In this document: positions 1-64,000 of the stretch, piece after piece
Position numbering within the stretch: position 1 is the first letter of the stretch
How the letters are laid out: each line of letters opens with the position of its first letter
Source of the DNA: a virus
Direction: 5' to 3' (one strand)
Length of the DNA: 64,000 bases
IMG/VR virus record: IMGVR_UViG_3300045988_151198
Notes under the pieces: model-generated
Seen by the model: only the letters and a program-made list of their open reading frames with translations
Told to the model about the DNA's origin: nothing
Databases searched by the model: none
Program-made: the position numbers and the translations under genes

Positions 1-52
1 CTCAAGCTGTACCGTGCTCAAGCTGTACCGTGCTCAAGCTGTACCGTGCTCA
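1..52. repeat. tandem direct repeat, 16-bp unit CTCAAGCTGTACCGTG in about 3.3 copies at the window edge
   Basis: Direct reading: ctcaagctgtaccgtg repeated three times, then ctcaagc. Confidence 0.8.
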
Positions 53-205
53 AGCACAAAGACGCCTTTCTTTATACCACAAGATACAAGACCCCCTTTA
101 TAGAATATCTGATACAGATATAGCAAAAGAGCCCTTGCATCATGTGATACAAAGAAACAGCCAAGAGGCGGAAGGGTATATCCCTTCCGCCTTTAACTAT
201 CTGAA

Positions 206-928
206 TTAATGCAATTTAAATAAAACGTGTTGCTTTTCCATACAAAGAGTACACTCATCTCCACAGTGTACCGGGGCGTAGCCCTCGCGTCCATATGGGC
301 AGATAGGATAGCCGAATATTTGACTTTTTTCCTGAATATAGGCTTCATCCCCGAAGTTGATAGATCCATCCGGCAACACAGATTCAACCATGTTCACATT
401 GGGAAGCGCCACAAATTCCGAAAAGTCAAAAATATTTGACACTTTCGTATAAAAGTAGAAACGCTTTTCCGGGAATTTATCAGCTATCCGTTTCCACATA
501 TTGACATACGCTTGAGAAACAAAATCCCCAGAGGAATGAATACGCACGAATGGACGTGAGGATTTTTTCAATGAATCCGATGTTATACGTTCAAGACACG
601 CAAGATCATTGAAGGCAAGATATGTGTGAAAGAGTCTTTTGTTATAAGTTAGGGTATATTGCCGTTGCGCTTTCCGAGCATAACAGGATCCCGCACAATC
701 GGCGCAATTCAAACACGTATCAACAGCAAGCAAGTCAAATATAAGGATATTTTTCGCAAGTTTGGAATTGCCCTTAGCAAACGGATCTCTTATAAAAACA
801 CCTAAGTCCTGAATATAGTTTTTCCTATCAGGTGTTTTTTCATGATAAGAACGCATTCCCTTGCATTCTTTGATCATTCGCAAGGTGTTAACAGGAGAAA
901 ACCGTCTGCCGAAAAATCCCTTTTCCAT
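206..928 (-). CDS. Cys-rich putative Fe-S protein (C-x2-C-x2-C-x3-C-YA plus a C-terminal Cys cluster); possibly the phage Gp37/Gp68 (DUF5131)-like family
   Basis: 240-aa ORF; motif CLNCADCAGSCYA; C-terminal CPYG...HCGDECTLC; conserved RBS AAGAGGTTTTATC immediately upstream of the ATG. Confidence 0.4.
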   Translation of the reverse strand: MEKGFFGRRFSPVNTLRMIKECKGMRSYHEKTPDRKNYIQDLGVFIRDPFAKGNSKLAKNILIFDLLAVDTCLNCADCAGSCYARKAQRQYTLTYNKRLFHTYLAFNDLACLERITSDSLKKSSRPFVRIHSSGDFVSQAYVNMWKRIADKFPEKRFYFYTKVSNIFDFSEFVALPNVNMVESVLPDGSINFGDEAYIQEKSQIFGYPICPYGREGYAPVHCGDECTLCMEKQHVLFKLH

Positions 929-1024
929 GATAAAACCTCTTTTTTCAAAATTTAAAAGGTTATTGATAACGAGTCCGGTTTAAAGAAGGGGAGAGTAAAC
1001 CCCCCCCTTCTTTATCGGGATTCA

Positions 1025-1303
1025 TTATAGATCTTCAATCATGGCGTCAAGAGCTGAAAAAGCGTCGTCCCGCTCATGACACGCGACATCAAAAGCCGCG
1101 TCCGCTTCCTCAAGTTCCTTGCGGGCTGCGATAGCCCTATCCTTTGAAGCGTCTACATTACGCAAGGATTTTTGATAGACGGTATAAGCTTCCGTCAAGG
1201 CATTAATTTTTTGGATAGCCCAATCTTCCCCAAATAAACCCCTCGCACAATCCTTCATGATACCATCGATTTTAGCCATAACAAAATCAGCGTAGACAAT
1301 CAT
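1025..1303 (-). CDS. hypothetical protein
   Basis: 92-aa ORF with RBS AAAGGAGTTTTATAGT-ATG. Confidence 0.4.
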   Translation of the reverse strand: MIVYADFVMAKIDGIMKDCARGLFGEDWAIQKINALTEAYTVYQKSLRNVDASKDRAIAARKELEEADAAFDVACHERDDAFSALDAMIEDL

Positions 1304-1318
1304 ACTATAAAACTCCTT

Positions 1319-1585
1319 TTAATACCAGTCCGGAAAGACGGGCTCTTTTTCGACAATAACGAAAATACTATATTTTTCGTCCCACGTTGCCGCATGGTGA
1401 TAGCCTGGTGACTGCCAGCCTTTAGGAGCATTCTTTGCACGGCTTATCTTTACGCTAGTTAAGCCTACGCAAGAATTACCGTCCATACGTTCACACGCAT
1501 TCACGATATCGCCACCTTTAAACCCCGCAGGGATGCCACCGTCCACACGAAAGACAGAACCATCCTTTAGATCTCGAATGAACAT
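1319..1585 (-). CDS. hypothetical protein
   Basis: 88-aa ORF with RBS AAAGAGGTTTCTACT-ATG. Confidence 0.4.
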   Translation of the reverse strand: MFIRDLKDGSVFRVDGGIPAGFKGGDIVNACERMDGNSCVGLTSVKISRAKNAPKGWQSPGYHHAATWDEKYSIFVIVEKEPVFPDWY

Positions 1586-1740
1586 AGTAGAAACCTCTTT
1601 TTAGATGTCTAGGAATATTCCCCGTTGCCAACAAAGACACAATACAAAAATTACAAAACCACGTCAATACTTTTTCATGTAGAAAATCATATTGACGTGG
1701 TTTTGTAATTGAATAATTGACTTACTTATTGAAAATTGAA

Positions 1741-2724
1741 TTAATCCACAAGGTTATATGGAACCACGTCCCCGTCATTCGCTTTAAACAGGGTAGCCTT
1801 GCTGGTTGCGATATAGTACTGCGGGTACGCAACGCCATTCGTGACTTGAATCTTTTTTCTTATAAATCCCTTGGGACTAAATCCGCCGTTCTTCTTTGCC
1901 TTTTCTCTGATATCGGCTATAGCACTTGCCGTCATCCCCTGAATTTTTCCTGTTCCGGAAAAAGGATTTTCAGGATCTGGCTGGTATGGTATTTGCTTCA
2001 TGATAGCGCACTTCCCAGAATCGGAGAATCCGACTATCTGGAAAATGTGGGGAATGGTCATATTGTATCCCCATGATCCTGCAAAAATGTCGCCTACGCG
2101 TAGATCAGGAAGAACGTCATCAAGACTAGGAACCGTTTCTATATCACTGAATTTATATATAGATTCTACCTTATGCCCATAGTAAACGTCTGCAATATCC
2201 TTAGCGATCTCCTTTTTGCGCTTTTCAAAATACGCTCCAACACCTTGCTTTATCTCGTATTTCATAGCAAGATCAAGAATATCATACAAAACATCAATTG
2301 CCCCGGCCTCTTGGCAATTCGGGCATTCGATGTTCAGGAACGGCAAAAGAGGAGCAATCCAGTCATCAAGACAAGCGTCCCCGTCCATGTCGATCAGAAA
2401 AGTCAAGCGATTCATAAGCTTGTCGGACACGGCTTTTGCCCCTGCCTCATCCCAGAACGCAAAATCAAGAATATCTACAAAAGACACCTTTTCACTCTTT
2501 CGAGTATCATAGCTAAAAACGGTATAGGTTTCCCTATCGTCGCTTGCCTTCTTCACGACGCAAGCACGGTGCAAGTAATAGACGGGGGAACCGTGCTCAA
2601 GACGAAAATTAACATCCGCATAAACACCACGAAAAAGAAAATCGGCCCCTTTTTCTGTGATCATGCGGTTGTAAAAATCCCGGACGTAAGACTTAGGGGC
2701 CTTGATGGATACGTAGCTTCTCAT
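1741..2724 (-). CDS. hypothetical protein (327 aa)
   Basis: Long ORF preceded by the conserved RBS AAAGAGGTTATCAAA-ATG. Confidence 0.5.
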   Translation of the reverse strand: MRSYVSIKAPKSYVRDFYNRMITEKGADFLFRGVYADVNFRLEHGSPVYYLHRACVVKKASDDRETYTVFSYDTRKSEKVSFVDILDFAFWDEAGAKAVSDKLMNRLTFLIDMDGDACLDDWIAPLLPFLNIECPNCQEAGAIDVLYDILDLAMKYEIKQGVGAYFEKRKKEIAKDIADVYYGHKVESIYKFSDIETVPSLDDVLPDLRVGDIFAGSWGYNMTIPHIFQIVGFSDSGKCAIMKQIPYQPDPENPFSGTGKIQGMTASAIADIREKAKKNGGFSPKGFIRKKIQVTNGVAYPQYYIATSKATLFKANDGDVVPYNLVD

Positions 2725-2770
2725 TTTGATAACCTCTTTAAATTTAACAGGATATGAAAAGAATTTTTAG

Positions 2771-3127
2771 TTAGATCCCGTGATACTTGCAAGCGTTCAA
2801 GTACCAATTTAGAAAGTACTTTTCTTGTACCGTAGGAGGCGTGATCATGTCAAGAAATTTTTTCGGGCAAGCGTAATCAAAAGGCCCCATTTCCAGCGGG
2901 ATAAACCTTGTTGTAACTTCCCGCAAGCTACTGTAAAAGCTTTTCTTTGCTGTAGCCTTTACCACGATGCCGCGAACTTCCCCTTTTTCACAATATGCTA
3001 CGAAAATAGTCGATAATGCGCAGTTGGATACATAAAGAACTTTATCCCCGCTCATTTGGAACAGGATATCCGCTTTTACGGCCTTGGCTCTGGTATCCGC
3101 TACGATGTTCGATACTGTCCAGCACAT
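2771..3127 (-). CDS. hypothetical protein; start placed at the internal ATG 3127, which carries the conserved RBS
   Basis: The track ORF is 2771..3154; the ATG at 3127 is preceded by AAAGAGGTTTTATC. Confidence 0.4.
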   Translation of the reverse strand: MCWTVSNIVADTRAKAVKADILFQMSGDKVLYVSNCALSTIFVAYCEKGEVRGIVVKATAKKSFYSSLREVTTRFIPLEMGPFDYACPKKFLDMITPPTVQEKYFLNWYLNACKYHGI

Positions 3128-3224
3128 GATAAAACCTCTTTTGTTAAAGACCATTTTTGAAAAGTTCCTGCATCATTCTAAAGAAGGGTATATACCCTTC
3201 TTTTATCAGAGTCAAGAGCTTTTT

Positions 3225-3542
3225 TTAATAATTCTGAATCACAATTCCGCCGGATTTAAGCGGGATAACAATAGTTCGTTCTTGAAGAAGGCTAATGATA
3301 TCCCTATCCTCCATGCCTTCAACGTCAAGAAACATATCTTCGGCGCAATCCTGCGGGCTATCATATTCCGTAAAATCACAGCAGATAGCGATAACGTCCA
3401 GTTCAACAAGTTCCCCGGTTTCATCCTCAAGTTCTTCAAAGAATTCAAACAGGGCTTCAAGAGCGGCGGGGGAAAATTGATCGTCGCGCCCGTGGTCGTT
3501 AAAGTCTTCTATGAAGTCGGAAAGATAAATACGCTTGTGCAT
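3225..3542 (-). CDS. small highly acidic protein; hypothetical, possibly a DNA-mimic or anti-restriction-like protein
   Basis: 105 aa, rich in D/E/F (ALEALFEFFEELEDETGELVELD); RBS AAAGAGGTTATTATC-ATG. Confidence 0.4.
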   Translation of the reverse strand: MHKRIYLSDFIEDFNDHGRDDQFSPAALEALFEFFEELEDETGELVELDVIAICCDFTEYDSPQDCAEDMFLDVEGMEDRDIISLLQERTIVIPLKSGGIVIQNY

Positions 3543-3589
3543 GATAATAACCTCTTTATGTAGTTAAAGTGTTGTTGTGTTGAAATTGA

Positions 3590-3616
3590 CCCTAGACTAA
3601 AAAGGACTTACTGTCA
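3590..3616 (-). promoter_or_regulatory. sigma70-like early promoter TTGACAG-N17-TAGGGT on the minus strand
   Basis: Minus strand reads TTGACAgtaagtcctttttagtcTAGGGT upstream of the gene that starts at 3542. Confidence 0.5.
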
Positions 3617-4007
3617 ACAGGAGCTTTTTACCCGCCTTAAGTTGTCCTACGGAAACTATGACCTTAATCGCGGCGGCGGCCTGACTTACGGCACGAGCTT
3701 CAACGTCAAGCCAAGATTCGTGTAAGTTAGGTTCAAGTTCCCCGCCGCGTTTCTTGTGAAGCTCGGACGGCGTGCACAACCTTTCAGCAATTGCGCAGTC
3801 ATACACAAGCCCACACCCGCCGTAAGCCCATTCCTTCCACGACCCCGCGCCGTTAAGAAGAACCCCACGGCAATTTTCAGGGTTAAGATCCTGAAAATCG
3901 GGTAAATCTTCGATAAGGTCCATAGCGTACTGCCGAACTCCCCTACGCCATGCGGAACGTTCGGCAGGAAGGGATTCAATAACATTTTTGATATCGATAA
4001 TTTTCAT
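3597..4007 (-). CDS. hypothetical protein (136 aa)
   Basis: ORF with RBS AAAGAGGTTATCACC-ATG. Confidence 0.45.
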   Translation of the reverse strand: MKIIDIKNVIESLPAERSAWRRGVRQYAMDLIEDLPDFQDLNPENCRGVLLNGAGSWKEWAYGGCGLVYDCAIAERLCTPSELHKKRGGELEPNLHESWLDVEARAVSQAAAAIKVIVSVGQLKAGKKLLLTVSPF

Positions 4008-4048
4008 GGTGATAACCTCTTTTCGTTTAGATTGTTTCCTTAAAAATG

Positions 4049-4077
4049 ACTTTACGTGATATGCATCCCCCTGTCAA
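4049..4077 (-). promoter_or_regulatory. sigma70-like early promoter TTGACAG-N17-TAAAGT on the minus strand
   Basis: Minus strand reads TTGACAgggggatgcatatcacgTAAAGT, preceded by an A6/T6 AT-rich tract. Confidence 0.5.
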
Positions 4078-4258
4078 CAAAAAATCTTGATTTTTTAGAA
4101 AAAGATTCTAGCGAAAAAAGGGGAGATCACCACGGCGGCAAAGATAGCCGTGAGCGCGACGCGGGATATCGCGGCGCTTGCCTTGCGCTTGAAAGACAGC
4201 TTGCTGATAGCAGATCCTTTGTACATGCCGAGTTCCCCCCCCCCTTTTTTTCCGAGTG

Positions 4259-4588
4259 CTACAGGTAAGATACAGCGGAATGAATCGCGGTAAAGACTAC
4301 GCAAGGCAACGCCATGATTCCGCACACGCTAAGAACAGAGTTGAGGAACCCGAGGAAATTCGTATTCTCGGAGACCCCGATAATGCGCCGCATGACTTCC
4401 GATATACTCTTTCCGGTAATGCCTCTAAGACCACCACCGCCAACCACGACATAGACGCGAGACTTGACGCCCACGCGCCGGGCCTCAATGCGGACGCCTG
4501 TCTTTTTCAGGGTAAGGTTAGCAAAAGCAAGGGACTTAGCATCAAAAGACGCGGAAAGGTAAATACGGCAAGCGGTAGTAAGCTTCAT
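4259..4588 (-). CDS. hypothetical protein (109 aa)
   Basis: ORF with RBS AAAGAGGTTATCAAG-ATG. Confidence 0.4.
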   Translation of the reverse strand: MKLTTACRIYLSASFDAKSLAFANLTLKKTGVRIEARRVGVKSRVYVVVGGGGLRGITGKSISEVMRRIIGVSENTNFLGFLNSVLSVCGIMALPCVVFTAIHSAVSYL

Positions 4589-4632
4589 CTTGATAACCTC
4601 TTTTGTTGAAATTTTCCTGAACCGTTGAAAAG

Positions 4633-4662
4633 ACTCTATCTGTATCGGCGTCCGTTGTCAAG
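4633..4662 (-). promoter_or_regulatory. sigma70-like early promoter TTGACA-N17-TAGAGT on the minus strand
   Basis: Minus strand reads TTGACAacggacgccgatacagaTAGAGT followed by the conserved leader GTCTTTTCAACGG. Confidence 0.55.
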
Positions 4663-4980
4663 CGGAGTTTTACGAAAAAATTCAATATATCTTTTCCGGA
4701 CGATACGGAAATAACTTTCATCCTCGCAACAAATAGCGGACGCTACGAAACGCCAAAAAGCTACGATAGTATCAACTCTTTCAGCAATGACGGGATCAAA
4801 CCGGGCAACGTCGTTTTTAATAGACATTCCAGCGGTTTTAGCGTATTCCCGCGCAAGTTCATGCGCCGTATCGATATCATAGAGCCCCCAACGCGACATG
4901 AAAGCTACTGGCATCATGAAGCCTTCCCTTTCTTGAATCCTACGAATCATAACCCTAATAATCCTATGAAAATTCTTCAT
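4636..4980 (-). CDS. hypothetical protein; start placed at the internal ATG 4980
   Basis: The track ORF 4636..5064 overlaps the next gene; the ATG at 4980 is preceded by AAAGGATTGTCGAAT. Confidence 0.35.
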   Translation of the reverse strand: MKNFHRIIRVMIRRIQEREGFMMPVAFMSRWGLYDIDTAHELAREYAKTAGMSIKNDVARFDPVIAERVDTIVAFWRFVASAICCEDESYFRIVRKRYIEFFRKTPLDNGRRYR

Positions 4981-5005
4981 ATTCGACAATCCTTTAGGAT
5001 TAAGG

Positions 5006-5299
5006 TTAGAAAGAAGGCATCTTGACAGAAAAGCCCGCACCGTGGGCAAGTAGGTTGAAGTCAAGGTTCTTTTCCCCGGTGAAGTCTTTCCTATCTTTCA
5101 CCTTCCGAAAAATGACTTGTGGCTCTTGAGTATCCTTGTACTTGAAAAAGCGAACGTCAGAACACAAAACATAGTAAGTAATGGTCTTGTCACTGAAAAC
5201 CATATCAAAAAATCCAGAGACATAATAGAAATGTTTCTTGATAGCGATATTGGAACCGCCAACAGCCTTAATAATTTGACGGATGGAAGCTGACCTCAT
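5006..5299 (-). CDS. hypothetical protein (97 aa)
   Basis: ORF with RBS AAAGAGGTTATCGC-ATG. Confidence 0.4.
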   Translation of the reverse strand: MRSASIRQIIKAVGGSNIAIKKHFYYVSGFFDMVFSDKTITYYVLCSDVRFFKYKDTQEPQVIFRKVKDRKDFTGEKNLDFNLLAHGAGFSVKMPSF

Positions 5300-5340
5300 G
5301 CGATAACCTCTTTTTGTGGTTTGTGTGAGCCCGTAAGATC

Positions 5341-5369
5341 AATCTACTCCTGCGGGTTCACACTGTCAA
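5341..5369 (-). promoter_or_regulatory. sigma70-like early promoter TTGACAG-N17-TAGATT on the minus strand
   Basis: Minus strand reads TTGACAgtgtgaacccgcaggagTAGATT. Confidence 0.55.
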
Positions 5370-5378
5370 GCGATTTTT

Positions 5379-6536
5379 CTACAGGATGAAAGAGACTCTT
5401 TCAAGTCGGCACTGGCTCTTGCCTTTGTAGTCGTCATGAGCCTTGACTTTCGCTTTTTTGATAGTATACGTGCCGCCTCTCTCGACATCGGGAAAAGCGG
5501 AAGTTTTCCACACAAAAGGAATGCCCGCGCTTGACTTCATGATGAAGATATGCTGTGCACCGTACATACCTTCAAACGTGAATATCTTTTCAATGGTGAC
5601 TTCCTCATTAGCAATAACCGTGCCAATGGCGGGAAATTCCACGGTAGATTTTTCTTCCGTCTTTTCCACAACAACCTTTTCCTCTGTCTTTTCGGACTCG
5701 AAAGCCTTGCGGATATCAGCAAGAGCGCCGCGAATCCCCGCCGCGATAAAGCCGAACACACGCTTTTCGCAGCGCTCGGAACTCATAACGCGAAAAACGT
5801 TTTCCTGATATTCTCCCCTGCGATCGGAATTTTTAATAAATTCGATAGCTTTCATAGCTTTTTCGGTATGCTCCGCTGTAACGGTAAAATCGTAATCACG
5901 AGGGAAAGAGCGATAATGTTCGTCAACAAAATCCATGATCTTTGAAGCTGTGCTTCCCGGCGTGTTAGACTTCACAAAACCGAAATCGGAGATCAGCTTA
6001 ACAGCTATGGCGCAGATCTCCACGGTAGCATAATGCGGAGAGCTCGCATAATGTCCATCGTCATCAGAATCCCCAAGGATTCCGGAATTTTCCGCGAAAA
6101 ATTCGAGCGCGCCCGCTTCCTTTCCCAGAAAATCGATAATGCAGGACGTTCCCACCTGAATAATCTTTCCGGCGGCGTCGGAAAGCAGGATGGTCTTAGA
6201 ACGCTTTCTTTTCGTCCCGCAGTGATCACAGATCTTACGGTCGGCAAAAGGAGTCAGATCAACATCTTCCGTAAAAAGAGGGTTACGGAAGATAAGGCCG
6301 CCGCTTGCATGGTCGACCACGGCAGCAAAAGTATAGCCTGAAATCGCGGGATATACGCCATCAATATGGAACTCCACAAAATCCTCATATTCGTAAGTCC
6401 CTTCCGTCCTTACGGAAAATTCACGTTCAACCATGATAGAGAAAGCAGGAGCAAGCCCACGCTTTTCAGCGCGGCGGTTCAGACTTTCGACCTTATCAAC
6501 AATCTTAGCGAACGTAGACTTGTGGCGGATAGGCAT
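5379..6536 (-). CDS. hypothetical protein (about 385 aa); start placed at ATG 6536, which carries the conserved RBS
   Basis: Track ORF is 5379..6569; the ATG at 6536 (MPIRHK...) is preceded by AAGAGGTTATACGTC; no recognisable motifs. Confidence 0.5.
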   Translation of the reverse strand: MPIRHKSTFAKIVDKVESLNRRAEKRGLAPAFSIMVEREFSVRTEGTYEYEDFVEFHIDGVYPAISGYTFAAVVDHASGGLIFRNPLFTEDVDLTPFADRKICDHCGTKRKRSKTILLSDAAGKIIQVGTSCIIDFLGKEAGALEFFAENSGILGDSDDDGHYASSPHYATVEICAIAVKLISDFGFVKSNTPGSTASKIMDFVDEHYRSFPRDYDFTVTAEHTEKAMKAIEFIKNSDRRGEYQENVFRVMSSERCEKRVFGFIAAGIRGALADIRKAFESEKTEEKVVVEKTEEKSTVEFPAIGTVIANEEVTIEKIFTFEGMYGAQHIFIMKSSAGIPFVWKTSAFPDVERGGTYTIKKAKVKAHDDYKGKSQCRLERVSFIL

Positions 6537-6560
6537 GACGTATAACCTCTTATAGTAAAA

Positions 6561-6629
6561 GACATTCATAGATTCCGATAAACCTTTTCCCTTGCCGTTG
6601 AAAAGACTTTATCGGAATCTATGAATGTC
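6561..6629 (-). terminator. perfect 21-bp inverted repeat (GACATTCATAGATTCCGATAA / TTATCGGAATCTATGAATGTC) with a 27-nt loop, followed on the minus strand by a U-run; likely terminator for the upstream leftward gene
   Basis: The two arms at 6561..6581 and 6609..6629 are exact reverse complements; TTTTACTATA follows on the minus strand. Confidence 0.5.
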
Positions 6630-6651
6630 GTCAAGAAATTTTTCTTTGTTT

Positions 6652-6960
6652 TCAAGGTAACAGCTCGCCTAAAATCGCGGCGCTAAGGCGCTTGGCAGAG
6701 TTGACACGGTGCCCCTCAAATTTACTATCTACTAAAGGAACTTCCCGCACTAAGATATAACGTAGAATGGGGATGATGGCGTCTTCCTCTGCCCTGGAAA
6801 GGCTCACCTCGCAAGTTCTTTTCACACTAGAAACATCCTTCACTTTTTCCGCTATAGAAAGTAAAATAGCTCCGCTACCGTCATATCTGAAAATAGCGTT
6901 TAAGTTGGCGACTTCACCTAAAAAATTTCTTTCCTCTGGAGTAAGCTCTACAGACTTCAT
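6652..6960 (-). CDS. hypothetical protein (102 aa)
   Basis: ORF with RBS AAAGGAGATATTTTT-ATG. Confidence 0.4.
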   Translation of the reverse strand: MKSVELTPEERNFLGEVANLNAIFRYDGSGAILLSIAEKVKDVSSVKRTCEVSLSRAEEDAIIPILRYILVREVPLVDSKFEGHRVNSAKRLSAAILGELLP

Positions 6961-6981
6961 AAAAATATCTCCTTTATTTTG

Positions 6982-7380
6982 TTATCCCCTATATTCCATA
7001 CAGACAACGGGACCTTCCTCAACCAATTCAAACCCTTCACTAGCATAAAAAGCAATGAGGGCTTCAAGGTCCATGCCGTCAGAGTCGGGAACCGCCGCAA
7101 GCTTCAAAGGGAGGTGCGGAAATTCCGCCTTTGCATAGGCTATGGCGGCTCTAAGCAACGCCCTTCCATGCCCTTGACGCCGATACTCGGGGATCACATC
7201 AAGGCCGCTTATCAGTACGTAAGGCACTTCATTGTAACCCTCCGGATTTTCCGGAGAACAAGGGACATCAATAAACTCGATATCATGCGACAAGGTACAG
7301 ACGCCGAACGAGGACTTAAAGATAATGCCCACACGCTTGTCTACGGTGATAGTGATCTGACTCATAATAAATTCCTCCAT
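6982..7380 (-). CDS. GNAT-family N-acetyltransferase
   Basis: Motif RRQGHGRALLRAAIAYAK matches the acetyl-CoA-binding motif A of GNAT enzymes; size is consistent with the family. Confidence 0.65.
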   Translation of the reverse strand: MEEFIMSQITITVDKRVGIIFKSSFGVCTLSHDIEFIDVPCSPENPEGYNEVPYVLISGLDVIPEYRRQGHGRALLRAAIAYAKAEFPHLPLKLAAVPDSDGMDLEALIAFYASEGFELVEEGPVVCMEYRG

Positions 7381-7397
7381 ACGATTCGTTTAAAGAG

Positions 7398-7426
7398 ACT
7401 CTACGCAACTCCTAAATCACTGTCAA
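7398..7426 (-). promoter_or_regulatory. sigma70-like early promoter TTGACAG-N17-TAGAGT on the minus strand
   Basis: Minus strand reads TTGACAgtgatttaggagttgcgTAGAGT upstream of the GNAT gene. Confidence 0.55.
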
Positions 7427-7570
7427 CAACTTTTTTTACTCAATCGGGAGGCGCGAGCAATATATAAGGTATTGCAAGTATCATGCCATAATATCAGTAT
7501 AGATATTCTACGGTGGTTCCGATGGTCCTAAGTCAATGATACCTAATGACATCTATTACACATGATGACA

Positions 7571-7625
7571 CTCCTTTGACTGCTGTTGACGGTCGTTGAC
7601 GCTTGCTGACGGCTGTTTACGACCG
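7571..7625. repeat. five TTGAC-like elements phased exactly 10 bp apart (TTTGAC, TGTTGAC, GTTGAC, GCTGAC, GTTTAC) in the divergent region upstream of terS
   Basis: Direct reading of ctttgactgctgttgacggtcgttgacgcttgctgacggctgtttac. Confidence 0.7.
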
Positions 7626-7890
7626 TACGCGGGGATTTTCAACGATTGTTCAAGAAATAACTATCAATACAATCAACTACTTACAACTTGGCATAAGTCT
7701 TGCATAGCTTGAGAATGGTTGGGGATTCTCCAATCATTTCAAGTATATGGGAGGGGGTAGTGTTAAAGTGTACCGTATTCCGGTATATAGTACCGTCGTT
7801 GACTCAAAAAAACATTTTTTTCGATTTCTGAGCTTTTATCCGGTTGTAATTATTCATGTAAATTTTTTAAACGAAATTTTAATAAAACTA

Positions 7891-7919
7891 TTGACAAAAA
7901 ATCGTTTATGGATTAAGAT
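7891..7919 (+). promoter_or_regulatory. sigma70-like promoter TTGACA-N17-TAAGAT upstream of terS
   Basis: TTGACA at 7891..7896 and TAAGAT at 7914..7919; RBS AAGGAG at 7942..7947. Confidence 0.5.
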
Positions 7920-7954
7920 TTTTACTAAATTTAATATAAAAAAGGAGAAAAACA

Positions 7955-8425
7955 TTGCGACGCCAAACAAAATCCATCGAAGCGCATAAGCAAGATGGTA
8001 CATACAATTCTACGAAGCATGGAGTGGACGTTCCATTGGCGGAAGGACCGCTGAGGAAAATCAATTGGGACAAGATGTCCTCGGAAGACATTTATACTAC
8101 GATTGCTGATGTTATCGCGCAGAAGGGACTTGACCATGCTGAATACTCTCTGGCTTTGGAACTCTTAGTTTATGCGGTGAATAGGATGCTTAAACTCCGC
8201 AGGGATCTGAAATCCCAAGGCGGAGAGACATATATTACCCCGACAGGTATTCGGAAAAACAATCCTACAGCGAAACTTGTTATGGAAGCAGAGAAGCAAG
8301 TTGATACGCTCCTGCAAAGGTTTGGGCTTACTCCGGATTCTCGTAGTCGAGTAGCTAGGAAGAAGGGAGAACTTAATCTAGGGAGTGAAGATTCTTTCGG
8401 ATCTCCGGAAGGTTTCTTCAATTAA
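7955..8425 (+). CDS. terS: phage terminase small subunit, P27 family (TTG start)
   Basis: Family hallmark motif ...QRFGLTPDSRSRV... plus the upstream pattern (G..K.NP); RBS AAGGAG precedes the TTG. Confidence 0.7.
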   Translation: MRRQTKSIEAHKQDGTYNSTKHGVDVPLAEGPLRKINWDKMSSEDIYTTIADVIAQKGLDHAEYSLALELLVYAVNRMLKLRRDLKSQGGETYITPTGIRKNNPTAKLVMEAEKQVDTLLQRFGLTPDSRSRVARKKGELNLGSEDSFGSPEGFFN

Positions 8426-8457
8426 ACCAATAATTTAAAAATATTTAAAAAAAGTAG

Positions 8458-8485
8458 TTGACAAGTATAAAAATCTAAGTATAAT
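8458..8485 (+). promoter_or_regulatory. near-consensus promoter TTGACA-N16-TATAAT driving the first tRNA cluster
   Basis: TTGACA at 8458..8463 and TATAAT at 8480..8485. Confidence 0.65.
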
Positions 8486-8499
8486 CTATTTCAGTAAAA

Positions 8500-8569
8500 G
8501 GTGTTGTTGGCTACATGGGAAAAGCTACGCTTTCGAGCGTTACTGTAGGTTCGACTCCTATGGGCACCA
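8500..8569 (+). tRNA. tRNA-like element with canonical T-arm (GGTTCGACTCC) and 3' ACCA, but a 6-nt anticodon loop in every fold tried and an imperfect acceptor stem
   Basis: T-stem GTAGG/CCTAT; the acceptor GGTGTTG/GGGCACC pairs 6 of 7 using two G-U wobbles; the anticodon arm ACGC-TTTCGA-GCGT gives a 6-nt loop. Confidence 0.35.
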
Positions 8570-8658
8570 TCAAAAAGATAGACTCGTATTTCAATTGATG
8601 TAAGGTAAGTCTGTAACCAAGAAAATGCTGGCTTAAATCATATCGAGTCTATCATTAT

Positions 8659-8735
8659 GCGACCGTAACTCAATTGGCAAGAGTAGCCGACTTTTAATTG
8701 GCAAGTTATGGGTTCAAGCCCCATCGGTCGCACCA
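8659..8735 (+). tRNA. tRNA-Lys (anticodon TTT)
   Basis: Hand-folded cloverleaf: acceptor GCGACCG/CGGTCGC, D-stem ACTC/GAGT, anticodon stem GCCGA/TTGGC with loop CTTTTAA, T-arm ATGGG-TTCAAGC-CCCAT, discriminator A, encoded CCA. Confidence 0.7.
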
Positions 8736-8761
8736 TAAATCTGTAAAAAGGAGATTCATAG

Positions 8762-9028
8762 ATGGACACGACCACTGATTTCTTTGAAAGAATGTTTTCT
8801 TGTGAAGGTTGGGATCAGCTTGACACTTTCGACTTTGTGTTTTATGATTGCACTTTGAACAGGGATATTGGAGATTTTAAGGAAGGAGACAAGATTGACG
8901 CTATTACTGTCCTTTTTAGTGTCAGCAAGATCGAATTTGCGACGTTCATTGAGAACAAGGATGGTATGGATGAAGAAAAAATCATTTATTCCGCAACGCT
9001 TGTGCCCTTTATGGTCGAACGACCTTAA
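8762..9028 (+). CDS. hypothetical protein (88 aa) embedded between the two tRNA clusters
   Basis: ORF with RBS AAAGGAGATTCATAG-ATG. Confidence 0.45.
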   Translation: MDTTTDFFERMFSCEGWDQLDTFDFVFYDCTLNRDIGDFKEGDKIDAITVLFSVSKIEFATFIENKDGMDEEKIIYSATLVPFMVERP

Positions 9029-9046
9029 AAACTATTAAAAAAGTTC

Positions 9047-9075
9047 TTGACATTCTGATTTAAGTTTAGTATAAG
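9047..9075 (+). promoter_or_regulatory. promoter TTGACA-N17-TATAAG driving the second tRNA cluster
   Basis: TTGACA at 9047..9052 and TATAAG at 9070..9075. Confidence 0.6.
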
Positions 9076-9113
9076 GTTTCCATCAATTCATTCATACGTT
9101 TGCTCCTCGAATC

Positions 9114-9147
9114 GGGAGACGCAATTTCCTCCTTTATTGCGTCTCCC
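9114..9147 (+). other. perfect 12-bp stem-loop (GGGAGACGCAAT / ATTGCGTCTCCC) in the leader of the second tRNA cluster; no immediate U-run, so read as an RNA structural or processing element rather than a terminator
   Basis: Exact inverted repeat with a 10-nt loop, just downstream of the 9047 promoter. Confidence 0.45.
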
Positions 9148-9262
9148 ACAACAAAAATTTTTAACAGAAGAATCGGCTTATAATCGGGAAGTTATATAGA
9201 ATTTTATAGTACCGTGGGGCACACGGGAACTGAGAGTAATCTCTACGCTTGTCGACATCAGG

Positions 9263-9339
9263 TAATGATGGTTGAAGCAAGAATCCCATACATTTATACA
9301 TGGGGAGTGCCAAAGGTTCGAGTCCTATCGACTCTACCA
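9263..9339 (+). tRNA. tRNA-like element (T-arm GGTTCGAGTCC, 3' ACCA); the 5' acceptor strand could not be paired by hand
   Basis: T-loop TTCGAGT, discriminator A and CCA at 9337..9339; no complementary 5' acceptor was found within 70 to 110 nt upstream. Confidence 0.3.
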
Positions 9340-9343
9340 TCAT

Positions 9344-9422
9344 GCTCTCGTGGTGCAACTGGCAGACACATCGGTTTTAAGCACCGTACAAGTGATGGGT
9401 TCGACTCCCTCCGAGAGTACCA
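9344..9422 (+). tRNA. tRNA with anticodon TAA (would read Leu UUA/UUG), but it lacks the long variable arm expected of a Leu tRNA, and the T-stem has mismatches
   Basis: Acceptor GCTCTCG/CGAGAGT (first pair G-U), anticodon stem CGGT/ACCG with loop TTTAAGC, T-loop TTCGACT, CCA at 9420..9422. Confidence 0.5.
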
Positions 9423-9432
9423 AAAAAAATAT

Positions 9433-9508
9433 TGTGGGATAGTTCAGTTTGGTAGAACACTTGACGTTAATCAAGGTGTTGGCGGTTCAATCCCGTCTCC
9501 CACAGCCA
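9433..9508 (+). tRNA. tRNA with good acceptor, D and T arms, but the anticodon loop folds as 6 nt (CGTTAA) or 8 nt (ACGTTAAT); anticodon identity unresolved (GTT or TTA/TAA)
   Basis: Acceptor TGTGGGA/TCCCACA, D-stem GTTC/GAAC, T-arm GGCGG-TTCAATC-CCGTC, anticodon stem CTTGA/TCAAG, CCA at 9506..9508. Confidence 0.5.
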
Positions 9509-9523
9509 GAAGAATTAAAAACG

Positions 9524-9613
9524 GGACAGGTGCCAGAGTCAGGCTTATTGGGGCGGTCTTGAAAACCGTTGGCGCAGGAGCGTCCGTGGGTTCGAATCCT
9601 ACCTTGTCCGCCA
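9524..9613 (+). tRNA. tRNA-Ser (anticodon TGA), type II with a long variable arm
   Basis: Acceptor GGACAGG/CTTGTCC, anticodon stem GCGGT/ACCGT with loop CTTGAAA, variable arm GGCGC-AGGA-GCGTC, T-arm GTGGG-TTCGAAT-CCTAC, CCA at 9611..9613. Confidence 0.7.
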
Positions 9614-10164
9614 AATTTATCGATATTTATACGGGATACGAAGTAGAGCAGACAAGTGCGTTGAAAAACTGACGGATATGTCGAAAGACATAGACTAATA
9701 GTAGCTGCGACGCAATAGACCTTCTATGACGATAGATAGAACTAGCATATCAAACTCGTGGTTACGATGCTTCGTTACTTGCAAGACCCTATTAAATATC
9801 GATAATATTTCGATGGATTGAGTTGATCTACGTATCTCCCTGTATGGATCGAGAACGCAAGATCCTCTTCATCGATAAAAGCCAAACGTGATCTTGAAAG
9901 GAACGATTCGACCTCCTTGCGTAGCCTATCGAGGTCCGTTTGGCCCCACAAATCTCCGGGTGTAGTTTAAGAGCTTAGTCAGGATCTAGATGAGAAAACC
10001 GCATACTAGTAGGCACTCATTGAAAGAAGTGATATTGATTCTGACGGGCCACAGTTAAAACCTCTGCGCGAAGTAAACAGCTTCGAAGAAAATGCGAATG
10101 CTTGATCAGCATTTTAGGTGCAATTCCCGCCACTCGGACACAATTAAAAAAAAGGAATGGTGTA

Positions 10165-10383
10165 ATGGAAAAGTTTAAATCCTCAGCAATTTATTTTATT
10201 GATTCTATGTTTGCGCTCTGGGTTATTTGTAGTGCGCTCAGATGGGACTGGATAAATCTATTAGATCCGAACGAAGTTATGTATCTTATCTCGTTTATTG
10301 GCATAAGCGCGTTTATGACGGCTAGAAACGCCAATAAGGACAAAAAAAAGACTCCGCACCGAAATCTCTGTAAATCTAAATGA
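10165..10383 (+). CDS. small two-TM membrane protein (hypothetical)
   Basis: ATG at 10165 with RBS AAAAAGGAATGGTGTA; two hydrophobic segments; the track ORF 10102..10383 has no RBS at its first Met. Confidence 0.4.
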   Translation: MEKFKSSAIYFIDSMFALWVICSALRWDWINLLDPNEVMYLISFIGISAFMTARNANKDKKKTPHRNLCKSK

Positions 10384-10482
10384 AAAATAATAAATTTCGT
10401 GGTTCCATAAGTCATTCCCCGTAATCTTTACAGATGGATAAAGGTACTGCGAATACCTCCATCGCAATAAAAACCACGAAAG

Positions 10483-10526
10483 CGAAGGCCCCTAAAACAA
10501 TTCAATATGTTTTAGGGGCCTTCTTT
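10483..10526. terminator. bidirectional rho-independent terminator (15-bp stem AAGGCCCCTAAAACA / TGTTTTAGGGGCCTT, with T/A runs on both sides)
   Basis: Sits between the convergent ORFs ending at 10383 (+) and 10529 (-). Confidence 0.7.
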
Positions 10527-10528
10527 TA

Positions 10529-10840
10529 TCACTTATATACGTTAATGAACCATGTAACAAATACCGTGAATGCTGCGGATAGAATACCTAATGCACCTTT
10601 CCAGATCGAAATTTGTCTATCATGTCGTTTAAGAGTTTCTTTCATTTCCGTGATGTTGTCAATGTCGATTTTGTCGAGCTTTTTACGCATTTCTTCAATC
10701 AACATGCTTTGATTTCCAGTCCGTTCATCAATACGATGGGCAAGTGTAAGAATATGCCGTATCGTTTCCTCATTCGTCATATTGTGGCAAGCTAGGCACC
10801 CGAGATTAGGTGTTGCCGAGTGCTGCGTATTTTCCGCCAT
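10529..10840 (-). CDS. lysis-cassette protein with a C-terminal TM anchor (spanin- or holin-like; hypothetical)
   Basis: 103 aa; C-terminal hydrophobic stretch ALGILSAAFTVFVTWFI; immediately downstream of the holin-like and endolysin genes. Confidence 0.4.
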   Translation of the reverse strand: MAENTQHSATPNLGCLACHNMTNEETIRHILTLAHRIDERTGNQSMLIEEMRKKLDKIDIDNITEMKETLKRHDRQISIWKGALGILSAAFTVFVTWFINVYK

Positions 10841-10847
10841 GATCTTC

Positions 10848-11423
10848 CTACTTTTTTGAGGTGCTTCCTATTGGGGAGGAATGATACAAAAGTCTATTCT
10901 GCGAATTTGACGAATTGGAAGACCCGAAGTAATATTCCATTACTTGTTTCGAGCTAGAATAGATATTCGATACCACACCGCCAATCAGAGCGACAAGGAA
11001 CTCGGGCACTTTTATATCTGAGAGAGTTCCATTCATATATAAGGCCATAGCATAAAATATCGCGGCAGAAACGGCAAGGTTGCCAATCACGTTTATAATG
11101 GCAAGAAGTTTCGGCGTCGAAGAATCATCGGCATCTATTTCGCGTTGACGGGCATCTTTTCTATCATCGGCAGAAATACGAACAAGGTCAACTTCCAACT
11201 CAGCTAATTTTGCTTTAAAGTCGGAATCGACCTTTTTTAATTCTGCCAGTTGCTCGAAAGAAGCCTTCTGCACACATTGGGCTACTTGCTTTTCGTCGGC
11301 GTCCGAGGAAAGCCCAAAAGCCGCTGCTAATGACGATACTGCAACTCCAGCCAGAGGGCCACCAAGAGCGGTAGCGATTGTTGGAGCAACGGTTCCAACG
11401 ACACTCTTCCAATCAAAATCCAT
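10848..11423 (-). CDS. holin-like membrane protein (resembles the 3-TM, Gly-zipper holin type)
   Basis: Gly/Ala-rich N-terminal TM (GGPLAGVAVSSLAAAFGL), a central coiled region and C-terminal TMs; adjacent to the endolysin. Confidence 0.45.
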   Translation of the reverse strand: MDFDWKSVVGTVAPTIATALGGPLAGVAVSSLAAAFGLSSDADEKQVAQCVQKASFEQLAELKKVDSDFKAKLAELEVDLVRISADDRKDARQREIDADDSSTPKLLAIINVIGNLAVSAAIFYAMALYMNGTLSDIKVPEFLVALIGGVVSNIYSSSKQVMEYYFGSSNSSNSQNRLLYHSSPIGSTSKK

Positions 11424-11466
11424 AGTTTTTCCTTCATCCTTCCCTCTCCTATGAATTTTTTACCTA

Positions 11467-11856
11467 TTAAAACTCAATCTGATAATGCGGCTGGTCAACG
11501 ATAGTCTTCCAATTTCCGCCCCACGTGAGATTCACGCCAAGTTCTTCCGCGCATTCCATCATGGCCTTATTAATCATCAACCACTTTTCCTTGTCGGGTT
11601 CGACCTGTACAGACCCGTTGTAATAAGGATACAGGTCGACAGCGTGCCCATACCCGTCCGATTGTTTCAGATGATAGGACTTCAAGGTCTTTGAGAACCC
11701 ATCCTTCTTCAACTGAACCTGCCTTTCATACGTGCGGAGCCCTTCAACTACCGTGAAATCGACTTCGCTTTTCTGCAAAGCTGCTTCAACAACAGCGCGA
11801 AGCTTCGGATGCACACCTTCAAGATTATTCAATGAACGCTTAGAAAATTTACGCAT
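11467..11856 (-). CDS. endolysin, peptidase M15 family (L-alanyl-D-glutamate / D-Ala-D-Ala zinc peptidase)
   Basis: Motifs SYHLKQSDGYGHAVDL (S-x-H...H-x-x-D zinc ligands) and WGGNW, typical of M15 phage endolysins. Confidence 0.75.
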   Translation of the reverse strand: MRKFSKRSLNNLEGVHPKLRAVVEAALQKSEVDFTVVEGLRTYERQVQLKKDGFSKTLKSYHLKQSDGYGHAVDLYPYYNGSVQVEPDKEKWLMINKAMMECAEELGVNLTWGGNWKTIVDQPHYQIEF

Positions 11857-11898
11857 ACATTTTCTCCTGTTTATTTTTTAGGAAGTAGCGTAAATCAA

Positions 11899-11915
11899 TT
11901 TTACAATTTTGTCAA
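11899..11915. promoter_or_regulatory. 17-bp motif TTTTACAATTTTGTCAA (copy 1 of 2; the second is at 40595..40611)
   Basis: Exact 17-mer shared between the lysis-cassette upstream region and the portal upstream region. Confidence 0.5.
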
Positions 11916-11936
11916 GTACCCATTCAAATAATTTTA

Positions 11937-11995
11937 CAATTATGATAATAAAAAGGGCATCCATAGTTTAGACACCCTTTTTATTATCATAATTG
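11937..11995. terminator. 21-bp perfect hairpin (CAATTATGATAATAAAAAGGG / CCCTTTTTATTATCATAATTG) downstream of the leftward antirepressor gene
   Basis: Exact inverted repeat with a 17-nt loop, AT-rich flanks. Confidence 0.55.
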
Positions 11996-12007
11996 TAGCC
12001 TATATGT

Positions 12008-12682
12008 TTACGCAAAAACGCTTTTAATCAGTTGTACACCTTCATCCGTGACTCCAATTTGATTATGAACTCCATCCGTCGAGTAAATCTTGAAGTATTT
12101 CTCGCCAGCCTTATTTACCTCGCAAAGGCGCTGATGAATATATCCTTTAGATTTCGCCCAATTCGTAATGAGCCCACGCTTCAATCCGAGCGATTTATTG
12201 ATATCCGTGAGTGAAAAGCATCCTTTCTTGTCAATCCGGACTTCCGCGATTTGTACCAACGGTTTCTGGTATTCTACAGTTTCAAGAGCTTTTTGTTTGG
12301 CCTTTTCTGACTCTACCAAAGCTTCCAAGGCTTCAATATATGTCTGAGGAAGCGCTGCGACTCCATATCCTCCCGTCTTGCGGATGGAAGGAAGAATGTC
12401 ATGAGTAACCCAACGCTTGAACGCCTTGGCTTCGGGCTTACGAGAGCGGAGAACAAGAGAGTACAATCCTGATTCAGAAACGATAATTGGCTTTCTTCCC
12501 GAACCCGAATACTCTTCGTGTTCGATTTTTTCATCTTCATCAAGACCCAAAAGAGCCTTATTAGTATCGGAAAGTCCCAAACAATCGCATACATCCTTTG
12601 CTGTAAACCACGGATCTCCGTTCCTATCAACTACACGAACCTTACCAAACTCAGGATTCTCAAAAATCTTCAATTTATCCAT
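12008..12682 (-). CDS. phage antirepressor, Bro-N / KilA-C domain protein
   Basis: N-terminal Bro-N signature (FENPEFGKVRVVDRNGDPWFTAKDVCDCLGL) and a C-terminal KilAC-like region. Confidence 0.7.
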   Translation of the reverse strand: MDKLKIFENPEFGKVRVVDRNGDPWFTAKDVCDCLGLSDTNKALLGLDEDEKIEHEEYSGSGRKPIIVSESGLYSLVLRSRKPEAKAFKRWVTHDILPSIRKTGGYGVAALPQTYIEALEALVESEKAKQKALETVEYQKPLVQIAEVRIDKKGCFSLTDINKSLGLKRGLITNWAKSKGYIHQRLCEVNKAGEKYFKIYSTDGVHNQIGVTDEGVQLIKSVFA

Positions 12683-12703
12683 AACAATTCCTCTCTTTTA
12701 ATG

Positions 12704-12765
12704 GTTAAAAAAATGCCCGACGACCGGGTAGCACAGAGACACTAAGTCTCTCCGGAAGTCGGGCA
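12704..12765 (-). terminator. compound hairpin (TGCCCGAC...GTCGGGCA with nested CCGG and GAGAC/GTCTC pairs) followed on the minus strand by T7
   Basis: Direct reading; lies downstream of the leftward ORF that ends at 12851. Confidence 0.55.
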
Positions 12766-12850
12766 AATATTAATTTTTTATTGAAAGATTACTTGTGCTA
12801 CCAAGATGAAAACAATATACACACTGAAATTACGTTTGTCAATATAAAAA

Positions 12851-13264
12851 TTAATAATGTGGTTGAAAATCTTTTTGTGCAATCATCAGAATAAATGCGG
12901 AAGCATAATAGAGCTTTTCCTGAATTTCTGGAGTCATATAATCTGGATTATCCAATTCTTTCATCATTCTATCAGCTTCATACAAAATATTATATACTTC
13001 TCCAATTGCAAAAATATTTCCCTTATCATATGCATACTTATCTTCAATTTTATGCATATCTTTTACTATTTTGTCTAAAATTTCAATTCCATCATCATAA
13101 TCGTCTTTAGAAGAAATACTTCTCAAAGTTTCCCAAGGCATACTACTTATCCCCCTTTTGTTCATCAAGAAGAAGAACGGTTGCGGCTGTATAGATGATA
13201 ATATCAAGAAGCTCATTTCTGGCACGTTCAAAATCGCCTTTGCGAACCATATCATGAGCCTCAT
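12851..13264 (-). CDS. hypothetical protein in a low-GC patch (the true start is probably an internal Met, since the track ORF overlaps the next gene)
   Basis: ORF in an AT-rich region at about 12700..13150; no recognisable motif. Confidence 0.35.
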   Translation of the reverse strand: MRLMIWFAKAILNVPEMSFLILSSIQPQPFFFLMNKRGISSMPWETLRSISSKDDYDDGIEILDKIVKDMHKIEDKYAYDKGNIFAIGEVYNILYEADRMMKELDNPDYMTPEIQEKLYYASAFILMIAQKDFQPHY

Positions 13265-13640
13265 ATGCCTTCTTATGGACTTGATAGAGCGGACCGCCGA
13301 TGCCTACTCTACGAGAGATTTCCATGAGGGGTTGGTCCATAAAGTCTACAGTGCCTTCTATATTATGACGCTCCTTCCCTTTTCCAGAGAAGCATCGCAA
13401 CATAGCCTGACCGATAACCTCGCCGACCTTTCTTTCCCCATTGGTGATTTCTCGGCCGCCTTTTACTTTATATTCATTAGTAGTCTCATTTTCTAAAGAA
13501 CGCATAGCTTCTCCTCTATATCTATTTTTAACAAATTCACTATAAAAGCCGTCACGAAATATTTTCAATACATCTTGATCAGACATTCCATCCGGAATAG
13601 TAATTCCTTTATAACAGTTCTTAGGTAATTCTTCTATCAT
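13143..13640 (-). CDS. possible MazG-like nucleotide pyrophosphohydrolase (weak)
   Basis: All-alpha protein whose C-terminal ELLDIIIYTAATVLLLD resembles the MazG/HisE dimerisation helix; the call is weak. Confidence 0.35.
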   Translation of the reverse strand: MIEELPKNCYKGITIPDGMSDQDVLKIFRDGFYSEFVKNRYRGEAMRSLENETTNEYKVKGGREITNGERKVGEVIGQAMLRCFSGKGKERHNIEGTVDFMDQPLMEISRRVGIGGPLYQVHKKAYEAHDMVRKGDFERARNELLDIIIYTAATVLLLDEQKGDK

Positions 13641-13649
13641 AACTTTCCA

Positions 13650-14210
13650 TCAAGCTCTTGTTGGTTCAGGAATAGGACCAGCAAACTCTATGCCCGGAAG
13701 AAGGTCATCGACACATAGGGGCATTGTATCACTACTAAAATACATAATATGAGATTCCGGGAAGAGGCTGCTCCTCATCCAATAAAATCCGGGAACATTA
13801 GGAATTTCATTTGTCCACGTCAAAGTATTGGAATGATCTTCGGCTGCGGTCTTTCTTTTTGGGTCAGTAGCTTCGTATGCCTCTTGAAGTACTGTCTTTG
13901 ACTCTCTTATCCTCCAAGTATTAGTACCATTTGTTTCTACACTTGATTTTTCGGATAAATATTTCACCATCTCGATCAGCCTTGGCACGGCGTTGCACGC
14001 GGCGACGATGTAAGCGGCGTCATTCAAATTTCCAAACACGTGGGGCAAGACAATATATGCTATATGCTCAGGGACTTCTTTTCCTCCATAATACCGTTCG
14101 ATACGATGATGGTATGTTTCATTAGTTCCTTGCTCGCTTTTAGTCCACGGACCGGGAGTCGCTTCTTTCGCAAAATATTCCAATTCTTCAAGCCATTCTT
14201 GCGCATTCAT
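13650..14210 (-). CDS. Ead/Ea22-like phage protein (hypothetical)
   Basis: N-terminal EATPGPW motif shared with lambdoid Ead/Ea22-like proteins. Confidence 0.4.
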   Translation of the reverse strand: MNAQEWLEELEYFAKEATPGPWTKSEQGTNETYHHRIERYYGGKEVPEHIAYIVLPHVFGNLNDAAYIVAACNAVPRLIEMVKYLSEKSSVETNGTNTWRIRESKTVLQEAYEATDPKRKTAAEDHSNTLTWTNEIPNVPGFYWMRSSLFPESHIMYFSSDTMPLCVDDLLPGIEFAGPIPEPTRA

Positions 14211-14421
14211 TCCTCTTCTCCAGCTTACTGTTCAATACTTCCTCCCAATCTTGCGGAGTTGTTGTGTAACACCATCTCCTGTCAGATCCCCAAGGACAAA
14301 CGAAGCCTTCTTCATCAGCAGGGCAAAAGCATTTGTTTTCATAGTAATCTCTACACATATATGCCCTCGCAATCGCTTCTTTTGAGCACCTCATGAAGTA
14401 CTCAAAAATTTCATTACTCAT
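14188..14421 (-). CDS. small Cys-rich protein (hypothetical)
   Basis: 77 aa with CFCP...CPWG; RBS AAGGAGGATAGATA. Confidence 0.35.
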   Translation of the reverse strand: MSNEIFEYFMRCSKEAIARAYMCRDYYENKCFCPADEEGFVCPWGSDRRWCYTTTPQDWEEVLNSKLEKRNECARMA

Positions 14422-14841
14422 TATCTATCCTCCTTTTTCTACAGTCCTAATTTTGCTTTGAGCTTCATATACATGGCAAGATCTTCCTTTCTCTCAGATT
14501 CTTGGCACCAAAGACCCCACGCCTTCTAGTCGTTCAATCTTCTCAAATAATACAAAAGAGGATTAACAAATTCCTCGGGGCTGCAATCAAGTTCGTATCT
14601 TTCCAGATATTCACCATACGCTACGACACGAACTACTTGTTTTCCCTTATATTCTACGAGCTCAACGCTACCATCGTCTAAGTAAGTACTTAATCAATTC
14701 CAACTTTTTGCTACGTGCTTCGTTTTCTGCGGACACAATAGCTAATGCAAGATTCTTAATCTTTTCCTCGATTTCATAGTGTTGACGAAACAGATTGATT
14801 GCTTCTTCGCAAGATATTCTGGTCATATGTACCTCCTTTTT

Positions 14842-15213
14842 CTACAGTCCTAATTTTGCTTTGAGCTTCTCATACATAGCCAAGTCCGCCTTATACGTAT
14901 ATTCGCGTTTACGATTCTTCTTTTCTTCCTTTATGCGGTCATAATAAAGATAAGGATTAGAAAGTTCTGCCGTCGAGCACTCAATGTAAGCTATACAATC
15001 ATGGTAGGATTCTTGTGTGTGCAATAAGACGTTCAAACTACTTCCATTAGATTTCAATTCAACAGGGAACCCGTCCCAAAAACTTAATTGTTGTTTATCG
15101 TCAGGACATATTTCATTATGCAATCGGATAAGATCCTCCGCACGTCTCTCAAGTTCCGACTTCGCTGACTCGCCAAGTCTGATATTATGAAAAAGCAGTT
15201 CCACCTCGTTCAT
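14842..15213 (-). CDS. hypothetical protein (123 aa)
   Basis: ORF with RBS GGAGGTAC. Confidence 0.4.
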   Translation of the reverse strand: MNEVELLFHNIRLGESAKSELERRAEDLIRLHNEICPDDKQQLSFWDGFPVELKSNGSSLNVLLHTQESYHDCIAYIECSTAELSNPYLYYDRIKEEKKNRKREYTYKADLAMYEKLKAKLGL

Positions 15214-15851
15214 GATTCTTCCTCCATTTTTTGTTCGACCGCAATTCTTGCATGTTTAAGGCGACATTGCACGCATTTATATCTTAATTTGCCCACCTCT
15301 GTACAACCCTCACCGATTATTTCACATGGCAGCGAATCCAGTTCACCAGCTTTTGCAAGCCAAATAGCTGCCCTAGCCTCAAATTCGGCTACATCTTGGC
15401 TAAATCCCGATAAAGTATACCGTTTTGGATTCATAGGATAATTTTGACCAACGCATTGTGCATAATAACAGAAGCTATAAATACACTCGGTCTTTTTATC
15501 CCTTCCACACCTAAAACACACGTCTTTTCGGTTTTCCAACCACTGTTTTTCGCTATCTTTAAGTTGAAATCTATAGCTTTCTTTGTTGTATAGGTCTTTA
15601 ATCGGAAATTTAGCGTCCCAATCAGCTTCGGCGGCTTCCTTGGTTTTGAAAAGATCCGACTTTTTATTACAGAAAACGCTATTGCAAGTCACATGCCACA
15701 TTTCATATGGGCCTACAAAAGAGTCAATTAGTACCTTCTTGGCAGTAGCGTCATTAGCACAGTGCGGACATTTTCTTGTGTTCATATGCACCTCATTTTC
15801 ACTACACACTCGTAAGCCTGTACTTTTCATACAGGACGAAGGCTTCCCCAC
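15210..15851 (-). CDS. tandem zinc-ribbon protein with two Lar-like (restriction alleviation) repeats
   Basis: CPHCAN...CNSVFCNKK...EAAEADWDAKF and CFRCGRD...ARAAIWLAKA resemble the Lar-family pattern CPFCG...C..C...eAi.aWN. Confidence 0.4.
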   Translation of the reverse strand: MGKPSSCMKSTGLRVCSENEVHMNTRKCPHCANDATAKKVLIDSFVGPYEMWHVTCNSVFCNKKSDLFKTKEAAEADWDAKFPIKDLYNKESYRFQLKDSEKQWLENRKDVCFRCGRDKKTECIYSFCYYAQCVGQNYPMNPKRYTLSGFSQDVAEFEARAAIWLAKAGELDSLPCEIIGEGCTEVGKLRYKCVQCRLKHARIAVEQKMEEES

Positions 15852-16035
15852 GATGGCCCGGAAGTCGCTCCGCTGTATCCGGAAATTTAAGCCTCAAAAT
15901 AACTTTGCGTCCCGTCTGTTTTGAAAAACGTTCCGCCGAGGGCAAGCTCTCCCATGCCCGTACAGGAGGGAGAATGCCTCCGGAAGCTCTATACCGATTA
16001 AGTTTCTTCGCCGTGGTTACATGCCATACGATCAT
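15802..16035 (-). CDS. hypothetical protein (77 aa)
   Basis: ORF only; overlaps the previous gene by 50 nt. Confidence 0.25.
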   Translation of the reverse strand: MIVWHVTTAKKLNRYRASGGILPPVRAWESLPSAERFSKQTGRKVILRLKFPDTAERLPGHRGEAFVLYEKYRLTSV

Positions 16036-16384
16036 TTATTTACCTCCTTTCGATGTTTCTCCAATAAACGCAGAATACCCGGATATTCGTAGAGTGTCAA
16101 CAACTTTTTTACGAAAAAAAATACTTGTTTCTGACTCTAGGGAATATCCCCGAAGGAATATTCCAGAAGGAATATCCGGGTATCCATTCCGAATGTGCTC
16201 CAACGTAGGTATGCCGTACGTGAATGGAACCAAATGAAAGGAGGGATTATGGGTGATACGGAGGCTAGGAGGGTGTTTTTAAGGCTTGAAATGTGTTTCG
16301 TGAGTATTTGGTCGTGTAGGAGATGAATGTGGCCTTAAAAACGATTTGTGTAGGAACTTTTAGAATTTCATAGGCTTACATTTA

Positions 16385-16924
16385 TTAAACAAGATCATTC
16401 AGATAGTCTTCGGTGGTCAGGATGACGTTCTTTAATTGATTTTTCTTGTAATCTTGCAGAGCTACGTATGCTAGAAGCAGAGCATCGGAACGGTTATGAT
16501 GCTTCTTTAGATTCAGAGGGGCGTCAGGGAACATCTCTCGGGCCATCGGGAGCGACGGTTTATCCTTCTTGTCCAATTTGATGAGGCCAAGCTCGCGTTG
16601 CCAGTATTGAGGAGGGACAAGAGAATACGGAATTTCGAGCGTCCGTAGAATACCCTGCCAAGTCCCAAAATTCTCTCCGAAGGAAAACGTGGAAACTACT
16701 CCCTGTTTCGGCATGGCATGGACTTTCTCAATGTAGGCGTGATTGACGTGTTTATTGAACTTGCGAAGAAATGAGATTGGGTGATTCGTAAAATCGCAGA
16801 TTGAACAAAATGATCCATCGTCAGAGATTATAGCTACGGCACCAGTTTTTCCGGGGTCGATGCCGATGAAATACGGTTTATTGAATTTTGATTTAGCCAT
16901 CGAATATTTACTCCTGTGTAACAT
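16385..16924 (-). CDS. RuvC-like Holliday-junction resolvase
   Basis: N-terminal YFIGIDPGKTGAVAIISDDG matches the RuvC/YqgF catalytic D-x-G motif. Confidence 0.6.
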   Translation of the reverse strand: MLHRSKYSMAKSKFNKPYFIGIDPGKTGAVAIISDDGSFCSICDFTNHPISFLRKFNKHVNHAYIEKVHAMPKQGVVSTFSFGENFGTWQGILRTLEIPYSLVPPQYWQRELGLIKLDKKDKPSLPMAREMFPDAPLNLKKHHNRSDALLLAYVALQDYKKNQLKNVILTTEDYLNDLV

Positions 16925-16994
16925 TTTATACTGTGTAGGTTTTTTGATTATCTGATGTGTGTAGCAGAAGAGTCGAAGGAAGTCAAGGATAGGG

Positions 16995-17425
16995 GGCGTA
17001 GATCACACCCGGATCACACGGATCTGAAATAACTAATTGAAATATATTGTAAAGATTGAAAATTGGTCTTTAAAATTGAACCTGAAAATCGTTCATATAA
17101 CTCACTAGAATATATTGTGATTTAAAAAATCGGGATCACACGGATCACACTCGATTCAATAGTTTCGATACTTTAGGCCCTTGTGATCCGGATGATCCTG
17201 ATCCGGGTACCTCCCAAGTCTTTTTATATACGATCACGGGTAGGGGTATAGAGGGTATGTTGCATATTTGAGACTGGTCATTTTTCTTCTTATGGACTTA
17301 TCTTCTATCTATCGGGATCACAAGGATCACATAAATATAAATATATAAAATAAAAGAATAAAAGTGTGATCCCGATTGTGATCCCGATCCAATTTGTGAT
17401 CCCGATATCGGGATCACACTCCTGT
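16995..17425. repeat. iteron array: at least 13 copies of the GGATCACA(C) / TGTGATCC(CGAT) core in both orientations, including three tandem TGTGATCCCGAT units plus an inverted copy; every unit contains GATC; candidate origin of replication
   Basis: Direct reading at 17001..17025, 17132..17155, 17182..17206, 17311..17332 and 17365..17422; ORF-free intergenic region. Confidence 0.65.
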
Positions 17426-17510
17426 TAAAATCCCATTTTTTGAAGCTCCTCTCCCAATCTGTGAGAAAGCTAAAAACTTAAAGTGTAACTCTAAGAATTT
17501 CTTTGTAATT

Positions 17511-17660
17511 GAAATAATTTGACTTTTTATTTACGGTTTAATTCGGAAAGTTTCTATTTAAAAATCTTTTAAAAGCCGAAATTTCTTATCGACCGATTTA
17601 ATTGACTTTTTTATTTTCCGTTTCTTTTAGTTTTAATTCGAAAAGTTTTCCGGTTTAAAA
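17511..17660. repeat. AT-rich region with two imperfect direct repeats of about 45 bp (TTGACTTTTTATTTACGGTTTAATTCGGAAAGTTTC...)
   Basis: Direct reading; adjacent to the iterons. Confidence 0.5.
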
Positions 17661-17690
17661 GAAACCAAAACTCTTTTAAATGGATCAGAA

Positions 17691-17763
17691 ACGGACGAAA
17701 AGAAGATCCGAATCTCTTTTGCCAGTCTGTTGGGCTCCGAGATTCGGATCTTCTTTTCGTCCG
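17691..17763. terminator. 25-bp perfect hairpin (ACGGACGAAAAGAAGATCCGAATCTC / GAGATTCGGATCTTCTTTTCGTCCG) 24 nt downstream of the primase-helicase stop codon
   Basis: Exact inverted repeat with a 22-nt loop. Confidence 0.5.
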
Positions 17764-17786
17764 AGTTTAGGTTTTGCGGGTGGGGA

Positions 17787-20405
17787 TTAATCTGTGCTCA
17801 ATTCGTCAAACTCGTTTTTTGGGATATTCAGATATTCACAGAACAAACCAATGCAATCGTCCAATTTCGGAAAGGCGTGTACTTTCATTCTTTCATTCCT
17901 GTTTGCAATTTGAAGAACCCTGAAAGTGTGATCTCCTAATCCAAAAATACGTTTTGTTTCGATACTGAATTTTTTTAAAGATACAATATCGTATGAGGAT
18001 GCTCTACTTCTAACCATTTCTTGTTTAAACTTTTCATGCGCCTTTCCAAGTGACAAATAGCTAGGCCAAGATGGGCAGTCTGAGTCCTCAAAAAGCTTTA
18101 CTGACTTTTCATCTTCGATTTCTTCCCTCGGGAATGCTCCCTCGGAAAGAATATCATACCACCATTTCTGCACACTACTCAAAGAAAGGAGTTTCTGTTC
18201 CATGAGAGCCTTCGTCTGGGGAGCCTCTCGGATATTCACTCCGCTAAAGTCATAATGTTTCAGATAGACGTAAAGGGCCTCGTCACCGCCATTCTCAAAT
18301 TCCTCATTAAGGTCTTTGAAGTATCCTTGAGTATCCTGTTTATGCTTCGAGGACACGTCGAGAACAAAGAATCTGCGGGCGTCCTTACCTGCGGGGATAA
18401 CCCAGTCCTCGTTAGAAGACATGATGAACCGGGAGCAGGAATGCACAGAGTATGATTCGAAGCCTTTCCTTTCGATCACCTGAGTACGTTCCGTGATCTG
18501 TGATTTAAGAATGCTTTCGTCCTGTTTGCTTCCGGCCCAGACAGCTTCGTCGAGATAGATAAGGACTTTCCCTTCGGTGGCTCCGTTGAAGTTCGAGAAG
18601 TAGTGTTGCCTATTCGCTACAGACAAGCCGTGCTTGCCCAACATGCTCATGAACGGAGATACGAAAGAGCCTTTACCAGTACCTTCCTCACCACGAAGCA
18701 CAACGGCTACGCCGGGCTTATCCTCCGGCTTTTGAATCATGTGCGCAAGCCAAGCCCACATATACCGTTGGTGATCTTCATTACCATCACAGATTACTTC
18801 ATTGACGTGGCTCCTAAACAACTTGCAGCGTTCAGTGGCCTCGGCAATTCCCATCTCCGAGTTTGCATATTTAAACCCGCGCCAGAGATTGTAGTACCCC
18901 TTGGGAGCCCCCTGCGGAGCAAATTCCACCCCACGATATTGACGGCGGTTCTTGCTTTCCATCCATGCTTTGAAGAGGGGTTTTTGCTTCACGTTCCCTT
19001 TTGCATCAAGAAACTCGAATGCGGGAAGGTTTGCGGAGAACTCTTCGGCGGCCCTAGGAGTAAGGAATTTGGATTCCCCGTCAGGATCTTCGTAAATGAT
19101 TGCCGATTTCCCTCCGATAAAAGTAAAAGCGAAAAGACCATTCATTTTCTTGATCAGAGGATGCACGTAGTCCTGATCGGAATCTTCTTCCTTTTCGGCG
19201 TTTTTAACAATATCGGATGATGAATCCTCCGAATTTCCGAAAGGTGATTCTCCGAAAGGATTATCCTCTACATTTGTCTGGGATTCCTTGTTCTCGGTTT
19301 TAGGTTCTTCCGTTCCATAGTCTTTCATAATCATCTCAAACATGCGTTCGGCATAGATTGGGCAGCTTCCACAGACCCTCGAACGCTCTTTTCCCAGAAT
19401 CGTAATCATCGCTCCGCAACCGAAATCGCACGGGGATTTCTCGTCAGTATCCCACACGCTTTCAAGATGGTGCGTTCTGTCCATAGCCGAAGTATAACCT
19501 TGAGACTCTTCGAAATTTTCGAGAAAGTCGACTACAAGAGGATGGTTAATGGCTTCCGACTTTGTGAATCCCGCAGATCTGAGAGCGGGAACGATGGCGG
19601 AGAAGCACATCTGATTGAAGGAATAGTCTCCAGTTTTCTTTGTAAGTCCAAGAATCGCCTTTAGGCAAGGAACGATTTCCTTGTCCTTAATATTAAGCGG
19701 GGCTTGCTTCCTTTCCGAGCGGGCTTTGATGGCTCCTACGACATTCGCTTCACATCTACGGAAAAGATCGCTCAGATAATCAATTCTAGCGGGTTTCTTT
19801 GCTTGTTCGTCAGGCTGAGGCGATAGGGCTTTGCTTTGAAAATACTCAATAGTATTATTGATAAGCTCATCCGCGCTAATACGGATTTTGTATCTGCCAT
19901 TGGAACGAAGCCTATTCGCAATTCGGAACATCTTTCCACGTTTCATAGCGAACATGGAATAGTCGAGAGTCTTATAGCCTTCCTCGCTAGGGAAAAGTTC
20001 AAGGCACACTTCTTTGTAAATCCAAGGAAGAACGCGATGTCCATTTTCCGCGCCAAAAGCCTCCGCAGGAACGACGATATGAAAACCCTTCTGCCCCGAA
20101 TAATAGATTCTAAGAGACTCCGAATCCAATCCCAAAAGAACCAATTTATTCAAAGCATTTACTGTATCGATACGGCTCTCCTCAGCATCTTTTGAGTCGA
20201 AATCGAGAGTCAAATCCCCATATCGTACTACAGCCAAATTAAGGATATCCTTATTTTCATCCTTATAATTGGGCTCCGTTTCAAAAGACATTGACGTAGA
20301 GAACATAGCGATATTCGGCACTTTGTCTATTTTACAAATCTTCCAAGCGCTTTCCCTTTCTTCAACTTTCCAATATACAAAGCGTTGCATATATGCCACC
20401 CTCAT
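17787..20405 (-). CDS. bifunctional DNA primase-helicase: AEP/Prim-Pol-like N-terminus, D5/P4-type SF3 helicase C-terminus
   Basis: AEP motif YYSGQKGFHIVVP near the N-terminus; Walker A VVLRGEEGTGKGSF in the C-terminal half; 872 aa; first start uncertain (possibly the Met 15 nt downstream). Confidence 0.8.
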   Translation of the reverse strand: MRVAYMQRFVYWKVEERESAWKICKIDKVPNIAMFSTSMSFETEPNYKDENKDILNLAVVRYGDLTLDFDSKDAEESRIDTVNALNKLVLLGLDSESLRIYYSGQKGFHIVVPAEAFGAENGHRVLPWIYKEVCLELFPSEEGYKTLDYSMFAMKRGKMFRIANRLRSNGRYKIRISADELINNTIEYFQSKALSPQPDEQAKKPARIDYLSDLFRRCEANVVGAIKARSERKQAPLNIKDKEIVPCLKAILGLTKKTGDYSFNQMCFSAIVPALRSAGFTKSEAINHPLVVDFLENFEESQGYTSAMDRTHHLESVWDTDEKSPCDFGCGAMITILGKERSRVCGSCPIYAERMFEMIMKDYGTEEPKTENKESQTNVEDNPFGESPFGNSEDSSSDIVKNAEKEEDSDQDYVHPLIKKMNGLFAFTFIGGKSAIIYEDPDGESKFLTPRAAEEFSANLPAFEFLDAKGNVKQKPLFKAWMESKNRRQYRGVEFAPQGAPKGYYNLWRGFKYANSEMGIAEATERCKLFRSHVNEVICDGNEDHQRYMWAWLAHMIQKPEDKPGVAVVLRGEEGTGKGSFVSPFMSMLGKHGLSVANRQHYFSNFNGATEGKVLIYLDEAVWAGSKQDESILKSQITERTQVIERKGFESYSVHSCSRFIMSSNEDWVIPAGKDARRFFVLDVSSKHKQDTQGYFKDLNEEFENGGDEALYVYLKHYDFSGVNIREAPQTKALMEQKLLSLSSVQKWWYDILSEGAFPREEIEDEKSVKLFEDSDCPSWPSYLSLGKAHEKFKQEMVRSRASSYDIVSLKKFSIETKRIFGLGDHTFRVLQIANRNERMKVHAFPKLDDCIGLFCEYLNIPKNEFDELSTD

Positions 20406-20416
20406 CTCCTTATTTT

Positions 20417-21643
20417 CTATTTATTTCTAGGCTTTACGATATGCACTTTTTCTTTTGCCCGAGTAATCGACGTATACATCCAGTGCTTTCTGTTTTGAAT
20501 ATCGTTTTTTCTCATTTCATCATCAAATATAATAACGTAAGGCCATTCGCTTCCTTGAGATGCGTGTGCGGTAATTGCATAGGCAAAGTCGACGACGATA
20601 GACCCCCACTTCGGCTTATTGTTTTCCGGAAGCTCAAAAGCCGCCCGAAGAAGGGAATCATTCACTTTTATAGTGTGATGCGTGTCTCCATCTTCCTTAT
20701 AGTCAAAATATAAAGTAATTTTATTTTGACTTTCGTGAGATCCTACAACACTTCCGATATCTCCATTGACCAATATCAGCTTATTATATTTTTTTGAAAC
20801 AGATTCCCGGATATTCTGCTTGACGATTATTTTATCGCCAACAACCGGAAATACTTGATTTTTTTCTTCCCGAAGCCAACGGTTGAGCTTCATCCGAGTA
20901 GAGTTCTGGCCCGTAATGACCTGATCCGCGATAGCATACTCTTCTTTAGGCAATCCATAGGAGAATCCTATTCCTTCGTTTTTCCAATATTCCCATCCTT
21001 TGAAGCCTCCCATACGAATTTCAGTGGCTAGGCGAGTAATCGGAGATTCCAATGCGGCACGATGCACCTCCGACAGGAACGCATCGAAATCCGAGGGATT
21101 GGAAGGAAGGACTTGAGCGGATTTTACAGGTTGCAGTTGGAAAGGGTCCCCAACAAGAATGAGTTTCTTGCAGATCTGTTTCAGGGCCTTAAACTCTTTA
21201 TACCCCAACATGGAGGATTCGTCAATGACAACAACCCTCGAAAAGAGTTCCGGGCACGGAGAATATGTGAACTCTATGCCTAAATTATTTTTTGCCTCCA
21301 GCAAATACGTGTATCTTACAATGTCTTGGTCTTCACCGGACTCATCAGCTATTTTTCTTGCTTCCTCCAGTTCTTCATCGCTGATTTCTCTAACGGAATA
21401 GAGCGCAGAATGCACCGTCTTTATGAGCGTACCCGCTGGCATTTTTCGAGAAAGTACTTGACAGGCTTTCCCCGTAGGAGCGAGCATGATCAATTCATCT
21501 TTATAGTATTCAGCCAAGGCATAAAGCAGCGTAGTCTTGCCCGTACCCGCACAGCCTCCTAGCATAAATGGCTCCCAATCTTTTTTATACCTAATGATTT
21601 TTTCAATTGCCTCATTTTGATGAGGAGTTAGGATGACTCCCAT
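20417..21643 (-). CDS. SF1 DNA helicase, Dda/RecD-like
   Basis: Walker A GGCAGTGKTT, motif II VVIDESSM, C-terminal helicase domain; RBS AAAGGAGGTTTTATAC. Confidence 0.75.
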   Translation of the reverse strand: MGVILTPHQNEAIEKIIRYKKDWEPFMLGGCAGTGKTTLLYALAEYYKDELIMLAPTGKACQVLSRKMPAGTLIKTVHSALYSVREISDEELEEARKIADESGEDQDIVRYTYLLEAKNNLGIEFTYSPCPELFSRVVVIDESSMLGYKEFKALKQICKKLILVGDPFQLQPVKSAQVLPSNPSDFDAFLSEVHRAALESPITRLATEIRMGGFKGWEYWKNEGIGFSYGLPKEEYAIADQVITGQNSTRMKLNRWLREEKNQVFPVVGDKIIVKQNIRESVSKKYNKLILVNGDIGSVVGSHESQNKITLYFDYKEDGDTHHTIKVNDSLLRAAFELPENNKPKWGSIVVDFAYAITAHASQGSEWPYVIIFDDEMRKNDIQNRKHWMYTSITRAKEKVHIVKPRNK

Positions 21644-21696
21644 GTATAAAACCTCCTTTGAAAAAAAAATACTTTGAAAAACATCCTATTTAAAAC

Positions 21697-21740
21697 ACAC
21701 AAAATCCGAAATACCCAAGAATGATAGATCGGATTTTGTG
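21697..21740 (-). terminator. hairpin (CACAAAATCCGA / TCGGATTTTGTG, 20-nt loop) followed on the minus strand by a U-rich tract
   Basis: Direct reading; downstream of the leftward ORF ending at 21764. Confidence 0.45.
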
Positions 21741-21763
21741 GGGAGTCAATAGAAAAATTTAAG

Positions 21764-21994
21764 TTATTCTTCGATATTAAGTTTTTTCTTTACAGTAAGA
21801 AGTACAGAACAGGCTTCATTAATCCACATTTTAAGATTATCGAGGTCTTGACGCATTTTTTGATTTTCCGTAAAAGCAGAATTGAGGGCAACTTCTTTAC
21901 TTTTAAGTTTTGCTTCCAATGCTGAATTAGTACGTTTGAGGTCTTCTACTTGTTTGTATAAATCTGATGAATCTTTAGAATTGAACAACCACAT
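21764..21994 (-). CDS. small coiled-coil protein (hypothetical)
   Basis: 76 aa with heptad-like K/E/L pattern. Confidence 0.35.
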   Translation of the reverse strand: MWLFNSKDSSDLYKQVEDLKRTNSALEAKLKSKEVALNSAFTENQKMRQDLDNLKMWINEACSVLLTVKKKLNIEE

Positions 21995-22015
21995 ACTTTA
22001 TTTCCTTTTTTATTA

Positions 22016-22234
22016 TTATTTTATAAGATACAGAGCGATTTGCCCCGCCTGATAGGGGATAAAAAAGCAAGTGCAAACCATAATGTAAAATACAATATTT
22101 TTTGTTTCCTCAGTGTCGTATTCTTCATCATATGCAAGATGAAAAGAAAGCGCATGAATGAGAAATCCCCAAATCACCGCCGAGCATATGAACAATATGT
22201 CGAAGAACCATTTTGTGGAAAACATAAATTCCAT
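22016..22234 (-). CDS. small two-TM membrane protein (hypothetical)
   Basis: 72 aa with two hydrophobic helices. Confidence 0.35.
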   Translation of the reverse strand: MEFMFSTKWFFDILFICSAVIWGFLIHALSFHLAYDEEYDTEETKNIVFYIMVCTCFFIPYQAGQIALYLIK

Positions 22235-22251
22235 AATATTACCTTTGCTTA

Positions 22252-22797
22252 TTAGATTTCATTTCCCCAACAATCCCAACCATTGTATTCCTGTCTAGCG
22301 AACAACTCTATTTTCCTACAATCCGGGCCGACAAGCTGTTCTATCCTGTGGCGGGCTTCATCTGGTTTTTTAGAGTGTTTCTCAATCTCAGACATTATGA
22401 CTTGATGTACTCCAGCGCAATTCCGAGCCATCTTGCCTTTTACTCCTATAAAGCAAGGCTCCGAATTTCCGCGAGTCCAATTGCCCAATCCGAAGAAAGG
22501 TTTTTTATTAATGCGATTCAGCTTAATCCACTGAAAACCGATTGTCTTATATTTGAATCCCCATTTTTCCATCAACCAAAGACCTTCCTTGATTAATGGA
22601 TATGTCATCCACATGAAAAGAACACAGTTGTCTTTACTAATGGATTCTACGGGAAGCTCCCCAATATCTTTTATGTTCATAGTAGAATAATGTTTTTCTG
22701 CCGAGCCATTAAGACCTTTATTGGAATAGCTCCAAGGTGGGTCCGCGTAAATGACATCGTATTTTTCAGGGCAATGCCGCAGGTCTTTTATAATCAT
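22252..22797 (-). CDS. DNA N6-adenine methyltransferase, MT-A70 family (phage Dam-like)
   Basis: Catalytic DPPW motif (DVIYADPPWSY) and MT-A70 downstream blocks; 181 aa. Confidence 0.8.
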   Translation of the reverse strand: MIIKDLRHCPEKYDVIYADPPWSYSNKGLNGSAEKHYSTMNIKDIGELPVESISKDNCVLFMWMTYPLIKEGLWLMEKWGFKYKTIGFQWIKLNRINKKPFFGLGNWTRGNSEPCFIGVKGKMARNCAGVHQVIMSEIEKHSKKPDEARHRIEQLVGPDCRKIELFARQEYNGWDCWGNEI

Positions 22798-22808
22798 GAA
22801 GCGTCCTA

Positions 22809-23126
22809 TTAAAGTGTTTCAAATTCAATTTCGGAATCATCGGTATTTTCAGTATCCTCAACGAAAGGCTCATATTCCCTACAAACAGAGCACACCTCGC
22901 CAGAAGTGATAGGCGCGATTACTTCATCTTCATTTTCAGGATTTTTGTAAACAAATCTTACGCATCGTACAACAAGCCTATTTTCATTTTCAGGAATATC
23001 CACATAGGCGCACTTACACGTTCCAATTTTTGAATCCATTTTTAAGAGCCTCCTCTTCCCATTCTTTTTCGAGTTTTTCTTTATTAGGTACAGGGATGAT
23101 AAAAACACAAATGATGACCGCAGCAA
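22809..23126 (-). CDS. hypothetical Cys-containing protein
   Basis: 105 aa; CKCAY...CVRFV...CSVCREYEP may form a zinc ribbon. Confidence 0.35.
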   Translation of the reverse strand: MLRSSFVFLSSLYLIKKNSKKNGKRRLLKMDSKIGTCKCAYVDIPENENRLVVRCVRFVYKNPENEDEVIAPITSGEVCSVCREYEPFVEDTENTDDSEIEFETL

Positions 23127-23180
23127 AAGAAATCAGGCCACCATACAAAAGTGTCATAATAGTTTCCATCTGTGTTCTCC

Positions 23181-23501
23181 TTACATATGAAACATAGATT
23201 TCAGTTTTTCGATAGTAGAGAGATATGGATTCTCTTCATCATCGATAGAGACATTTTCCGTTGGAGTAAGTTCATCTAAAAGAGACTTTAACTCCGAGCG
23301 GATAAGTTTTTCGCAATTTTGCATCGCTCTATATTTAGTTACATATCTTGAACTCGACAGAAATGTCCTACCAAATGCTGTAAATCCCCAATTTCCTTTG
23401 TCATCTTTAAAAACAGTTGCGCCCGGGTCTATTACGCTTTTCGTACAAAGGAGATATCTTTCTTGTTCGAGTGTCGATATATCTGCCCAATGATAATCCA
23501 T
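23181..23501 (-). CDS. hypothetical protein (106 aa)
   Basis: ORF with RBS GGAGGATGAATT. Confidence 0.4.
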   Translation of the reverse strand: MDYHWADISTLEQERYLLCTKSVIDPGATVFKDDKGNWGFTAFGRTFLSSSRYVTKYRAMQNCEKLIRSELKSLLDELTPTENVSIDDEENPYLSTIEKLKSMFHM

Positions 23502-23622
23502 AATTCATCCTCCTCAATTTTTTTCCCATACTATTTCACGAAGAAGTTTTTGTCAAGGGAAAAGTCTTGAATTTTTTGGTTGGATAGGTTACTTTGAAAA
23601 AATCACAGATTTGGAGGGAATT

Positions 23623-25224
23623 ATGAGGTTGAGGTATAACGGAAAACTTTTTCAAATACGGGCACATACACAGGAAGAACGGAGTGCCCTTAGTAAAATG
23701 AAACACGTAACATATAATAAGGAAGAAGATTGGTTCGAGACAAAGCTATTCAGGATTGCGAAGGAATTTATAGAAAGTTCTCACGATTACAGGACTAGAA
23801 GCACTCTTGAGAGTTTTTCAGAAAAATGGGATTTTTCTTGGGCCACAGCTCCGTCGAAAGGATTTTCCGTACCATCTAATGAAGGTTTGCAGTATTTAGA
23901 TTATCAGTTGGCAGGTATAGAATATATGATGAGGAACCCCGGAGTCTTACTTGCTGACGAACCGGGAACGGGGAAAACCATTCAGATTGCCGGATATCTG
24001 AACAGCCTTCCGGAAATAAAGAGAGCTTTAATTATATGTCCATCATCCCTCAGACTGAATTGGAAAAGGGAATTGGATAAATGGCTTGTCGATAAATCCC
24101 GTAAAGTAACTTTGGACCCTAAAGACGATGAGGCTTTCGCGCATATCGTAAGCTTTTCGAGTGTATGGAGGCCGAACGTATTTCCTTTCCTCGACAAGAG
24201 AAAATACGATGTTGTGGCTATTGACGAAGCCCATAATTGCAAGAATGACGAAGCGAAAAGGACTATTCAGTCGCTTTATCTCGCAAAAAAAGCATTTCGG
24301 AAAGTCTTGATGACCGGAACTCCTTTGGTGAATAGACCCATAGAATTATTCCCGCTTCTGAACTGTCTTGACGAAAAAAGATGGCCTAATAAATTCGCGT
24401 TTGCATTCGAGTATTGTTCCGCACATTATGAAGATATATACATATATGATAAGCAAAAAGGATGTGCGGTAAAAAAATCCGTACTCAATATGAGTGGAGC
24501 TAGCAATCTTCCATCATTATCCGAGAAGCTCCGTGGATCGATGATGATTCGAAGATTGAAATCAGATGTGCTTCCGCAGCTCCCCAAGAAAAGAAGACAA
24601 CTTATCGAAATACCTTTGGAGACGAAAGATTGTAAGGCAGCTATCAAAGAAGAAGCCAAACGATGGGCTAAATTATGTGATCTTTATGGATACGAAGAAT
24701 GCGTGCGCCAGATGGAGTTTGGTGAGGGAGTCGCGTTTACCGAGATGGCGGCAAAGCGCAAGGAAGTTGCATTGAGCAAAATACCATTTTGTGTAGAATA
24801 TTTAAAAGATTTGCTTGAGGGGGTTGACAAAGTCGTCGTTTTCGCGCATCATAGGGCTGTTGTTGATTTACTAACTGACGAGCTTAAAGAGTACAATCCC
24901 GTAAAAGTTGTAGGAGGAATGTCGGACAAACAAAAGCAGGAAAGTGTTGATTCATTTCAAGAAAATGATAATGTGCATCTTTTTATCGGAAATATCCAAG
25001 CTGCTGGTGTCGGATACACCTTGACAAAAAGTTCAATAGTGGTATTTGTAGAATTGGCATTTGTGCCCGGTCTTATGAGTCAAGCTGAGGATCGTTGTGT
25101 ACGAATCGGGGCTACAGCGGATTATGTGCTTGTTCAGCATTTAGTCTTAGAAAAATCCCTTGATAAAGAACTTTGTTCCATGCTTATTCATAAACAGGAA
25201 ATTGCAGATAAAATTTTAAATTAA
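23623..25224 (+). CDS. SNF2-family DNA/RNA helicase
   Basis: Motif I LLADEPGTGKT, motif II DEAHNCKN, C-terminal helicase domain with QAEDRCVRIG (motif VI); RBS GGAGGG before ATG 23623. Confidence 0.8.
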   Translation: MRLRYNGKLFQIRAHTQEERSALSKMKHVTYNKEEDWFETKLFRIAKEFIESSHDYRTRSTLESFSEKWDFSWATAPSKGFSVPSNEGLQYLDYQLAGIEYMMRNPGVLLADEPGTGKTIQIAGYLNSLPEIKRALIICPSSLRLNWKRELDKWLVDKSRKVTLDPKDDEAFAHIVSFSSVWRPNVFPFLDKRKYDVVAIDEAHNCKNDEAKRTIQSLYLAKKAFRKVLMTGTPLVNRPIELFPLLNCLDEKRWPNKFAFAFEYCSAHYEDIYIYDKQKGCAVKKSVLNMSGASNLPSLSEKLRGSMMIRRLKSDVLPQLPKKRRQLIEIPLETKDCKAAIKEEAKRWAKLCDLYGYEECVRQMEFGEGVAFTEMAAKRKEVALSKIPFCVEYLKDLLEGVDKVVVFAHHRAVVDLLTDELKEYNPVKVVGGMSDKQKQESVDSFQENDNVHLFIGNIQAAGVGYTLTKSSIVVFVELAFVPGLMSQAEDRCVRIGATADYVLVQHLVLEKSLDKELCSMLIHKQEIADKILN

Positions 25225-25238
25225 TAAATAGGGATAAT

Positions 25239-25736
25239 ATGAAGCTTAATTTTGATAGTATCGTAGGTGTGGAGATAGGTGAATTTCGTGATATCCTAAC
25301 CTCTGTTCTTGATGGAAATCCATGTTTTATGGAAGAGATTTCTTTGAAAGCTCGTAGGGAATTGGGGTTTGCATTAGTGAAAGAAGAAGATTGTCATGGC
25401 AGGTCATATCTTCCTCTTATTAAAAAGTACGTTAAACTTATTAAATGTCAAGAAAGCTCCGAATATGAAAGATTGGTTTTGCATGGCGCAAAATTTATGG
25501 GCCTTGAAAGAGAAATTGGTTCCTATGCCATGCGAAATAAGGAGGAACTTATTTTCAGAGATCCGAGTAAACTAGCCATAATTTCCGTTTATGTGAAAGA
25601 AGTTCTTATCCCTGAAATTTTAGATTCTTTGGAAAATATTCCTGTGGAGGAAAGAAAGTCTTTAGCTATTCTTATAAAAAGTATGTCGGAATCTGAGCTT
25701 GCAGACCTTATTTTTGAAAATTTTTTTAATAAATAA
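25239..25736 (+). CDS. hypothetical protein (165 aa)
   Basis: ORF only. Confidence 0.4.
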   Translation: MKLNFDSIVGVEIGEFRDILTSVLDGNPCFMEEISLKARRELGFALVKEEDCHGRSYLPLIKKYVKLIKCQESSEYERLVLHGAKFMGLEREIGSYAMRNKEELIFRDPSKLAIISVYVKEVLIPEILDSLENIPVEERKSLAILIKSMSESELADLIFENFFNK

Positions 25737-25755
25737 TTAAAGGAGAGAGAACTTA

Positions 25756-26559
25756 ATGTGGGCATCTGATAATATCCGAGTAAATGTGGAAGGTTCCCCC
25801 GAAGCGGTTGCCGAGTTTTTCTTGCGTCTTGGAGGAATGAAGTCCGGATTTAATGAAGCAGTAGAATCGCCTATTTCTTCCGAGCCACATAAACACGAAT
25901 CAGTGGTAAAAAAGATTGATACGAAAGATGAAAAGAACACGTCTTCCATCGAAGATAAGCCCGTTGAAAATGAAGAAGAGGCACCTGACGTAGAAAACAA
26001 GCCTACGAATAGTGACGAAGAACGTGAGCATTTGAAGTCTATTCTTACCGAACGTGGCATCGAGTTTTCTCCTCGTGCACGTCTTGCCACATTGAAGAAG
26101 CTCGTAGAAGATTCCGATAATACTGTCGAAGAAACCGCCAAAGAACCTGAACCCGAAATTATCGAAAATGACGATGTTCCTCCTGTCATGGAAGACCCTG
26201 CGGCGACTATTTTGCAGAAGACCGGGCAGGAAGAATATAACGGCGGTGAAGGTGTGTCCTCCGAGGAAGAGGATTATGGGGACGTTCCTTCCGAACCGCT
26301 CAAGTTTGAGGAAGAACCTGAAAGAACTTATACTCCGGCAGAATTTCTGGATGAGTGCAAGCGGTATTGCAGTCGGGTAATGCGGACTGGCAGAGATCTT
26401 GATACGTCTCATAGAATGCTTGCCGATATTCTTCAAAATGTGACGGGTGTAACTCGCAAAGTCATTGAAGTGGAGGAGAAATATTACAATACGATTGTGA
26501 CGAAACTTCATAATCATATAGACCTTTTGCGAGAAGATCACAATTCAACCAATGAATAA
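25756..26559 (+). CDS. highly acidic, probably disordered protein (hypothetical)
   Basis: 267 aa, E/D/P-rich; GA-rich coding sequence. Confidence 0.4.
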   Translation: MWASDNIRVNVEGSPEAVAEFFLRLGGMKSGFNEAVESPISSEPHKHESVVKKIDTKDEKNTSSIEDKPVENEEEAPDVENKPTNSDEEREHLKSILTERGIEFSPRARLATLKKLVEDSDNTVEETAKEPEPEIIENDDVPPVMEDPAATILQKTGQEEYNGGEGVSSEEEDYGDVPSEPLKFEEEPERTYTPAEFLDECKRYCSRVMRTGRDLDTSHRMLADILQNVTGVTRKVIEVEEKYYNTIVTKLHNHIDLLREDHNSTNE

Positions 26560-26579
26560 AGAAATGAAAGGTAAGTGTA

Positions 26580-27842
26580 TTGGGAAAACATAGCAGGATA
26601 GGAGCTTCTTCCTCAGAAAGATGGATGGCGTGCCCCGCTTCCGTCAGGATGAGCGTAGGGCTCAAAAACGAAGGCGGCCCCGCAGCAAAAGAGGGCACGG
26701 CGGCCCATGCTCTCGCAGAGTTCTGCCTTAAAAATGAGATGTATCCCGCATGTAAGAAAGGAAAAAAGATCTACGTAAAGGGAGATTCCTTTGAGATAGA
26801 AGAAGAGATGATAAAAAGCGTCTCTCTTTACGTAGGCCACATTCTTTACGTAGTTCATAATCAAAAATTGTGGATGGACGAGAATGGCGACCTTGTTCAA
26901 ATCGAATCCGAAAATATTCATTTTGAAAAGTTTGAGAAAGGGGATAGCAAGAAGCTGTCCGTCGAGGAAAAATTCGCTCTTACTTGGATAAAGGAAGGGA
27001 TGTTCGGTACATGCGACTGTAATTACAAAGATTATAAGAATAGGAGACTGTATGTATTCGACCTAAAATATGGAAAGAGCACGCCAGTAACAGCCGTTGA
27101 CAATTCTCAAATGAAATACTACGCTTTGGGTATTGTAGGAGAGCCATTATCGAATGACGACTTTGATGAAGTAGTAATGGTTATTGTCCAGCCGAGAAAC
27201 GATTGTTTCGGGGTAAGTTCGTACAGTCTAAAGATCGATGATCTCTATCTCTGGGCTGAAACGGAGTTACGCCCTGCGGCAGAAAAGACAGAAGATCCTG
27301 ATGCCGAATTTTCATCAGGAGATCACTGTAAATGGTGCCCGGCCTTTGGAGTTTGTCCTCAGATCGAAAAAGATCTTGGATATTTAGTAAATTATAACAA
27401 TTATATAGAAGAAAAGAAAAAAAATATTGAACTTCCAGACCCAAGACACTTGACAAGTGAAGAAAAGTCTCGTATATTGCATCTATCGATTGTGTACGCA
27501 CCTTGGATCGAAGCGGTGGCAAAATCAGCTTATGAAGACGCTGTCGCGGGAAGATTAGTTCCGGGGTTTAAGTTAGTTAAAAAAAGAAAATCGAGACGAG
27601 TTTGGAGGGACAATGCGCTCACCGCCCAAGAGCTAAGTTTGAAGTATGGAGATGAAATTTTTGAGGAGAGAAAGTTAAAATCGCCTTCTAAATTAGAAGG
27701 TATTTTGACAGGAGAGGAAATTGATCTCTACTCATTTAGACCGGAATCCGGTACGGAATTAAAACCAGAAAACGATAAACGTAAATCCGTAAATCCATTA
27801 ACATCTATCGACGAATTTTATTCGCAACAAGAGGAAAACTAA
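26580..27842 (+). CDS. PD-(D/E)XK-family nuclease (RecB/Cas4-like phage exonuclease with a Cys cluster)
   Basis: N-terminal GASSSERWMACPAS and GTAAHALAE, central D/E-K core, C-terminal CKWCPAFGVCPQ Cys motif. Confidence 0.55.
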   Translation: MGKHSRIGASSSERWMACPASVRMSVGLKNEGGPAAKEGTAAHALAEFCLKNEMYPACKKGKKIYVKGDSFEIEEEMIKSVSLYVGHILYVVHNQKLWMDENGDLVQIESENIHFEKFEKGDSKKLSVEEKFALTWIKEGMFGTCDCNYKDYKNRRLYVFDLKYGKSTPVTAVDNSQMKYYALGIVGEPLSNDDFDEVVMVIVQPRNDCFGVSSYSLKIDDLYLWAETELRPAAEKTEDPDAEFSSGDHCKWCPAFGVCPQIEKDLGYLVNYNNYIEEKKKNIELPDPRHLTSEEKSRILHLSIVYAPWIEAVAKSAYEDAVAGRLVPGFKLVKKRKSRRVWRDNALTAQELSLKYGDEIFEERKLKSPSKLEGILTGEEIDLYSFRPESGTELKPENDKRKSVNPLTSIDEFYSQQEEN

Positions 27843-27843
27843 A

Positions 27844-28503
27844 ATGGCAAGAGTTACTAAGCGCGTTATTTTCAAGGCTTCTATTTCTTATCCTCATCTT
27901 TCCGAGCCTGTAGTCAATCCCAATGATAAGAACAAAGACCCTCAGTACAGCATTGAAGCGCGCATTCCCAAGAGCGACGTAGACACGATTAAGAAAGTGC
28001 GCTCCGTGCTTGAGGAAGTTTATACCGAGGGCGCTGGCCCGGATAAGAAGAAGTGGAAAGTTGATTTCCGTGAGCCCGGCTTTTTTGATACGTATCTGTC
28101 GAAGCAAGGCAAGGATGGTTTCCCTCTTCGAGACGGCAAATATAAGCCGAGCGGCGATTGCGACGATATTGTTTTCATGAGCGTCAAAAACAAGTATCCT
28201 ATTGCTCTGGGCGTAAAGACTGGCCCCACGACTTATCGGAAGCTCGAATCGAAAGAAGAAATCGAAAAGGAACTTTACGCTGGTTGTATTGCCGATGTCA
28301 TCATGGATGTTTACTACAATGACAAGCCCGGCACTGAATCCGGATGCTTCCTTTCCCTCAAGGGTGTCGTAAAGACTGGTGAAGGGCAGCGTCTTGCCGG
28401 AAGCTCTCCCGTCGACCTTGGTGAACTCTATGGCACCGAAGAAAATAACGATGTAACCTACGGTGGCTCGGAAGATTCTTCCTCCGATGATTTGCCGTTC
28501 TAA
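27844..28503 (+). CDS. ssDNA-binding protein, T7 gp2.5-like / DUF2815 family, with an acidic C-terminal tail ending in Phe
   Basis: N-terminal VIFKASISYPHLSEP matches the DUF2815 signature (RLSY..L.eP); C-terminus GGSEDSSSDDLPF. Confidence 0.55.
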   Translation: MARVTKRVIFKASISYPHLSEPVVNPNDKNKDPQYSIEARIPKSDVDTIKKVRSVLEEVYTEGAGPDKKKWKVDFREPGFFDTYLSKQGKDGFPLRDGKYKPSGDCDDIVFMSVKNKYPIALGVKTGPTTYRKLESKEEIEKELYAGCIADVIMDVYYNDKPGTESGCFLSLKGVVKTGEGQRLAGSSPVDLGELYGTEENNDVTYGGSEDSSSDDLPF

Positions 28504-28525
28504 TAAAAAATAAGGAAATAAAATA

Positions 28526-28828
28526 ATGTCAGAGAATGAAAAGACCAACAATGTTTGCCGCCGCGACTTGACGAATGCCGTCATGCGTATTACCGGATTC
28601 CGCCGTGCTGATATCGAAAAGGTTATCAATGCGTATACTGAGGTGATTTATGCCAATCTTAAAGCAGGGCGTAGCGTGAAGCTGCATCGGCTGTGTACTT
28701 TCAAGGTCGTAGACTTGGCCCCCCGTGAGTTCCGTTCAAACCTTACCGGAGAAATTGTTCGTAAGCCCGCACGAAAACGTGTTCGTGTGAAGCTTTCCTC
28801 CCGACTCCAGATTAATGAGAAGAACTAA
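28526..28828 (+). CDS. HU/IHF-family DNA-binding protein
   Basis: About 100 aa; the arm region FKVVDLAPREFRSNLTGEIVRKPARKRVRVK matches the HU beta-arm pattern (R.G.NP.TGE...A...V.FK). Confidence 0.65.
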   Translation: MSENEKTNNVCRRDLTNAVMRITGFRRADIEKVINAYTEVIYANLKAGRSVKLHRLCTFKVVDLAPREFRSNLTGEIVRKPARKRVRVKLSSRLQINEKN

Positions 28829-28908
28829 AACCCTATAACAAAAGTCCCCGCATCCGAGCTAAAAAAAGCAAAGAGCGGGGACTCTACGTTTATACTGAGA
28901 GATACGCT

Positions 28909-29097
28909 ATGACCATATCAAACTGTTTGTACTGCGGGGGAAAGGGGAAGCTCGTAATTCGATCCGGATTAAAGAATTATCGTAAAGTCGATATTTATCA
29001 GGTGCAATGCAATAAATGTCGTGCTAGAGGTCCTATATCCGATAATGAAATCAATGCTATACGTTATTGGAACGGAAAAGGGTATCCTTCCGCATAA
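28909..29097 (+). CDS. Lar-family restriction alleviation protein
   Basis: CLYCGGKG...VQCNKCRARGP...EINAIRYWN matches the Lar-family pattern (CPFCG...C..Cga.gp...eAi.aWN). Confidence 0.55.
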   Translation: MTISNCLYCGGKGKLVIRSGLKNYRKVDIYQVQCNKCRARGPISDNEINAIRYWNGKGYPSA

Positions 29098-29161
29098 AAA
29101 GTTCTTGACACGAAAAGCGTAATTTAATAGGTTGTAAAAAACATCAACAAGGAGAGAAAAT

Positions 29162-30211
29162 ATGTCTATTCTCAAGTCCAAAGTTTCCGTTATCCGTTTT
29201 ATCACCGAAGTTGAAGATAATCTTGAAACTATCATCAATGGGCTTAACGCCGCACGTTTTCAGGAAAAGTGGGAAGCCGGGATGGATTCCATGCAAGGCT
29301 TCCGCCCCCTTAATGACCGTTGGGGCTCCTCTGATTTCCACGAAGGCAACATCAAGGCGAATGGGTTTATTGCATTCTTTTTCCGTACTGACACTAAGCG
29401 GGTAGATCCCAATCTTCTCAAGCGTGAAATCTCTGACCGGATTGAGCGTTTCTCTGAAACTCATGGGAAGAAGCCCAATCGTGAAGAACGTAAGGACATT
29501 CAGGTCACTGTAAAGAATAAGCTGCTCGGAGAAGAAAAGGCCAAGCCTTCTTTCTATCCGGTTATGTTTAATCCTGAAACGGGGGAAGGGTATCTTTTCG
29601 CTACTTCCAATAGTGTCTTTGAGAAGTTCCGGGCGTCGTTCAAGTTGGTCGCCGGGATTCCAAATGTCAAGAATCTCGAAGAAATCGTGGAATCCAGAAA
29701 TCTTGATTTTATGGTCGATAGCCAGACGTTCCTGACGTGGTTCTGGTGGCGCATGGAGAACGATCCCACCAAACCCGTCACCACCGAGAATACTTCCTAC
29801 GAATGCTCCATGAGCGGCACTGTAACGGTAAGTTCGGCGGAAACCGGGGAAAAGGTCACGGAGAAGTCGGATCAGCTTCATGAGGCTCGTATGGCCCTTC
29901 TGCGGGGTCTTCGTGCGGAAAAGGCGGCGGTTACTTGCTGCGCTGGTTCTGGAGTTAATATTGAGTTTACTTTGAATAATGAAAGCCTCAATATTTCCGG
30001 GCTCCCTATTCCTAAGATGGAAGAAAAGCCGAGCGACGTGTTTGAAGAATTTGAACATGCGAAGATTCATATTGATGAAGCTTTTGCTCTTATTGATTCT
30101 TTGATGGAGGAATATATTGAGCTTAATGCGGTAGGCGACCCGCTGCCTCCTACTCCGCTTATTCATTGGGGCCGTGGGGACTTTTGTTCCGGAAGCATTG
30201 AAATTCTGTAA
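29162..30211 (+). CDS. recombination-associated protein, RdgC-like
   Basis: 349 aa; block pattern (N-terminal KSKVSVIRF, FFFRTDTKRVDPNLLKREI, KKPNREERKDIQ...LLGEEKAKPSF) parallels E. coli RdgC; moderate confidence. Confidence 0.45.
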   Translation: MSILKSKVSVIRFITEVEDNLETIINGLNAARFQEKWEAGMDSMQGFRPLNDRWGSSDFHEGNIKANGFIAFFFRTDTKRVDPNLLKREISDRIERFSETHGKKPNREERKDIQVTVKNKLLGEEKAKPSFYPVMFNPETGEGYLFATSNSVFEKFRASFKLVAGIPNVKNLEEIVESRNLDFMVDSQTFLTWFWWRMENDPTKPVTTENTSYECSMSGTVTVSSAETGEKVTEKSDQLHEARMALLRGLRAEKAAVTCCAGSGVNIEFTLNNESLNISGLPIPKMEEKPSDVFEEFEHAKIHIDEAFALIDSLMEEYIELNAVGDPLPPTPLIHWGRGDFCSGSIEIL

Positions 30212-30225
30212 GCACGGAGGATATA

Positions 30226-30417
30226 ATGGCAAAAGGAACTTTCAGGGTAGTAGAAAAAATTTGTCCTTTCTTGAATGCGCCGTGTAAGGAAAAGAGGTGT
30301 ATGATGTGGGATGAAAAATATCTAGTCTGCCAATTGGCATATCCAGCGAAACGTAGGGTAAAAGGCGAAAGTATACAGCCGCTTTATCTAAATCATATAA
30401 ACATGGAAACGAAATAA
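30226..30417 (+). CDS. small Cys-containing protein (hypothetical)
   Basis: 63 aa; CPFLNAPCKEKRC. Confidence 0.3.
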   Translation: MAKGTFRVVEKICPFLNAPCKEKRCMMWDEKYLVCQLAYPAKRRVKGESIQPLYLNHINMETK

Positions 30418-30476
30418 ATAAAAAAAAGATACCAGCGTTTGTTAAAAATTCTGGTATCTTTTTTAATAAAGGAGGC

Positions 30477-32606
30477 ATGATGAAATCCGTAATTGACTTT
30501 GAAACGAGGTCCCCTGTAGATATTAAAACCTGTGGAGCTTACGCATATGCTGCACACCCTGATACTGAGGTGATGATGCTTGCCGTCCGTATATGTGGAC
30601 AGGAGGCTCGTGTATGGGTAGCTCCGGCATATAGGCATTTTCTTGATACTGAATTGAGCGACGATGAATTGCAGGATATTATTAATAATTGTGAAGAGAT
30701 TGCAGCACATAACGCCCCTTTCGAAAGAGCCATTTGGAAGTTCAAGATGGAGCCTCTCTGGTTTAAGCCATTGCCATTAGAGAAAATTCGATGCACGATG
30801 TCTCAGGCCCTTATGTGCAACCTTCCCCGTAAACTGGAACAAGCGGTAAAGGTTTGGCGAAAAGACGCCCCTCAGAAGGATAATGAAGGGCATAAGCTGA
30901 TGATGAAAATGTCAAAGCCTAGGAAGTTCCGTAAAGCCGAACTTTCCGCATTCCCAGACCCCGAAAAGGCTAAGGCTACTCAAGAGTACGTCTATGCCGT
31001 GCTTTCAAAAGGTGGCATTCCTACCATTAAAAACTACCATCAATATATTGTCTATCCTTGTGACGAGCCAATGTTTAAACGATATGTTGAATATTGTCGA
31101 CAGGACGTGGTTGCGGAAGAAGTTCTTTTTACGGAGCTTCCTCCTATCCCTGAGCGGGAGCTTAAAGTGTGGCGGCTCGACCAGACGATCAATGACCGTG
31201 GAGTAGGAATTGACAGGTTTCACGCGGTCAAAATTATGGATATGGTTAATAAAGTAGAAGATATTTTGACGGATGAAGCTTCCGAGATTACGTATGGTGC
31301 TGTATCTACCATGAAGTCTTCCAAGTCTATTATTGAATGGCTTCAATCTCGTGGGGTTGATACTGATTCGGCAAGCAAGCAAGCTATCTCCGACCTTCTT
31401 GAACGGACTGATCTCCCCTCTGATGTTCGTAGATTCCTTGAGATTCGTCAGACTATTGCCATGTCTTCTACGGCAAAATATCAGACCATGCTTTGTACTT
31501 CGTGCTATGATGGCAGGGCTCATGGAACGATGATATATCATGGAGCCTCTACCGGACGATTTGCTGGTGCTCTTATTCAACCGCAAAATTTGACTAGACC
31601 TTCAACAAATAATATGAATATCCCCGAAGGTTCCAAGCCGATAAAAAATTATAAAATATCCGATATAGATATTGAATTGGCTTCAAGTGGAAATTTAGAT
31701 ATTATTTCCGAGTTTTGGAAAGATCCAAAAATTCTTGCAGCCGATTGTCTTCGAGCTATGATTCATGCTAAAAGAGGAAGCGATTTCATTTGCGCTGACT
31801 ATAGTGGTATTGAAGCCAGAGCTATCGCATATCTTGCGGGAGAAGAATATGTCCTACAATCCTTTAGGGATAACCTAGATCCATATAAAGTTGCAGCGTC
31901 TATTATTTATGGAATTAGATATGACGATGTCGATGATGACCCACAAAGAAAAATTGGAAAAGTGGTTGTTCTTGCTTGCGGATTTGGGGGAGGATATGGG
32001 GCCTTCTTGAGATTTGGAGCAGACCGGATGGGTATTGGTGAAGAAGAAGGAAAAAGGATTATCAATGCTTGGAGGGAAGGTAGACCAATGACGGTTAAGC
32101 TTTGGAGTAAACTCGTAGAAGCTTCCGTTATGGCAATGAAGGATAAAGGCACCGTTTATACATATAGAAATATTTCTTTTATTTATCATAAAAGATTTTT
32201 GTTAATGCGACTTCCTAGTGGAAGATATCTTTATTATTTTGATCCTAAACTTGAAGATGTGGAGATGGCATGGTCTACGCCAGAAAAGCCAGCGTTCAAG
32301 AAGCTTGTTACGGCAATGACCTTGACGCCAGAAAAACAATTTGTGAGAAGGCCGCTTAACCATCTCATACTTTCAGAAAATGTTACACAAGCTTTCTGTA
32401 GAGATCTGATGGTGAATGCGATGTTCAATCTCGAAGAAGCCAATTATCCGGTAGTGTTTCATGTTCATGATGAAATCATTGCGGAAGTTCCTAAAGGGTT
32501 TGGATCTGTCGAGGAATTTGAAAATATCATGTGCAAGCTTCCTCAATGGGCGGAAGGTCTGCCAGTAAAGGCCGAAGGATGGAGGGGAGAATTTTATAGG
32601 AAATAA
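30477..32606 (+). CDS. DNA polymerase, family A (T7-like, with an N-terminal 3'-5' exonuclease domain)
   Basis: Exo I IDFETRS; Pol motif A DYSGIEARAIA, motif B RKIGKVVVLACGFGGGYG, motif C VFHVHDEI. Confidence 0.85.
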   Translation: MMKSVIDFETRSPVDIKTCGAYAYAAHPDTEVMMLAVRICGQEARVWVAPAYRHFLDTELSDDELQDIINNCEEIAAHNAPFERAIWKFKMEPLWFKPLPLEKIRCTMSQALMCNLPRKLEQAVKVWRKDAPQKDNEGHKLMMKMSKPRKFRKAELSAFPDPEKAKATQEYVYAVLSKGGIPTIKNYHQYIVYPCDEPMFKRYVEYCRQDVVAEEVLFTELPPIPERELKVWRLDQTINDRGVGIDRFHAVKIMDMVNKVEDILTDEASEITYGAVSTMKSSKSIIEWLQSRGVDTDSASKQAISDLLERTDLPSDVRRFLEIRQTIAMSSTAKYQTMLCTSCYDGRAHGTMIYHGASTGRFAGALIQPQNLTRPSTNNMNIPEGSKPIKNYKISDIDIELASSGNLDIISEFWKDPKILAADCLRAMIHAKRGSDFICADYSGIEARAIAYLAGEEYVLQSFRDNLDPYKVAASIIYGIRYDDVDDDPQRKIGKVVVLACGFGGGYGAFLRFGADRMGIGEEEGKRIINAWREGRPMTVKLWSKLVEASVMAMKDKGTVYTYRNISFIYHKRFLLMRLPSGRYLYYFDPKLEDVEMAWSTPEKPAFKKLVTAMTLTPEKQFVRRPLNHLILSENVTQAFCRDLMVNAMFNLEEANYPVVFHVHDEIIAEVPKGFGSVEEFENIMCKLPQWAEGLPVKAEGWRGEFYRK

Positions 32607-32681
32607 CCGAAAAAATATGTTGACATAAATAGTTTTAAAATTTAATATTGATTATTCACACACATAAAGGAGAAGATTAAA

Positions 32682-33422
32682 ATGGACAAATACCATAAAA
32701 GACCTTTTGATTCACGATGGGAGAGTAGGGAAGATATTACTAAAAATAATCGGGTTAAATTAACGTATAAACCTAGAAGTGGAGAAAAGTTTGGGAGATT
32801 AACTATTATTGAATCCGATTGGGGTCAGTATCGTGCATACGCAAAAGTTCGATGTGAATGTGGGTCTGAATTTAAAGTTCCAGTAGCGCAAATTCGGATG
32901 GGAGAGCATCTTTCGTGCCGTAGATGCGCACAAAAAAATAGAAAATATAAAAATAAAATTCTTAAAAAACTAAATGAACTTATCCCTGATTCAAAATTAC
33001 GATCACTTTGGACACAGCGTTACCGCAATATTATGGAAAAATGCTATAACACTAGTTGTAAACAATATCATCAATGTGGAGGCAGAGGAATCGAAATATA
33101 CGAAGAATGGATGGAGGATAGACTTAAATTTTTAGAATATATTAAAACATTACAAAACTGGGAAAACACCGCATATGATTTTTGTAGAATAAATGTTAAT
33201 GGTAATTATGAACCGGGAAATGTTAGATTAGTCACCAGAAAAGAAAATATCAATAATAGGAGAGTATCTATAAAAATTAAATATGATGGTTGTAAATACA
33301 CTATACGAGAATTTAAAGAAAAATTTACTCCAGAATGGACTAGGTCATCTATTTTATATCATACAAAAAAAGGTCACACACCTGAATATATGATCTATAG
33401 ATATAATATCAAACATAAATAG
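32682..33422 (+). CDS. HNH endonuclease (homing-endonuclease-like, HNH_3 type with an N-terminal zinc ribbon)
   Basis: N-terminal GRLTIIE...VRCECGSEFKV...LSCRRCA; C-terminal INVNGNYEPGNVRLVTRKENINN matches the HNH_3 motif. Confidence 0.6.
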   Translation: MDKYHKRPFDSRWESREDITKNNRVKLTYKPRSGEKFGRLTIIESDWGQYRAYAKVRCECGSEFKVPVAQIRMGEHLSCRRCAQKNRKYKNKILKKLNELIPDSKLRSLWTQRYRNIMEKCYNTSCKQYHQCGGRGIEIYEEWMEDRLKFLEYIKTLQNWENTAYDFCRINVNGNYEPGNVRLVTRKENINNRRVSIKIKYDGCKYTIREFKEKFTPEWTRSSILYHTKKGHTPEYMIYRYNIKHK

Positions 33423-33510
33423 CCTAAAGAATATGTTGACATTCGCTTCCGATTGATGAATACTCCATTTGTCGGAAGCAAACATCTTTAGAAAGAAGGA
33501 GTGTAAGAGA

Positions 33511-34693
33511 ATGATTGAGGTAAAAGGATCAGTAAGTACAGCTAAGGTTTTCACAGACTATGTGGATCCGACCGCGTTATCTCAGATTATTGAATTATGT
33601 AATCAGGAGTTCACCGAAGGAAGTAAAATCCGTATTATGCCTGATGTACATGCTGGTGCTGGATGCGTTATTGGAACGACGATGACCATTGAAAATAAGA
33701 AAATCGTTCCTAATCTTGTCGGTGTTGATATTGGCTGTGGGTTGACATCGGCAAGATATGGCGGTTACGAATTGGGCTTCCTGCAAGAATATGAAAAAGA
33801 AGAAGGTGTGTGGGTAAATGATTTTTTAAAAGAATTTGATAGGTTGATTCGGGCAAATGTTCCTATGGGTACGAATGTTTGCGAAAAGCTAATGTACCAT
33901 CCATTTAGGACACGAATAAAAGAATTGATTTGCGCTAAAAATGTAAATATTGAAAGGGGGTATCACAGTATTGGAACCCTTGGTGGTGGAAATCATTTTA
34001 TTGAAGTTGGATGTGATATTTTCTCTGAAAAGAAAGGGCACATAGGAGAATTGCGTAGAGATTTTTATATCACGGTTCATTCCGGATCTCGTGGTATCGG
34101 AAAAGAAGTAGCTACTTATTATCAAAAAATTGCGGAAGAACAATGCAAAAATGTGCCAAAGCACTTAGCATATTTATCTGGGAACGCATTTGAAGACTAT
34201 ATTCACGATATGCAGATTATGCAGGAATACGCTTCTATTAATCGTGATTGTATAATCGAAAAAAATAGCTATGAATTGCGCTTTAATCGCTCCCGCTCCG
34301 GATAGCTACGAAGAAACAATTCATAATTATGTCGAGATTGGAGAAAAGATTATTCTTCGCAAAGGTGCAATCTCCGCGAAAAAAGATGAAAAAGTCATGA
34401 TTCCATTAAACATGCGGGATGGTATCATAATCGGAAAAGGTAAGGGCCTTGAGGATTGGAATGAATCCGCGCCTCATGGTGCCGGGCGCGTACTTAGTCG
34501 AGGACAAGCTAAACGGCAATTGTCCGTAGATATTTTTAAGGATCAAATGGAAGGAATCTATTCAACCTGCATAAACGAATCGACGTTGGATGAAAGCCCT
34601 TCCGCATACAAGAATTCTGATGAGATTTGTAATAATCTCGATTCCGTAGAAATTGTCGGAAGGACTAAGCCTATCTATAATATTAAAGCATAA
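33511..34693 (+). pseudogene. rtcB: RtcB-family RNA ligase, disrupted by a frameshift: N-terminal part 33511..34305, C-terminal part continues in the +1 frame from about 34256 to 34693
   Basis: N-terminal motifs MPDVHAGAGCVIG, VGVDIGCGL, GGGNHFIE, ASINRDCI; the C-terminal part carries HNYVE...RKGA...SAPHGAGR; the two frames overlap at 34256..34305. Confidence 0.65.
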
Positions 34694-34705
34694 GAAGGAA
34701 AAACA

Positions 34706-35315
34706 AATGAATATGAAAGTTGAATTTATCGAGGAAGCTGGATGGAATTCTGCATTGCTTGGTCTTGGCCTGTCTTTTGGCCTTACATCAGATAAGACGT
34801 TGGATGACTTAGAGAGCGAGGAAGTGGCTCCCGGTCAGGAATGGCCTCTCCATGAACGTCTTTATCGCCGAGCATGGAATCTTGCCCGGCTTGATAATGG
34901 TCATAATAAATATCTGGAAAGTATCGTAGTTTGGATCGATATTACTGCACCCCGCTATTTCTGGTCGCAATTCGATACCTATCGTGTGGGAACGTCCAAA
35001 CAGTCCGAGTCTACGATGCACACGATTATGAAGCGGCATCTCACGAAGGACGATTTCTCCGACAAAGTTCGTCAGGAAATCATTGACATCCTGAATAAAA
35101 TGATTGACGAAAAGGACTTTGAAGGTGTAAAAGAAAATCTCCCAGAAGGATTCTTGCAGCGGAGAATCGTATGCACCAATTATAAGGTTCTTCGGAATAT
35201 GTACCATCAGCGCAAGAATCACAAATTGAAAGAATGGAGGTTTTTCTGCGACCAGATTCTCATGTATCTTGATGATAGGTTTATCCCTGCCGTAAAGGGA
35301 GGGGTGGATGTCTAG
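34706..35315 (+). CDS. ThyX-fold protein (flavin-dependent thymidylate synthase-like) with a divergent active-site motif
   Basis: GHNKYLESIVVWIDITAPRYFWSQFDTYRVGTSKQSES aligns to the ThyX block [37 protein letters not shown], but RHR is replaced by TYR; a later block (RRIVCTNYKVLRNMYHQRKNHKLKEW) also follows the ThyX pattern. Confidence 0.45.
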
Positions 35316-35958
35316 GAGAGAATTTTTTGGAACATTATTTATTTCTTGTGCTATGGCGAGTCTTACTATTTTCTCAACATCGATGTATCTAAAACTTCGT
35401 AATTATGAGATTTATGCAGATACATATATACGTTCCCTTGTTAAAGAAAACAGTTACTTCAAGGACAAAATGTCCGATGCTATGATGGAATCCGCACAAC
35501 TAAAGGCACAATTGAAGGATTGCCAAGATAAGGGAATTATTTCTCAAGATAAAAAAGAAATATACGGAGATACAAGGGGGTTGCGAAATAACAATCCCTG
35601 TAATCTCAAAAGCTCGAAGAATACGAAATGGGATGGTCAAGTTGGAAGTGATGGCAAGTTCATCATTTTTGAATCCCCTGAGTATGGTATCCGGGCTTGT
35701 GCAAAAAATCTAAAGAATTATCAACACAAGAACGGCCTTGACACATTGCGGAGCATGGTGTATAGAATGGGACCTCCTCACGAAAACGATACAAAAAAAT
35801 ATGTTCGTAATTTATCTAATATCGTAGGAGTATCCCCGGATGAAAAAATTAATGTTCTTAAACATCTCCCCGAGATTATAAAGGGAATCATTTTTCTTGA
35901 GAACGGGAAGATGCCTTACCCCGAGAAGATGTTTATCGGATATACAATCTTTAACTAA
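35308..35958 (+). CDS. membrane-anchored protein (N-terminal TM), hypothetical
   Basis: N-terminal hydrophobic segment LFISCAMASLTIFSTSMYL; RGLRNNNPCNL...GIRA motif of unknown function. Confidence 0.4.
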   Translation: MSRREFFGTLFISCAMASLTIFSTSMYLKLRNYEIYADTYIRSLVKENSYFKDKMSDAMMESAQLKAQLKDCQDKGIISQDKKEIYGDTRGLRNNNPCNLKSSKNTKWDGQVGSDGKFIIFESPEYGIRACAKNLKNYQHKNGLDTLRSMVYRMGPPHENDTKKYVRNLSNIVGVSPDEKINVLKHLPEIIKGIIFLENGKMPYPEKMFIGYTIFN

Positions 35959-35972
35959 TAAGGAGAATTTAC

Positions 35973-36428
35973 ATGAGCAATCACGTTATCAACTTCAAGC
36001 GTTTTCATGAAAATGCCAGTATGCCCCTCCGTGGAACCGATTGGTCTGCTGGATATGACCTTCATGCGGTCACCTGCGATATTGATTGGGATAAAGGGCT
36101 TGTTACCTATGGAACCGGAATCGGTATGGAAATCCCTGCGGGGTACGTGGGCCTCGTATTTCCTCGGTCTTCTGTATTCAAGAAGGAAATGACACTCTCT
36201 AATTGCGTAGGCGTCATTGACTCCGATTATCGCGGAGAGATCAAGGCTGTCTTCCGTATTCCCAAGAATTACTTCCAAGATCCTAGCCTTGCGAATAAAA
36301 TTTATGTAACGGGCGACCGGATTTGCCAGATTGTCATTGTTCCGTATCTTCCTGTCGATTGGGTGGAGACTGAGGAGCTTTCCACAACCGTTCGAGGCAC
36401 TGGCGGGTTTGGCAGCACTGGTGTGTAA
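35973..36428 (+). CDS. dut: dUTP pyrophosphatase (dUTPase)
   Basis: Motifs AGYDL, VFPRSS, IDSDYRGEI, GDRICQ, RGTGGFGSTG. Confidence 0.85.
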   Translation: MSNHVINFKRFHENASMPLRGTDWSAGYDLHAVTCDIDWDKGLVTYGTGIGMEIPAGYVGLVFPRSSVFKKEMTLSNCVGVIDSDYRGEIKAVFRIPKNYFQDPSLANKIYVTGDRICQIVIVPYLPVDWVETEELSTTVRGTGGFGSTGV

Positions 36429-36488
36429 ATAGAAAATTGGGAAGGGGGGCTTAAAGCCCCCTTAAACTAAAATTATATGGAGATAAAT

Positions 36489-38672
36489 ATGGGAAAGAAG
36501 CCTAACATGATTATTAAGCGTGATGGTTCTAAAGTTCTTTTTGATCCTAAAAAGATTGAACTTGCTATTACTAAAGCTCTTATTTCGGAAGGGGTAGCTT
36601 CTATTTTTACTGGAACTGCTCACGCTATTGCTGAATCTTTTGAAAGTGAAAATGAAACTCCAACGATTAAAGAAATTGAAGAATATGTTTTTAAGAGCCT
36701 TTGCGAGGCCGGGCTTCCTCTTGTAGCAAAAGCCTACGAAGGTTACCGGAGTATTCGAGAATTTCAACGCTCTGATCAATTTACCGATGAATCCATCCTT
36801 TCTATTGTAGCCGGAGGAACGGATGAGGACCTTCGAGATGAGAATAGTAATAAGAATGTCGCTACAGCGTCTACGCAACGAGACATGATCGCTGGTGAGG
36901 CTTCAAAAGATATTGCTATGCGGCACATGCTTCCCCCTCATGTTGTACAGGCTCATAAAGACGGGCTTATTCACTTTCATGATTTGGATTATGCTGTGCA
37001 GCGAATTTTTAACTGTTGTCTTGTTGATTTGCGTGGTCCATTTAAGGACGGAACCGTTATTAATAAGAAGATGATTGAGACTCCTAAGTCGTTCAGGACA
37101 GCCTGTACAGTCGCTACGCAGATCGTCCAACAGGTAGCGTGTGGACAATATGGTGGTCAGACTATTTCCCTCGCGCATCTCGCTCCGTATGTTAGGGTAA
37201 GTTACGAAAAGATTAAAAACCAAGTTAGGGAAGAACTTTTTGGGGATGATGTCCCTCTTGCGTCTCCCACTAAGCTTTGCGGGAATCGAGAAGTTGAGCA
37301 TATTGCCAAGAAGCGGCTTCGCAAAGAAATTGAAGATGGTTTACAGACTATTCAATATCAGGTGAACACTTTTTCGACAAGCAATGGGCAAGCTCCGTTC
37401 CTTAGTATTTTCATGTATCTGAATGAAGATCCTGAATATATTGAAGAGACGGCAATGCTTATCGAAGAGATGATTAAGCAGCGGTATATTGGGATGAAGA
37501 ATGAAGCCGGAGTGTATGTTACCCCCGCGTTTCCTAAACTCCTGTATGTGCTTGATGAAAATAATGTTCCTAAAGATAGTAAGTATCGGTATCTGACAGA
37601 TCTAGCAGTGAAATGCGTAGCTAGGCGTATGATGCCGGACTTCATTTCCGCAAAAAAGATGAAAGAAAATTATGAAGATGTTTTCCCCTGCATGGGATGC
37701 CGTTCTTTTCTTTCTCAATATAGAGATAAAGATGGTAAGCTGAAATGGTATAATAGATTCAATCAGGGCGTGGTAACTTTGAACCTTGCGGATGCAGGAC
37801 TTTCCGCAGGTGGTAATATTGATGCTTTCTGGAAAATCCTTGACGAGCGCCTTGAATTGGTTCATGATGGCCTCATGTGCAAACATAAGAGCCTTCTTGG
37901 TACGAAGGCCGAAAAGTCTCCTATTCATTGGCAGCATGGAGTTATCGCTCGCCTTAAAAAAGATGATGTAATTGACCCATATTTGAAAGATGGGTATTCA
38001 ACTTTGTCTCTCGGATACATTGGGCTCCATGAATGCGTTCTTGCTCTTATCGGAGAATCACATACTACGGAACGTGGAGAAGAACTTGCTGTACGTATTA
38101 TGCGTAGATTGAGAAAAGCTTGCGATGATTGGCGTGCAGAATCCGGTCTTGGATTCAGCTTGTACGGATCGCCTTCTGAATCTACGACTTATCGTCTTGC
38201 ACAGACAACTCAGAAGCGATTTGGAGTGGTTAAGGGAATTACTGACCGAGATTATTTGACAAATTCATACCATGTTGATGTAACCGAAAAGATTAACGCA
38301 TTTGATAAACTTCGTTTTGAATCTCAATTTCAGAAAATTTCTTCTGGCGGCTGCATCAGCTATGTGGAAGTTCCGAATTTGGAGCAGAATCTCGAAGTGA
38401 TTGATCAATTGGTTTCTTATATGTATGAAACTATTCAGTACGCTGAGATCAATACCAAATCGGACTATTGCGCTAAATGTGGATTTCGAGGAGAAATCAA
38501 ACTGAATAATAATCTTGACTGGGAATGTCCTCAGTGCCATACGGTCAATCGAGATGATCTTACTGTTTGCCGTAGAACTTGTGGCTACTTGGGTGATAAT
38601 TTTTGGAACAAGGGACGAACCGAGGAAATCGGTGCCCGAGTATTGCATGTTGACAATGAAGACTTGAGCTGA
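36489..38672 (+). CDS. nrdD: anaerobic ribonucleoside-triphosphate reductase (class III RNR)
   Basis: N-terminal ATP-cone (IIKRDGSKVLFDPKKI); C-terminal Zn ribbon CAKCGF...CPQCH and glycyl-radical motif RTCGYLG. Confidence 0.85.
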   Translation: MGKKPNMIIKRDGSKVLFDPKKIELAITKALISEGVASIFTGTAHAIAESFESENETPTIKEIEEYVFKSLCEAGLPLVAKAYEGYRSIREFQRSDQFTDESILSIVAGGTDEDLRDENSNKNVATASTQRDMIAGEASKDIAMRHMLPPHVVQAHKDGLIHFHDLDYAVQRIFNCCLVDLRGPFKDGTVINKKMIETPKSFRTACTVATQIVQQVACGQYGGQTISLAHLAPYVRVSYEKIKNQVREELFGDDVPLASPTKLCGNREVEHIAKKRLRKEIEDGLQTIQYQVNTFSTSNGQAPFLSIFMYLNEDPEYIEETAMLIEEMIKQRYIGMKNEAGVYVTPAFPKLLYVLDENNVPKDSKYRYLTDLAVKCVARRMMPDFISAKKMKENYEDVFPCMGCRSFLSQYRDKDGKLKWYNRFNQGVVTLNLADAGLSAGGNIDAFWKILDERLELVHDGLMCKHKSLLGTKAEKSPIHWQHGVIARLKKDDVIDPYLKDGYSTLSLGYIGLHECVLALIGESHTTERGEELAVRIMRRLRKACDDWRAESGLGFSLYGSPSESTTYRLAQTTQKRFGVVKGITDRDYLTNSYHVDVTEKINAFDKLRFESQFQKISSGGCISYVEVPNLEQNLEVIDQLVSYMYETIQYAEINTKSDYCAKCGFRGEIKLNNNLDWECPQCHTVNRDDLTVCRRTCGYLGDNFWNKGRTEEIGARVLHVDNEDLS

Positions 38673-38732
38673 TAGACATAGGGCCTGTAAGTAAAATATA
38701 TTTACAGGCCCTTACTAAATAAAGGAGGATCT

Positions 38733-39017
38733 ATGGAGTTTACGAATCGAGAAGGTGCGGTAGTTTCCGCATTTACTGGATTTCTGATGGGTGCATGGAG
38801 TGAATACCATTCTTATGTTGAGGAACTTTTTGGGCGGCCCGTAACCCCCGCAGAAATGTGTGACCCTGATTTTAGAAAGGAGCTTAGAGAAAAAGCCCGT
38901 CCAGATTATACTGCTATTTGTGATACGCTCTATGGAGAATGGCTTAATAGCGAAAAATGTAAGAAGGAAATAGAGGCGTGTTTAAAGAAAGTAGATGATA
39001 TTTTTAAGGAGGTGTAA
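38733..39017 (+). CDS. hypothetical protein (94 aa)
   Basis: ORF with RBS AAAGGAGGATCT. Confidence 0.4.
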   Translation: MEFTNREGAVVSAFTGFLMGAWSEYHSYVEELFGRPVTPAEMCDPDFRKELREKARPDYTAICDTLYGEWLNSEKCKKEIEACLKKVDDIFKEV

Positions 39018-39019
39018 TA

Positions 39020-39490
39020 ATGAGCGAGCTATATCAAACTATTATAGAAATACCTAAATTCACACTGTTCATCCCTACCGAAAAACGCCCCATCCATAGA
39101 ATTGTTCTTGGAACTCATAGATGCAGAATTGTGGATATTGGGGATGACGCCTTTCCTATCGAGGATGGAACTCTTTCTTTTGCAAATGGTCTTAACCTTT
39201 TTCGGGTTAAGGGACGCTATTCTCAATATGATCTTCTTTTTAAGGAGCAAATACCAGAAGAAGAAATTGATAAATACGATAAGGATGATTCTGAAATCTA
39301 TTATGCTCGTAAGCATTGGTTTTCAAATAAGAAAGTGGCGTATGGGGATGGATGGTGCAAGTTAAAAGAAAAAAGGGAAATTGATATAATTTTCAAAGCT
39401 CCTTTGCATCTTAGTATAGCCCTCATTCCTTTGGAGCAGCGAGAAGAGCTTTGGGAAGATTTGATTAAGAAAGGAGCCGTATGTATATGA
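39020..39490 (+). CDS. hypothetical protein (156 aa)
   Basis: ORF with RBS AAGGAGG; its stop overlaps the next start. Confidence 0.4.
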   Translation: MSELYQTIIEIPKFTLFIPTEKRPIHRIVLGTHRCRIVDIGDDAFPIEDGTLSFANGLNLFRVKGRYSQYDLLFKEQIPEEEIDKYDKDDSEIYYARKHWFSNKKVAYGDGWCKLKEKREIDIIFKAPLHLSIALIPLEQREELWEDLIKKGAVCI

Positions 39491-40041
39491 AGGATACTAA
39501 AGTTATCAATCTTTATGGAGGCCCCGGATGCGGGAAAAGTACCGGAGCCGCCCATATATTCTCGGAGCTAAAGCTGTGTGGGATTTCTTGCGAGCTTGTA
39601 ACTGAGTTTGCTAAAGATTGTGTATGGGACAATAGCGTCGACCTACTGAATGATCAATTGCTCGTTACTGCGCAGCAATGGCATCGAGTAGATAGGCTTC
39701 TTGGAAAAGTTGATTATGTTATTACGGACTCGCCTATCCTGATTGGACTGGCATATATCGCTCCTAGGTCTTATTACTCCGCGCCTTTGACAAATCTAAT
39801 TTTAAACCTTCATCAGTCTGCAAAAACAATAGATGTTCTTGTAAAAAGGGTTAAAAAATATTCCTCGACAGGTAGAATTCAAACGGAAACGGAAGCAAAA
39901 GAGAAAGATTCTATCATCAAAGAGATTTTTGATAAGTATACTAACTTGTCTTCTCAATTCTATATTGTTGGAGATGAGGATGGCTATAATGCTGTAATCG
40001 ACCTAATTCTTTTTAACCATAAAGGAAAGAGAAATAATTAA
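39481..40041 (+). CDS. P-loop NTPase, putative (deoxy)nucleoside monophosphate kinase
   Basis: Walker A LYGGPGCGKST in a 186-aa protein located within the nucleotide-metabolism cluster. Confidence 0.45.
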   Translation: MYMKDTKVINLYGGPGCGKSTGAAHIFSELKLCGISCELVTEFAKDCVWDNSVDLLNDQLLVTAQQWHRVDRLLGKVDYVITDSPILIGLAYIAPRSYYSAPLTNLILNLHQSAKTIDVLVKRVKKYSSTGRIQTETEAKEKDSIIKEIFDKYTNLSSQFYIVGDEDGYNAVIDLILFNHKGKRNN

Positions 40042-40544
40042 TGAGATATGCAAAAATTCGTCTTATGGACATAGCGAATGGCCCCGGCATTAGAGTAAGT
40101 ATTTATTTTCAAGGTTGTAGCCATCATTGTAAAAATTGTTTTAATCCAGAAACGTGGCCTTTTTACGAGGGCTCCGAATTTAGAGAACCTGAGATTAAAG
40201 CTGTTATTGAGGCGGCAAAAGAACCATTTATTAAAGGTCTTTCAATACTCGGAGGAGAACCTTTCCAACAAAACCACGAAGACCTTGCGGAATTTATTCA
40301 AAGATTTAAATGGGAAGTTAATAAGCCCATCTGGATCTGGACCGGATATAAGTTTGAGGATTTGGTTAAACATTCATTTTTGCGCGATAAAGTGCTTTCT
40401 GAGGTCATAACCGTTGTCGACGGAACATTTATTGATTCCCTAAAAGACCCAAATCTTAAATTCAGGGGGAGCAGCAATCAGCGTATCATTGATGTTCAAA
40501 AATCGTTGAAAGAAAATAAAGTAATCACCTATTCCGAATATTGA
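40041..40544 (+). CDS. nrdG: anaerobic RNR activating protein (radical SAM)
   Basis: CSHHCKNC (C-x3-C-x2-C) radical-SAM cluster motif; 167 aa. Confidence 0.8.
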   Translation: MRYAKIRLMDIANGPGIRVSIYFQGCSHHCKNCFNPETWPFYEGSEFREPEIKAVIEAAKEPFIKGLSILGGEPFQQNHEDLAEFIQRFKWEVNKPIWIWTGYKFEDLVKHSFLRDKVLSEVITVVDGTFIDSLKDPNLKFRGSSNQRIIDVQKSLKENKVITYSEY

Positions 40545-40564
40545 TATAAATAAAAATTAATAAT

Positions 40565-40590
40565 GGGGCGTATTTACGCCCCATATTTTT
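40565..40590 (+). terminator. rho-independent terminator GGGGCGTATTTACGCCCC followed by a T-run
   Basis: Direct reading after the nrdG stop. Confidence 0.7.
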
Positions 40591-40594
40591 CCTA

Positions 40595-40648
40595 TTTTAC
40601 AATTTTGTCAATTTTTTACTTGACAAAGGAAAATATATGTCGTATAGG
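40595..40648 (+). promoter_or_regulatory. upstream region of the portal gene: second copy of the 17-mer TTTTACAATTTTGTCAA, the palindrome TTGTCAA-N8-TTGACAA, and a candidate promoter TTGACA-N17-TATAGG
   Basis: Direct reading; TTGACA at 40620..40625, TATAGG at 40643..40648. Confidence 0.45.
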
Positions 40649-40683
40649 ACGTAGTAGTAAATTTTTACCGTAGGGCAGGTACT

Positions 40684-42012
40684 ATGGGTTTTTTAAATAT
40701 TTTCAATAACTTCCGAAAAAAGGATTCAGAATATAAATCGAATATGGATGATTCGTTCTTAAATTCGATTTCTGTTTCCGATTCCGGTACTCCCGTTACC
40801 ACACGGACAGCACTTGATTGTTCTGTCGTCTTGGCTTGTGTTTCCGTTATTTCCAATGGTATCGCTCAGGTTCCTTTTCGTTTGTATCAAAAAAAGGGAA
40901 ATACTAGAAAGCCAGCGGAAAATCATCCATTGTATTGGCTTTTTGAGGAAGGCCCAAATCCATATCAAAGCCAATTTGAATTTCGGGAGACTCTCGGCTT
41001 GCATCTCGCGCTGACTGGAGAGGCTTTCGTTTGGCTTGTAAGAGTACGTGGAGAGATTAAGGAGATGTATCCTTTCCCTCCCGGCATGGTTAATGTTCAG
41101 ATGGATGAATCTGATTCTCTTGGGCTTCGGTCAAAATATTTTGTAACGACCGAAAACGGGCGATATATTGAAATTCCTGAAAAGGATATGTGGCATTTGA
41201 AGTGGAGGGGGTACGATGTTATTCGTGGACTGTCTCCTGTCAAACTGGCAAAAAATGCTATTGGTCTTTCTTTGTCTTCGGATAAATATCTTGGAACATC
41301 TTTAAAGAATGGAGTTAAACCTTCCGGAATTCTTACCGCAGTAAATGACTTGACAGAGGAACAGAGAAAGCGTATTCGTGAGACGTGGGAGAGAGAATAT
41401 AGCGGTTCAAGAAATGCCAATAAGACAATTATCTTGAGCAACGATTTTCGATATCAGCAGATGTCCATGACTAATCAGGACGCTCAGTTTGTTGAGAATC
41501 GTCAATTCCAAGTTGCGGATCTTTGTCGAAATTGGGGAGTGATGCCAATCATGGTCTTTGATTATATGAAGACCACAACGTACGCATCTTCCGAACAGCT
41601 TTTCTTACAGCATAAAATTCATACGCTTGATCCGTGGTATCGGCGTATTGAAACGAGTGCTAATAAATTCTTGCTCACAGAAGAACAGCGTAGAAAGGAA
41701 GGTCTGTATTTCAAGTTCATGGATGATGGATTGCTTCGTGGCGACGCAAAAAGCCGTGCCGAAGTTTATCGTACTGCCATCAATTCCGGATATATGACTC
41801 CTAACGAAGTTCGAGCCCTGTCTGAAATGAATCCCGTCAAGGGCGGCGATGAGCTATTTATGCAGGGGGCTATGAGGACTGTAGAATCCATTGTTAAGGA
41901 AGCGGACGTAATGGACGCGCAGATTCCTCAATCAGGTAGTACAATTCCGAAAAAACCTAAAAACGGAGAGACGAACAATGGCGATCAACGGAATGACGAA
42001 GACAATGAGTAA
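40684..42012 (+). CDS. portal protein (HK97 family)
   Basis: 442 aa; position immediately upstream of the prohead protease and major capsid; typical size and Phage_portal layout. Confidence 0.75.
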   Translation: MGFLNIFNNFRKKDSEYKSNMDDSFLNSISVSDSGTPVTTRTALDCSVVLACVSVISNGIAQVPFRLYQKKGNTRKPAENHPLYWLFEEGPNPYQSQFEFRETLGLHLALTGEAFVWLVRVRGEIKEMYPFPPGMVNVQMDESDSLGLRSKYFVTTENGRYIEIPEKDMWHLKWRGYDVIRGLSPVKLAKNAIGLSLSSDKYLGTSLKNGVKPSGILTAVNDLTEEQRKRIRETWEREYSGSRNANKTIILSNDFRYQQMSMTNQDAQFVENRQFQVADLCRNWGVMPIMVFDYMKTTTYASSEQLFLQHKIHTLDPWYRRIETSANKFLLTEEQRRKEGLYFKFMDDGLLRGDAKSRAEVYRTAINSGYMTPNEVRALSEMNPVKGGDELFMQGAMRTVESIVKEADVMDAQIPQSGSTIPKKPKNGETNNGDQRNDEDNE

Positions 42013-42181
42013 AGATCAAGCCACCCTTTCTAAGCTTATTTATTTCAAGAAACGTGATTTGGATTGGGTAGAGGAGCTTTTGCGGCAAGGCGTCGACCCA
42101 ACCTGTACTGAATATGAACTCATTAAAAAAGAGTTGGCGGAACTGGAGAGCGAATTTAAAGGAAATTCGGAGAAAAAATAA
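41978..42181 (+). CDS. small protein (hypothetical), overlaps the portal 3' end
   Basis: 67 aa with a coiled-coil-like C-terminus. Confidence 0.3.
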   Translation: MAINGMTKTMSKDQATLSKLIYFKKRDLDWVEELLRQGVDPTCTEYELIKKELAELESEFKGNSEKK

Positions 42182-43119
42182 TGACAGTTGAAACGAAACA
42201 TTTTTGCCCTTTTAGTGATCTTGAATGTAAAAGTGATGACGGAGATCAATATACATTTTCCGGATATCTCGCCGTTTGCAATAATGTCGACCAAGGTATG
42301 GACGTTATCATGCCCGGCGCATTTAAAGACACTCTCCGAGAATGGAAAAATAAGGGGCATTATCCTCCAATGCTAAAGCAGCATGGCGGCATGAAACTTA
42401 CCGCTGATGATCTTGAGCCTATTGGAAAATGGACGCTTATGCGTGAGGATGAAAAGGGCCTTTATGTAGAAGGGAAACTTTTCAGTACCACGTCTGGCAA
42501 AGATATGTGGACAGTCTTGAAAGAATCAGACCCCGGTTCTATGGGCATGAGCATTGGCTATCAAGCCAGAGATTATAAATATGTGGAAGGAAAGAAATAC
42601 GGTCGGAAATTTTCCGCATATACTGTCCGAGAATTAAATAAAGTACATCTTATTGAAGGGTCTGTGGTGACGTTTCCCATGAATACGGAAGCTACTATTG
42701 ACGCGGTGAAAAATATCGGCACTCTGCGAGATGCCGAACAATTCCTCCGTGAAAAAGGTTTTTCTAATAAGGAAGCCAAAGATATCGTTGTTCAGCTTAA
42801 ATCCATTATCTCCGCTGATATTGATGCGGAAATCAAAGGAATTAAACAGCCGGAAGAATCTAAGGAGACTCATGAAGAACCCAAGGGCATCCAAGAGGAA
42901 TCCGTAAATATTTCCGAAGAGTCGAATGAGCCCGAAAACAATACTCCCGAAAATAACGCCGAAGATAAAACGAAAGGCGAAACTGTTTCTGAAAATACAG
43001 AAGAAGCTAAAATGGACGAAGAACTTTCTGCATGGCTTGATGAGGTTATTGCTGCCAAACGTAAAGAAAATGCAGAAAGGGAAGCTCTGGAAGCCTTGGA
43101 AGCATTGTTTAAAAAATAA
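42181..43119 (+). CDS. prohead protease (HK97 / S78 family) with an acidic C-terminal extension
   Basis: N-terminal GYLAVCNNVDQGMDVIMPGAFKDTL...KMLKQH is typical of HK97-type prohead proteases. Confidence 0.75.
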   Translation: MTVETKHFCPFSDLECKSDDGDQYTFSGYLAVCNNVDQGMDVIMPGAFKDTLREWKNKGHYPPMLKQHGGMKLTADDLEPIGKWTLMREDEKGLYVEGKLFSTTSGKDMWTVLKESDPGSMGMSIGYQARDYKYVEGKKYGRKFSAYTVRELNKVHLIEGSVVTFPMNTEATIDAVKNIGTLRDAEQFLREKGFSNKEAKDIVVQLKSIISADIDAEIKGIKQPEESKETHEEPKGIQEESVNISEESNEPENNTPENNAEDKTKGETVSENTEEAKMDEELSAWLDEVIAAKRKENAEREALEALEALFKK

Positions 43120-43145
43120 TTTTTAATAAAAAATATGACTGATTA

Positions 43146-43184
43146 TTACGCCGTTTTCTTAATTGAGACGGCGTAATTTTTTTG
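43146..43184 (+). terminator. rho-independent terminator TTACGCCGT...ACGGCGTAA + T9
   Basis: Direct reading after the protease gene. Confidence 0.65.
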
Positions 43185-43330
43185 TTCTTTTTAAAAAAGG
43201 GGTTGACAAAAATGTAAAAATATGATTTACACTATCAAAGTCAATATTGGCAATGCCTCAGTTCGGGATGAATGGGAGGTACTTTTTACTTTATCTATTT
43301 TAAAAATCTCGAAAAGAGGAAGTGTTTTTA

Positions 43331-44631
43331 TGGCTGAAAATACTATTATCGACAAGATCAATGCACTTTGGGAGGAGCAGAAGGCTGCTCTCGACAAGCG
43401 TGATGAACTCCTGAAAAAGGATAGCTCTGCCGCTATTTCCGATCTCAAAGAAATGCTTGCTAAACAGGACGAAGACTTTAAGAAGTATAAGGCTGAGGCG
43501 GACGAAGAGATTAAGCGTCTCAAGATTTCAAGCGCCCCCTCTGGTGATCCGAAGACTCGTGAAGATATGGTTAAGTCCGCTTTCTTCCGTACCGTCCACA
43601 AGACCAATTATCAGGATCTTCCCGAGGAATCAAAGTCAGCTCTTATTGAAGCTGAAATGCGCGCCGCGAAAGCTTATGGCCTTCCCAAGTCAGAAACGGA
43701 AATGAAGACCCTCCTGTCTGGTATTGATACCTATGGTGGCATTTTCGTCCCTGTGGAAGTCGAACGTGATATCCTGAAACTCGCTCGTGATGACTCTGCG
43801 ATTTATCGTCTTGCTGAAAAGAAGACTACGGGTACGTCAAGCTATGAACGTCCTGTCCGTCTTTCCGAATCATCTGCTGTGTGGACTGGTGAAGTCGAAA
43901 CGCGCCGCGAAACCAAGACTCCGGATTACGGTCAGCTCAAGTGGGATGTCCATACGCTCATGGCGAAGCCTACTTTGTCTTCCGAACTCATCGAAGACTC
44001 TTATGTTGATATTGAAGCCGAACTCATGGACAGTACTCGTATCGCCTTCGGTGAAACGATTGCTCATGCCCATGTGTGGGGCAATGGCGTGAAGAAGCCT
44101 TTCGGCATTCTTGCCTATCCCGTTGCCGAACAGACTGGCAAGGCTGGTGTTGATTGGGGCAAGCTCGGTTTTGCTAAGACTGGCAAGTCTGGTGCGTTCC
44201 TTCCTTACGATTCTGCCTCTAAGGATAAAGGCCCCGCCGATTGCCTTATCGATATGACCACCTTCCTGAAACGTGGTTATCGTCAGGGCGCTAACTGGTT
44301 GATGAACTCCTTTACCGAGTCCTCCGTGCGTAAGCTCAAGGATAACGATGGTAACTATCTGTGGCAGCCGTCCTTGCAGATGGGCAAGCCGAACACCCTG
44401 CTCGGCTACAACATCGAAATTGACGAAAATATGCCCGACATTGAAGCCAATGCTTTCTCTATAGCCTTCGGCAACTTCCGTAAGGGATATCTTGTTGTCG
44501 AACGTCGCGGTATGCGTATCCAGCGAGACACCGTGACCAAGGCCCCTCTCGTTATCTTCAACATTGACCTGCGTACTGGCGGCGGCATTCAGAACTTTGA
44601 AGCGATTAAGCTGCTCAAGTTCGCGGCCTAA
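43331..44631 (+). CDS. major capsid protein (HK97 fold) with an N-terminal coiled-coil delta/scaffold domain
   Basis: 433 aa; N-terminal about 100 aa predicted coiled coil; follows the protease; RBS GAGGAAG. Confidence 0.8.
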
Positions 44632-44651
44632 GCAAAAAAGGAGAAATCATT

Positions 44652-45002
44652 ATGGCTATGAAAGATCTTGCATCTCATATGAAGGTGGTCCCGGTTACTT
44701 CGGGAACTCCCATTGACATTCAGGGGTTCAATTCCGTTACTTTCGTGCTCGAAGGTGACGGCACCAATGAAGCTTCGCTTGCTATTACGCATGGCGACAC
44801 GGATTCTACCGCTACCGAGGAACTTGAACCTCTGGACCTCACTAAACCCATTGCGGAAGTGAAAGTCACTGCGTCCGCCAAGAGTGCTAAAGTCGGTTAC
44901 ATCGGTAGCCGCCAGTTCGTGAAGGTTGAAGTTACTAAGTCCGCTGGCACCCCGACCGTTCATGCGGTCCTGATGCGTGCCGACCTCGTTCCGGTGGAGT
45001 AA
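44652..45002 (+). CDS. hypothetical head protein (possibly decoration)
   Basis: 116 aa beta-rich protein directly after the capsid gene. Confidence 0.35.
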   Translation: MAMKDLASHMKVVPVTSGTPIDIQGFNSVTFVLEGDGTNEASLAITHGDTDSTATEELEPLDLTKPIAEVKVTASAKSAKVGYIGSRQFVKVEVTKSAGTPTVHAVLMRADLVPVE

Positions 45003-45008
45003 TCCCCT

Positions 45009-45320
45009 ATGGCTATCAACGAAGCGATTACCAGCGTAGCATCTCCTGTAGAAGTCTCCGCTGATGAAACCCCGAAGTCTTCCGCGAAGCCTAAATCATC
45101 AAAAGAAATTGTGAGTGGGGCGGATACCGCCCCCTCCGTTTCAGAAGATGTTATGGGTATCGTAGAGGACCTGAAAAAGGCCGGGCTTGATGAACGACTT
45201 AAAAGGGAAAATCTGACTATCGTTGCTTTTGTCGGTGGTCGTTCCGGTTTCGGTTCCGCCGAGATTGTTCTTACCGAGCTTGCCGATAAAGTAAAGCATA
45301 AAATCAACGAAGGGAAATAG
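45009..45320 (+). CDS. hypothetical protein (103 aa)
   Basis: ORF only. Confidence 0.35.
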   Translation: MAINEAITSVASPVEVSADETPKSSAKPKSSKEIVSGADTAPSVSEDVMGIVEDLKKAGLDERLKRENLTIVAFVGGRSGFGSAEIVLTELADKVKHKINEGK

Positions 45321-45325
45321 ACGAT

Positions 45326-46288
45326 ATGAGTCTTGACATGACCATTGCCCCTAAATGCTATCCTGTTTCTGTGGAAGAGGTTAAGCAGCATTTGAGGCTG
45401 AATACCACAACTGCGGAAGAAGATTTTTATATTGAAAATCTTATAGCTTCCGCTACGACTCACGCGGAACAGAAGACCGGGCGAGTTTTTGTAGATTCAG
45501 AATGGTCGTGGACTCCCTCCGAAAAAGAGATGAATGGGTCTGCGGTTCCTCTCCCCGTGGTTCCCGTTACATCCGTAGAAGTGTTTGACTCTTCGGGTCA
45601 GCCTGTCTCTCCTGACCTGTATACCGTTGAATACCCTGCGTTGTCGCCGCAAGGAAATCCGCTTATTGGATCTCTCTCCCCTTTGAGCGGATTTCCCCTC
45701 AATCCAAAAATTGTTCTTCGCGCTGGATATACGGTAGAAGAAAAATTGGAAAAAATTGTAACTAACGAATCTCCTTTCATTGAACCAGCTAAAACCGGAT
45801 TCACTGAATCTAGTGTTATTCTCGTATTCAATCGACCCATTATGGGCGATGCAAAACCAGAAAATTTTCAAATCTATGATTCCGTTGGAAACAACGTACC
45901 CGTGCTTGCCATTTTTGTCAAGGATGATGTTGTAGAAATTCAGACTACGGAAGCATCAATTGTAAAAGGTGCATCCCTCATCATAAATTATGCTGGTGGT
46001 TTCATTCACGATGAATTTCATAATTATGTAGATGCCCAATCTGTAAAGCTTCCTCCTATCACGGAAATTCCGAAATTACATATTTCGCCTGATGCGATCC
46101 CAACTCAAAAAGTTTTTGTAAGCAATTGTCCTCATCCTTTGAAACAATGGATTATGGTTCGTACAGGAACGCTCTTTCAGCAAAGGTCTGAAATAGCCCT
46201 TCGTGCTGGCAAATCTAACGACGCATTATTTCCAAGCAATTTTATAGATAATATATTGGACACATTTAAAATTATAGGATTTGTTTGA
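45326..46288 (+). CDS. head-tail connector protein (gp6-like DNA-packaging / QLRG family)
   Basis: N-terminal VSVEEVKQHLRLNTTTAEEDFYIENLIASATTHAEQKTGRVF matches head-tail connector proteins. Confidence 0.55.
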   Translation: MSLDMTIAPKCYPVSVEEVKQHLRLNTTTAEEDFYIENLIASATTHAEQKTGRVFVDSEWSWTPSEKEMNGSAVPLPVVPVTSVEVFDSSGQPVSPDLYTVEYPALSPQGNPLIGSLSPLSGFPLNPKIVLRAGYTVEEKLEKIVTNESPFIEPAKTGFTESSVILVFNRPIMGDAKPENFQIYDSVGNNVPVLAIFVKDDVVEIQTTEASIVKGASLIINYAGGFIHDEFHNYVDAQSVKLPPITEIPKLHISPDAIPTQKVFVSNCPHPLKQWIMVRTGTLFQQRSEIALRAGKSNDALFPSNFIDNILDTFKIIGFV

Positions 46289-46640
46289 TATGCTTGATTA
46301 TACTTCAAATCCTGCCGTATTAAATAAAAGAGCGACATTGCTTAAAGAAGTTCGATCAAGAGACGTTACTGGTTCACCGACAAGTTTATATCATCCTGTA
46401 GCTGACATCTATGTTGGCATTGAATATATGTCTGGGAGAGAATATTGGATTGCTTCTCAGTCTCAAGGAGAAGGGACGATACGACTTTCCATGAGATTTC
46501 GTTCGGACGTTTCAGACAGAAGTAGATTCATATTACATTCGGATCATGAAGGCGATATTGTTTTGGAAGTAAAGTCACCTCCTATAAATAAAGAGAATAC
46601 TTATCTTGAAGTTATGTGTAGGAGACTTTCCGATGCTTAA
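46281..46640 (+). CDS. head closure / head-tail adaptor protein
   Basis: 119 aa; position and size (SPP1 gp16-like). Confidence 0.45.
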   Translation: MFDMLDYTSNPAVLNKRATLLKEVRSRDVTGSPTSLYHPVADIYVGIEYMSGREYWIASQSQGEGTIRLSMRFRSDVSDRSRFILHSDHEGDIVLEVKSPPINKENTYLEVMCRRLSDA

Positions 46641-47043
46641 TACGCCATTAAAGCTTGTCCAAAGAGCGGAAACAAAACTTTTTCAACTTTTCATAAAGTC
46701 TCAAGAAGTAAAAAAATTTTTTGGTGAAAATATTTTCCAAGGAATCGTCGAAGCGAACACTGTAGCTAATACTAAACGCTTCGTTCTAATTCATCGAATT
46801 TCCGGAGATCCCTTGGACAAAACACTTTCTGATAGGGGAGACTTATTGCGGTCAGTCCGTGTACAAGTTGATGTAATGAGCACCAACTATGCAGACGCCA
46901 CAGAGGGTTCCGAAATTATCAGAAGTTTATCGGAAACGGAGTTTCCATCTTGCGTAGATGGAGATCATTATGGAACAACGCAGATTGGGCAAAATATTTG
47001 GCATATTCAATCTGTAGATTTTATCCTTGAAGAAGGAGCTTAA
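46633..47043 (+). CDS. tail-component / neck protein (hypothetical)
   Basis: About 136 aa; ATG at 46633; position between the adaptor and major tail genes. Confidence 0.4.
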   Translation: MLNTPLKLVQRAETKLFQLFIKSQEVKKFFGENIFQGIVEANTVANTKRFVLIHRISGDPLDKTLSDRGDLLRSVRVQVDVMSTNYADATEGSEIIRSLSETEFPSCVDGDHYGTTQIGQNIWHIQSVDFILEEGA

Positions 47044-47045
47044 CA

Positions 47046-47849
47046 ATGGCTGTATCTTATCAAGCCAGAACGAGTAAAGGACTGAAATTCTTCCGTGGTA
47101 CGGGGTCTTCTTTCGCTACGGCAGTATGGGAACACGTTCCGGGAATTTCGGCTTGGAATGGACCTAACATTTCCAAACCTACAATTACCGTTACGACTAC
47201 TCAATCGGAAGCCGTAGAAAAAATCTCGGATATTCCTGATAACGGCACTATTACTTTTAACGGTTATGTTGATGACCTTTGTGAAACGCATCAGAATTTG
47301 CTGACGCAAGATTTGTACTCTCGTGATTACCGTCCGTGTAAGGTAGAATTCCCCACGGGTACGGTTATGTACTTCATGGGCCAGCTTACCGGGATGCCGC
47401 TTTCTGGTGGTGTCGGTGCTGCGAATACGACTACGTACACTTTCGATGTTTCCAGCAAGATTGAATGGGTTTTTGGTGGTAAACGCGCAACCTTGAGTTG
47501 GGATAGCACACTCGCTGGCACTGAATCGTCTGGCGCTGTGACTGGTAAAGTTACTGTAACGCTTATTCCGGGTAAGGAATCTACTGCTAAATTTACTACG
47601 AGCGTTGAAAACGCCGCAAACTTTACCGCAAATACGCATTATAAATTGGCTAATGTTCCGGCGGGACTTGTTGGTGCTCTTAAGAAAGTTAGTGATACGG
47701 TTGCTGAATTGTCTTTCACTGGAGCCGCTACTAATAAGGCAGATGTTTTTAATATCGCCTTGACTTTTATGGATAGCGCTTTTGCTAATGCTGATGCGAA
47801 TCTCATTTCCGGCAGTACGAAGACCGATATTGCTATCACTTTCGTTTAA
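47046..47849 (+). CDS. major tail protein
   Basis: 267 aa, T/G/V-rich beta protein immediately upstream of the G/GT chaperone pair. Confidence 0.6.
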   Translation: MAVSYQARTSKGLKFFRGTGSSFATAVWEHVPGISAWNGPNISKPTITVTTTQSEAVEKISDIPDNGTITFNGYVDDLCETHQNLLTQDLYSRDYRPCKVEFPTGTVMYFMGQLTGMPLSGGVGAANTTTYTFDVSSKIEWVFGGKRATLSWDSTLAGTESSGAVTGKVTVTLIPGKESTAKFTTSVENAANFTANTHYKLANVPAGLVGALKKVSDTVAELSFTGAATNKADVFNIALTFMDSAFANADANLISGSTKTDIAITFV

Positions 47850-47870
47850 TCTATAACAACCAAATAGAAA

Positions 47871-47894
47871 GAGAGGGAGAATCGTCTCCCTCTC
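47871..47894. other. 10-bp stem-loop GAGAGGGAGA-ATCG-TCTCCCTCTC between the major tail and chaperone genes (possible attenuator; no clean U-run)
   Basis: Direct reading. Confidence 0.3.
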
Positions 47895-47921
47895 GAAAAA
47901 AAAATTCAGGAGAGGAATCAT

Positions 47922-48293
47922 ATGGCTATTCTTACTATTGAAAAATTTGCGGAGCTGCGTAATAGTCTTACTGTTGTGAAAGACAAGTTTTATATCCCCG
48001 TATGGGACGCGGAAGTTTACATGCGTAGACTGAGCGCCGGGGAAGCAATGAAAATTTATAGCCGCGCCGAGAAAGTTCAAGACGAGGATAAAAAGGTCGA
48101 AGAGTATAACTTTGCGATGTACCGCATGGTTATTGCTTGCCTTGTCGATGAGAACGGCAACCAGATGCTTACTGAAAATGACATCAATTGGCTTTTGAGT
48201 CAGGATGTTCAGGTTGTTACTGCCTTGGTTGAAGCCGCATCAAAGATGAATACTATCAATGAAAAGGCTCAGGAAGAGGCAGAAAAAAACTAA
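47922..48293 (+). CDS. tail assembly chaperone (gpG-like)
   Basis: 123 aa, acidic; followed by an overlapping -1 frame ORF. Confidence 0.6.
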   Translation: MAILTIEKFAELRNSLTVVKDKFYIPVWDAEVYMRRLSAGEAMKIYSRAEKVQDEDKKVEEYNFAMYRMVIACLVDENGNQMLTENDINWLLSQDVQVVTALVEAASKMNTINEKAQEEAEKN

Positions 48294-48532
48294 CTACTGG
48301 CTGGCTTTGGATGTTTGCGTATTCTCTTGCGCGTGATCTTCATATGACGGTAAACCAGCTTTTAGAAAACATGGACGTAGAAGAGTTCATGGGATGGGTT
48401 GCCTACCATAAGATTAAAAACGAAGAACAAGAGAATGAAGAAGGGGGCCAATCTCCTAGAAAAAGAGAGATGACCCCCGAAGAACAAGAAAAGGCGATGT
48501 TCGCTCTTTATGGCGGAAAAGTTATTGAATAA
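47922..48532 (+). CDS. tail assembly chaperone G-T fusion, produced by a -1 programmed frameshift
   Basis: ORF 48311..48532 is in the -1 frame relative to G and is open from the slip site. Confidence 0.55.
48284..48290 (+). promoter_or_regulatory. -1 programmed ribosomal frameshift slippery heptamer A_AAA_AAC
   Basis: Zero-frame codons GAA AAA AAC TAA; the -1 frame stays open through 48532. Confidence 0.6.
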
Positions 48533-48541
48533 AAAAGTCGC

Positions 48542-48808
48542 CTACTTCTTCGCAGCGTTTTCTTTATCCAGCCGTTTGCGCGCCTCCCATTCTTTACGCA
48601 TCGAAACAATCTGATTGATGCCCGGAATAATTGCACTCTTGAGTAGCACATGGCAACTCAATGCCATATACAAACCGATTATGCCCAACTTTGTACCATA
48701 AGGTTTTCCATTCACGTCCGCAAGAATACCAAAGGCAAAAATCAAGGCACCGATGATTTCAACAGAAACAAAGACTCTAAGCAAAACGTAAAATTTTTTC
48801 ATTTTCAA
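48542..48808 (-). CDS. small two-TM membrane protein encoded antisense within the tail module (moron)
   Basis: 88 aa; strong RBS AAGGGAGATTGAAA-ATG on the minus strand; hydrophobic helices; opposite in orientation to all flanking structural genes. Confidence 0.5.
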   Translation of the reverse strand: MKMKKFYVLLRVFVSVEIIGALIFAFGILADVNGKPYGTKLGIIGLYMALSCHVLLKSAIIPGINQIVSMRKEWEARKRLDKENAAKK

Positions 48809-48845
48809 TCTCCCTTAAAAAGCCCGTAATGGATTGGAGGTGTAC

Positions 48846-49421
48846 ATGGCTTTTAATGTACAACAACTCCCGCTCAAACTTCTCTCTGAAATTTCATTTC
48901 AAATAGAGACGGAGGGTGCGAAAGTCCTTACGGGCTTTTCTAATGCGCTCCGTCTTGAGATGATAAAAAATGCTAAAAGTATCCCCCTTTCCAAGAACCC
49001 TTGGTACGTAACGCCCAATGAAAATTTTAGAGAAACGCCATTTGTCCGTCCATCAAAAAGAATACCTAAAAAAGCTAAACTTGTTGACGCTGGAGCTTGG
49101 TATGCACATTTTCTTGAATACGGTACGGAGCCCCATGTTGTCAAGGGAAAAAGAAGTCCTAAAAAATGGATGCGATATGAAGACAAACTTGGCGTACCTC
49201 CCGGTATAGTATTCAGAGATCCAGCTACGAAAGAAATTATCAGATTTACGGAAAGAAGTAAAGTAGACGGAAAAGTCTACGTTTTTTCAAAAAAAGAAGA
49301 GCATGGCATTCCCGGTAAATCCACACCAAACCCTTTTCAACCTGCGGGATATGTGCGTAAAACTGCGGATTCAGCCGAAAAAGTGCTTGAAAAATATTTG
49401 TCCACGGAAGAGGGATCTTAA
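48846..49421 (+). CDS. HK97 gp10-family protein (tail or neck component)
   Basis: HFLEYGTEPH resembles the HEFGT signature of the HK97 gp10 family. Confidence 0.45.
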   Translation: MAFNVQQLPLKLLSEISFQIETEGAKVLTGFSNALRLEMIKNAKSIPLSKNPWYVTPNENFRETPFVRPSKRIPKKAKLVDAGAWYAHFLEYGTEPHVVKGKRSPKKWMRYEDKLGVPPGIVFRDPATKEIIRFTERSKVDGKVYVFSKKEEHGIPGKSTPNPFQPAGYVRKTADSAEKVLEKYLSTEEGS

Positions 49422-52400
49422 TGGCGACTAAAAGACTCACACGGCTAGTTATTCCGGTGGAGCTTGACGATAGTAAAACAGCAAGCACTCTCACCAATCT
49501 TAAAGAAGTAATCACTCAAACAAGCCAGCAAATTTCTCGGAGCATGGAGAAAGCCCTGCCCGTTGCTGATATTACTAATGCTTCTATAAATATTATCAGG
49601 TCAATCGGAAGTATTCAAGCGTCCGCCAAAACCGCCGCCGCAGGAATTAAAAGTGAGACTGATAAAATTGGGAACGCTCTGCAAGGTGCTTTCGGCGTAG
49701 ATGCGACGAAAGCGTCTTCTATGATGCAAAAATTCCTTGAGATGCGCGGTGTTGAAAGGGCGGTAACTCAGTTAAAACGGATGCAGCGTGAGTATGGGCT
49801 TACATCCGCCGAAGCTATTGAGTTTGCGAAAAGCATCAATGCGTCTGACGAGGTTCTTCGTCGATTTGCTGACACTCAGGAACGCACAAAACAGGGTGGT
49901 AGAGGCGTTTCCGGGCTTCTTACGCCGTATTCCCTTACTTCTGGTGTTCAAGCCGCAGCGGGCGCTGTAGGCGTTTCTTTCGGTATGTACGGAATGGTCG
50001 AGCTTACCAAGTCCGTATTTAACGCTACCACCGCTCTTGATAGCTTACAGCTTTCTTTCAAGTCGATTTACGGAGAGTCCGCAGTAGCCGAGCAATCCCT
50101 CGGGTTTGTGCGTAAAGTAAGTGATGAACTCGGCCTGTCTTTTATCGATACTGCGCAAGCTGCGAAAGCCTTATTCGCTTCCGCGAAAGGTACTGTCTTA
50201 GAAAACGACGCTCAGATGATTTTTAAAAGCTTCTCCCAGATGGGCGTTGCGCTTAAACTCACTGGCGAACAGATGAACTCTGTGTTCCTCGCTATCTCTC
50301 AGATGATTTCTAAGGGTAAGGTCAGCGCGGAAGAACTTAGGTTGCAGCTTTCTGAAAGAATGCCCGGTGCAGTGAATCTTTTTGCGAAAGCTATTGGAGT
50401 GACCACAAAACAACTTGACGATATGCTCCAAAAAGGCGAAGTGGGACTTGAACATCTTCGTACCTTTGCGGAAGAAGTCGGAAAGACGTATGCTAAGGGA
50501 GCGGAAGAAGCTTCTCACGGTCTGCAAGCCGAGCTTAATAGATTGGCTACCGCATGGTTTGACCTTAAATCCGCAATGATGGATTCTGAGGGTGCAGCAG
50601 CTTTTATTCGCGTACTTACGGAAATTACGAAATTCATTGGACAGAACATTGATTCAATAATGAATTTCGTGAAGTGGATTGGGATTGTATATACAACGCT
50701 TAAAGTTACTACGGCTTTCGGTGTTGCGGTAGATGCGCTCAAGAATCTCAGGACTGCTTTCACTTTAACTGGAGTAGCCGCAGCGGAAACTTCCGGCATA
50801 ATGAAAGCCGCACAAGCTGTAATCGCTAAATTCGCACTTGCTTTTAACGCCAATCCTATCGCGCTTACCGTCACTGCTCTAGTCGCGGTAGGTACTGCGG
50901 CATACGCTCTTAGCAACCAGATGTCCGATTCTGAAAAATTCATTTCCGGATATGCCAAGAGCTTCGACGAAATTGCCAGTAAGTCCGAAAAAGCTGCGGC
51001 AAGTCAGAACAATCTTTCGAACTCCAATAAACGTCTTCAAGAACAATATCTTAGCGGTGAATACGTAAAGCGTCAGATGGACTTTATTCAAGCCCTTCAA
51101 GAGCTTCCTAACGTATTCTCTTCTACTAAAGTGGTGAGTTTCTTCGACTCTATTCTCGGACCGCTTTCCGATACGGATTCAGAAGCTCTCTTTACCTTGA
51201 GAAGTCAAGCCGTTAAGCTTGCTAAAGAGACTCGTGATGCTATTGATAAAGCATTAAACGAAGAAACCGATCCGAAAGCCCGAGATGAAATGATTAAGAA
51301 TACTCTTGATCGTTTCAAGATCATGTTCCGTACCATCAAGGACGGCATGAAAGAAGCTGGTGCATCCGAAGAGGTCATTAAGCAATGGGATAATTTCGGT
51401 GGTGCCATTCTCAATGCAAAAGATACCGCAGATGCAGCTAAAGCGGCGTTGGAAGCACTCACCGGAGAAGCGAACAAAAGCGGGAATAGCATAACTAAAT
51501 TCGCGGAAGCCTACGAAGCTATTCGCAAGGGGACAAAGACTACAGAATTTGGTAAGCAACTTGCTGGACAGGAGGATTTCGAAACTCAGATTCGTGGCCT
51601 TCTCCAAATGTCCGAAGCTCAAGAGCAGTTGGAAAACAAGACTCGGAATCTCCTTGCAGCATATACTGAACAGCAGAACGCCAATACTTTGACCGAAGAA
51701 AAGATGAGAGAGCTTGAATCAGCTTTTGATTCTATGTCTAGTCAATCTGGTCAACTTGATAATGCTTTCCGGCTTGTAGCTGAGGCGGCAGTATCCTCTG
51801 GAGCGGACGCTTCTACTCTCGATTCAATCATTGAAAAACTTGGGGAGACTTTCCATCTTTCATCTCAAGATATTGACGAGTTTAGAACAAAACTAAATTC
51901 TGCGTTGTCTGTTGCGGCACTCCAATCTGCGGAACAAAAACTCGCTGCTATTGAAGGTAAATTAGCAACAGTAGGGAGTAAGACCTCTCGTGCTGCTTTG
52001 ACTACCCTTTCATCAATGAAAGAACTTCAAAAAGGGCAGGAGAAACAGATATTAGAAGCTATAGAATCCGGTGATTTTACGAATCTCCTTAATGCACAAG
52101 GAAATAAAATAGCCGCAGATGTAGCTAAAGTCTATAAAGAAATCGCTGAAAAATCCGAAGCTCTTGTTGCCGCAGAAGATGCTAATCGCAAAGCAAAAAG
52201 AGACGCAAATAAAAAGCCAAAGAAAATCCCTGAATTTGATATTGAAGGATTTGATGTTCGCGTACAGAAGTTGTTTGGAACCGAAACGAACTTCGCAAAA
52301 ATTGTTGAAGCCGAAATTGAAAAATTAAACGCTTCACTGGCTACACATAAACTTGATATTAAAAAAGTCGCGGAAATCTACAAAGATGAGCTTCCTGATG

Positions 52401-53521
52401 GATTACATTCCGTTGCTGAGGCGCAAGAGTTCCTGAGCAACAAGCTCAAAGAAGGATTGTTCGCCAAGCAAGCGGAAAAAGAAAAAAAAGCTGTCGATGA
52501 TCTTCGTGAAAAGTTGATGGACTTTGAAAGGGCTTATTCCGAAATCGTTTCTGGCGATAAGGGTGAGGCCGCACTTAAATCCTATGAAAAGCAATCTAAG
52601 CAATGGAAAGACACCGCTGAGAAGCTCTATAGGTCTATATCCAATTCCGCGTTCTCTTCCACAGAAGAAAGAATCGCCGCTGAACAAGAATATGCCGATA
52701 CCGTTGCCCGTATTGATGAATGGATGGCGGAACAGAGAATCCGTACGTCTGGTGGTGTTTTAGATAATCTGAAACTTGGTATCAAAGACTACTATGATCA
52801 GCACAAGAACTATGCTCTTGGATTGGGAGAAGTAGTAACCTCTACTACGGATAGCATGGCTGCCGCCTTATCTGATTTTGTGGTAGGAGGTATGCGAGAC
52901 TTTAAGTCCTTCGGAGAGGCATTTGATAGCTTGGTCAATGACATGATCAGAAGCCTGTCAAAATTGCTTGCGCAACAGCTTATGTCCGGCATTCTCCAAT
53001 CTGCGCTTGGCCTCTTCACCGGAGGTATTGGCGGTGGAGGCGGTGCCGATAATGCGGTTTCATTCTCGTCTTGGTTCGGCGGTATTAATAGAAAAGCCAA
53101 TGGTGGCGTGATGACTGGAATTTCTGGTCATAGCAATTCGATAGTAACTTCACCGACTCTTTTCTCTTACGGAAAAGAAATCAGCCAGTATGCCAATGGT
53201 GCTGGATTGATGGGAGAAGCTGGACCCGAAGCTATTATGCCTTTGACGAGAACAAGCTCAGGTAAACTCGGCGTCATTTCTAAACGAGAAAATGAGTCGA
53301 GCCGACCCACATCTTCTTCATCTTCCGAGGTGTTTGTAAATGTTTATAATTCTACTGGTCAAAAGGCACAAACCAAACAAACTCAGAATGCAAATGGGTC
53401 AAAAAGCATAGATGTTATAATTGGTGATGTCGCCGCACAGCAGATGCTTACTCCCGGCACCAAAGCCAATTATGCTATCAGAACTCAAACCGGGGCTACT
53501 CCCCCGACGATTAAGCGGTGA
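49421..53521 (+). CDS. tape measure protein
   Basis: 1366 aa, alpha-helical and Ala/Gln-rich, between the chaperones and the distal tail genes. Confidence 0.85.
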   Translation: MATKRLTRLVIPVELDDSKTASTLTNLKEVITQTSQQISRSMEKALPVADITNASINIIRSIGSIQASAKTAAAGIKSETDKIGNALQGAFGVDATKASSMMQKFLEMRGVERAVTQLKRMQREYGLTSAEAIEFAKSINASDEVLRRFADTQERTKQGGRGVSGLLTPYSLTSGVQAAAGAVGVSFGMYGMVELTKSVFNATTALDSLQLSFKSIYGESAVAEQSLGFVRKVSDELGLSFIDTAQAAKALFASAKGTVLENDAQMIFKSFSQMGVALKLTGEQMNSVFLAISQMISKGKVSAEELRLQLSERMPGAVNLFAKAIGVTTKQLDDMLQKGEVGLEHLRTFAEEVGKTYAKGAEEASHGLQAELNRLATAWFDLKSAMMDSEGAAAFIRVLTEITKFIGQNIDSIMNFVKWIGIVYTTLKVTTAFGVAVDALKNLRTAFTLTGVAAAETSGIMKAAQAVIAKFALAFNANPIALTVTALVAVGTAAYALSNQMSDSEKFISGYAKSFDEIASKSEKAAASQNNLSNSNKRLQEQYLSGEYVKRQMDFIQALQELPNVFSSTKVVSFFDSILGPLSDTDSEALFTLRSQAVKLAKETRDAIDKALNEETDPKARDEMIKNTLDRFKIMFRTIKDGMKEAGASEEVIKQWDNFGGAILNAKDTADAAKAALEALTGEANKSGNSITKFAEAYEAIRKGTKTTEFGKQLAGQEDFETQIRGLLQMSEAQEQLENKTRNLLAAYTEQQNANTLTEEKMRELESAFDSMSSQSGQLDNAFRLVAEAAVSSGADASTLDSIIEKLGETFHLSSQDIDEFRTKLNSALSVAALQSAEQKLAAIEGKLATVGSKTSRAALTTLSSMKELQKGQEKQILEAIESGDFTNLLNAQGNKIAADVAKVYKEIAEKSEALVAAEDANRKAKRDANKKPKKIPEFDIEGFDVRVQKLFGTETNFAKIVEAEIEKLNASLATHKLDIKKVAEIYKDELPDGLHSVAEAQEFLSNKLKEGLFAKQAEKEKKAVDDLREKLMDFERAYSEIVSGDKGEAALKSYEKQSKQWKDTAEKLYRSISNSAFSSTEERIAAEQEYADTVARIDEWMAEQRIRTSGGVLDNLKLGIKDYYDQHKNYALGLGEVVTSTTDSMAAALSDFVVGGMRDFKSFGEAFDSLVNDMIRSLSKLLAQQLMSGILQSALGLFTGGIGGGGGADNAVSFSSWFGGINRKANGGVMTGISGHSNSIVTSPTLFSYGKEISQYANGAGLMGEAGPEAIMPLTRTSSGKLGVISKRENESSRPTSSSSSEVFVNVYNSTGQKAQTKQTQNANGSKSIDVIIGDVAAQQMLTPGTKANYAIRTQTGATPPTIKR

Positions 53522-53525
53522 TTAT

Positions 53526-53912
53526 ATGAGTATTACTTGGCCCGCAGATCTTCCTCAAGTACCCTTCGCAGACGGAGGGTACTCCGAATCAATGCCGTCC
53601 AACCTTCTTGTGTCTACTATGGATACAGGTCCGAGTAAAGTTAGACGGAGGGGAAGCGCGACTCCCGGAAAAATGAATGTATCTTTTAAAATGACTACGG
53701 CAGCTACTAAAAAATTAGAAACCTTTATCCGAACAATTCTTGGCGGTGGGGCAAAAGCCTTTGAATTTCCTCATCCTAGACTTGACAAAAATGTAAAAGT
53801 ACGTATAATGCCGAAGTCGGACACGGAATTGTATGAAATAAATTTCATCGCTCCCGGCCTATGGAAAGTAGATTTTACCTTTGAGGTTTTTTACGATGCC
53901 CCTCTCGCCTAG
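53526..53912 (+). CDS. minor tail protein (lambda gpM-like)
   Basis: About 128 aa immediately after the tape measure; order M-L-K-I/J as in lambda. Confidence 0.5.
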   Translation: MSITWPADLPQVPFADGGYSESMPSNLLVSTMDTGPSKVRRRGSATPGKMNVSFKMTTAATKKLETFIRTILGGGAKAFEFPHPRLDKNVKVRIMPKSDTELYEINFIAPGLWKVDFTFEVFYDAPLA

Positions 53913-54417
53913 TACGGTGGCGTCGATGATGGCGCAGGAAACGGATAACGCCGACATAGTTCTTTTGACAATTACGCATCCAAGCTGGACGGAACCTATT
54001 TATCTATCGTCCGACCCTACGGTTTTTCTCAGGAATGATACGGAAACTAATCTTCCTATCTACGGAACGATATCCCGTGGCAAAGAATTTCTTTATATTC
54101 CCATGAGAGCTATTGCCCCGGACTCTAGGCAAGAGACGCCTCCTGAATGCAAAATTTCAATCGACAATGTTTCGCGGTATATAGCACCGTATCTTGTTAA
54201 AACAGATCGACGCACTCCTAAAGTAACTTTTGAAATAGTTACCACCGCTTTTCCGGATATTGTTGATACTGTGTATCCGGAATTTGATTTATCTTCCGTA
54301 ACAATCAACGCCCAAACTGTAGATGCCAGCATTTCCTTGAATACGGCTTCGCAAGAGCCTGTGCCGTGGCTTAGATTTGTTCAAGCATATTTTTACAGTC
54401 TTTTTTATAGTGGATAA
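53881..54417 (+). CDS. minor tail protein (lambda gpL-like / distal tail protein)
   Basis: Position and size. Confidence 0.45.
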   Translation: MRFFTMPLSPSTVASMMAQETDNADIVLLTITHPSWTEPIYLSSDPTVFLRNDTETNLPIYGTISRGKEFLYIPMRAIAPDSRQETPPECKISIDNVSRYIAPYLVKTDRRTPKVTFEIVTTAFPDIVDTVYPEFDLSSVTINAQTVDASISLNTASQEPVPWLRFVQAYFYSLFYSG

Positions 54418-54420
54418 AAC

Positions 54421-54840
54421 ATGAAAATGAGAGACAAGTTTTCAAAATACATAGGAATCCCTTTTGTGGATCACGGAGTATCGAAAGAAGGTTGCGACTG
54501 TTATGGCCTTGTGCTTCTCGTGTATAAAGAGGAGCTTGGCATTGATCTTCCGTGGCTCGGGGATTCCTATTCTCATGCGTATCGTAGAAAAGACGTAAAC
54601 TCCACGGTAAAAAAGAACATTGATCTTGGTTGCTATATAGACGTTACGAATGAGCCTCGCAAACCTCTTGATATTATTATTTTTAGGACTGGAGGTCTTG
54701 AAACACATATCGGACTTTGGGTTGAGGATGGATGGCTTTTGGACATACTTGAAGGGGCGCATAGTACGATTCGTAGGTACGATACGTCTGAATGGAAAAA
54801 CAGAATTACGAGAATTTTGAGGCACGTAGATGCGCGGTAA
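54421..54840 (+). CDS. NlpC/P60-family peptidase tail protein (lambda gpK-like)
   Basis: Catalytic Cys context GCDCYGLVLLVY and His HIGLWV. Confidence 0.65.
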   Translation: MKMRDKFSKYIGIPFVDHGVSKEGCDCYGLVLLVYKEELGIDLPWLGDSYSHAYRRKDVNSTVKKNIDLGCYIDVTNEPRKPLDIIIFRTGGLETHIGLWVEDGWLLDILEGAHSTIRRYDTSEWKNRITRILRHVDAR

Positions 54841-57800
54841 AGCAATGAAAAAGCGAGCCTCTCGTAAAAGAGGGGAAATCACAGTTCTTGGTCGGCATTG
54901 GGCAAGTTCGTCTCGTGTCTCGCTCACAGTCCAAGAAGGTCAATCCCTTGAAAACATCATCACAGACTCCGTAAAAATTCTTCGGGCTAACCAAGCTATC
55001 ACTCCCGCATATGCCGAATATCTAAAGAAGCATTGTGTTTGCCGTGTGGATTTTATCAATATCCCTAAAGAAAAATGGGCCGTCACTTATCCTGCGGATG
55101 GTCAAAGAGTCGAGTTTTTCATTAAGCCCGGTAAAGGCGGCGGTAAAAATCCTTTTGCTACAATCCTTAACATTGTTGTAGCTGTCGCTGCTATCGCAGT
55201 GCCCGTACTTGCTCCGGCTTCATGGGGGTTGATGACAGCGGCGGGAGCCTTGACTTGGACTGGTGCCGCAGTAAGTTTTGGTATCTTAACGGTTGGCTCA
55301 CTCGCTGTCAATATGCTTTGCCCTCCTGCAACACCTAAACTTAGCGGACCTAAATCTTCCGAAAAAGAATCTCCTACCTATTCTATTTCCGGGGCAAGAA
55401 ACGGAGCGAACCCATATGGTTTTGTTCCTCTTATCTTCGGAAGGAATAAGGTCACTCCTCCTTTGGCAGCGAAATCTTGGACGAATATTGAATCGGATAA
55501 AACCTATTTCAATATGTGCGTTATTTGGGGGCACCCAGATATGTCCGTAAGAGATTTTAAAATTGGGGATACGCCTTTAGAAAACTTTAAAAATATTGAC
55601 CACAGATTCCATCCTTCTACCACTGGTGAGGGGCTTGTCTATTTTGGCAAATCCTTTAATGAAGAAACCGTGGGGACTTTAATCTCGAAAGAAGCTGGAT
55701 ATATTACTCGGACAATGGGAGAATGCGATACAATCAGCTTAGACATCACATTCTCCAAAGGGCTGACTTCCATCAATGAGAAAAATGGAGATAACTATGA
55801 TCGTACCGTTGAATTTGAAGCTGAATATAAATTAAAGAATGATACGGTATGGAAAGGACTTGTCGGAGGGTCATTCCCTATTCGTGGGACATCTATCGAG
55901 CTTAAAAGAAAAACTGGCTTTTATTTAAACGCCGGAAAAAACTCTATTGTCTATAGTGATTTTTCTGGTAATATCAATATGGCTGATGGAGAAACAGCTC
56001 CAGTTAATACCGTTCCATTAGCAAAAGTTATTCTTGTATCAACTCCTCATTATGAATTTGATGATGATGGAAGACAGCGGGTAACATATACATATTCATA
56101 TACTTGCGAAGACTTGCGGGTAAGTTCTGTATCCGGTGCCGCTCCGTATATTAATGAAGTAAAACATTATACGAAAAAATGCGGATATGGATTAGGTAGT
56201 CCTTATTGGAGTTATACTTGCGTCGAAGTTTATGATTATTCGACTTATGAAATTGTCATTCCTGACCAATATGTGAATGGCATTAACAAATTTGCCATCT
56301 CTGGACAGCAATTAAAGCCCTTGACCCGTACCTATACTGTGAATGTTCCTCACGGAGATTACGATGTTCGTATTCGAAGACTTACTGATGATAATTCAAA
56401 TAAGTATATCTATGATGAAGCTACGTGGGCGACGAAAAGGGCTATTGTAAATCGTCAATCTTTTTCAACTCCTGTTCCCGTATGTGTTTCTGAATTGCGT
56501 ATTCAGGCATCGGAACAGCTTTCTGGATACGTCGATAACTTTAATGCTATTTGCACGGCATTGATTCCAGACTTTAATACTAGCAATAATACGTGGGAAT
56601 GGAGGGAGACGAGAAATCCTGCATCTGCTTATAGGTATGTATTGACATCCCGTCATGCTTTAAATTCTCCTTATACGGAAGACAAGCTTGACGAACCAAC
56701 GCTACGTGAGTTTCATAAGTATTGTACCCGAATGGGGTGGACTTTCGATTTTGTTTGTGATACAGAAGAGAATCTGTGGTCACGTCTTACTCAGATCGCT
56801 GCGGCAGCGCGTGCTTCCGTAACCACAGAAATAGATGGAAAATATGGTGTGGTGATTGACGATAAGAATAAAACTCCTGTGCAGCAATTCAACCAGCGTA
56901 ATAGTTGGGGATTCAGCATGGAGAAACTTTTTCCTAACGTCCCTCATGCTCTTAGAATCAAATTTGTTAATAGTGAAAATAATTTCCTGCAATCGGAAGA
57001 TTTCTGCTATGCGGACGGATTTGATAAAAACAATGCTACGGATATTCAAGAAATCGACTTTCCCGGCATTACTACGTGGACAAATAACTGGAAGCAAGGA
57101 AGATATCATTTAGCATCACAACTTCTTCGTCCCCTAAGCGTTACAATTAATGCTGACTGGGAGCACAGGATGTGTCATCGTGGAGACGTTATTGAAATTT
57201 TCCATGACGTTCTCATGAACACTTTCGGAGCGGCACGTGTTGTAGGATTGATTTATCGGGATACAGGTGGTACGGAATATATTATTTACGAAAATTCCGA
57301 AAGGCCCATTGATACTCCCGCCGTAGGTGTCGTTCTTGATGATTCCATTGTCTTTAGCGAACGTGATGTTATTTACGGTATTGCAATTAGAAATCCATAT
57401 GGAAAAACTGTTACTTATCAAATTCAACCACAATTTGGAGAGGAACATTCCCATATTTATTTTACTTTTGCAATAACATATGCTACTACTCCCTATATTG
57501 GAGATTTAGCTAGCGTATCATTAATGGGTGAAGCGAATGATAAATACCTTGTAACTCAGATTGCGCCCGCCGAAAATTCTTCGGCGGAAATTAAAGCAAT
57601 TCCGTATTCTCCCGAAGTTCTTGATGCGGATAAAGGAGAAATTCCTCCTTGGAATCCTCCTATTATCATTGACAAGCTGCCTACTTATACTATTCCCAAT
57701 CCTACTATTATACAGATAATTTCCGATGAATCCATGCTCGTTAAGATTGGGCAGAATATCATTCCTCAGGTTGGTATCTGGTTTAAGGTTGGAGATGGAA

Positions 57801-60073
57801 CCTCGTTAGATTGTGTGGTTTACGCCCGTGCAAAGAAAACGCAAGAAGCAGCTTGGGGCAATACCGTTCGAACTTCCGTATCCGAAGGATATGTCGTCAT
57901 TTCGAATATGGAGTCTGGTGAGCTATATGACTTGTCTATCCAAGTTACCGATCCTGTACGGGGAATTAGCAGTGATTGGATAACTCAAACCGGATATTTC
58001 GTTATTGGAAAAACCGCGCCGCCTCCTGATGTGGACGGCGTTACCGCTGAGCTTCTTCCTCCGTCCGGGGTAAAAATCAGTTGGAATCCCGTAGCCACTC
58101 TTGATATAGATTACTATGCTGTTCAAGGGGACATTACAGGGAAAACGATTGACACGAGTATCATACTTCCCGTCCCAAATAAATTCGGCACATTGAATAT
58201 GACAGTTAGCGCAGTGGATACGCTTGGAAATTTTTCCTTGCAACCTGCCCCCGTTTCTGTTACTATTCAAAAACCTAAAAACCCTGTCATTAAAACGGAA
58301 GTCACTATCGATGGCCTTAAATTGAGTTGGACAGATTGTACAACTTCTTGGCCTATCAAGAATTATGAAGTTCATGATAAATATATGTCAAGAACGGAAT
58401 TTTCTAATGTGACTTCAATATATGTGTCGCCAAGACCTGTGGGTAATTATAAATTCACAGTGAAAGCTATAGACATTTTTGGAAATGAATCTGGTACTGT
58501 TCCTGCATTTATTGAAGTGGATCTTCTCGGGAGGGTCCAGCCGACAGCAAGAATTGATGGCGCTGATATCCTGTTAGAATGGCCTATTGTATCGTCGGCG
58601 TTTCCGATAGATGAATTCGAAATCGTTGAAGGGGATTTCACTCCGGTAGGTAGAGCGAAAGTCAACTATTTCCGAGTTCCTGCGGGAGCTGTCGGGTTTC
58701 ATGAATGGAAAATCCGAGCACGAGATATCGTCGGTAACTATGGAGATTGGGGTGAAGTTTCTATCGAGATTAAACCTGCTGGTGCCCCAACTGTAAAAGC
58801 GACAATTCAAGAAGATAAAATCCTTATTTCTTGGGTAGCGCCTTCAACAATCAATTTACCAATAACTGAATACGAGATAGAAAATAGTACAACAGGAGAA
58901 TCTTTCGGAAGGATTAATGCGACACAGATAGTCGTACCTCCTGAAAAAACTGGAAACCACATTTTCAGGGTTCGTAGTTGGGATACTGGAGGAAATGCTG
59001 GAGCATGGGGAGAAACGAGTTTCCGAATCGAAGCTCCCGGCAGAGTTTATATAACTCCTACCGTCATCGACAATAACGCGCTTCTTGTTTGGACTGAACC
59101 TTCCACGGTATTCTTTCCAATTCATCATTATGAGGTACTTCGTGGGGATGAATTGGAATACGCGGAACTTATTTTCAATGTCAACGCTTTGATTGTCAAT
59201 ATCTTTGAAGCTGTATCCGGTAATTATACATATTGGGTTGTTCCGGTAGACGTAGCAGGTAACAAAGGCACCGCAACTCCCATTACTTGCGTAATTTCTC
59301 AGCCTCCGGATTATGTTCTTTTCTATGATTGGGATTCCGTTTTCTCTGGAACACGCCATAATTTTGTTCTTGATGGCATTGGAGGGATGATTGGTCCTAT
59401 CGTAGATGAGAATGAAACATGGACGCAGAATATTGCACGATTCGGTGGAACGACAGCGGACTCTACATGGAAAAACAAGGTGGATATTGCCGGACCTACT
59501 TGGATGGAACCAGCAGGTACAGAGGGGTGGTATCAAGAAGAATTTGATTATGGACAAATCATGCAGTCCATCAGACTTGTGGTCACACCTACGGTTCAAA
59601 TTCTTTCCGGCACGCCTTTGTATTATGTTAAAGTTGAATTTAAAGTGGATGTGAATGACCCGTGGGAATTAGCCGCAGAAAATGCTACGCAGGTGTTTTT
59701 ACAGCGATTCCGGTATATCCGATTCACACTTGGAATGCTTCCGGACTCCACGGGACTTATCCGAGTGTCCGAATTGAACCTTAAATTCGACGTTAAAATT
59801 CGAAATGACTCTGGTGTCGCTTTGGCTGAGGCAAATACGAACGGTCCAGAATGGCCCGGAAACGCAAATGATACTGGAAATCTGGTAAACTTTTCTATGC
59901 CATACCTCGATGTATGGGAAGTTACGGCTGCACCTGAAAGTGAAGATGCGGGATTGGTCGCCTTGGTTTCTTTCCAAGACATTCCTTCTCCCAAGTTTTT
60001 CAGAGTGTCTCTTTTCAATAATAAGGGCGAACGCACTACGGGGAACGTGGTGTGGAGAGCAGTAGGAATATAA
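54830..60073 (+). CDS. host specificity / central tail fiber protein: lambda gpI-like N-terminus fused to a gpJ-like body with several fibronectin-III-like repeats
   Basis: First about 260 aa parallel lambda gpI (Gly-rich hydrophobic GGGKNPFATILNIVVAVAAIAV; LCPPATPKL...); downstream blocks parallel lambda gpJ (PGDVIEICDD-like HRGDVIEIFHD); repeated W/P-containing FN3-like segments. Confidence 0.8.
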   Translation: MRGKAMKKRASRKRGEITVLGRHWASSSRVSLTVQEGQSLENIITDSVKILRANQAITPAYAEYLKKHCVCRVDFINIPKEKWAVTYPADGQRVEFFIKPGKGGGKNPFATILNIVVAVAAIAVPVLAPASWGLMTAAGALTWTGAAVSFGILTVGSLAVNMLCPPATPKLSGPKSSEKESPTYSISGARNGANPYGFVPLIFGRNKVTPPLAAKSWTNIESDKTYFNMCVIWGHPDMSVRDFKIGDTPLENFKNIDHRFHPSTTGEGLVYFGKSFNEETVGTLISKEAGYITRTMGECDTISLDITFSKGLTSINEKNGDNYDRTVEFEAEYKLKNDTVWKGLVGGSFPIRGTSIELKRKTGFYLNAGKNSIVYSDFSGNINMADGETAPVNTVPLAKVILVSTPHYEFDDDGRQRVTYTYSYTCEDLRVSSVSGAAPYINEVKHYTKKCGYGLGSPYWSYTCVEVYDYSTYEIVIPDQYVNGINKFAISGQQLKPLTRTYTVNVPHGDYDVRIRRLTDDNSNKYIYDEATWATKRAIVNRQSFSTPVPVCVSELRIQASEQLSGYVDNFNAICTALIPDFNTSNNTWEWRETRNPASAYRYVLTSRHALNSPYTEDKLDEPTLREFHKYCTRMGWTFDFVCDTEENLWSRLTQIAAAARASVTTEIDGKYGVVIDDKNKTPVQQFNQRNSWGFSMEKLFPNVPHALRIKFVNSENNFLQSEDFCYADGFDKNNATDIQEIDFPGITTWTNNWKQGRYHLASQLLRPLSVTINADWEHRMCHRGDVIEIFHDVLMNTFGAARVVGLIYRDTGGTEYIIYENSERPIDTPAVGVVLDDSIVFSERDVIYGIAIRNPYGKTVTYQIQPQFGEEHSHIYFTFAITYATTPYIGDLASVSLMGEANDKYLVTQIAPAENSSAEIKAIPYSPEVLDADKGEIPPWNPPIIIDKLPTYTIPNPTIIQIISDESMLVKIGQNIIPQVGIWFKVGDGTSLDCVVYARAKKTQEAAWGNTVRTSVSEGYVVISNMESGELYDLSIQVTDPVRGISSDWITQTGYFVIGKTAPPPDVDGVTAELLPPSGVKISWNPVATLDIDYYAVQGDITGKTIDTSIILPVPNKFGTLNMTVSAVDTLGNFSLQPAPVSVTIQKPKNPVIKTEVTIDGLKLSWTDCTTSWPIKNYEVHDKYMSRTEFSNVTSIYVSPRPVGNYKFTVKAIDIFGNESGTVPAFIEVDLLGRVQPTARIDGADILLEWPIVSSAFPIDEFEIVEGDFTPVGRAKVNYFRVPAGAVGFHEWKIRARDIVGNYGDWGEVSIEIKPAGAPTVKATIQEDKILISWVAPSTINLPITEYEIENSTTGESFGRINATQIVVPPEKTGNHIFRVRSWDTGGNAGAWGETSFRIEAPGRVYITPTVIDNNALLVWTEPSTVFFPIHHYEVLRGDELEYAELIFNVNALIVNIFEAVSGNYTYWVVPVDVAGNKGTATPITCVISQPPDYVLFYDWDSVFSGTRHNFVLDGIGGMIGPIVDENETWTQNIARFGGTTADSTWKNKVDIAGPTWMEPAGTEGWYQEEFDYGQIMQSIRLVVTPTVQILSGTPLYYVKVEFKVDVNDPWELAAENATQVFLQRFRYIRFTLGMLPDSTGLIRVSELNLKFDVKIRNDSGVALAEANTNGPEWPGNANDTGNLVNFSMPYLDVWEVTAAPESEDAGLVALVSFQDIPSPKFFRVSLFNNKGERTTGNVVWRAVGI

Positions 60074-60092
60074 TATATGGAGAGCCCCCGAA

Positions 60093-62066
60093 ATGGCAGA
60101 AGTACCTTCTAAAGTTGACGTTATTGTCAGTATGAAATCCGCATTTAGGTCTAATTTGAGTACGGATTGCGTAAGATGGAATTATTCAAAACGCAATTTT
60201 GAGTACTGGAATGGAACTGAATGGGTGCTTGTCGGGGGCTCTTCTACTGGGGAGGGGCGGTCAATTCAAGATAGCTTGTCGTTATTTAATGTCCTTCCCC
60301 GGAATCCCTCCCTCAATCTTTTCGCGGACGAATATGAATACTCGTGGGGAAAGGTTCCTCCGCAAGTCACATTTACTCGTAATTCGTCAGCTACGTATTG
60401 GGGGCCTGACGGCGTATCTCATATCGCTGCGGCAGGAGAACCTCGTATTGATCATAATCCTGTTACGGGTGAATGTTTGGGATGGCTTCGTGAGCCACAG
60501 CGTACAAATCTTACAGATTACATAGCCATTAAAGGTCTAGGAACTGATGGAGCGCATTATATAGAGCCTTCCGCTTCTTATAATTTTAAATTTAGATATA
60601 ATGTATATAAGTATAGAATGGGTACTCCTACAAATACACAGTTCGGAGTTTTTACCCTAGCAGTTATCCCAAAAGAAGATCAAACATATTTCAGTTCAAT
60701 ATTTTTTAGATGTGATAAAAATAGTCCTTTATCTATTATAAATATTGATACTCCGAATTATGTTGCTATCCAAGGCGGTGGATTATCCGTAGATTTTAAT
60801 TTCAAGACTAATACTATCATTAGAAAATCTGCTGCTATAACTGAAAATAATTTTGGTCTTGAGGATGTCGGGGACGGATGGTTTAGAGCATGGTTCCGTT
60901 TTAAAGGAGCAGAAAACGCAAATGTAAAAACGGGCATACGTATGTATTTTAAAGATTCTGCGGGTCTTGTTACAACTTTTAATGGGGACGGTAAATCCAC
61001 CTTCTGGTATTGCTGCCCTCAAACAGAAGAAGCCGAAGATTTTGATACTAAACCAACATCCCCGATTCCTACGGAAGGAACCGCCCAAGTTACAAGAGCC
61101 GAAGATAAGTTTTCTATAAATAACGGGATTACGTTTACTAGAGCATCACAAGCTACGTATTTTGATGCGGAAGGATATATGAGAACTGTCGGAAACGATA
61201 TTGAACGGCCTTTATATGATAATAAAACGGGTAAATTTATTTCTACTTTCCTCGAAACACAAAGAACGAATTATGCTACTGCTGCGGGCATAAACAGGCT
61301 TACAAAAGAGGAAATTCAAGATAAATTCATCGGCTCCGCATTAAAATTGACGCTTGACGCAACTTTAGATTCGTATCATTACGCAAACTATAGATTATAC
61401 ACACCTGCTGAAATTCCGGATCATGTTGGGGAGGATGTAACATTTTCATTAGTAGTAAAACCTGTAAATCATAGGTATATTCAATTAAAAATTGGTTCCG
61501 ATATTACGGGAATTACAGGATATTATGGAGCTTCATACGATATAAAAACATGCTCTCTCATAAAAGTCGTTAAACCTACTTCTTCAAATATAGTATGGAG
61601 AACTACCATAGAAAAAATGCGAAACGGATGGGTTCAAGTTTCTATTGGTGCAAGAATCCTAGAAGAATATTCTACAGGTACAATTTCCAATTACGGTTTT
61701 TATTCAGGATTATATTTTGCCGATGCTACAGGAAATACCAGAATCGATGGAGATTCATTTTCGTCTATTTTAGTTGGAAATATTCAAACTGAGATCGGAA
61801 TTGGATACTCATCTTATATCCCTATTGTCAATAATACCGCAACTACTCGTGCTATGGATAACTATACTAACGTATTTCCGACAAAGGACTCTCCATTTTT
61901 ATTTAACCCGGTAAAACAAGCATTCTTCTTTAATGAGGGTGATGGAAAACGGGCATATAACTTAAAAACTACTAGAACAATCGAATTTTCTATGGGCACC
62001 ACGAAACAGTGCGTCGTTTTCCCCGCGCATTTAACAAATAGCCAACTTTCAGATTTAATTAGATAA
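60093..62066 (+). CDS. tail fiber protein
   Basis: 657 aa, beta-rich, downstream of the J-like gene. Confidence 0.55.
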   Translation: MAEVPSKVDVIVSMKSAFRSNLSTDCVRWNYSKRNFEYWNGTEWVLVGGSSTGEGRSIQDSLSLFNVLPRNPSLNLFADEYEYSWGKVPPQVTFTRNSSATYWGPDGVSHIAAAGEPRIDHNPVTGECLGWLREPQRTNLTDYIAIKGLGTDGAHYIEPSASYNFKFRYNVYKYRMGTPTNTQFGVFTLAVIPKEDQTYFSSIFFRCDKNSPLSIINIDTPNYVAIQGGGLSVDFNFKTNTIIRKSAAITENNFGLEDVGDGWFRAWFRFKGAENANVKTGIRMYFKDSAGLVTTFNGDGKSTFWYCCPQTEEAEDFDTKPTSPIPTEGTAQVTRAEDKFSINNGITFTRASQATYFDAEGYMRTVGNDIERPLYDNKTGKFISTFLETQRTNYATAAGINRLTKEEIQDKFIGSALKLTLDATLDSYHYANYRLYTPAEIPDHVGEDVTFSLVVKPVNHRYIQLKIGSDITGITGYYGASYDIKTCSLIKVVKPTSSNIVWRTTIEKMRNGWVQVSIGARILEEYSTGTISNYGFYSGLYFADATGNTRIDGDSFSSILVGNIQTEIGIGYSSYIPIVNNTATTRAMDNYTNVFPTKDSPFLFNPVKQAFFFNEGDGKRAYNLKTTRTIEFSMGTTKQCVVFPAHLTNSQLSDLIR

Positions 62067-62081
62067 AGGAAAAATCTCATT

Positions 62082-62420
62082 ATGAATACTGCTATAGCAC
62101 CAATGCCTTCGGAGCTTATCAATGCGTATACAGATTTCTATTTCGCCGCTCCTAATGTAGCCGCCCTTGAAGAATCATTGGGAATCTCTCTTAACGATCC
62201 TCCGGAAGGTGTTTATGTCGATTATATTGGAAAAGCCGAAAAAACTCCTCCGATATATTCAAACGATGACCCAGAAAATGCTACTATCGTTACTCCGGCT
62301 ACTTATTATGATTTTGAATTGGTCAATATCCGAATTTCGAGTTTCGTAATTCCAGACAAATTCGTTAACTCGAAATTCCTTATTCCTGAGCCTAAGACTC
62401 CAGTTAGAGTGTGGTTTTAA
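62082..62420 (+). CDS. hypothetical protein (possible tail fiber assembly protein)
   Basis: 112 aa, position. Confidence 0.35.
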   Translation: MNTAIAPMPSELINAYTDFYFAAPNVAALEESLGISLNDPPEGVYVDYIGKAEKTPPIYSNDDPENATIVTPATYYDFELVNIRISSFVIPDKFVNSKFLIPEPKTPVRVWF

Positions 62421-62421
62421 A

Positions 62422-62751
62422 ATGAATAATACTCAAATTTGGGCAGAATTAAAATCCGCCCATGAAGTAAAGATTTCAAATATTTTTCATCAAATAACGC
62501 CAATTCCAGCCACGGCGTCTATATTTACCGTAAATCATACTGGCCTTTTAATGGCTTCTGGAATTTCTTCCACGGATGTTGGTCAGGTATGGTTGATAAA
62601 TTTAAGGTCTACAGAAAACTCATCCGGTTATTCCGGTGGTGGTACGGGAAATGCGGTGGGCGCAAGTATCCATGTTGTTGATGGGGATAGAGTCCAAATT
62701 TATTATAGTGGAGTGAATATGGATAGTTTAAAAATAGCGGAATTTATGTGA
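62422..62751 (+). CDS. hypothetical protein
   Basis: 109 aa. Confidence 0.35.
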   Translation: MNNTQIWAELKSAHEVKISNIFHQITPIPATASIFTVNHTGLLMASGISSTDVGQVWLINLRSTENSSGYSGGGTGNAVGASIHVVDGDRVQIYYSGVNMDSLKIAEFM

Positions 62752-62828
62752 TTGCATAAATTTGATATTGACAAATTCCAAAATATCTGGTAGATGGATA
62801 AAAATAAAAAAAATTATTGGAGAGGATT

Positions 62829-63098
62829 ATGAATTCTAAAAAGATTGAAGAAATTATGAAGTTTGTAGACGGGGTCCAGCGTGAAGCCAATGAAGACTAT
62901 GCTTTGATTACGCAGTTGCGTAGCTCGCTTTTTTTCCTCGACAAGTCCCTCGAACAGAAGCAAAAAGATCTTGAAAAAGTATCTGAAAAATTGAAAGGAT
63001 TCTTCAATGCGATGATTGCCCCCGATCCGGAAATTACTCATGAGAATGCTTCCGAATCCGACGAAAAGGCGGAAATCGTCGACTTGAATAAATCCTGA
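62829..63098 (+). CDS. small coiled-coil protein (hypothetical)
   Basis: ATG at 62829 preceded by GGAGAGG. Confidence 0.35.
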   Translation: MNSKKIEEIMKFVDGVQREANEDYALITQLRSSLFFLDKSLEQKQKDLEKVSEKLKGFFNAMIAPDPEITHENASESDEKAEIVDLNKS

Positions 63099-63136
63099 AT
63101 ATAAAAGTTTTTTACTATGATAAGGTAATTTCTAAA

Positions 63137-64000
63137 TGGCAAATCCTAATTTTTCCGCACCAGCAATATCCAATAAAATCGCATCGGATATTGATTCCAT
63201 TCGAGAACTTGCAAAACTTATTGCGAGGCTGCGAGGGGATCTTGCTGACAATGCTCCGGACGGTACTATTATCTTCAATCAATCCGCAATGAATTTCCAG
63301 ATGAAAAGCGGCTCGGTCTGGAATGCTTTGGATGGCGATACTGGCAAGTACGCTTTCAATGTCGATAAGCTTGATGGGTTTCATGCTAATGCGGGGATTA
63401 TAGCCAATTCCATCGTGGTGCGGGATTCCAAGGGCGTGATTCCCGGAAACATCTCCGGGCGTGCCCCTAATGCTACACAAGCTGATAAGCTTACTACGGT
63501 TAACCCCATTGCGAAAGGGGGGACAGGAGCTTCTACTGCTGCACAGGCTCGTGCTAATCTTGGTACGAATGACGTAGGTAATTTGACAGCAGGGGTTCTG
63601 CCTTTTAAACGTGGCGGTACTGGCAGGACTGATGGTAGCGCTCAGGATGTTCAAATAAATAGTAGTGGTGAGGGGATTAATGCCAATCTGACTACCGCTA
63701 AAGGATGCGGTCAGCTCGGATTATTGGCTCTTGGAAAAGGTATTGGCACCGATGCTAATTTGTTCATTGCAAACGGAAATTTCTGGTTTAATAATGAGCA
63801 CGCATTAACGAATTTTCCAATAAATAGTGTAGGTGGGATACTCACTGTTCGCGGCTATTATACATATGCGCGACAAGAATTCGTTAATTATAACAATACT
63901 GGCAGATATTGGCGATTAACTCAAAATTCAGGTTCAACGTGGACCCCGTGGTATCGTGTCCCCGAAGGTTTGACAGATAATTACACCACAAATTCGTCTG
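63137..64000 (+). CDS. tail fiber protein (partial; continues beyond the window)
   Basis: Contains FNVDKLDGFHA, the phage tail-fiber repeat motif (NADKLDG.H), and PIAKGGTGASTAAQARANLG; no stop before the window end. Confidence 0.6.

Follow-up and report, generated by a model that had tools for sequence, protein, structure and literature searches.

A helically phased TGAC array of variable copy number beside the inferred cos site of a human-gut phage

The terS locus and its phage

The window analyzed here is a 64,000-nt stretch of viral DNA (IMG/VR record IMGVR_UViG_3300045988_151198), in which the small-terminase gene terS occupies positions 7955–8425 on the plus strand (156 aa, TTG start; PF05119 Terminase_4, 5.3e-13; phrog_83, 4e-12), with four tRNA genes downstream. 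The first leftward gene (6982–7380, minus strand) encodes by profile match a GNAT acetyltransferase, and is absent from some of the relatives that keep the array described below. In the divergent non-coding region between these genes lies a phased TGAC array (7531–7628, plus strand) of nine direct 10-bp units, one of which measures 9 bp and one 11 bp. A preliminary description of this DNA had placed the repeats in the divergent region adjoining terS, which is borne out by the Terminase_4 assignment, but had also put them immediately upstream of the gene; in fact 334 bp separate the end of the last core from the start of terS, and a putative cos cleavage site (7793/7803) falls within that gap.

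Several promoter-like and bending elements surround the array. A sigma-70-like promoter, TTGACA-17-TAAGAT, precedes terS at 7891–7919 on the plus strand and is invariant in the relatives, and a second, TTGACA-17-TAGAGT, precedes the leftward GNAT gene at 7398–7426 on the minus strand. Closer to the repeats, two sigma-54-type −24/−12 elements form a divergent inverted pair that brackets the array: TGGCATGATACTTGCA (7473–7488, minus strand), pointing towards the early-left genes, and TGGCATAAGTCTTGCA (7689–7704, plus strand), pointing towards cos and terS, both exact matches to TGGCAY-N5-TTGCW. Between the array and the rightward element stands a match to the IHF consensus, AATCAACTACTTA (WATCAANNNNTTR, 7671–7683, plus strand), a motif that the window contains five times in all; the region does not vary among the relatives and offers a weak lead to a bending site.

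The window further encodes lysis proteins, DNA polymerase I, NrdD/G and a D5/P4-alpha-like primase-helicase of 872 aa with DUF5906/VapE-like similarity (17787–20405), together with an HK97-like portal (phrog_12), protease (phrog_80) and capsid (phrog_10). No large-terminase gene was found within the 64-kb window. In the related contig L173 TerL is encoded at 19158–20867 (569 aa, PF03354 and PF20441), the same two families as HK97 gp2, and lies about 65 kb from terS on a chromosome of about 90 kb. The sole HNH-like ORF found is at 32682–33422, and none adjoins the right chromosome end, where the neighboring gene is that of the GNAT protein; HK97 and D3 both have an HNH gene there.

Similarity searches set this phage apart from deposited ones. 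BLASTP of the window TerS against HK97 gp1, which itself matches no Pfam family, gave E = 1.1, a phmmer search of PDB sequences returned noise only, and Foldseek with an AlphaFold2 model of TerS (pLDDT 64) found nothing in the PDB below E = 0.8. A word-index search for the TerS protein recovered two clusters only, at 99% and 86% identity. The contig of the 86% lineage (L042) begins close to cos and does not cover the array region, and an exact-pattern search yielded no longer contigs of that lineage. INPHARED held no match to the region or to TerS (megablast and tblastn), and the portal is less than 40% identical to that of any deposited phage. The host is probably Gram-negative because the single-domain M15 endolysin finds its best matches in phages of Proteobacteria; a host scan of genome contigs gave one 20-mer chance match in a Kaistella MAG with no further similarity.

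Constant cores and free spacers in the array

Nine T(G/T)A(C/T) cores, starting at 7537, 7547, 7556, 7566, 7577, 7587, 7597, 7607 and 7617, succeed one another at about 10 bp up to position 7620, with one core for each helical turn and every core on the same strand. The TGAC cores at 7577, 7587, 7597 and 7607 and the TTAC at 7617 are spaced by exactly 10 bp, and the four cores to their left (TGAT at 7537, TGAC at 7547, TTAC at 7556 and TGAC at 7566) follow successive spacings of 10, 9, 10 and 11 bp counted from 7537. The left half of the array is AT-rich and of the xxATGAC type (ACATGATGAC), the right half is GC-rich and of the xGTTGAC type (GGTCGTTGAC), and a degenerate end unit, GACCGTAC, closes the array after the ninth core. 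The five 10-bp phased elements named in the preliminary description are thus real and correctly placed, with their helical phasing as claimed, but they are part of a longer series of nine cores at 7537–7620.

Tandem Repeats Finder reported 7576–7621 with period 10, 4.6 copies, 72% matches and a score of 43, and a repeat search found four copies at spacings of 10, 10 and 10. The series is the sole run of at least four identical 4-mers at any spacing of 7–13 bp in the 64-kb window, for which first-order Markov simulations predict 0.007 runs of this kind with period 10 and 0.09 when periods of 7–13 are pooled. The pattern TGAC-N6-TGAC-N6-TGAC, with at most one mismatch, has three overlapping matches in the window (0.17 expected), all of them inside the array. 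Some simple origins of such a series were rejected. Tandem sigma-70 promoters with TTGAC as the −35 box would call for a −10 box, and none lies 16–18 bp from any unit; an RNA element is unlikely, as Rfam over 6500–10500 matched tRNAs only; and a coding repeat is excluded by the 10-bp period.

The preliminary description had proposed conservation in related phages as a check, and the array is indeed kept, between the same flanks, in 17 related sequences, all from human-gut metagenomes. Its copy number ranges from about five (L039) through seven (L001), nine in the window and 11–13 in most relatives to 20 (L008), with units added or dropped in 10-bp multiples. One relative nearly identical to the window (L031) has three more units through repeated TGCTGTTGAC and GGTCGTTGAC units. 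In the divergent L039 every GTTGAC-type unit is gone and the array has decayed, and L001, L030 and L039 are without the cos-like TCGTTGAC unit type. The array nevertheless occurs in every relative, including a lineage with another left flank: genes to the left of about 7450 vary between relatives, and L030 and L039 lack 5379–7380 but retain the block from array to cos.

Comparison of the 32 distinct units from the 17 relatives revealed 1.4–2.0 bits of information at each of the four core positions against 0.1–0.6 at the six spacer positions, the core values being partly built in because unit segmentation demanded at least three of four core matches. That many core matches are present at nearly every 10-bp step of every array, and among the 32 units the spacers are about 50% divergent while the cores are nearly invariant. 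Since a neutral minisatellite would be expected to decay evenly, constant cores with free spacers suggest a protein that recognizes T(G/T)AC at each turn of the helix. These patterns point to selection for a protein reading one face of the helix, with the number of sites barely constrained, in an array that is fast-evolving. We consider it likely, with a probability of roughly 80%, that selection maintains these repeats for protein binding and that they do not form a pac site.

Arrays of this kind are not confined to the present lineage. At least 120 IMG/VR contigs contain five TGAC cores spaced by exactly 10 bp, where by our estimate chance would give well under one, and many of the matches listed have free spacers and a YG-TGAC consensus. 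In about 11 related contigs (L113, L055, L057, L085 and others) the array lies directly upstream of the portal gene and beside an HNH-like ORF. Among the matches listed the contexts are mixed, one array standing upstream of a replisome-organizer gene (L067) and another near a Nu1-like gene (L059), so that a single common context was rejected. In 12 of the 22 whole-contig loci among these matches the array is within 1 kb of a contig end; repeats also break assemblies. Because the contexts are mixed, the pattern alone does not identify a function or point to packaging.

Fixed chromosome ends and a possible part in packaging

The chromosome ends were derived from contig termini, not from read-start data. 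Seven termini fall at fixed ends: three IMG/VR contigs from two samples (L002, L003 and L005) all begin at 7803 (CTCAAAAAAACATTT...), and four contigs end at 7793 (L026 and L030), 7790 (L036) and 7789 (L028), the whole contigs L030, L036 and L028 coming from other gut assemblies. Of the three that begin at 7803, the 90,083-bp record IMGVR_UViG_3300045988_141352, begins at 7803 and ends with ...GGTATATAGTAC at 7793, only CGTCGTTGA (7794–7802) being missing from it. Three other contigs (L027, L031 and L035) and the window itself read through the ends. An assembly artefact was rejected as the cause, the shared repeat being only 9–12 nt, far shorter than assembler k-mers, and the ends recurring in separate assemblies.

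These starts and ends delimit a putative cos cleavage region at 7790–7803 (plus strand), composed of GTAC, CGTCGTTGA and C in succession, with nicks that would fall after 7793 on the bottom strand and after 7802 on the top strand. The simplest reading that fits is a cos site with a 9-nt cohesive end, CGTCGTTGA (7794–7802); in L039, whose contig stops before the cut, this sequence is assumed from L042. End repair removes a 3′ overhang but fills in a 5′ one, which would then appear twice; we infer 3′ polarity because the contig ends omit the nine nucleotides, as expected if a 3′ overhang had been stripped. The packaging mode of the lineage (cos, 9-nt 3′ overhang, HK97-type) and its exact ends are now assignable from public contigs alone.

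The array lies 173–266 bp inside the right chromosome end thus placed, with the putative cleavage site about 175 bp to its right. The preliminary description had proposed a pac site, and had itself named cos-type fixed ends among the observations that would count against it; such ends (7803 and 7789–7793), an HK97-type TerL, an HK97/D3-like sequence before the end and a putative cut outside the array lead us to abandon that proposal.

Three features mark the neighborhood of the cut. First, the 9-mer GTCGTTGAC at 7795–7803 is identical to part of the array unit at 7591–7600 (repeat family D10), and ACCGTCGTTGAC (7792–7803) agrees with ACGGTCGTTGAC (7589–7600) at 11 of 12 positions; by our estimate a 9-mer match at the cut site has a chance of about 3e-4. 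Second, a conserved element with a G-run and a TCAAA-like sequence, TGGGAGGGGGTAGTGTTAAAGT (7748–7769, plus strand), stands about 45 nt before the chromosome end and reads GGGGGTAGGGTCAAAG in relatives. Sequences of this type occur at the same distance from the end in HK97 (GGGCAGGGGGGGGGATCAAATC) and D3 (GGGGTGGGGCGGGTCAAAACC), whose 3′-overhang cos sites were determined by experiment, and in the window (TGGGAGGGGGTAGTGTTAAAG), and the core TATAGTACCGTCGTTGA is kept in the lineage whose TerS is only 86% identical. Third, an A7-CA-T7 tract (7806–7821, plus strand) lies immediately inside the left chromosome end; it and the next 150 bp are invariant in relatives, and the tract is largely kept in the 86% TerS lineage. 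The tract is a candidate small-terminase site. In HK97, the one phage with this machinery studied in detail, TerS binds a single 15-bp A-tract site, at +15 to +29 from the cut, and the DNA passes through the channel of the protein (PMC11331095). By comparison with that A-tract, the canonical TerS site here is probably the tract at 7806–7821 and not the array.

As for the function of the array, we tentatively put forward as the leading candidate an accessory packaging site, bound by an accessory terminase or a packaging scaffold, while judging the odds to be somewhat against it. The weak 4-bp T(G/T)AC sites, one per turn, would allow an oligomeric or filament-forming protein to line one face of the DNA, the array serving as a scaffold for cooperative binding within the extended cos region of an HK97-type cohesive-end phage. 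A translocating terminase would meet the array side just before the downstream cos. The protein loaded there, whether terminase or a partner such as the phage HU/IHF-family protein, might bend or present the cleavage site some 17–18 helical turns away, or slow the motor before the cut. On this proposal terminase may bind the array, and such binding would affect packaging.

What prompts this guess is the recurrence of the repeat unit in the cos cut region. It also draws on the position of the array in a conserved cos module, kept while the left flank is mosaic, and on two leads to bending, the IHF-consensus site between array and cos and the HU/IHF-family protein encoded by the phage (28526–28828; PF00216, 3.8e-17). 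A further argument is the precedent of HK97, in which four ATCA motifs share one 10-bp phase between about −110 and −60 relative to the right end (shuffle P = 0.004) and cos-bound TerS blocks the path of the motor (PMC9410871). Against an accessory packaging role, phased repeats are missing ahead of the D3 end, the array and lambda cosB lie on opposite sides of the cut, the copy number of the array is loose (about 5–20) with GTTGAC units dispensable in some relatives, and the window TerS has no detectable sequence similarity to HK97 gp1. Only the small-terminase site downstream of the cut has so far been characterized in HK97-type phages, and a selected, phased array of variable copy number upstream of the cut would be a candidate for the missing 'arrival' signal, the role that cosQ plays.

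Other explanations and comparison with known systems

The main rival is control of transcription, in which the array would be an enhancer (UAS) or operator for two divergent promoters; we regard this as doubtful. The preliminary description had offered an operator array as its second option, to which the two sigma-54-type elements add a specific lead. In the sigma-54 version, two outward RpoN promoters would be served by a host AAA+ activator bound to the TGAC repeats, which would turn on the leftward early genes and also, where the DNA is circular or concatemeric, transcription that crosses cos and enters terS. In its favor stand sequence matches. The two elements are exact and conserved, lie 49 and 69 bp from the nearest core, with far cores up to about 150 bp away, and flank the array; a sigma-54 enhancer is expected to have its promoter within about 70–200 bp. 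TGGCAY-N5-TTGCW has four exact matches in the window against 0.12 expected, a number reached in 0 of 100 shuffles, and all four are oriented with local transcription. In 15 relatives the GG and TTGCA are invariant and the spacer is variable; both elements are intact even in L039 despite the decay of its array, and in L030 the leftward gene lacks the sigma-70-like −35 box yet retains the sigma-54-like element. Classical sigma-54 promoters have an IHF site between repeats and promoter, which is where the IHF-consensus match sits relative to the rightward element, and a Gram-negative host is probable. For regulation more generally, phased direct repeats are the usual sites of regulators of the Cox/Apl/Xis and OmpR/PhoB types.

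Other observations weigh against transcriptional control. Six-frame translations of about 88 of the 90 kb contain no GAFTGA or GESGTGK activator signature and no RpoN box, and among the neighboring and small ORFs that were scanned Pfam revealed no small Xis/Cox-like regulator. Known activator sites are usually two or three dyads, a form unlike these 5–20 direct repeats. The two other exact sigma-54-type matches are inside ORFs with no array or repeat upstream, sigma-70-like promoters already stand before both flanking genes, and the array overlaps no predicted promoter, which makes simple repression unlikely. The specific case of a divergent sigma-54 promoter enhancer at the chromosome end, by which a virulent-looking phage that encodes no activator would make use of an enhancer-binding protein of its host, appears distinctly unlikely to us. 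Were it true, a host physiological signal would switch on the end-proximal genes and, after circularization, reading through cos into terS; the number of repeats would serve as a gain control that evolves fast; and the phage program would be coupled to host signaling in an unreported way, a full-text literature search having returned no report of sigma-54 use, or of a sigma-54-dependent switch, in a phage.

It seems improbable that the array is an iteron origin at which the 872-aa primase-helicase binds the repeats and opens nearby AT-rich DNA. Iteron origins typically carry direct, helically phased short repeats of variable number, and the SF3 helicases P4 alpha and SaPI Rep bind short repeats of 6–8 bp; this phage carries genes for a DUF5906/VapE-like helicase and a DNA polymerase of its own, has an 80% AT stretch at 7803–7950, and finds a parallel in the unrelated contig L067, whose TGAC array lies just upstream of the replisome-organizer gene. 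The initiator gene, however, is 10 kb from the array, and the AT-rich stretch is some 175 bp away beyond the cos cut. A 4-bp core every 10 bp would be short for an iteron array, GC skew tracks nothing but gene orientation, and the resemblance between array and cos cut site would be left without a reason.

The weakest alternatives, which even jointly we hold to be very improbable, are a plasmid-prophage centromere like parC or tubC, suggested by the phased direct repeats of 10–12 bp and variable number in parC of R1 and pSK41 and tubC of pBtoxis and by a genome of about 90 kb, a size typical of phage-plasmids, but opposed by a motif search that found no KGGxGK[ST] or GGG[TS]G[ST]G and hence no ParA, TubZ or similar protein, and by Pfam and PHROG scans that found no integrase or partition gene; and a functionless, slippage-prone minisatellite, suggested by a copy number as hypervariable as in neutral tandem repeats but opposed by the contrast between cores and spacers and by the presence of the array in every relative.

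Among known systems, HK97 and D3 come closest to the cos region described here. HK97 and D3 share fixed ends with this phage. The D3 overhang is reportedly 9 nt, the length deduced for the 3′ overhang here. The HK97 overhang is 10 nt and 3′ (PMC9410871, PMC11331095). The TerL Pfam families, a terS directly inside the left end and an A/T tract just inside that end are common to HK97 and the present phage, as are a short set of four ATCA motifs in 10-bp phase upstream of cos, comparable with the array, and, with D3 as well, the G-run and TCAAA element about 45 nt before the right end. Unlike both, the present phage has no HNH gene at the right end and a TerL about 65 kb from terS, and neither HK97 nor D3 has a long, hypervariable array; the surveyed HK97 literature assigns no function to the upstream sequence.

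Lambda offers two partial parallels. As in lambda, repeats lie beside the nick with a possible IHF site in between, and as with cosQ, the array is upstream of the nick and would be met first by the arriving motor. cosB, however, is situated between cosN and terS, and the array lies beyond the putative nick as seen from terS. In cosB (R3-I1-R2-R1) gpNu1 sites are combined with IHF, the R sites are three of 16 bp with no 10-bp phasing, cosQ is a single short element, and the lambda overhangs are 5′.

The P1 pac hexamers and SPP1 pacL/pacR resemble the array in being clusters of short repeats that flank a packaging cleavage site; they are bound by the small terminase or pacase, and in SPP1 with phased bending. 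Those phages differ in their headful packaging, imprecise cuts and permuted ends, whereas here the ends are fixed and the cut is outside the array. In headful phages the virion DNA is terminally redundant, and pac is expected in or right at terS, where TerS would bind it. The T7 SRL/SRR sequences likewise combine conserved short cores with spacers that vary, and lie a few hundred bp away from the chromosome end, and the IMG/VR match L063, with TGACCTAAAG four times, recalls the T7 unit. T7 has direct terminal repeats instead of cos, and the SRL/SRR spacing is irregular at 12–15 bp.

Among regulatory systems, the arrays of P2 Cox, 186 Apl and lambda Xis share with the present one a run of at least 4–6 direct repeats at about one helical turn in a divergent region. 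Cox, Apl and Xis sites comprise 5–9 direct repeats with a period of about 10.5 bp, bound cooperatively by a small filament-forming winged-helix protein; they differ from the present array in overlapping the promoters they control and in having a small regulator gene, neither of which is seen here. The sigma-54 enhancers of glnAp2, Pu and nifH resemble the locus in the −24/−12 consensus, the repeats about 50–150 bp upstream, the IHF-consensus site in between and the divergent arrangement, and differ in that the phage has no activator gene, the repeats are direct and not dyads, and copy number is hypervariable.

Short phased repeats are already known in the vicinity of packaging sites, operators, origins and centromeres. 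New here are the location of the array upstream of an HK97-type cos, the strict 10-bp period of a 4-bp core, the extreme variation in copy number among genomes that are nearly identical and the flanking sigma-54-like pair; with about 5–20 repeats on backgrounds that otherwise hardly differ, nature has supplied a ready-made titration experiment.

Chromosome ends and placement of the terminase genes

The contig termini of the gut relatives L002, L003, L005, L026, L028, L030 and L036 probably mark a cos site at window 7790-7803 whose 3′ overhang is 9 nt long (CGTCGTTGA). The phage genome measures about 90.1 kb, and its joined chromosome ends fall inside the window. The small terminase gene terS adjoins cos and is isolated from the large terminase gene (PF03354 and PF20441), which was located outside the window on a relative's contig (L173:19158-20867, minus strand). 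That gene occupies the distal end of the late-gene block; on the linear map, it and terS are about 65 kb apart. Immediately interior to the right chromosome end, window 5379-7380 encodes a 396-aa phrog_2319 protein, a 102-aa ORF and a GNAT protein. Some relatives (L030 and L039) lack these genes or have others in their place, with the array-to-cos block retained, and by sequence comparison this early-gene region looks mosaic.

Candidate regulatory and DNA-bending elements around the array

Four exact matches to the consensus for sigma-54 promoters (TGGCAY-N5-TTGCW) were found across the whole window, against 0.12 expected. Two of them flank the array (7473-7488, minus strand; 7689-7704, plus strand) and two lie within ORFs (5610-5625 and 15683-15698, both minus strand), all four being oriented in the direction of local transcription. 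Searching about 88 of the 90 kb revealed no phage gene for a sigma-54 activator or RpoN. The cos module also contains an IHF-consensus site (7671-7683), and an HU/IHF-family DNA-bending protein is encoded at window 28526-28828 (PF00216, 3.8e-17).

The tRNA island and a possible RNA-repair module

At window 9433-9508 ARAGORN predicts a tRNA with an ambiguous two-base anticodon, 'tt'. A fifth, sub-threshold tRNA-like match (Rfam, 24.4 bits; 8500-8569) closely trails a perfect sigma-70 consensus promoter (8458-8485). Beside the tRNA island, the relatives L001, L005 and L006 carry a 1.85-kb insert (L005:694-2544) between the positions matching window 8493 and 8657, the product of which is a 511-aa DUF2828/DUF7788 protein. 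This insert, taken with the RtcB fragments found at 33469-34693, may point to a phage RNA-repair module. The RtcB gene (278 aa, partial Pfam match) appears truncated or split, and the HNH endonuclease-like ORF directly upstream of it (phrog_374, 32682-33422) may be a homing endonuclease or reflect interruption of the RtcB gene.

Phased arrays and a possible shared cos element in other viruses

Arrays with a minimum of five TGAC cores spaced exactly 10 bp apart occur in at least 120 IMG/VR viral contigs (L044-L161; for example L113, L055, L057, L085, L102, L112 and L117), and among the matches listed the array consensus in high-GC contigs is YG-TGAC-N4. In one contig family, with about 11 members among the matches listed, the array (TGACATTCAG TGACAAACGG ...) sits upstream of the portal gene, at a distance of no more than about 20 bp, with an HNH-like ORF alongside. 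In HK97, ATCA recurs four times with a shared 10-bp phase between about −110 and −60 relative to the right end (shuffle P = 0.004). The window phage, HK97 and D3 have in common a G-run followed by TCAAA about 40-45 nt ahead of the right end (window 7748-7769; HK97 39668-39690, L179; D3 right end, L181), and this motif may be a cos element common to HK97-type terminases.

Follow-up and report, generated by a model that had tools for sequence, protein, structure and literature searches.

A mosaic tRNA cassette with altered tRNA genes in a human-gut phage

Promoter-driven, closely spaced arrays of CCA-encoding tRNA genes are known from the tRNA region of phage T4, with its stable RNAs C and D, and from the T5 cluster. 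Such clusters show a bias towards A/U-ending codons, contain small non-tRNA RNAs and homing-endonuclease genes, and vary between related phages. Almost every tRNA has U33, the base of the U-turn through which the anticodon is positioned, and among natural bacterial elongator tRNAs none with an anticodon loop of 6 nt is known to us. The loops of classical frameshift suppressors are larger than usual (8 nt), not smaller. The Lys and Asn isoacceptors are classic targets of anticodon nucleases, and the phage tRNAs described as evading such nucleases are understood to retain a 7-nt loop and remain decoders. To our knowledge, every tRNA-Leu known from bacteria and phages belongs to class II. Phage tRNAs whose anticodon loops are altered have been proposed as evaders of anticodon nucleases (van den Berg et al. 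2023, PMC10264068), and Ro60 genes in bacteria and phages are flanked by tRNA-like Y RNAs (Chen et al. 2014, PMC4201824). Here we analyzed the tRNA island of a human-gut phage (IMG/VR record IMGVR_UViG_3300045988_151198; the whole 64,000-nt stretch is called the window), which shares all of these cluster traits with T4 and T5, and set it beside 17 gut-metagenome contigs of related phages (18 contigs in all).

Layout and transcription of the island

ARAGORN was run at default, relaxed (-ps80) and intron-mode settings, and scores were obtained with Infernal and the Rfam tRNA model RF00005 (gathering score 29 bits). The island contains the following features:

8458-8485, + strand: promoter P1, TTGACA-16-TATAAT, 12/12 consensus match, kept in relatives (alignment)
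8500-8569, + strand: TLE-1, a tRNA-like cloverleaf with acceptor, D and T arms
8577-8653, + strand: apparent decayed tRNA(CAU) paralogue
8659-8735, + strand: tRNA-Lys(UUU), canonical, CCA encoded
8762-9028, + strand: orf88, small protein gene inside the island (phrog_4991, unknown function)
9047-9075, + strand: promoter P2 of the second tRNA transcript, TTGACA-17-TATAAG, read by eye, kept in relatives (alignment)
9114-9147, + strand: leader hairpin with a 12-bp stem
9165-9197, + strand: internal tRNA(CAU)-type fragment
9198-9313, + strand: 116-nt insert of unknown origin (alignment)
9314-9339, + strand: tRNA(CAU) 3' remnant with T arm, acceptor 3' strand and ACCA
9344-9422, + strand: tRNA(UAA), 'Leu' by its anticodon, allele A
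9433-9508, + strand: tRNA-Asn(GUU) allele without U33, 'tRNA-?(Asn|Stop)(tt)' in ARAGORN
9524-9613, + strand: tRNA-Ser(UGA), canonical class II, CCA encoded

The six T-arm/CCA elements listed by an earlier sequence-only reading were all located on the + strand through their T-loops (at about 8549, 8708, 9317, 9397, 9483 and 9588), and the strong promoters that it had described correspond to P1 and P2. Default ARAGORN calls tRNA-Lys(UUU) (8659-8735), tRNA-Leu(UAA) (9344-9422), a 'tRNA-???(tt)' (9433-9508) and tRNA-Ser(UGA) (9524-9613), which reach 66.2, 34.7, 51.8 and 45.1 bits, respectively, all above the gathering score. For tRNA-Lys and tRNA-Ser, these calls and scores bear out the canonical folds that had been proposed from the letters, and a 7-nt anticodon loop with U33 is found in tRNA-Lys, tRNA(UAA) and tRNA-Ser. 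The tRNA-Lys gene is intact and 99-100% identical in 16 of the 18 contigs, L009 and L024 carrying a 24-nt deletion between direct repeats, and tRNA-Ser is identical in most relatives (94-100% over all).

P1 transcribes TLE-1, the decayed tRNA(CAU)-like spacer and tRNA-Lys, and probably also drives orf88, which is 89-99% identical among relatives. P2 is missing from the list of the promoter scanner because the scanner demands a T at the last base of the -10 element, where P2 has a G. The leader hairpin (fold z-score -5.4) is kept in all relatives, and its loop, UUCCUCCUUU, resembles an anti-Shine-Dalgarno sequence. The whole cassette lies directly downstream of a Terminase_4 (small-terminase-like) gene. 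In the codon usage of the phage, AAA makes up 60% of Lys codons, AAT 72% of Asn, TTA and TTG together 30% of Leu, TCA 12% of Ser and ATA 16% of Ile.

Searches of GenBank phages with megablast and blastn returned no close relatives, only generic tRNA-Ser matches and a distant primase. As to the host, the tRNA-Ser anchor was not found in the genome collection; for the endolysin, the relatives are all distant (≤49% identity) and come from assorted Gram-negative lineages. An intron-containing tRNA was considered and rejected, as the intron mode of ARAGORN yielded nothing but a spurious 'Ile' on the minus strand, its 577-nt 'intron' running across other genes, and neither ARAGORN nor Rfam supports a tmRNA or YrlA identity for the fragments.

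Altered members read against intact genes of relatives

The element at 9433-9508 had been folded by hand with perfect arms around a 6-nt anticodon loop, or alternatively an 8-nt one, and ARAGORN, Infernal and RNAfold agree. At minimum energy it folds into a cloverleaf whose anticodon stem has 5 bp and whose 6-nt loop reads CGUUAA (9465-9470); the 8-nt form needs the closing A-U pair to be opened, and the 6-nt fold is favored. The same gene has the canonical tRNA-Asn(GUU) loop CUGUUAA in 11 of the 17 related contigs, and the sole difference from the genes of L002, L021, L022, L024 and L026 is one missing T, deleted between 9465 and 9466. The position in the island, G34, U35, U36 and the discriminator G73 are those of the tRNA-Asn orthologues, and A37 and A38 are kept as well. 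Based on this comparison, the 6-nt loop is derived, through the loss of the single base U33, from a canonical tRNA-Asn(GUU) gene. The Rfam score falls by about 14 bits, from 65.6 in the canonical L002 allele to 51.8 in the U33-less one. L004, L020 and L027-L030 also carry this allele; the deletion was found in four samples of the window strain and in two other lineages, and its carriers include L020, a strain at ~93-95% identity, and L004, which has a different island haplotype. We found no further tRNA, a second tRNA-Asn included, in the 64-kb window or in about 10 kb beyond its start, so this strain lives without a canonical phage tRNA-Asn. A literature search found no report of phage tRNAs with 6-nt loops.

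Variable sites of tRNA-Asn are concentrated in the anticodon stem-loop (6 of 17 sites, versus 5 of 56 elsewhere, p=0.015), and in the alignment the gene is nearly invariant outside it. Such clustering counts against simple decay, which should spread the sites evenly. Within the tRNA-Asn family four outcomes are seen: the loss of U33, a loop with anticodon GAU and G37 (L023), a loop with C32U, and, in relatives, mini-hairpins in TLE-2, a paralogous copy of the phage tRNA-Asn that has no anticodon.

Twelve relatives carry an intact tRNA(CAU) gene; its counterpart in the window has neither its 5' acceptor strand nor its 5' D strand and contains the 116-nt insert. By-eye comparison with the intact gene shows that the fragment at 9165-9197 holds the 3' strand of the D stem, an anticodon arm AUCGG-CUUAUAA-UCGGG (anticodon UAU) and the variable region, where the 12 relatives have GCAGAAG A UCCGG CUCAUAA CCGGG AAGUU. 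The insert that splits the gene forms several hairpins and has no match in Rfam, and homology to the intact genes begins at 9314. L002, L008 and L020 share this arrangement at 99% identity. An element lacking a 5' acceptor strand had been reported at 9263-9339; it does lack this strand, no tool calls it, and its core comes down to 9314-9339. It belongs to a rearranged tRNA(CAU) gene, which like a tRNA pseudogene or remnant has an intact orthologue in relatives and has lost an essential part here.

For TLE-1, which ARAGORN calls only at -ps80 and which scores 24.4 bits with the Rfam tRNA model (E=0.026 in a 1.5-kb search), under the gathering score, a 6-nt loop had been proposed. Relaxed ARAGORN does give 6 nt, but on direct reading the 'anticodon arm', ACGCU-UUCG-AGCGU, is a 5-bp stem capped by a UUCG tetraloop, and there is no anticodon loop. 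TLE-1 occurs in seven related contigs; its T arm is damaged by a 1-nt deletion in L020 and by G53A in L023, and one T-stem pair, G-C in the window and U-A in the others, has changed in a compensatory manner. The neighboring stretch at 8577-8653 is not called by any tRNA finder and was recognized by reading it against the intact tRNA(CAU) of relatives; it retains a 10-bp acceptor-like stem (GAUAGACUCG/CGAGUCUAUC) together with remnants of the D and T arms. Its fold z-score (-2.9, and -3.4 for the whole spacer at 8570-8658) is low because of this long stem, and thermodynamic folding does not discriminate here, as the minimum-energy folds of TLE-1 (z -1.2) and tRNA(UAA) (z -0.8) are not cloverleaves. 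Both relics end in A-UCA instead of the A-CCA of tRNAs and thus lack the encoded CCA that every intact tRNA of the island has. Between strains they are 92-94% identical, like the flanking coding DNA, with TLE-1 at 93-94% to its counterparts in relatives; among intact tRNAs of the same allele type, identity over these contigs is 99-100%. TLE-1, a relic without an anticodon, evolves at about the rate of its flanks.

The tRNA(UAA) is odd in another way. ARAGORN and Infernal place a variable region of 6 nt in allele A, in line with the anticodon UAA lacking a Leu-type long arm that had been seen at 9344-9422, and in both known alleles the region is 5-6 nt long, short of the long arm of a class II tRNA-Leu. 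The D stem of the gene has 3 bp, a U bulges out of its T stem, CCA is encoded, and A73 is present in alleles A and B. Between these alleles 6 of 20 pairs are changed on both sides, with 98.8% of cells paired. As two divergent alleles differ by six compensatory pairs, this tRNA is maintained in spite of its shape. A class-I phage tRNA-Leu was not reported in the literature that we searched, and, given the class-I shape and the bulged T stem of this maintained tRNA(UAA), it is of interest which synthetase would charge it.

The possibility had been left that the odd structures were mere errors of hand folding. Since the calls of ARAGORN and Infernal agree with the structures described, we judge the folding to be right; no canonical 7-nt loop was restored by these standard tools.

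Probable gene turnover and rival explanations

The island differs in mosaic fashion across the 18 contigs, where lesions have arisen independently many times; in L009, for instance, an ORF for an HNH endonuclease has replaced tRNA-Asn. The gene structures, their orthology with intact genes and the spread of the alleles through the population are direct observations. The most likely explanation, to which we give moderate confidence, is that the odd members reflect ordinary turnover of genes in a tRNA cassette that the phage can do without, as opposed to a designed frameshift suppressor, since the comparison with the 17 related contigs accounts for each odd element. Two sigma-70-type promoters transcribe a cassette that over the whole lineage comprises five decoders: tRNA-Lys(UUU), tRNA(CAU), which would be a tRNA-Met or, given lysidine modification, a tRNA-Ile2, the class-I-shaped tRNA(UAA), tRNA-Asn(GUU) and tRNA-Ser(UGA). 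In the window strain tRNA-Lys, tRNA(UAA) and tRNA-Ser look intact, and tRNA-Asn and tRNA(CAU) are mutated. With the U-turn base gone, the 6-nt loop would most likely be unable to present the anticodon properly, and we infer that the U33-less tRNA-Asn allele has lost its function entirely or for the most part. In tRNA(CAU), the 5' third has been lost and the 116-nt insert gained, and TLE-1 and the decayed tRNA(CAU) paralogue are older relics upstream of tRNA-Lys, probably just transcribed and then excised by tRNA-processing enzymes. The cassette would be dispensable because the host presumably supplies the same tRNAs.

Some observations speak against turnover. The U33 deletion is not transient, being fixed in the strain from four samples and present in L020 and L004; TLE-1 shows the compensatory T-stem change, and the rearranged tRNA(CAU) region is 99% conserved. 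If turnover holds, the island is a natural example of fast gain, loss and damage of tRNA genes within one gut-phage population, and it cautions that 'tRNA-???' calls can be genuine alleles and not errors.

A different explanation, which we find rather doubtful, is that these are non-decoding tRNA mimics whose bodies are kept while the anticodon loop is destroyed or replaced, the resulting RNAs (U33-less tRNA-Asn, TLE-1 and, in relatives, TLE-2) serving either to absorb tRNA-targeting host defences, in the manner of decoys or sponges, or to partner a Ro60-like protein much as Y RNAs do. It is unlikely, in our view, that the lineage has repeatedly turned its own tRNA genes into functional mimics through changes of the anticodon arm only; the loss of U33, the UUCG or A-rich mini-hairpins and the GAU/G37 loop are the examples one would cite. 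The confinement of changes in tRNA-Asn to the anticodon stem-loop of an otherwise nearly invariant gene and the four outcomes in this one family fit such mimics. In 11 relatives, moreover, a 511-aa DUF2828/DUF7788 gene immediately precedes TLE-2, and the predicted structure of its product matches only Ro60/TROVE proteins (1yvr, E=1e-7; 9kop, 9nfa, 9l5y, 2nvo), a link made through structure, as sequence searches of the DUF2828 protein against PDB gave no match. An unrelated DUF2828 phage contig, L031, has a YrlA-like match (5815-5879, 32.6 bits) 350 nt downstream of the gene; of the DUF2828 family, with its more than 6000 members, three loci were sampled for tRNA-like genes. There are also precedents in the tRNA-like Y RNAs beside Ro60 genes (PMC4201824) and in the altered-loop phage tRNAs proposed as nuclease evaders (PMC10264068).

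Against mimicry, the Ro60-like gene is missing from the window strain (tblastn with the protein of relatives gave no match in the window or its 9.8-kb extension), and no tRNA-repair or nuclease-related gene was found in the annotated part of the window. TLE-1 shows no sequence relationship to TLE-2 and changes at the rate of its flanks, and both elements carry disruptive changes in relatives (D stem in L004, T arm in L020 and L023). Nuclease-evading phage tRNAs, for their part, keep 7-nt loops and still decode. The Rfam YrlA model (RF02553) has a sole match in the window, which at 17.7 bits, versus a gathering score of 69, is not above chance and straddles two neighboring tRNAs, from the T arm of the first to the D arm of the second. 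The division of roles whereby TLE-2 would be the partner of the Ro60-like protein in relatives, and U33-less tRNA-Asn and TLE-1 defence decoys here, is a speculative one; a decoy role had also been raised in the sequence-only reading, yet the comparative data point elsewhere and no test here gave it direct support. If true, the large DUF2828 family would gain a testable RNA partner, a Y-RNA-like molecule arisen from a tRNA duplicate.

It is less probable still that the U33-less tRNA is a working, if less efficient, tRNA-Asn, whose 6-nt loop is tolerated by AsnRS and the ribosome. The retention of G34, U35, U36, A37, A38 and G73 in an otherwise unchanged gene and the persistence of the allele in several lineages would fit, but the near-universal U-turn base is gone, the covariance-model score is 14 bits below that of the canonical allele, and we know of no natural precedent among bacterial elongator tRNAs. 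A recoding tRNA, using the 6-nt (or 8-nt) loop for programmed frameshifting or for reading UAA as sense, we hold to be very improbable. Altered loop sizes can shift the frame in engineered and suppressor tRNAs, and ARAGORN labels the gene 'Asn|Stop', its anticodon being UUA if counted from the 5' side. Yet known frameshift suppressors have expanded loops, the 8-nt quadruplet-reading loop is not what 9433-9508 has, and close relatives with near-identical genomes use a canonical tRNA-Asn. The frameshift-suppressor meaning first given to the odd loop is not borne out by its origin as a U33 deletion from a gene that is canonical in 11 of 17 relatives, nor did any recoding candidate emerge: an in-frame extension scan past stop codons found only ordinary adjacent genes with their own start codons and gave no sign of TAA-interrupted genes or stop-codon suppression. 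Finally, single-base indels are the commonest assembly error, but a sequencing or assembly artefact is next to impossible, because the identical deletion, outside any homopolymer, recurs in four samples of the strain and two other lineages, in independent assemblies by different assemblers (ENA ERZ28595483, ERZ28595599 and ERZ27272207, Logan SRR3992958, ENA OGQP01001449.1, IMG/VR 3300045988_157179).

Comparison with known systems

The variation concentrated in the anticodon loop is shared with nuclease-evading phage tRNAs (van den Berg et al. 2023, PMC10264068; Azam et al. 2024, PMC11555353); the gene at 9433-9508 differs from these in losing U33. With the frameshift suppressors sufD and SufJ it has a non-7-nt loop in common, but these have an extra nucleotide and read four bases, whereas here there is one nucleotide fewer and the in-frame extension scan found no target site. 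Ro60/YrlA modules (PMC4201824) likewise include tRNA-like RNAs without a working anticodon loop, and in the relatives TLE-2 adjoins a gene for a Ro60-like fold; TLE-1 and TLE-2, however, are plain, non-permuted cloverleaves with no separate Ro-binding stem and fall far under the Rfam YrlA threshold. The class-I tRNA-Leu of animal mitochondria resembles tRNA(UAA) in its anticodon UAA and short variable region, but the gene described here stands in a bacterial/phage context and has an extra bulged U in the T stem. As in tRNA pseudogenes and other 'tRNA-???' calls, there is an intact orthologue in relatives, a single anticodon-loop lesion and a lower model score; unlike in typical pseudogenes, the lesion is unchanged in several diverged lineages and samples, with no further decay. 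When set against the T4- and T5-type clusters, finally, the island stands out by two visibly mutated decoders out of five, by a maintained tRNA(UAA) of class-I shape with a bulged T stem and by its Terminase_4 neighbor.

The tRNA island and its relatives

This island is a tRNA cassette of a phage, and some of its members are damaged. It holds the six tRNA T arms that the sequence-only reading had described. All are on the + strand, downstream of two sigma-70-type promoters, and that reading's hand folding proved right in every particular when compared with ARAGORN, Rfam and RNAfold.

Features of the island and its upstream flank (bits, Rfam tRNA model; gathering score 29 bits)
7955-8425, +, Terminase_4/phrog_83 gene, directly preceding the island
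8458-8485, +, sigma-70-type promoter, 12/12 consensus match
8500-8569, +, tRNA-like cloverleaf TLE-1; ARAGORN under relaxed settings only, 24.4 bits
8659-8735, +, tRNA-Lys(UUU); ARAGORN default, 66.2 bits
9047-9075, +, sigma-70-type promoter P2, read by eye
9344-9422, +, tRNA-Leu(UAA); ARAGORN default, 34.7 bits
9433-9508, +, 'tRNA-???(tt)'; ARAGORN default, 51.8 bits
9524-9613, +, tRNA-Ser(UGA); ARAGORN default, 45.1 bits

The Lys and Ser genes, canonical in the sequence-only reading, are default calls; neither ARAGORN nor Rfam reports a tRNA at 9263-9339, the element described as lacking a 5' acceptor strand. The Terminase_4 gene (small-terminase-like) and the large terminase gene are not neighbours; the latter lies, in relatives, about 8.5 kb past the window end (L038:18868 onward). 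A GNAT acetyltransferase gene (6982-7380, -) is found approximately 1 kb upstream of the island; charged tRNAs are the substrate acetylated by some GNAT toxins.

No close phage relative of the window is present in INPHARED. An IMG/VR search with the terminase protein yielded nine related contigs (97-99% protein identity), and a 23-nt anchor from tRNA-Ser, scanned against metagenome contigs, added eight further relatives. An exact look-up of the protein of orf88, a small gene inside the island, led to an 86.7-kb human-gut scaffold (ERZ28595483, SAMN05414982) that is 100% identical to the window over 6.3 kb, and 99.9%-identical strains are present in three more samples. Searches for the tRNA-Ser anchor in a genome collection and for relatives of the endolysin identified no host.

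Just 3' of P2, a hairpin (9114-9147, z-score -5.4) with a 12-bp stem and an anti-Shine-Dalgarno-like loop, UUCCUCCUUU, is strongly conserved in all relatives. The approximately 490 nt 3' of tRNA-Ser (9614-10100) contain no convincing ORF, and Rfam returned no match from 9614 up to 9900; this stretch is whole in most relatives at 96-99% identity and partial in three, one of them at 82%, and could be a further non-coding RNA region.

Probable lesions and turnover in the tRNA genes

In the gene at 9433-9508 the acceptor, D and T arms are perfect, and a 5-bp anticodon stem closes a loop of 6 nt (CGUUAA), the same cloverleaf as the RNAfold minimum-energy structure, in line with the non-canonical loop seen by hand. 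The orthologue of this gene in 11 related contigs is a canonical 77-nt tRNA-Asn(GUU), and since in five of them (L002, L021, L022, L024, L026) the sole difference is one extra T, giving the loop CUGUUAA, the window gene is a tRNA-Asn without U33. The deletion, between 9465 and 9466, lowers the Rfam score from 65.6 to 51.8 bits. It recurs in four independent assemblies of the window strain, in a strain 93-95% identical (L020) and in a different island haplotype (L004), which together rule out an artefact. An IMG/VR-wide scan combining the Asn D arm with the deleted loop found matches confined to this lineage. Because no other tRNA gene was found in the window's 64 kb or in the 9.8 kb beyond its start, the window strain gets by with no canonical phage tRNA-Asn. 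The proposal that such loops mark frameshift suppressors is unsupported: a scan for in-frame extensions past stop codons gave no candidates calling for suppression, and the loop is shrunken, whereas the frameshift suppressors known so far have enlarged anticodon loops.

Among the 18 contigs, the tRNA-Asn slot is canonical in 11 and U33-less in three. In L023 (1530-1606) the orthologue carries four substitutions, all in the anticodon stem-loop, which has the loop UUGAUGA with anticodon GAU and G37, and otherwise matches the allele of L025 and L010 exactly; in L009 (7429-7884) the position is taken by a 151-aa HNH-endonuclease-like ORF.

The missing acceptor strand at 9263-9339 is accounted for by rearrangement. 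In twelve relatives an intact 76-nt tRNA(CAU) immediately precedes the tRNA(UAA) gene. The window, L002, L008 and L020 show homology to this gene only from window position 9314 on (T arm, acceptor 3' strand, ACCA). The D-stem 3' strand, anticodon arm and variable region are matched by 9165-9197, a 116-nt insert separates the two pieces, and nothing is left of the 5' acceptor and D strands. An 8-bp perfect complement (9266-9273 with 9336-9343) would pair the remnant's ACCA end with upstream sequence; the sole substitutions among relatives in this helix and the adjacent hairpin, 9268 A>G and 9284 T>C, leave the pairs intact. Together with 99% conservation, this suggests that the rearranged region may be more than debris. 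As the rearranged copy reads UAU at 9179-9181 versus CAU in the intact gene, the latter may be a lysidine-dependent tRNA-Ile2 reading AUA rather than a tRNA-Met; 16% of the phage's Ile codons are ATA. The spacer at 8577-8653, with acceptor AGACUCG/CGAGUCU, D-loop AAUUG, a degenerate T arm and A-UCA instead of A-CCA, looks like a copy from this gene family that has decayed.

Two strongly diverged alleles of the tRNA(UAA) gene occur: allele A is carried by the window, L008 and L020, allele B by the remaining contigs. Both retain the anticodon, A73, a T stem from which one U bulges and a short variable region, bearing out the observation that a Leu-type long arm is lacking. Both partners differ between the alleles in six of 20 pairs, and pairing is present in 98.8% of cells, a level that no slid control approaches. 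These comparisons indicate a functional, maintained tRNA whose shape is unusual.

All island slots are polymorphic among the 18 contigs. The first holds TLE-1 and the decayed spacer in seven and a 511-aa gene with TLE-2, another tRNA-like element, in 11. The tRNA-Lys genes of L009 (6700-6765) and L024 (2380-2445), whose island haplotypes differ, share a 24-nt deletion between direct repeats CUCAAUUGGCAAG, through which the anticodon arm and the 3' half of the D arm are lost. An accessory cassette with quick turnover is the most economical reading, in which the odd members would be lesions and relics, not designed suppressors.

Anticodon-less cloverleaves and a predicted Ro60-like neighbour

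Features of the first slot in 11 relatives (L002, L003-L007, L019, L021, L022, L024, L026)
L002:6771-8306, 511-aa DUF2828/DUF7788 gene, between the terminase gene and tRNA-Lys
L002:8324-8391 and equivalents, TLE-2, 68-70 nt, directly 3' of that gene

The only PDB structures matched by the AlphaFold model of the 511-aa protein (pLDDT 86, pTM 0.86) are Ro60/TROVE proteins (1yvr, E=1e-7, TM 0.59; 9kop, 9nfa, 9l5y (Thermus phage Ro60), 2nvo; next matches E >0.04), so that DUF2828, a family of >6000 members mostly on phage-sized contigs, is predicted to be a Ro60-like ring plus vWA protein. TLE-2 is a tRNA-Asn paralogue (33.8 bits) with nearly unchanged acceptor, D and T arms. In place of the anticodon arm it has a 4-bp hairpin with an A-rich loop of 4-5 nt, of which three alleles occur. 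TRNA-like Y RNAs accompany Ro60 genes of bacteria and phages (PMC4201824), and TLE-2 is a candidate Y-RNA-like partner derived from a tRNA duplicate. Two unrelated phage contigs with DUF2828 genes also have tRNA-like RNAs near the gene. In L031 the gene lies within a 12-tRNA array, and after it comes a YrlA match below threshold (5815-5879, 32.6 bits) with the YrlA-like order T arm, stem, D arm; in L034 the gene is followed by three aberrant tRNA-like sequences (5956-6018, 6130-6205, 7069-7140) that ARAGORN misses.

A less likely reading is that the odd tRNAs would act as decoys or mimics. Variable sites of the Asn orthologues concentrate in the anticodon stem-loop (6/17 versus 5/56 elsewhere, Fisher p=0.015), and this, with TLE-2, its Ro60-like neighbour, the Y-RNA precedent and the L031 and L034 arrangements, suggests that tRNA bodies without working anticodons may be useful in this phage group. 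However, the Ro60-like gene is absent from the window, and TLE-1 and TLE-2 are unrelated in sequence. In TLE-1 the 'anticodon arm' consists of a 5-bp stem with a UUCG cap. TLE-1 is kept in seven contigs, with one compensatory T-stem change (G-C in the window, U-A in the others) and T-arm lesions in two (a 1-nt deletion in L020, G53A in L023); its between-strain identity of 93-94% is that of flanking coding DNA, versus 99-100% for allele-matched intact tRNAs.

The island is of a known kind, the phage tRNA cluster; its unusual variants here are an allele in which the loss of U33 has persisted, a tRNA(UAA) of class-I shape and cloverleaves that have no anticodon.

Follow-up and report, generated by a model that had tools for sequence, protein, structure and literature searches.

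The rtcB locus of this gut phage raises the question of whether an uncultured virus uses an RtcB RNA ligase together with its own tRNAs to replace and repair tRNAs cut by host anticodon nucleases, and whether such a system can operate where the ligase gene is broken. A preliminary description of the whole 64,000-nucleotide stretch analysed here (the window) had proposed this two-pronged strategy. Phage RtcB genes are common, and their function has so far been proposed only. Protection against host tRNA cleavage by RtcB and phage tRNAs was put forward in 2011 for Cluster K1 mycobacteriophages (PMC3203893) and again in 2021 for jumbo phages (PMC7824862); RtcB counter-defence is an established hypothesis and is not new here. 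Counter-defence by phage tRNAs alone is now well documented (PMC10264068, PMC11464382, PMC11555353), and our search of the literature for experiments in which a phage RtcB overcomes a defence system returned speculation only.

The rtcB gene and its predicted product

The window covers part of the genome (~87 kb) of an uncultured siphovirus-like phage from the gut. Structural proteins encoded in the window include a portal, a major head protein, and a tape measure of 1366 aa, and the window also has polA and the genes for a thyX-like protein, a dUTPase, and an anaerobic NrdD. Long ORFs cover ~90% of the window. Megablast of 20 kb against GenBank phages gave no match, and the capsid and polymerase proteins are at most 35% identical to those of cultured or GenBank phages, the ones matched being phages of Proteobacteria. 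Around rtcB the genes run in the order polA, HNH, rtcB, thyX-like, a 216-aa ORF, dut, and nrdD, which places rtcB in the nucleotide-metabolism and replication module. The features of the locus are as follows.

32682..33422, plus strand: HNH homing-endonuclease gene between polA and rtcB (phrog_374 at 3e-36)
33436..33464, plus strand: promoter-like TTGACA-17-AATACT (consensus match only)
33496..33501, plus strand: AAGGAG ribosome-binding site, 9 nt 5' of the rtcB ATG (consensus match only)
33511..34305, plus strand: 5' rtcB ORF, 264 aa from ATG; codons 1-251 in frame, then 13 out-of-frame codons and TAG
34259..34265, plus strand: A7 homopolymer, site of the +1 insertion (same A7 in contigs L017 and L018)
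34266..34693, plus strand: 3' part of rtcB in the +1 frame, residues 252-393 of the joined protein
34271..34693, plus strand: 3' rtcB ORF as listed, 140 aa, with its ATG at 34271

The two rtcB ORFs overlap just past the A7 run, and their frames are offset by +1. Removal of one A from the run yields a single RtcB of 393 aa, a frame that is absent in uninterrupted form from the window, where the extra A leaves products of 264 and 140 aa. Both fragments are already public as DAF08331.1 and DAF08332.1, each labelled 'MAG TPA: tRNA-splicing ligase RtcB [Caudoviricetes sp.]'; a fitting annotation for the gene in the window would be frameshifted pseudogene. Promoter-like matches in the rtcB region numbered 18, against 13.2 (sd 3.7) expected from shuffled sequence, and are not in excess.

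Identification of the gene as an RtcB-family RNA ligase, which the preliminary description had made from the sequence alone, is secure on several lines of protein comparison. The HMM search that it had suggested, run on the joined 393-aa translation, matched Pfam RtcB (PF01139) with E=6.4e-62 and 210.6 bits against a cut-off of 27, and the joined protein also matches PDB RtcB chains from Pyrococcus, Thermus, and human. In an alignment of 16 sequences, with homologues 53-97% identical, the joined protein keeps all invariant columns, among them D45, H47, D73, C76, N161, H162, and H190, encoded by the 5' part, and H271, N272, H322, and R326, encoded by the 3' part. The catalytic Cys and His residues, whose absence the preliminary description had named as a refutation, are therefore present. 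By HMMER alignment C76, H162, H190, and H322 correspond to C98, H203, H234, and H404 of P. horikoshii RtcB, which we take to be metal ligands and, in the case of H322, the GMP-accepting histidine. The frame junction falls after residue 251, so that H271 and H322 are missing from the first product and all of the N-terminal ligands from the second.

Like E. coli RtcB of the rtcBA operon and the PrfH-coupled RtcB2, the joined protein belongs to the same fold family and has its catalytic residues at corresponding spacing. Unlike them, it falls far under both NCBIfam equivalog cut-offs (127 bits against 407 for the E. coli RtcB equivalog NF007153, and 102 bits against 271.8 for RtcB2, TIGR03073), and there is no rtcA, rtcR, or prfH nearby. 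The best cellular homologues are RtcB-family proteins, ~50% identical, in gut Clostridia-type MAGs. Among phages, the RtcBs of Cluster K1 Anaya (gp88), Listeria phage A511 (gp52), Bacillus SPO1-like phages, and Clostridioides phiCD211 belong to the same Pfam family, come from tailed phages that also encode tRNAs, and have been given the same speculative role in tRNA protection (PMC3203893; PMC7824862). The conserved N-terminal region of the gene in the window has 66-73% DNA similarity to the genes of these phages. In contrast to them, the gene described here lies in an uncultured gut phage with the distant capsid and polymerase noted above, is frameshifted, and is repeatedly inactivated in sister strains.

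Several other features vary between strains in the surroundings of rtcB. The HNH gene in the gap between polA and rtcB is also found in L003, a contig of a sister clade; the relatives L001, L002, and L016 lack it at this position. The protein cluster of the HNH gene is rich in fragments. L001 carries at 7848..8603, after the thyX-like gene, an ORF starting MYGYVYCTTNL that is absent from the window and that by eye looks GIY-YIG-like. The polA product is 708 aa in the window, 975 aa in L036, and 1082 aa in L003 (1847..5095), and the longer forms in L003 and L036 suggest an intein or other insertion in some strains. Finally, the thyX-like protein matches Pfam Thy1 weakly (27.5 bits), and the N-terminal third of its gene (34808..34870 in the window) is rich in indels and highly divergent between strains that are otherwise 95% identical, while staying in frame.

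The frame break

The preliminary description had left it undecided whether the broken frame reflects a decaying system or a faulty assembly. A Logan contig (SRR3993056) matches the window at 100% identity along 6.8 kb, and an ENA scaffold of 86,672 bp (ERZ28595483, sample SAMN05414982) does so along 4.6 kb; both have the A7 run. The Logan and ENA assemblies come from different pipelines, and all copies of the A7 allele apparently come from one sample. An exact-pattern scan of IMG/VR for the allele gave no match, and scanning metagenomes yielded only a relative whose lesions differ. Intact relatives have AAAAAG at this site; a G>A change and one extra A set the window apart from them. L001 and L002, at 94-96% nucleotide identity to the window, read AAAAAG within one continuous 393-aa ORF, and L016 has AAAAAG too.

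Over ~13 kb aligned to relatives, frame-breaking coding indels occur in rtcB only; the other indels are intergenic or form frame-neutral clusters in the divergent thyX-like patch. The +1 A is the sole lesion in rtcB of the window, and the neighboring genes are intact. Compared with intact L001 and L002, the corrected gene has a dN/dS of 0.08 over its whole length, 0.05 on the upstream side of the junction, and 0.15-0.18 on the downstream side. The break is most likely a real mutation, since independent assemblies agree on A7 and the ~13 kb show no other coding frameshift, and a recent one, because it is the sole lesion in a gene with so low a dN/dS. These values indicate that rtcB was under purifying selection until very recently and does not appear to be a long-dead pseudogene.

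Some of the same observations would be expected if the extra base were a sequencing or assembly error in a homopolymer, the real phage then having an unbroken, working rtcB. Only one extra base, in an A run, makes up the lesion, the remainder of the gene looks fully conserved at a dN/dS of 0.08, and an allele traced to apparently one sample could carry a systematic error shared by assemblers. We nonetheless consider such an error very unlikely: two different pipelines returned an identical A7, the aligned 13 kb contain no further coding frameshift, coding density in the window is high and its long ORFs are intact, and the lesions of sister strains go beyond homopolymer error, with a 25-bp direct-repeat deletion, TnpB insertions, and a stop, several of them in multiple samples. 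The suggestion that the system may be decaying is thus the one that held, with the frameshift present in independent assemblies and at least six other inactivations in sister strains.

We propose the following course for the genuine mutation. The G>A change would have lengthened the A5 run in the region of codon 250, and the insertion of one A at codon 250 would then have broken the frame. The break would separate D73, C76, H162, and H190 from H271 and the predicted GMP-accepting H322. Because the N-terminal metal-binding residues are parted in this way from H271 and H322, the split gene is predicted to give no active single-chain ligase in the genome of the window.

Inactivated alleles in sister strains

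Intact rtcB alleles of 393 aa or 373 aa are common among the relatives; rtcB is intact in L001 and L002 and also in the sister-clade contigs L003-L007, where it is 373 aa. The inactivated alleles are listed below, with the positions of lesions in alleles A to G given relative to the intact rtcB of L001.

Allele A (window, L017, L018): +1 A at codon 250; apparently 1 sample
Allele B (L016, L027-L030): +1 G at codon 149 and loss of 25 bp at codon 216 between two AAGCATTT direct repeats; present in at least 4 sample accessions
Allele C (L019-L026): 1.3-kb element with a 391-aa IS605-type TnpB, standing in place of the first 380 nt and of the intergenic region; present in at least 8 sample or run accessions
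Allele D (L033, L034): -1 A at codon 293; 2 runs
Allele E (L035-L037): +1 A at codon 289 that, following a G>A change, makes the run A8; present in 3 sample accessions
Allele F (L038): +1 A at codon 290 and an in-frame stop; 1
Allele G (L015, sister clade, 61% aa identity): TnpB insertion removing the first 10 codons and a frameshift near codon 146; 1 contig

Allele C removes the stretch from D45 to C76 from RtcB. A broken allele is present in roughly a fifth to a quarter of contigs, a share that refers to the cluster members listed (21 members are outside the listing). Wherever they lie inside the contig, polA, the thyX-like gene, the 216-aa ORF, dut, and nrdD are full length in every locus with a broken rtcB. 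In 90%-identity clusters, which we compared as a less biased control, polA, thyX-like, dUTPase, and NrdD proteins were each full length in 15/15 of the members listed, and 5/15 of the listed rtcB members were fragments, with a separate cluster holding 6 C-terminal fragments. The HNH gene, a selfish element, alone shows a rate of fragmentation similar to that of rtcB.

Judging from these alleles, rtcB has been lost independently in at least six other ways in sister strains. Because it is inactivated repeatedly while neighboring genes stay intact, the gene is evidently a dispensable accessory gene, apparently kept by selection in many strains and lost repeatedly in others. Our overall reading, to which we assign a probability of about 70%, is that the locus holds a 393-codon phage RtcB ligase gene that was recently inactivated by a genuine +1 A and that is a dispensable accessory gene across this group of gut phages. 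The recurrence of rtcB inactivation in a natural gut phage population is a mildly new element, and recurrent loss is consistent with selection that fluctuates, or is relaxed, on a gene of use under some conditions only.

Two observations concern the mobile element itself. In two of the phage lineages the 5' end of rtcB holds an IS605-type TnpB (OrfB) element, at 1698..2999 in L019 and 4777..5955 in L015, with unequal deletion of rtcB. In L020 (1..3000), the end of the tape measure and two small ORFs are joined directly to a TnpB remnant and a truncated rtcB, the result either of a rearranged genome or of faulty assembly at the mobile element. The TnpB proteins of sister strains are 74-76% identical in amino acids to copies in gut Desulfovibrionaceae (Desulfovibrio, Mailhella), a similarity that gives a weak hint that gut Desulfovibrionaceae may be the hosts; the distant capsid and polymerase matches to phages of Proteobacteria are a weak hint to the host as well.

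The alleles also bear on whether the break might be bypassed, by programmed +1 slippage of tRNA-Lys on GAA-AAA-AAU or by transcriptional slippage on A7, perhaps as a phase-variable switch. On such an account tRNA-Lys can re-pair from AAA to the overlapping +1 AAA, after which the +1 frame continues IAMNC..., as in relatives, and 4/7 inactivating alleles are changes of +/-1 in A runs, two of which followed a G>A change that first lengthened the run. The slippery run is not conserved, however, and with intact relatives reading AAAAAG the A7 does not appear to be an evolved recoding site; at the rtcB site we found no conserved slippery sequence or frame overlap, the relatives having one continuous ORF. 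A slip of -1 runs into TAG immediately, other alleles carry irreversible lesions, and efficient transcriptional slippage takes longer runs than an A7. We therefore regard bypass as highly improbable, although slippage on the A7 run could produce slight amounts of full-length RtcB.

That the knock-outs (seven alleles, several in multiple human gut samples) were adaptive and not neutral decay seems to us distinctly unlikely. Were they adaptive, RtcB might be costly unless the host has an RNA-cleaving defence, or RtcB might trigger abortive infection, with loss as the escape; the slips in A runs might then be a reversible on/off switch, and the alleles would document, in a natural population, how selection on a phage gene for RNA-repair counter-defence has fluctuated. 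The lineage in any case provides natural rtcB+ and rtcB- strains, otherwise ~95% identical, in many public gut metagenomes, and rtcB status could be correlated with host defence repertoire without culturing, as a natural experiment.

The tRNA genes and the role of intact RtcB

The preliminary description had placed rtcB next to tRNA genes, a tRNA-Lys(UUU) gene and five other tRNA or tRNA-like genes. The following were detected in the window.

8500..8569: tRNA-like sequence under the Rfam threshold (24.4 bits, cut-off 29)
8659..8735, plus strand: tRNA-Lys(UUU) with an encoded CCA end (ARAGORN; Rfam 66 bits)
9344..9422, plus strand: tRNA-Leu(UAA) (ARAGORN and Rfam)
9433..9508, plus strand: Asn-like tRNA with a 6-nt anticodon loop (ARAGORN and Rfam)
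9524..9613, plus strand: tRNA-Ser(UGA) (ARAGORN and Rfam)

ARAGORN thus returned tRNA-Lys(UUU) at the same coordinates as those first reported, and the five companions came down to three others and one sub-threshold sequence. The latter, at 8500..8569, is called by ARAGORN at a relaxed threshold only and has a 6-nt anticodon loop too. Adjacency to rtcB did not hold up: the tRNA cluster (8659..9613) comes after the small-terminase gene and ends 23.9 kb before rtcB, the individual distances being 23.9-24.8 kb, with a module of primase, helicase, exonuclease, and polymerase in between. No tRNA was found within 6 kb of rtcB in the contigs of the phage's own clade and the sister clade that we scanned (L001-L003, L005-L007, L015). 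The data support neither physical nor operon linkage of rtcB to the tRNA genes. A search of 8301..9800 by ARAGORN, in tmRNA mode and with introns permitted, turned up neither a split tRNA nor one with an intron, which would call for a splicing ligase.

The anticodon loop of tRNA-Lys(UUU) is canonical (CUUUUAA). The Asn-like tRNA has the loop CGUUAA, in which U33 is missing, and ARAGORN gives it no anticodon; L031 carries at 3740..3816 a normal tRNA-Asn(GUU) with the loop CUGUUAA. The 6-nt-loop variant appears to be real, because it recurs in a more distant relative (L032, 11357..11432) and in four other assemblies or samples (L119-L122), and its role may be that of an evasion variant or a decoy, or the gene may be dead. 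We also considered whether it is tied to the AAA-AAU frameshift site and rejected this, as the contig on which L032 and L006 both lie carries this tRNA variant alongside an unbroken rtcB.

Phage tRNAs that replace or evade cleaved host tRNAs include T5 tRNA-Lys against PARIS, T5 tRNA-Tyr against retron Ec78, and anticodon-loop variants of mycobacteriophages (PMC11464382, PMC11555353, PMC10264068). The window resembles these cases in having tRNA-Lys(UUU), of the tRNA class hit by PrrC and PARIS, and, like the mycobacteriophage variants, it has an altered anticodon loop in its Asn-like tRNA. It differs from the evasion variants in the canonical loop of its tRNA-Lys, for which codon supply is equally possible. 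The nearest parallel for repair is phage T4, in which Pnkp and Rnl1 repair tRNA-Lys cleaved by PrrC (summarized in PMC10264068). The proposed logic is the same, namely the re-joining of tRNA halves that anticodon nucleases leave with 2',3'-cyclic phosphate and 5'-OH ends, but the chemistry differs: RtcB ligates directly after activating the 3'-P with GTP, whereas T4 heals and seals with a kinase-phosphatase and an ATP-dependent ligase. Also unlike T4, the window has no Pnkp or Rnl homologue that we could find, and its ligase is predicted to be inactive.

The two-pronged strategy is accordingly hard to maintain for this genome. With rtcB frameshifted and unlinked to the tRNAs, the window adds no other RNA-repair gene: no Pnkp, Rnl, RtcA, archease, or prfH was found among the 28 window ORFs scanned against Pfam, nor was any anticodon-nuclease context found. 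A system that replaces and repairs tRNAs is probably not operating here, because the ligase is not made as a single active polypeptide, and the practical message of the window itself is modest, in that the proposed system is off.

What the intact alleles do is a separate matter. RtcB joins 2',3'-cyclic-phosphate or 3'-phosphate ends to 5'-OH ends, and such ends are those left by metal-independent ribonucleases. By its family, the intact enzyme would most likely use GTP and Mn2+ to seal RNA ends of this kind, and its most probable use would be to re-join tRNAs or other translation RNAs cut by ribonucleases of the host or a competitor. For strains with an intact allele, the joint action of phage RtcB and phage tRNAs against host tRNA cleavage is plausible.

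It may instead be that the two are unrelated even where RtcB is intact, the tRNAs serving for codon supply or as stand-alone replacements and RtcB acting on rRNA or mRNA nicked by toxins or on DNA 3'-phosphate/5'-OH ends. RtcB is able to join DNA 3'-P to 5'-OH ends and to repair 16S rRNA, and the layout of the genome is what this would predict, with rtcB 24 kb from the tRNAs, between polA and the thyX-like, dut, and nrdD genes, and with no tRNA close to rtcB in the relatives scanned. The window moreover keeps its tRNA cluster though rtcB is dead, and in the phage AAA makes up 58% of Lys codons and AAU 73% of Asn codons. The codon-supply argument is weak, however, because UUA and UCA make up only 11-12% of Leu and Ser codons, and codon usage does not discriminate codon supply from the replacement of cleaved tRNAs. 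The protein also scores far below both the E. coli-type and the PrfH-coupled cut-offs, with no prfH nearby, and tRNA halves are the best-documented RtcB substrates. We consider separate roles possible, though on the whole rather unlikely.

An rtcB gene closer to tRNA genes was seen elsewhere. The IMG/VR contigs L008-L014 encode a distant RtcB, 46% identical (for example at 3057..4151 in L008), and in L008 the gene lies ~2 kb from a tmRNA (6148..6520) and near a tRNA-His/Arg/Gly cluster (668..925). These contigs are probably integrated elements or bacterial fragments and not relatives of the phage in the window.

Follow-up and report, generated by a model that had tools for sequence, protein, structure and literature searches.

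As a general rule, the tape-measure gene directly follows the genes for the G/GT tail assembly chaperone. An exclusion gene at this junction is known from phage HK97, whose gene 15, a moron in the Juhala/Hendrix sense (both the gene and the criteria for morons are summarised in PMC3594210), lies between the tail chaperone and tape-measure genes and encodes an inner-membrane protein. This protein, the YebO-related gp15, blocks the entry of incoming phage DNA in a manner that depends on the tail and its tape measure (Cumby et al. 2012, summarised in PMC3594210). Lytic phages, too, make exclusion proteins, and make them early: for example, the exclusion gene llp of the strictly lytic siphovirus T5 is expressed early, lies on the opposite strand and adjoins the receptor-binding tail gene oad/pb5 (PMC9586334). 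For Imm of phage T4, the T4 record describes a change of the membrane such that the DNA of a superinfecting phage stays in the periplasm. The Imm sequence is 83 aa long and contains two long hydrophobic stretches. As a functional class, exclusion proteins of the membrane such as gp15, Imm and SieA stop the DNA of a superinfecting phage from entering while leaving its adsorption intact. Imm is made early in infection. Small proteins with two membrane segments are also found among the class II holins and pinholins (e.g., S21 of phage 21), which are about 70–90 aa long, with two TM helices, an N-in/C-in orientation and a basic C-terminal tail.

A conserved gene antisense to the tail operon

The locus considered here belongs to an uncultured gut siphovirus, of which a stretch of 64,000 nucleotides (hereafter the window) was analysed. 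At its chaperone/tape-measure junction (Table 1), a small gene, ORF86, is read on the minus strand against a rightward arm of about 40 kb, in which it is the sole gene to run against the direction of the arm. All other ORFs judged to be genes from 23611 to 63098 of the window lie on the plus strand, and public gene calls over ±6 kb of the homologous region likewise put every gene but ORF86 on the strand opposite to it. ORF86 occupies the whole 313-nt gap between two plus-strand genes, and 9 nt separate its stop from that of the convergent gene T. The original prediction, which placed an antisense small-protein gene with its own ribosome-binding site between the G/GT chaperone and the gp10-like and tape-measure genes, amid structural genes that are all rightward, is borne out in each of these respects, with the qualification that the gp10 likeness of the intervening 191-aa gene is weak.

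The length of 88 aa given in that prediction corresponds to the minus-strand reading in the ORF listing (48542..48808 (-)), which opens with TTG. The minus-strand ORF stands and the TTG start does not: the ATG at 48802 is the likely start, favoured over the TTG because it comes 6 nt after the Shine-Dalgarno motif GGGAGA (the minus-strand letters around the start read ...TTAAGGGAGATTGAAAATGAAAAAATTT...), and it yields a protein of 86 aa. The same length appears in the public gene calls for all relatives, and in the L001-type relatives the upstream TTG is replaced by ATA. A plus-strand ORF of 59 aa (48650-48829) was rejected as a gene, being broken by stops in relatives.

Table 1. Features at and around ORF86, with positions counted from the first letter of the window
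Feature	Position	Strand	Remarks
Candidate ORF86 transcript end	47861..47894	-	10-bp GC-rich hairpin (47871-47894) with T-rich tail, located between the major tail gene and G
Tail assembly chaperone G	47922..48293	+	PF16459 E=1.1e-7; phrog_344 E=3.8e-20
T extension of the GT frameshift product	48290..48532	+	-1 frame; internal ATG at 48311
First candidate terminator	48443..48478	-	hairpin GGGGGUCAUCUCUC..GAGAUUGGCCCCC with U-rich stretch, about 65 nt past the ORF86 stop, within T
ORF86, CDS of an 86-aa small membrane protein	48542..48802	-	ATG 48802-48800; TAG stop 48544-48542
Shine-Dalgarno GGGAGA of ORF86	48809..48814	-	GGAGA kept in all relatives
12-bp perfect inverted repeat	48818..48939	.	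arms 48818-48829 / 48928-48939; encloses the RBS and start of the 191-aa gene
191-aa gene, uncertain role	48846..49421	+	weakly HK97 gp10-like: phrog_5 E=1.4e-5; TIGR01725 E=0.018, below cutoff
Weak promoter candidate TGGACG-17-TAAAAT	49024..49052	-	matrix score 3.0; -35 degraded in L011
Weak promoter candidate TTGACA-18-TATTCA	49115..49144	-	313 nt 5' of the ATG, within the 191-aa CDS
Tape-measure gene, 1366 aa	49421..53521	+	PF20155 and PF09718

The neighbouring genes follow a recognisable plan. A -1 slippery heptamer, A_AAA_AAC, can be read from the sequence at 48284-48290 and leads from G into T, the -1 frame from 48290 continuing as CTA ACT ACT GGC TGG CTT TGG ATG... Since the tape-measure gene normally follows G/GT directly, both ORF86 and the 191-aa gene would count as "extra", the latter being the second such gene after T. 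The TGATG in which the 191-aa gene's stop and the start of the tape-measure gene overlap suggests translational coupling, and the AlphaFold2 model of the 191-aa protein reaches a pLDDT of only 35.

On comparative sequence evidence, ORF86 is a real gene. Relative to a second lineage of the gene (P0002/L011, 77% identical), it has accumulated 60 nucleotide differences, which fall on codon positions 1/2/3 as 12/10/38 (chi-square p=5e-6), and dN/dS is 0.10 in this comparison and 0.14 against L001. Its frame is the only one of the six that is open in all three lineages compared, the other five having stops in at least one lineage, and it stays open despite a nucleotide divergence of 23%. Together with the conserved GGAGA, the codon bias and the low dN/dS substantiate the reality of the gene. 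The gene also carries the signature of long residence. The tape-measure gene has a dN/dS of 0.095, with a dS against L011 of 1.26 next to 1.29 for ORF86; in sliding-window identity, ORF86 diverges in step with G and the tape-measure gene; and its GC content is 0.414, against means of 0.419 for the window and 0.423 +/- 0.049 for the late region. Because its dS equals that of the tape-measure gene, ORF86 is, as judged from divergence, an old and vertically inherited part of the tail module and no recent insertion.

The gene is also widespread among related genomes. An identical protein is represented in NCBI by DAQ51434.1 and DAU57434.1 ("MAG TPA: hypothetical protein [Caudoviricetes sp.]") and in 175 contigs, the cluster at 90% identity comprises 41 protein variants, and several hundred gut-metagenome contigs carry ORF86 in the same position and orientation with a length of 86 aa. 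Absence or disruption in close relatives, which the original prediction had named as evidence that would count against it, is not seen in the first case and only rarely in the second: the gene is at the same site in every sampled relative (77–100% identity), and truncations are rare and confined to single contigs. Relatives without ORF86 were not found in searches with G, with the 191-aa protein or by megablast, all of which gave either relatives of at least 85% identity or nothing, and the searches with the tape-measure and capsid proteins returned only isolates of at most 35% identity, with unrelated junctions. Neither G nor the 191-aa gene nor ORF86 yielded a more distant relative.

Predicted topology and minus-strand signals

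Kyte-Doolittle profiles of ORF86 show two 19-residue peaks (2.47 at residues ~5–28 and 1.84 at ~39–60), and the AlphaFold2 model, computed from an alignment of 15 sequences, consists of two helices, 2–30 and 36–85, with a mean pLDDT of 88.7. The two TM helices of the original prediction are thus recovered by both methods, as a prediction. The protein starts with MKK, connects its helices through a loop, ADVNGKPYGTK, and has eight K/R among its last 25 residues. As the MKK start and the basic tail both fit the positive-inside rule, an N-in/C-in orientation is indicated, and ORF86 is predicted to be a helical hairpin with two TM segments, both ends in the cytoplasm, an external loop of perhaps about eight residues and a basic cytoplasmic C-terminal helix. 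Conservation is concentrated at specific positions: R9, S13 and E15 are invariant in helix 1, as are C50, H51, K55 and P60 in helix 2, and the polar ones among these (R9, S13, E15, C50, H51 and K55) lie within the helices; the tail from R69 to N82 is almost invariant, and glycines (G18, G25, G40 and G43) line the helix faces. Neither a lipobox nor a signal peptide is present.

Homologues outside the lineage were found neither in a word-indexed search nor in an exhaustive phmmer search of 1.84 billion representatives. The sole outside match (P0021, a protein of 1103 aa; E=8.6e-5) was discounted, as it covers the hydrophobic stretch only. Pfam, PHROGs, NCBIfam and PADLOC hold no meaningful family match, with nothing in Pfam or PHROGs at E<=0.1, and no exclusion, defence or holin family is matched; 50,697 phage records searched by tblastn contained no match below E=3, and no paralogue exists elsewhere in the genome. 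A Foldseek comparison of the model with viral models retrieved generic helical hairpins only (E>0.3), including one annotated as a "holin" at E=2.7.

The opposite strand and the gene's own Shine-Dalgarno site imply a transcription unit of its own. The host uses Shine-Dalgarno sites and sigma-70-type promoters, and the phage's own regular promoter, cTTGACa-17-TAnnnT, is found in intergenic regions of both arms, including those before the portal and capsid genes. With a position matrix built from 13 such sites, which themselves score 10–31, no TTGACA-17-TAnnnT promoter was detected 5' of ORF86 on the minus strand, where the best score was 3.0, and a generic sigma-70 scan remained at chance level. 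Candidates with one mismatch in TTGAC/TA...T number three within 700 nt, versus about one expected by chance, which is close to chance frequency. The more distant candidate in Table 1, TTGACA-18-TATTCA, has both hexamers unchanged in L011 while 8 of its 15 spacer positions differ; it is without the final T of the -10 and is statistically indistinguishable from chance.

On the downstream side, no minus-strand terminator separates the convergent stops of T and ORF86, and the first candidate is the hairpin at 48443-48478, which is stable and has no U tail on the plus strand. The hairpin further on, at 47871-47894, has its T-rich tail on the minus strand only and is the best minus-strand terminator-like site of the 20-kb late region. 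L011 has another stem (AGGGGG..CCCCCT) followed by T6 at the same place and in the same orientation; a stem thus replaced with its function kept gives indirect evidence that minus-strand transcription crosses T/G and stops before the major tail gene. Of the independent promoter and terminator that the original prediction proposed to look for, the latter therefore has two minus-oriented candidates and the former has no counterpart of the phage's own promoter class. On the other side of ORF86, the 12-bp inverted repeat encloses an inner palindrome, GTACAT-N8-ATGTAC (48842-48861), with one compensatory change in L011, and the region folds better than shuffled controls on both strands (z = -3.9 and -5.4). 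It could act as a translational or attenuator structure or as an operator. No Rfam family is represented in the ORF86 region.

Phage lifestyle and candidate roles of ORF86

By walking out from both ends of the window, the full genome of about 86–90 kb was covered with three further contigs (L032, L035 and L040). These walk-out contigs supply TerL, and the remaining unscanned gap holds small ORFs only, none of them large enough for an integrase. The window itself encodes an SF1 helicase, a VapE/DUF5906 primase-helicase-like protein, an SNF2 helicase, a DUF2800 nuclease, an Enc34-type SSB and a family A DNA polymerase for replication, along with RtcB, ThyX, dUTPase, dTMP kinase, NrdD/NrdG and an MT-A70 methylase, and the phage has four tRNAs. 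There are further a Bro-N antirepressor-like gene and, in the flank, a short Peptidase_M78 fragment, which may be taken as weak hints of temperate ancestry. The tail tip is lambda-like, with a K-like NlpC/P60 protein and a J-like protein of 1747 aa. An endolysin (11467-11856 (-); phrog_465 E=1.5e-49) lies in the other arm, 37 kb from ORF86, and is directly followed by proteins of 191 aa (10848-11423) and 103 aa (10529-10840) with hydrophobic segments.

No integrase, resolvase or other recombinase was detected in the window and the three contigs. Among the several hundred contigs with ORF86, none exceeds about 92 kb and none has bacterial flanks, and the protein occurs in 0 of 185,579 species-representative genomes of GTDB. 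With its own replication genes, and with neither recombinase, bacterial flanks nor GTDB copies, the phage looks virulent, or at least not integrating, and is apparently non-lysogenic. Isolate phages gave no nucleotide match, and its capsid and tape-measure relatives are at most about 35–39% identical. The lambda-like K/J tail-tip genes, the small globular endolysin and the tape-measure relatives in phages of Proteobacteria indicate that the host is probably diderm.

In light of this context, we tentatively favour, at well short of an even chance, a role of ORF86 as a pre-late superinfection-exclusion protein of the inner membrane. The proposal is made because the closest known analogues, HK97 gp15, T4 Imm and T5 Llp, are all exclusion proteins, and such a role is a plausible one by analogy. 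Lying against the rightward arm with its stop 9 nt from that of T, ORF86 cannot come from the late transcript, and its transcription should have to begin at a weak or unconventional site on the minus strand, within or just before the 191-aa gene. The transcript would probably end at the hairpin within T or else at the conserved terminator of minus orientation that separates G from the major tail gene. Late rightward transcription would then turn the gene off, both by collision of polymerases and through a fully complementary late RNA, and ORF86 would for this reason most likely be a pre-late product. Inserted into the membrane of the infected cell, the protein might keep a second, related phage from forming its tape-measure-dependent DNA channel, which is the mode of action of HK97 gp15 and T4 Imm, and linkage to the tape-measure gene would keep the blocker together with its target specificity. 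That the phage has a lysis cassette with membrane proteins of its own, 37 kb away, counts in favour of this role; against it count the lack of any sequence or family link to gp15 or Imm, the lack of a promoter of the phage's class, and the fact that two TM segments with N-in/C-in orientation and a basic tail are also the pattern of class II holins.

Purifying selection and topology would speak as well for another accessory role in the membrane, in which the hairpin binds and modulates a host membrane protein instead of blocking the entry of phage DNA; its partner might be a transporter or protease, a membrane-bound effector of abortive infection or defence, or the machinery of cell division or energy. 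We infer that the charged residues within the helices (R9, E15, H51 and K55) and the invariant tail are typical of small proteins that dock onto partners, and the orphan status of ORF86 fits a fast-evolving host-interaction function. No particular target is indicated, however, and the tape-measure linkage and antisense placement are explained no better than by exclusion; this role is possible, though its probability is rather low. The same hairpin might alternatively be that of a holin, antiholin or lysis-timing protein of class II topology, as the predicted topology and charged tail match that pattern, glycine-rich helix faces and polar residues within helices are common in pore formers, and the start region TTG-AAA-ATG of the window resembles a dual start. 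Such an identity is unlikely nonetheless: the endolysin is in the other arm with two better holin candidates directly after it, neither Pfam nor PHROGs offers a holin family match, and late transcription of the opposite strand would shut down a holin gene in this position at the very time when its product is required. The holin-like dual start was rejected, since the TTG is ATA in the L001-type phages and is thus not conserved. A type I toxin–antitoxin system was rejected as well. Type I toxins are usually under 60 aa, with one TM segment and a dedicated short antisense RNA; ORF86 has 86 aa and two helices, no Rfam antitoxin RNA is present, and the only possible antisense RNA is the late structural mRNA itself.

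The antisense position also raises the question of whether the transcript rather than the peptide is what matters. A minus-strand RNA running antisense for about 650 nt through T and G to 47871-47894 might tune or time the expression of the chaperone and tape-measure genes, the peptide being secondary, or, in another form of the same idea, the late sense RNA might silence ORF86. The missing terminator between the convergent stops, with the first hairpin inside T, is compatible with this, as is the strong minus-oriented terminator near the major tail gene, of which the function and not the sequence is kept. Yet dN/dS of 0.10–0.14 and 38 of 60 changes at third positions show selection on the peptide itself, no promoter was identified, Rfam gave no match, and the hairpin could instead stabilise the plus-strand mRNA or mark a site of its processing; an RNA-centred function is accordingly doubtful. 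Even less probability attaches to the original reading of ORF86 as a classical moron, horizontally acquired and expressed from a repressed prophage, that would give the lysogen exclusion, immunity or conversion. Part of that reading survives, in that the gene occupies the position of the HK97 gene 15 moron (PMC3594210) and has its own RBS and the opposite orientation, and the Bro-N antirepressor-like gene and Peptidase_M78 fragment lend it a faint temperate tinge. Its remaining elements find no support: GC content is not deviant, ORF86 is as old as the adjoining tail genes, there is no canonical promoter, and expression from a prophage is disfavoured by a reconstructed genome without integrase or recombinase, by contigs without bacterial flanks and by the lack of GTDB copies. 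A moron in the strict sense is extra DNA between two genes that adjoin in related phages, with a promoter and terminator of its own, a base composition unlike that of its surroundings, and a temperate carrier whose repressed prophage expresses it; the last two of these marks are lacking here. Finally, the small size and the lack of family and promoter might suggest that the frame is open by chance and that this part of the late transcript is a non-coding spacer; this is effectively refuted by the third-position bias (p=5e-6), the low dN/dS, the conserved SD and the status of the frame as the sole conserved open one, and is scarcely credible.

ORF86 and the antisense region downstream of it may also be seen as a single device, although we consider this a long shot: a convergent-transcription timer in the tail operon of a virulent phage. 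One minus-strand RNA would encode the early membrane protein and then continue as about 650 nt of antisense over G/GT, including the frameshift site, to end at the conserved minus-only terminator before the major tail gene. Early in infection this antisense RNA would restrain the synthesis of chaperone and tape measure, late sense transcription would extinguish the membrane protein, and the switch would include the structured inverted repeat around the point where the 191-aa gene starts.

At present ORF86 may be seen as a well-supported accessory gene of a kind of element that is already familiar, and it would gain in interest if either the convergent arrangement were demonstrated to be regulatory or exclusion were demonstrated in a virulent gut phage. 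Were the exclusion role true, ORF86 would represent a family of injection blockers that is new and orphan in sequence, in an uncultured siphovirus that is abundant in the human gut, and a probably virulent phage would be keeping an HK97-gp15-like gene at the chaperone/tape-measure junction on the opposite strand. It would also help to annotate the many small reverse-strand membrane ORFs of virome assemblies and bear on competition between phages in the gut.

ORF86 compared with known exclusion proteins and holins

With HK97 gp15, ORF86 shares the character of a small membrane protein at the G/GT–tape-measure junction of a lambda-like siphovirus. The differences are in arrangement as well as in the protein. 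ORF86 is encoded opposite to the tail genes and is separated from the tape-measure gene by a 191-aa gene; gp15 has 62 aa with one N-terminal hydrophobic helix and is encoded on the strand of the tail genes with its own annotated terminator, whereas ORF86 has 86 aa and two helices and is antisense. Moreover, gp15 is the product of a temperate phage, is made by the prophage and is homologous to the YebO proteins of bacteria, whereas the phage of ORF86 has no lysogeny genes and ORF86 itself is confined to its own lineage. BLASTP of ORF86 against gp15 gave no alignment at E<=100, and no gp15/YebO match was obtained in Pfam or NCBIfam.

A parallel in size and in the pattern of hydrophobic segments might be struck with T4 Imm, which is a protein of a lytic phage. 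The best BLASTP alignment of ORF86 with Imm, however, extends over 9 residues at E=0.38, and the imm gene lies among early replication genes rather than in a tail operon, while the C-terminus of Imm is short and non-basic. T5 Llp resembles ORF86 in yet another respect, as the product of an opposite-strand gene beside a functionally related tail gene. As a protein it is quite different: Llp, with which the Cor lipoproteins of T1/phi80/N15 are grouped, is a lipoprotein of the outer membrane, carries a signal peptide and lipobox and acts by blocking the FhuA receptor, whereas ORF86 is a predicted polytopic hairpin with neither. Further, llp borders the late region and has annotated divergent promoters, whereas ORF86 is embedded between the chaperone and tape-measure genes. 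From the class II holins ORF86 is set apart by its distance from the endolysin (37 kb), by the lack of a holin family match and by its antisense position relative to late transcription.

Thus, each of these systems matches ORF86 in some features and departs from it in others. By sequence, ORF86 falls outside the gp15/YebO, Imm, Cor/Llp and all holin families, and its relation to HK97 gp15, T4 Imm and T5 Llp may be described as analogous rather than homologous. In its workings it is closest to the small accessory proteins of the membrane that are encoded within siphovirus tail modules, a known kind of which it is a new, sequence-orphan member.

Transcription, replication and genome layout

A very regular host-type promoter, cTTGACa-17-TAnnnT, occupies many intergenic gaps on both arms of the window (examples are tabulated below) and also precedes the portal and capsid genes. 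In view of this distribution, the unmodified host sigma-70 RNA polymerase may transcribe much of the phage genome. A promoter that fits the consensus perfectly, TTGACA-16-TATAAT (12 of 12 positions), is embedded in a tail gene (53421-53912), shortly before position 53881, where the following minor tail gene starts. Upstream of an 872-aa primase/helicase-like gene there is a non-coding gap of 860 nt that is probably a replication origin with iterons, because repeats of the GTGATCC(C/G)/GGGATCACA type crowd it in both direct and inverted orientation. The terminase small-subunit (TerS) gene is distant from both the portal gene (at 40684) and TerL, which is found about 8.7 kb past the right end of the window. 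The adjacent tRNA cluster comprises Lys-UUU, Leu-UAA, Ser-UGA and one member with an odd two-base anticodon call.

Features in the window and on L032, the contig carrying the part of the genome to the left of the window
Feature	Position	Strand	Remark
cTTGACa-17-TAnnnT	4077-4049	-	intergenic
cTTGACa-17-TAnnnT	7426-7398	-	intergenic
cTTGACa-17-TAnnnT	29105-29133	+	intergenic
cTTGACa-17-TAnnnT	32620-32648	+	intergenic
cTTGACa-17-TAnnnT	~40620	+	intergenic
cTTGACa-17-TAnnnT	~43205	+	intergenic
TTGACA-16-TATAAT	53782-53809	+	inside tail gene
TerS gene	7955-8425
Four tRNA genes	8659-9613	+	downstream of TerS gene
93-aa ORF	10102-10383	+	convergent; hydrophobic segment, basic tail
103-aa protein	10529-10840	-	hydrophobic segments; after endolysin
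191-aa protein	10848-11423	-	hydrophobic segments; after endolysin
Endolysin	11467-11856	-	small globular; phrog_465
Putative origin	16925-17786		non-coding
RtcB RNA ligase	33469-34305, 34271-34693	+	split into an overlapping pair of ORFs, matching the N- and C-terminal parts of Pfam RtcB
Inverted repeat, 12 bp, perfect	48818-48939		inner palindrome GTACAT-N8-ATGTAC; flanks RBS and start codon of 191-aa gene
191-aa gene	48846-49421	+	between GT chaperone and tape-measure gene
T4 endonuclease V-like gene (Pyr_excise)	L032 15300-15800
Band_7/SPFH protein gene	L032 17723-18607
Peptidase_M78 (ImmA/IrrE-like) fragment	L032 18747-18953		68 aa
cREC_REC domain protein gene	L032 20006-20440

Accessory and lysis genes

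The split RtcB could be a pseudogene, or it could reflect either a frameshift or programmed recoding. Among the accessory genes on L032, the Peptidase_M78 fragment is the sole pointer to a repressor-type module, of which it gives a faint hint. The left arm of the window holds the lysis region, with the endolysin, the 191-aa and 103-aa proteins that follow it (both candidate holins) and the convergent 93-aa ORF.

ORF86 variants and the chaperone/tape-measure junction

Shortened variants of ORF86, the two-helix membrane protein gene next to the frameshifted GT chaperone, are rare: just two singletons, P0003 and P0004, each from a single short ENA contig, were seen as against hundreds of intact copies. 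Comparison with the window sequence suggests that P0003 arose by a deletion of about 29 nt between AGTTG direct repeats; P0004, which follows ORF86 up to residue 34 and then continues into unrelated sequence, may be an assembly chimera.

Within the inverted repeat around the start of the neighboring 191-aa gene, the inner palindrome shows one compensatory change in the relative's contig L011; the element could be a palindrome to which a protein binds, or it could work as a folded RNA made from either strand. The gene itself appears, from the overlap TGATG, to be translationally coupled to the tape-measure gene. Its product resembles HK97 gp10 only weakly, in one motif; homologues outside the phage's own lineage were not found, and AlphaFold2 gave no usable model (pLDDT 35). 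It is an unusual extra gene for this junction; T5, too, carries an extra gene, T5.141, at the same place.
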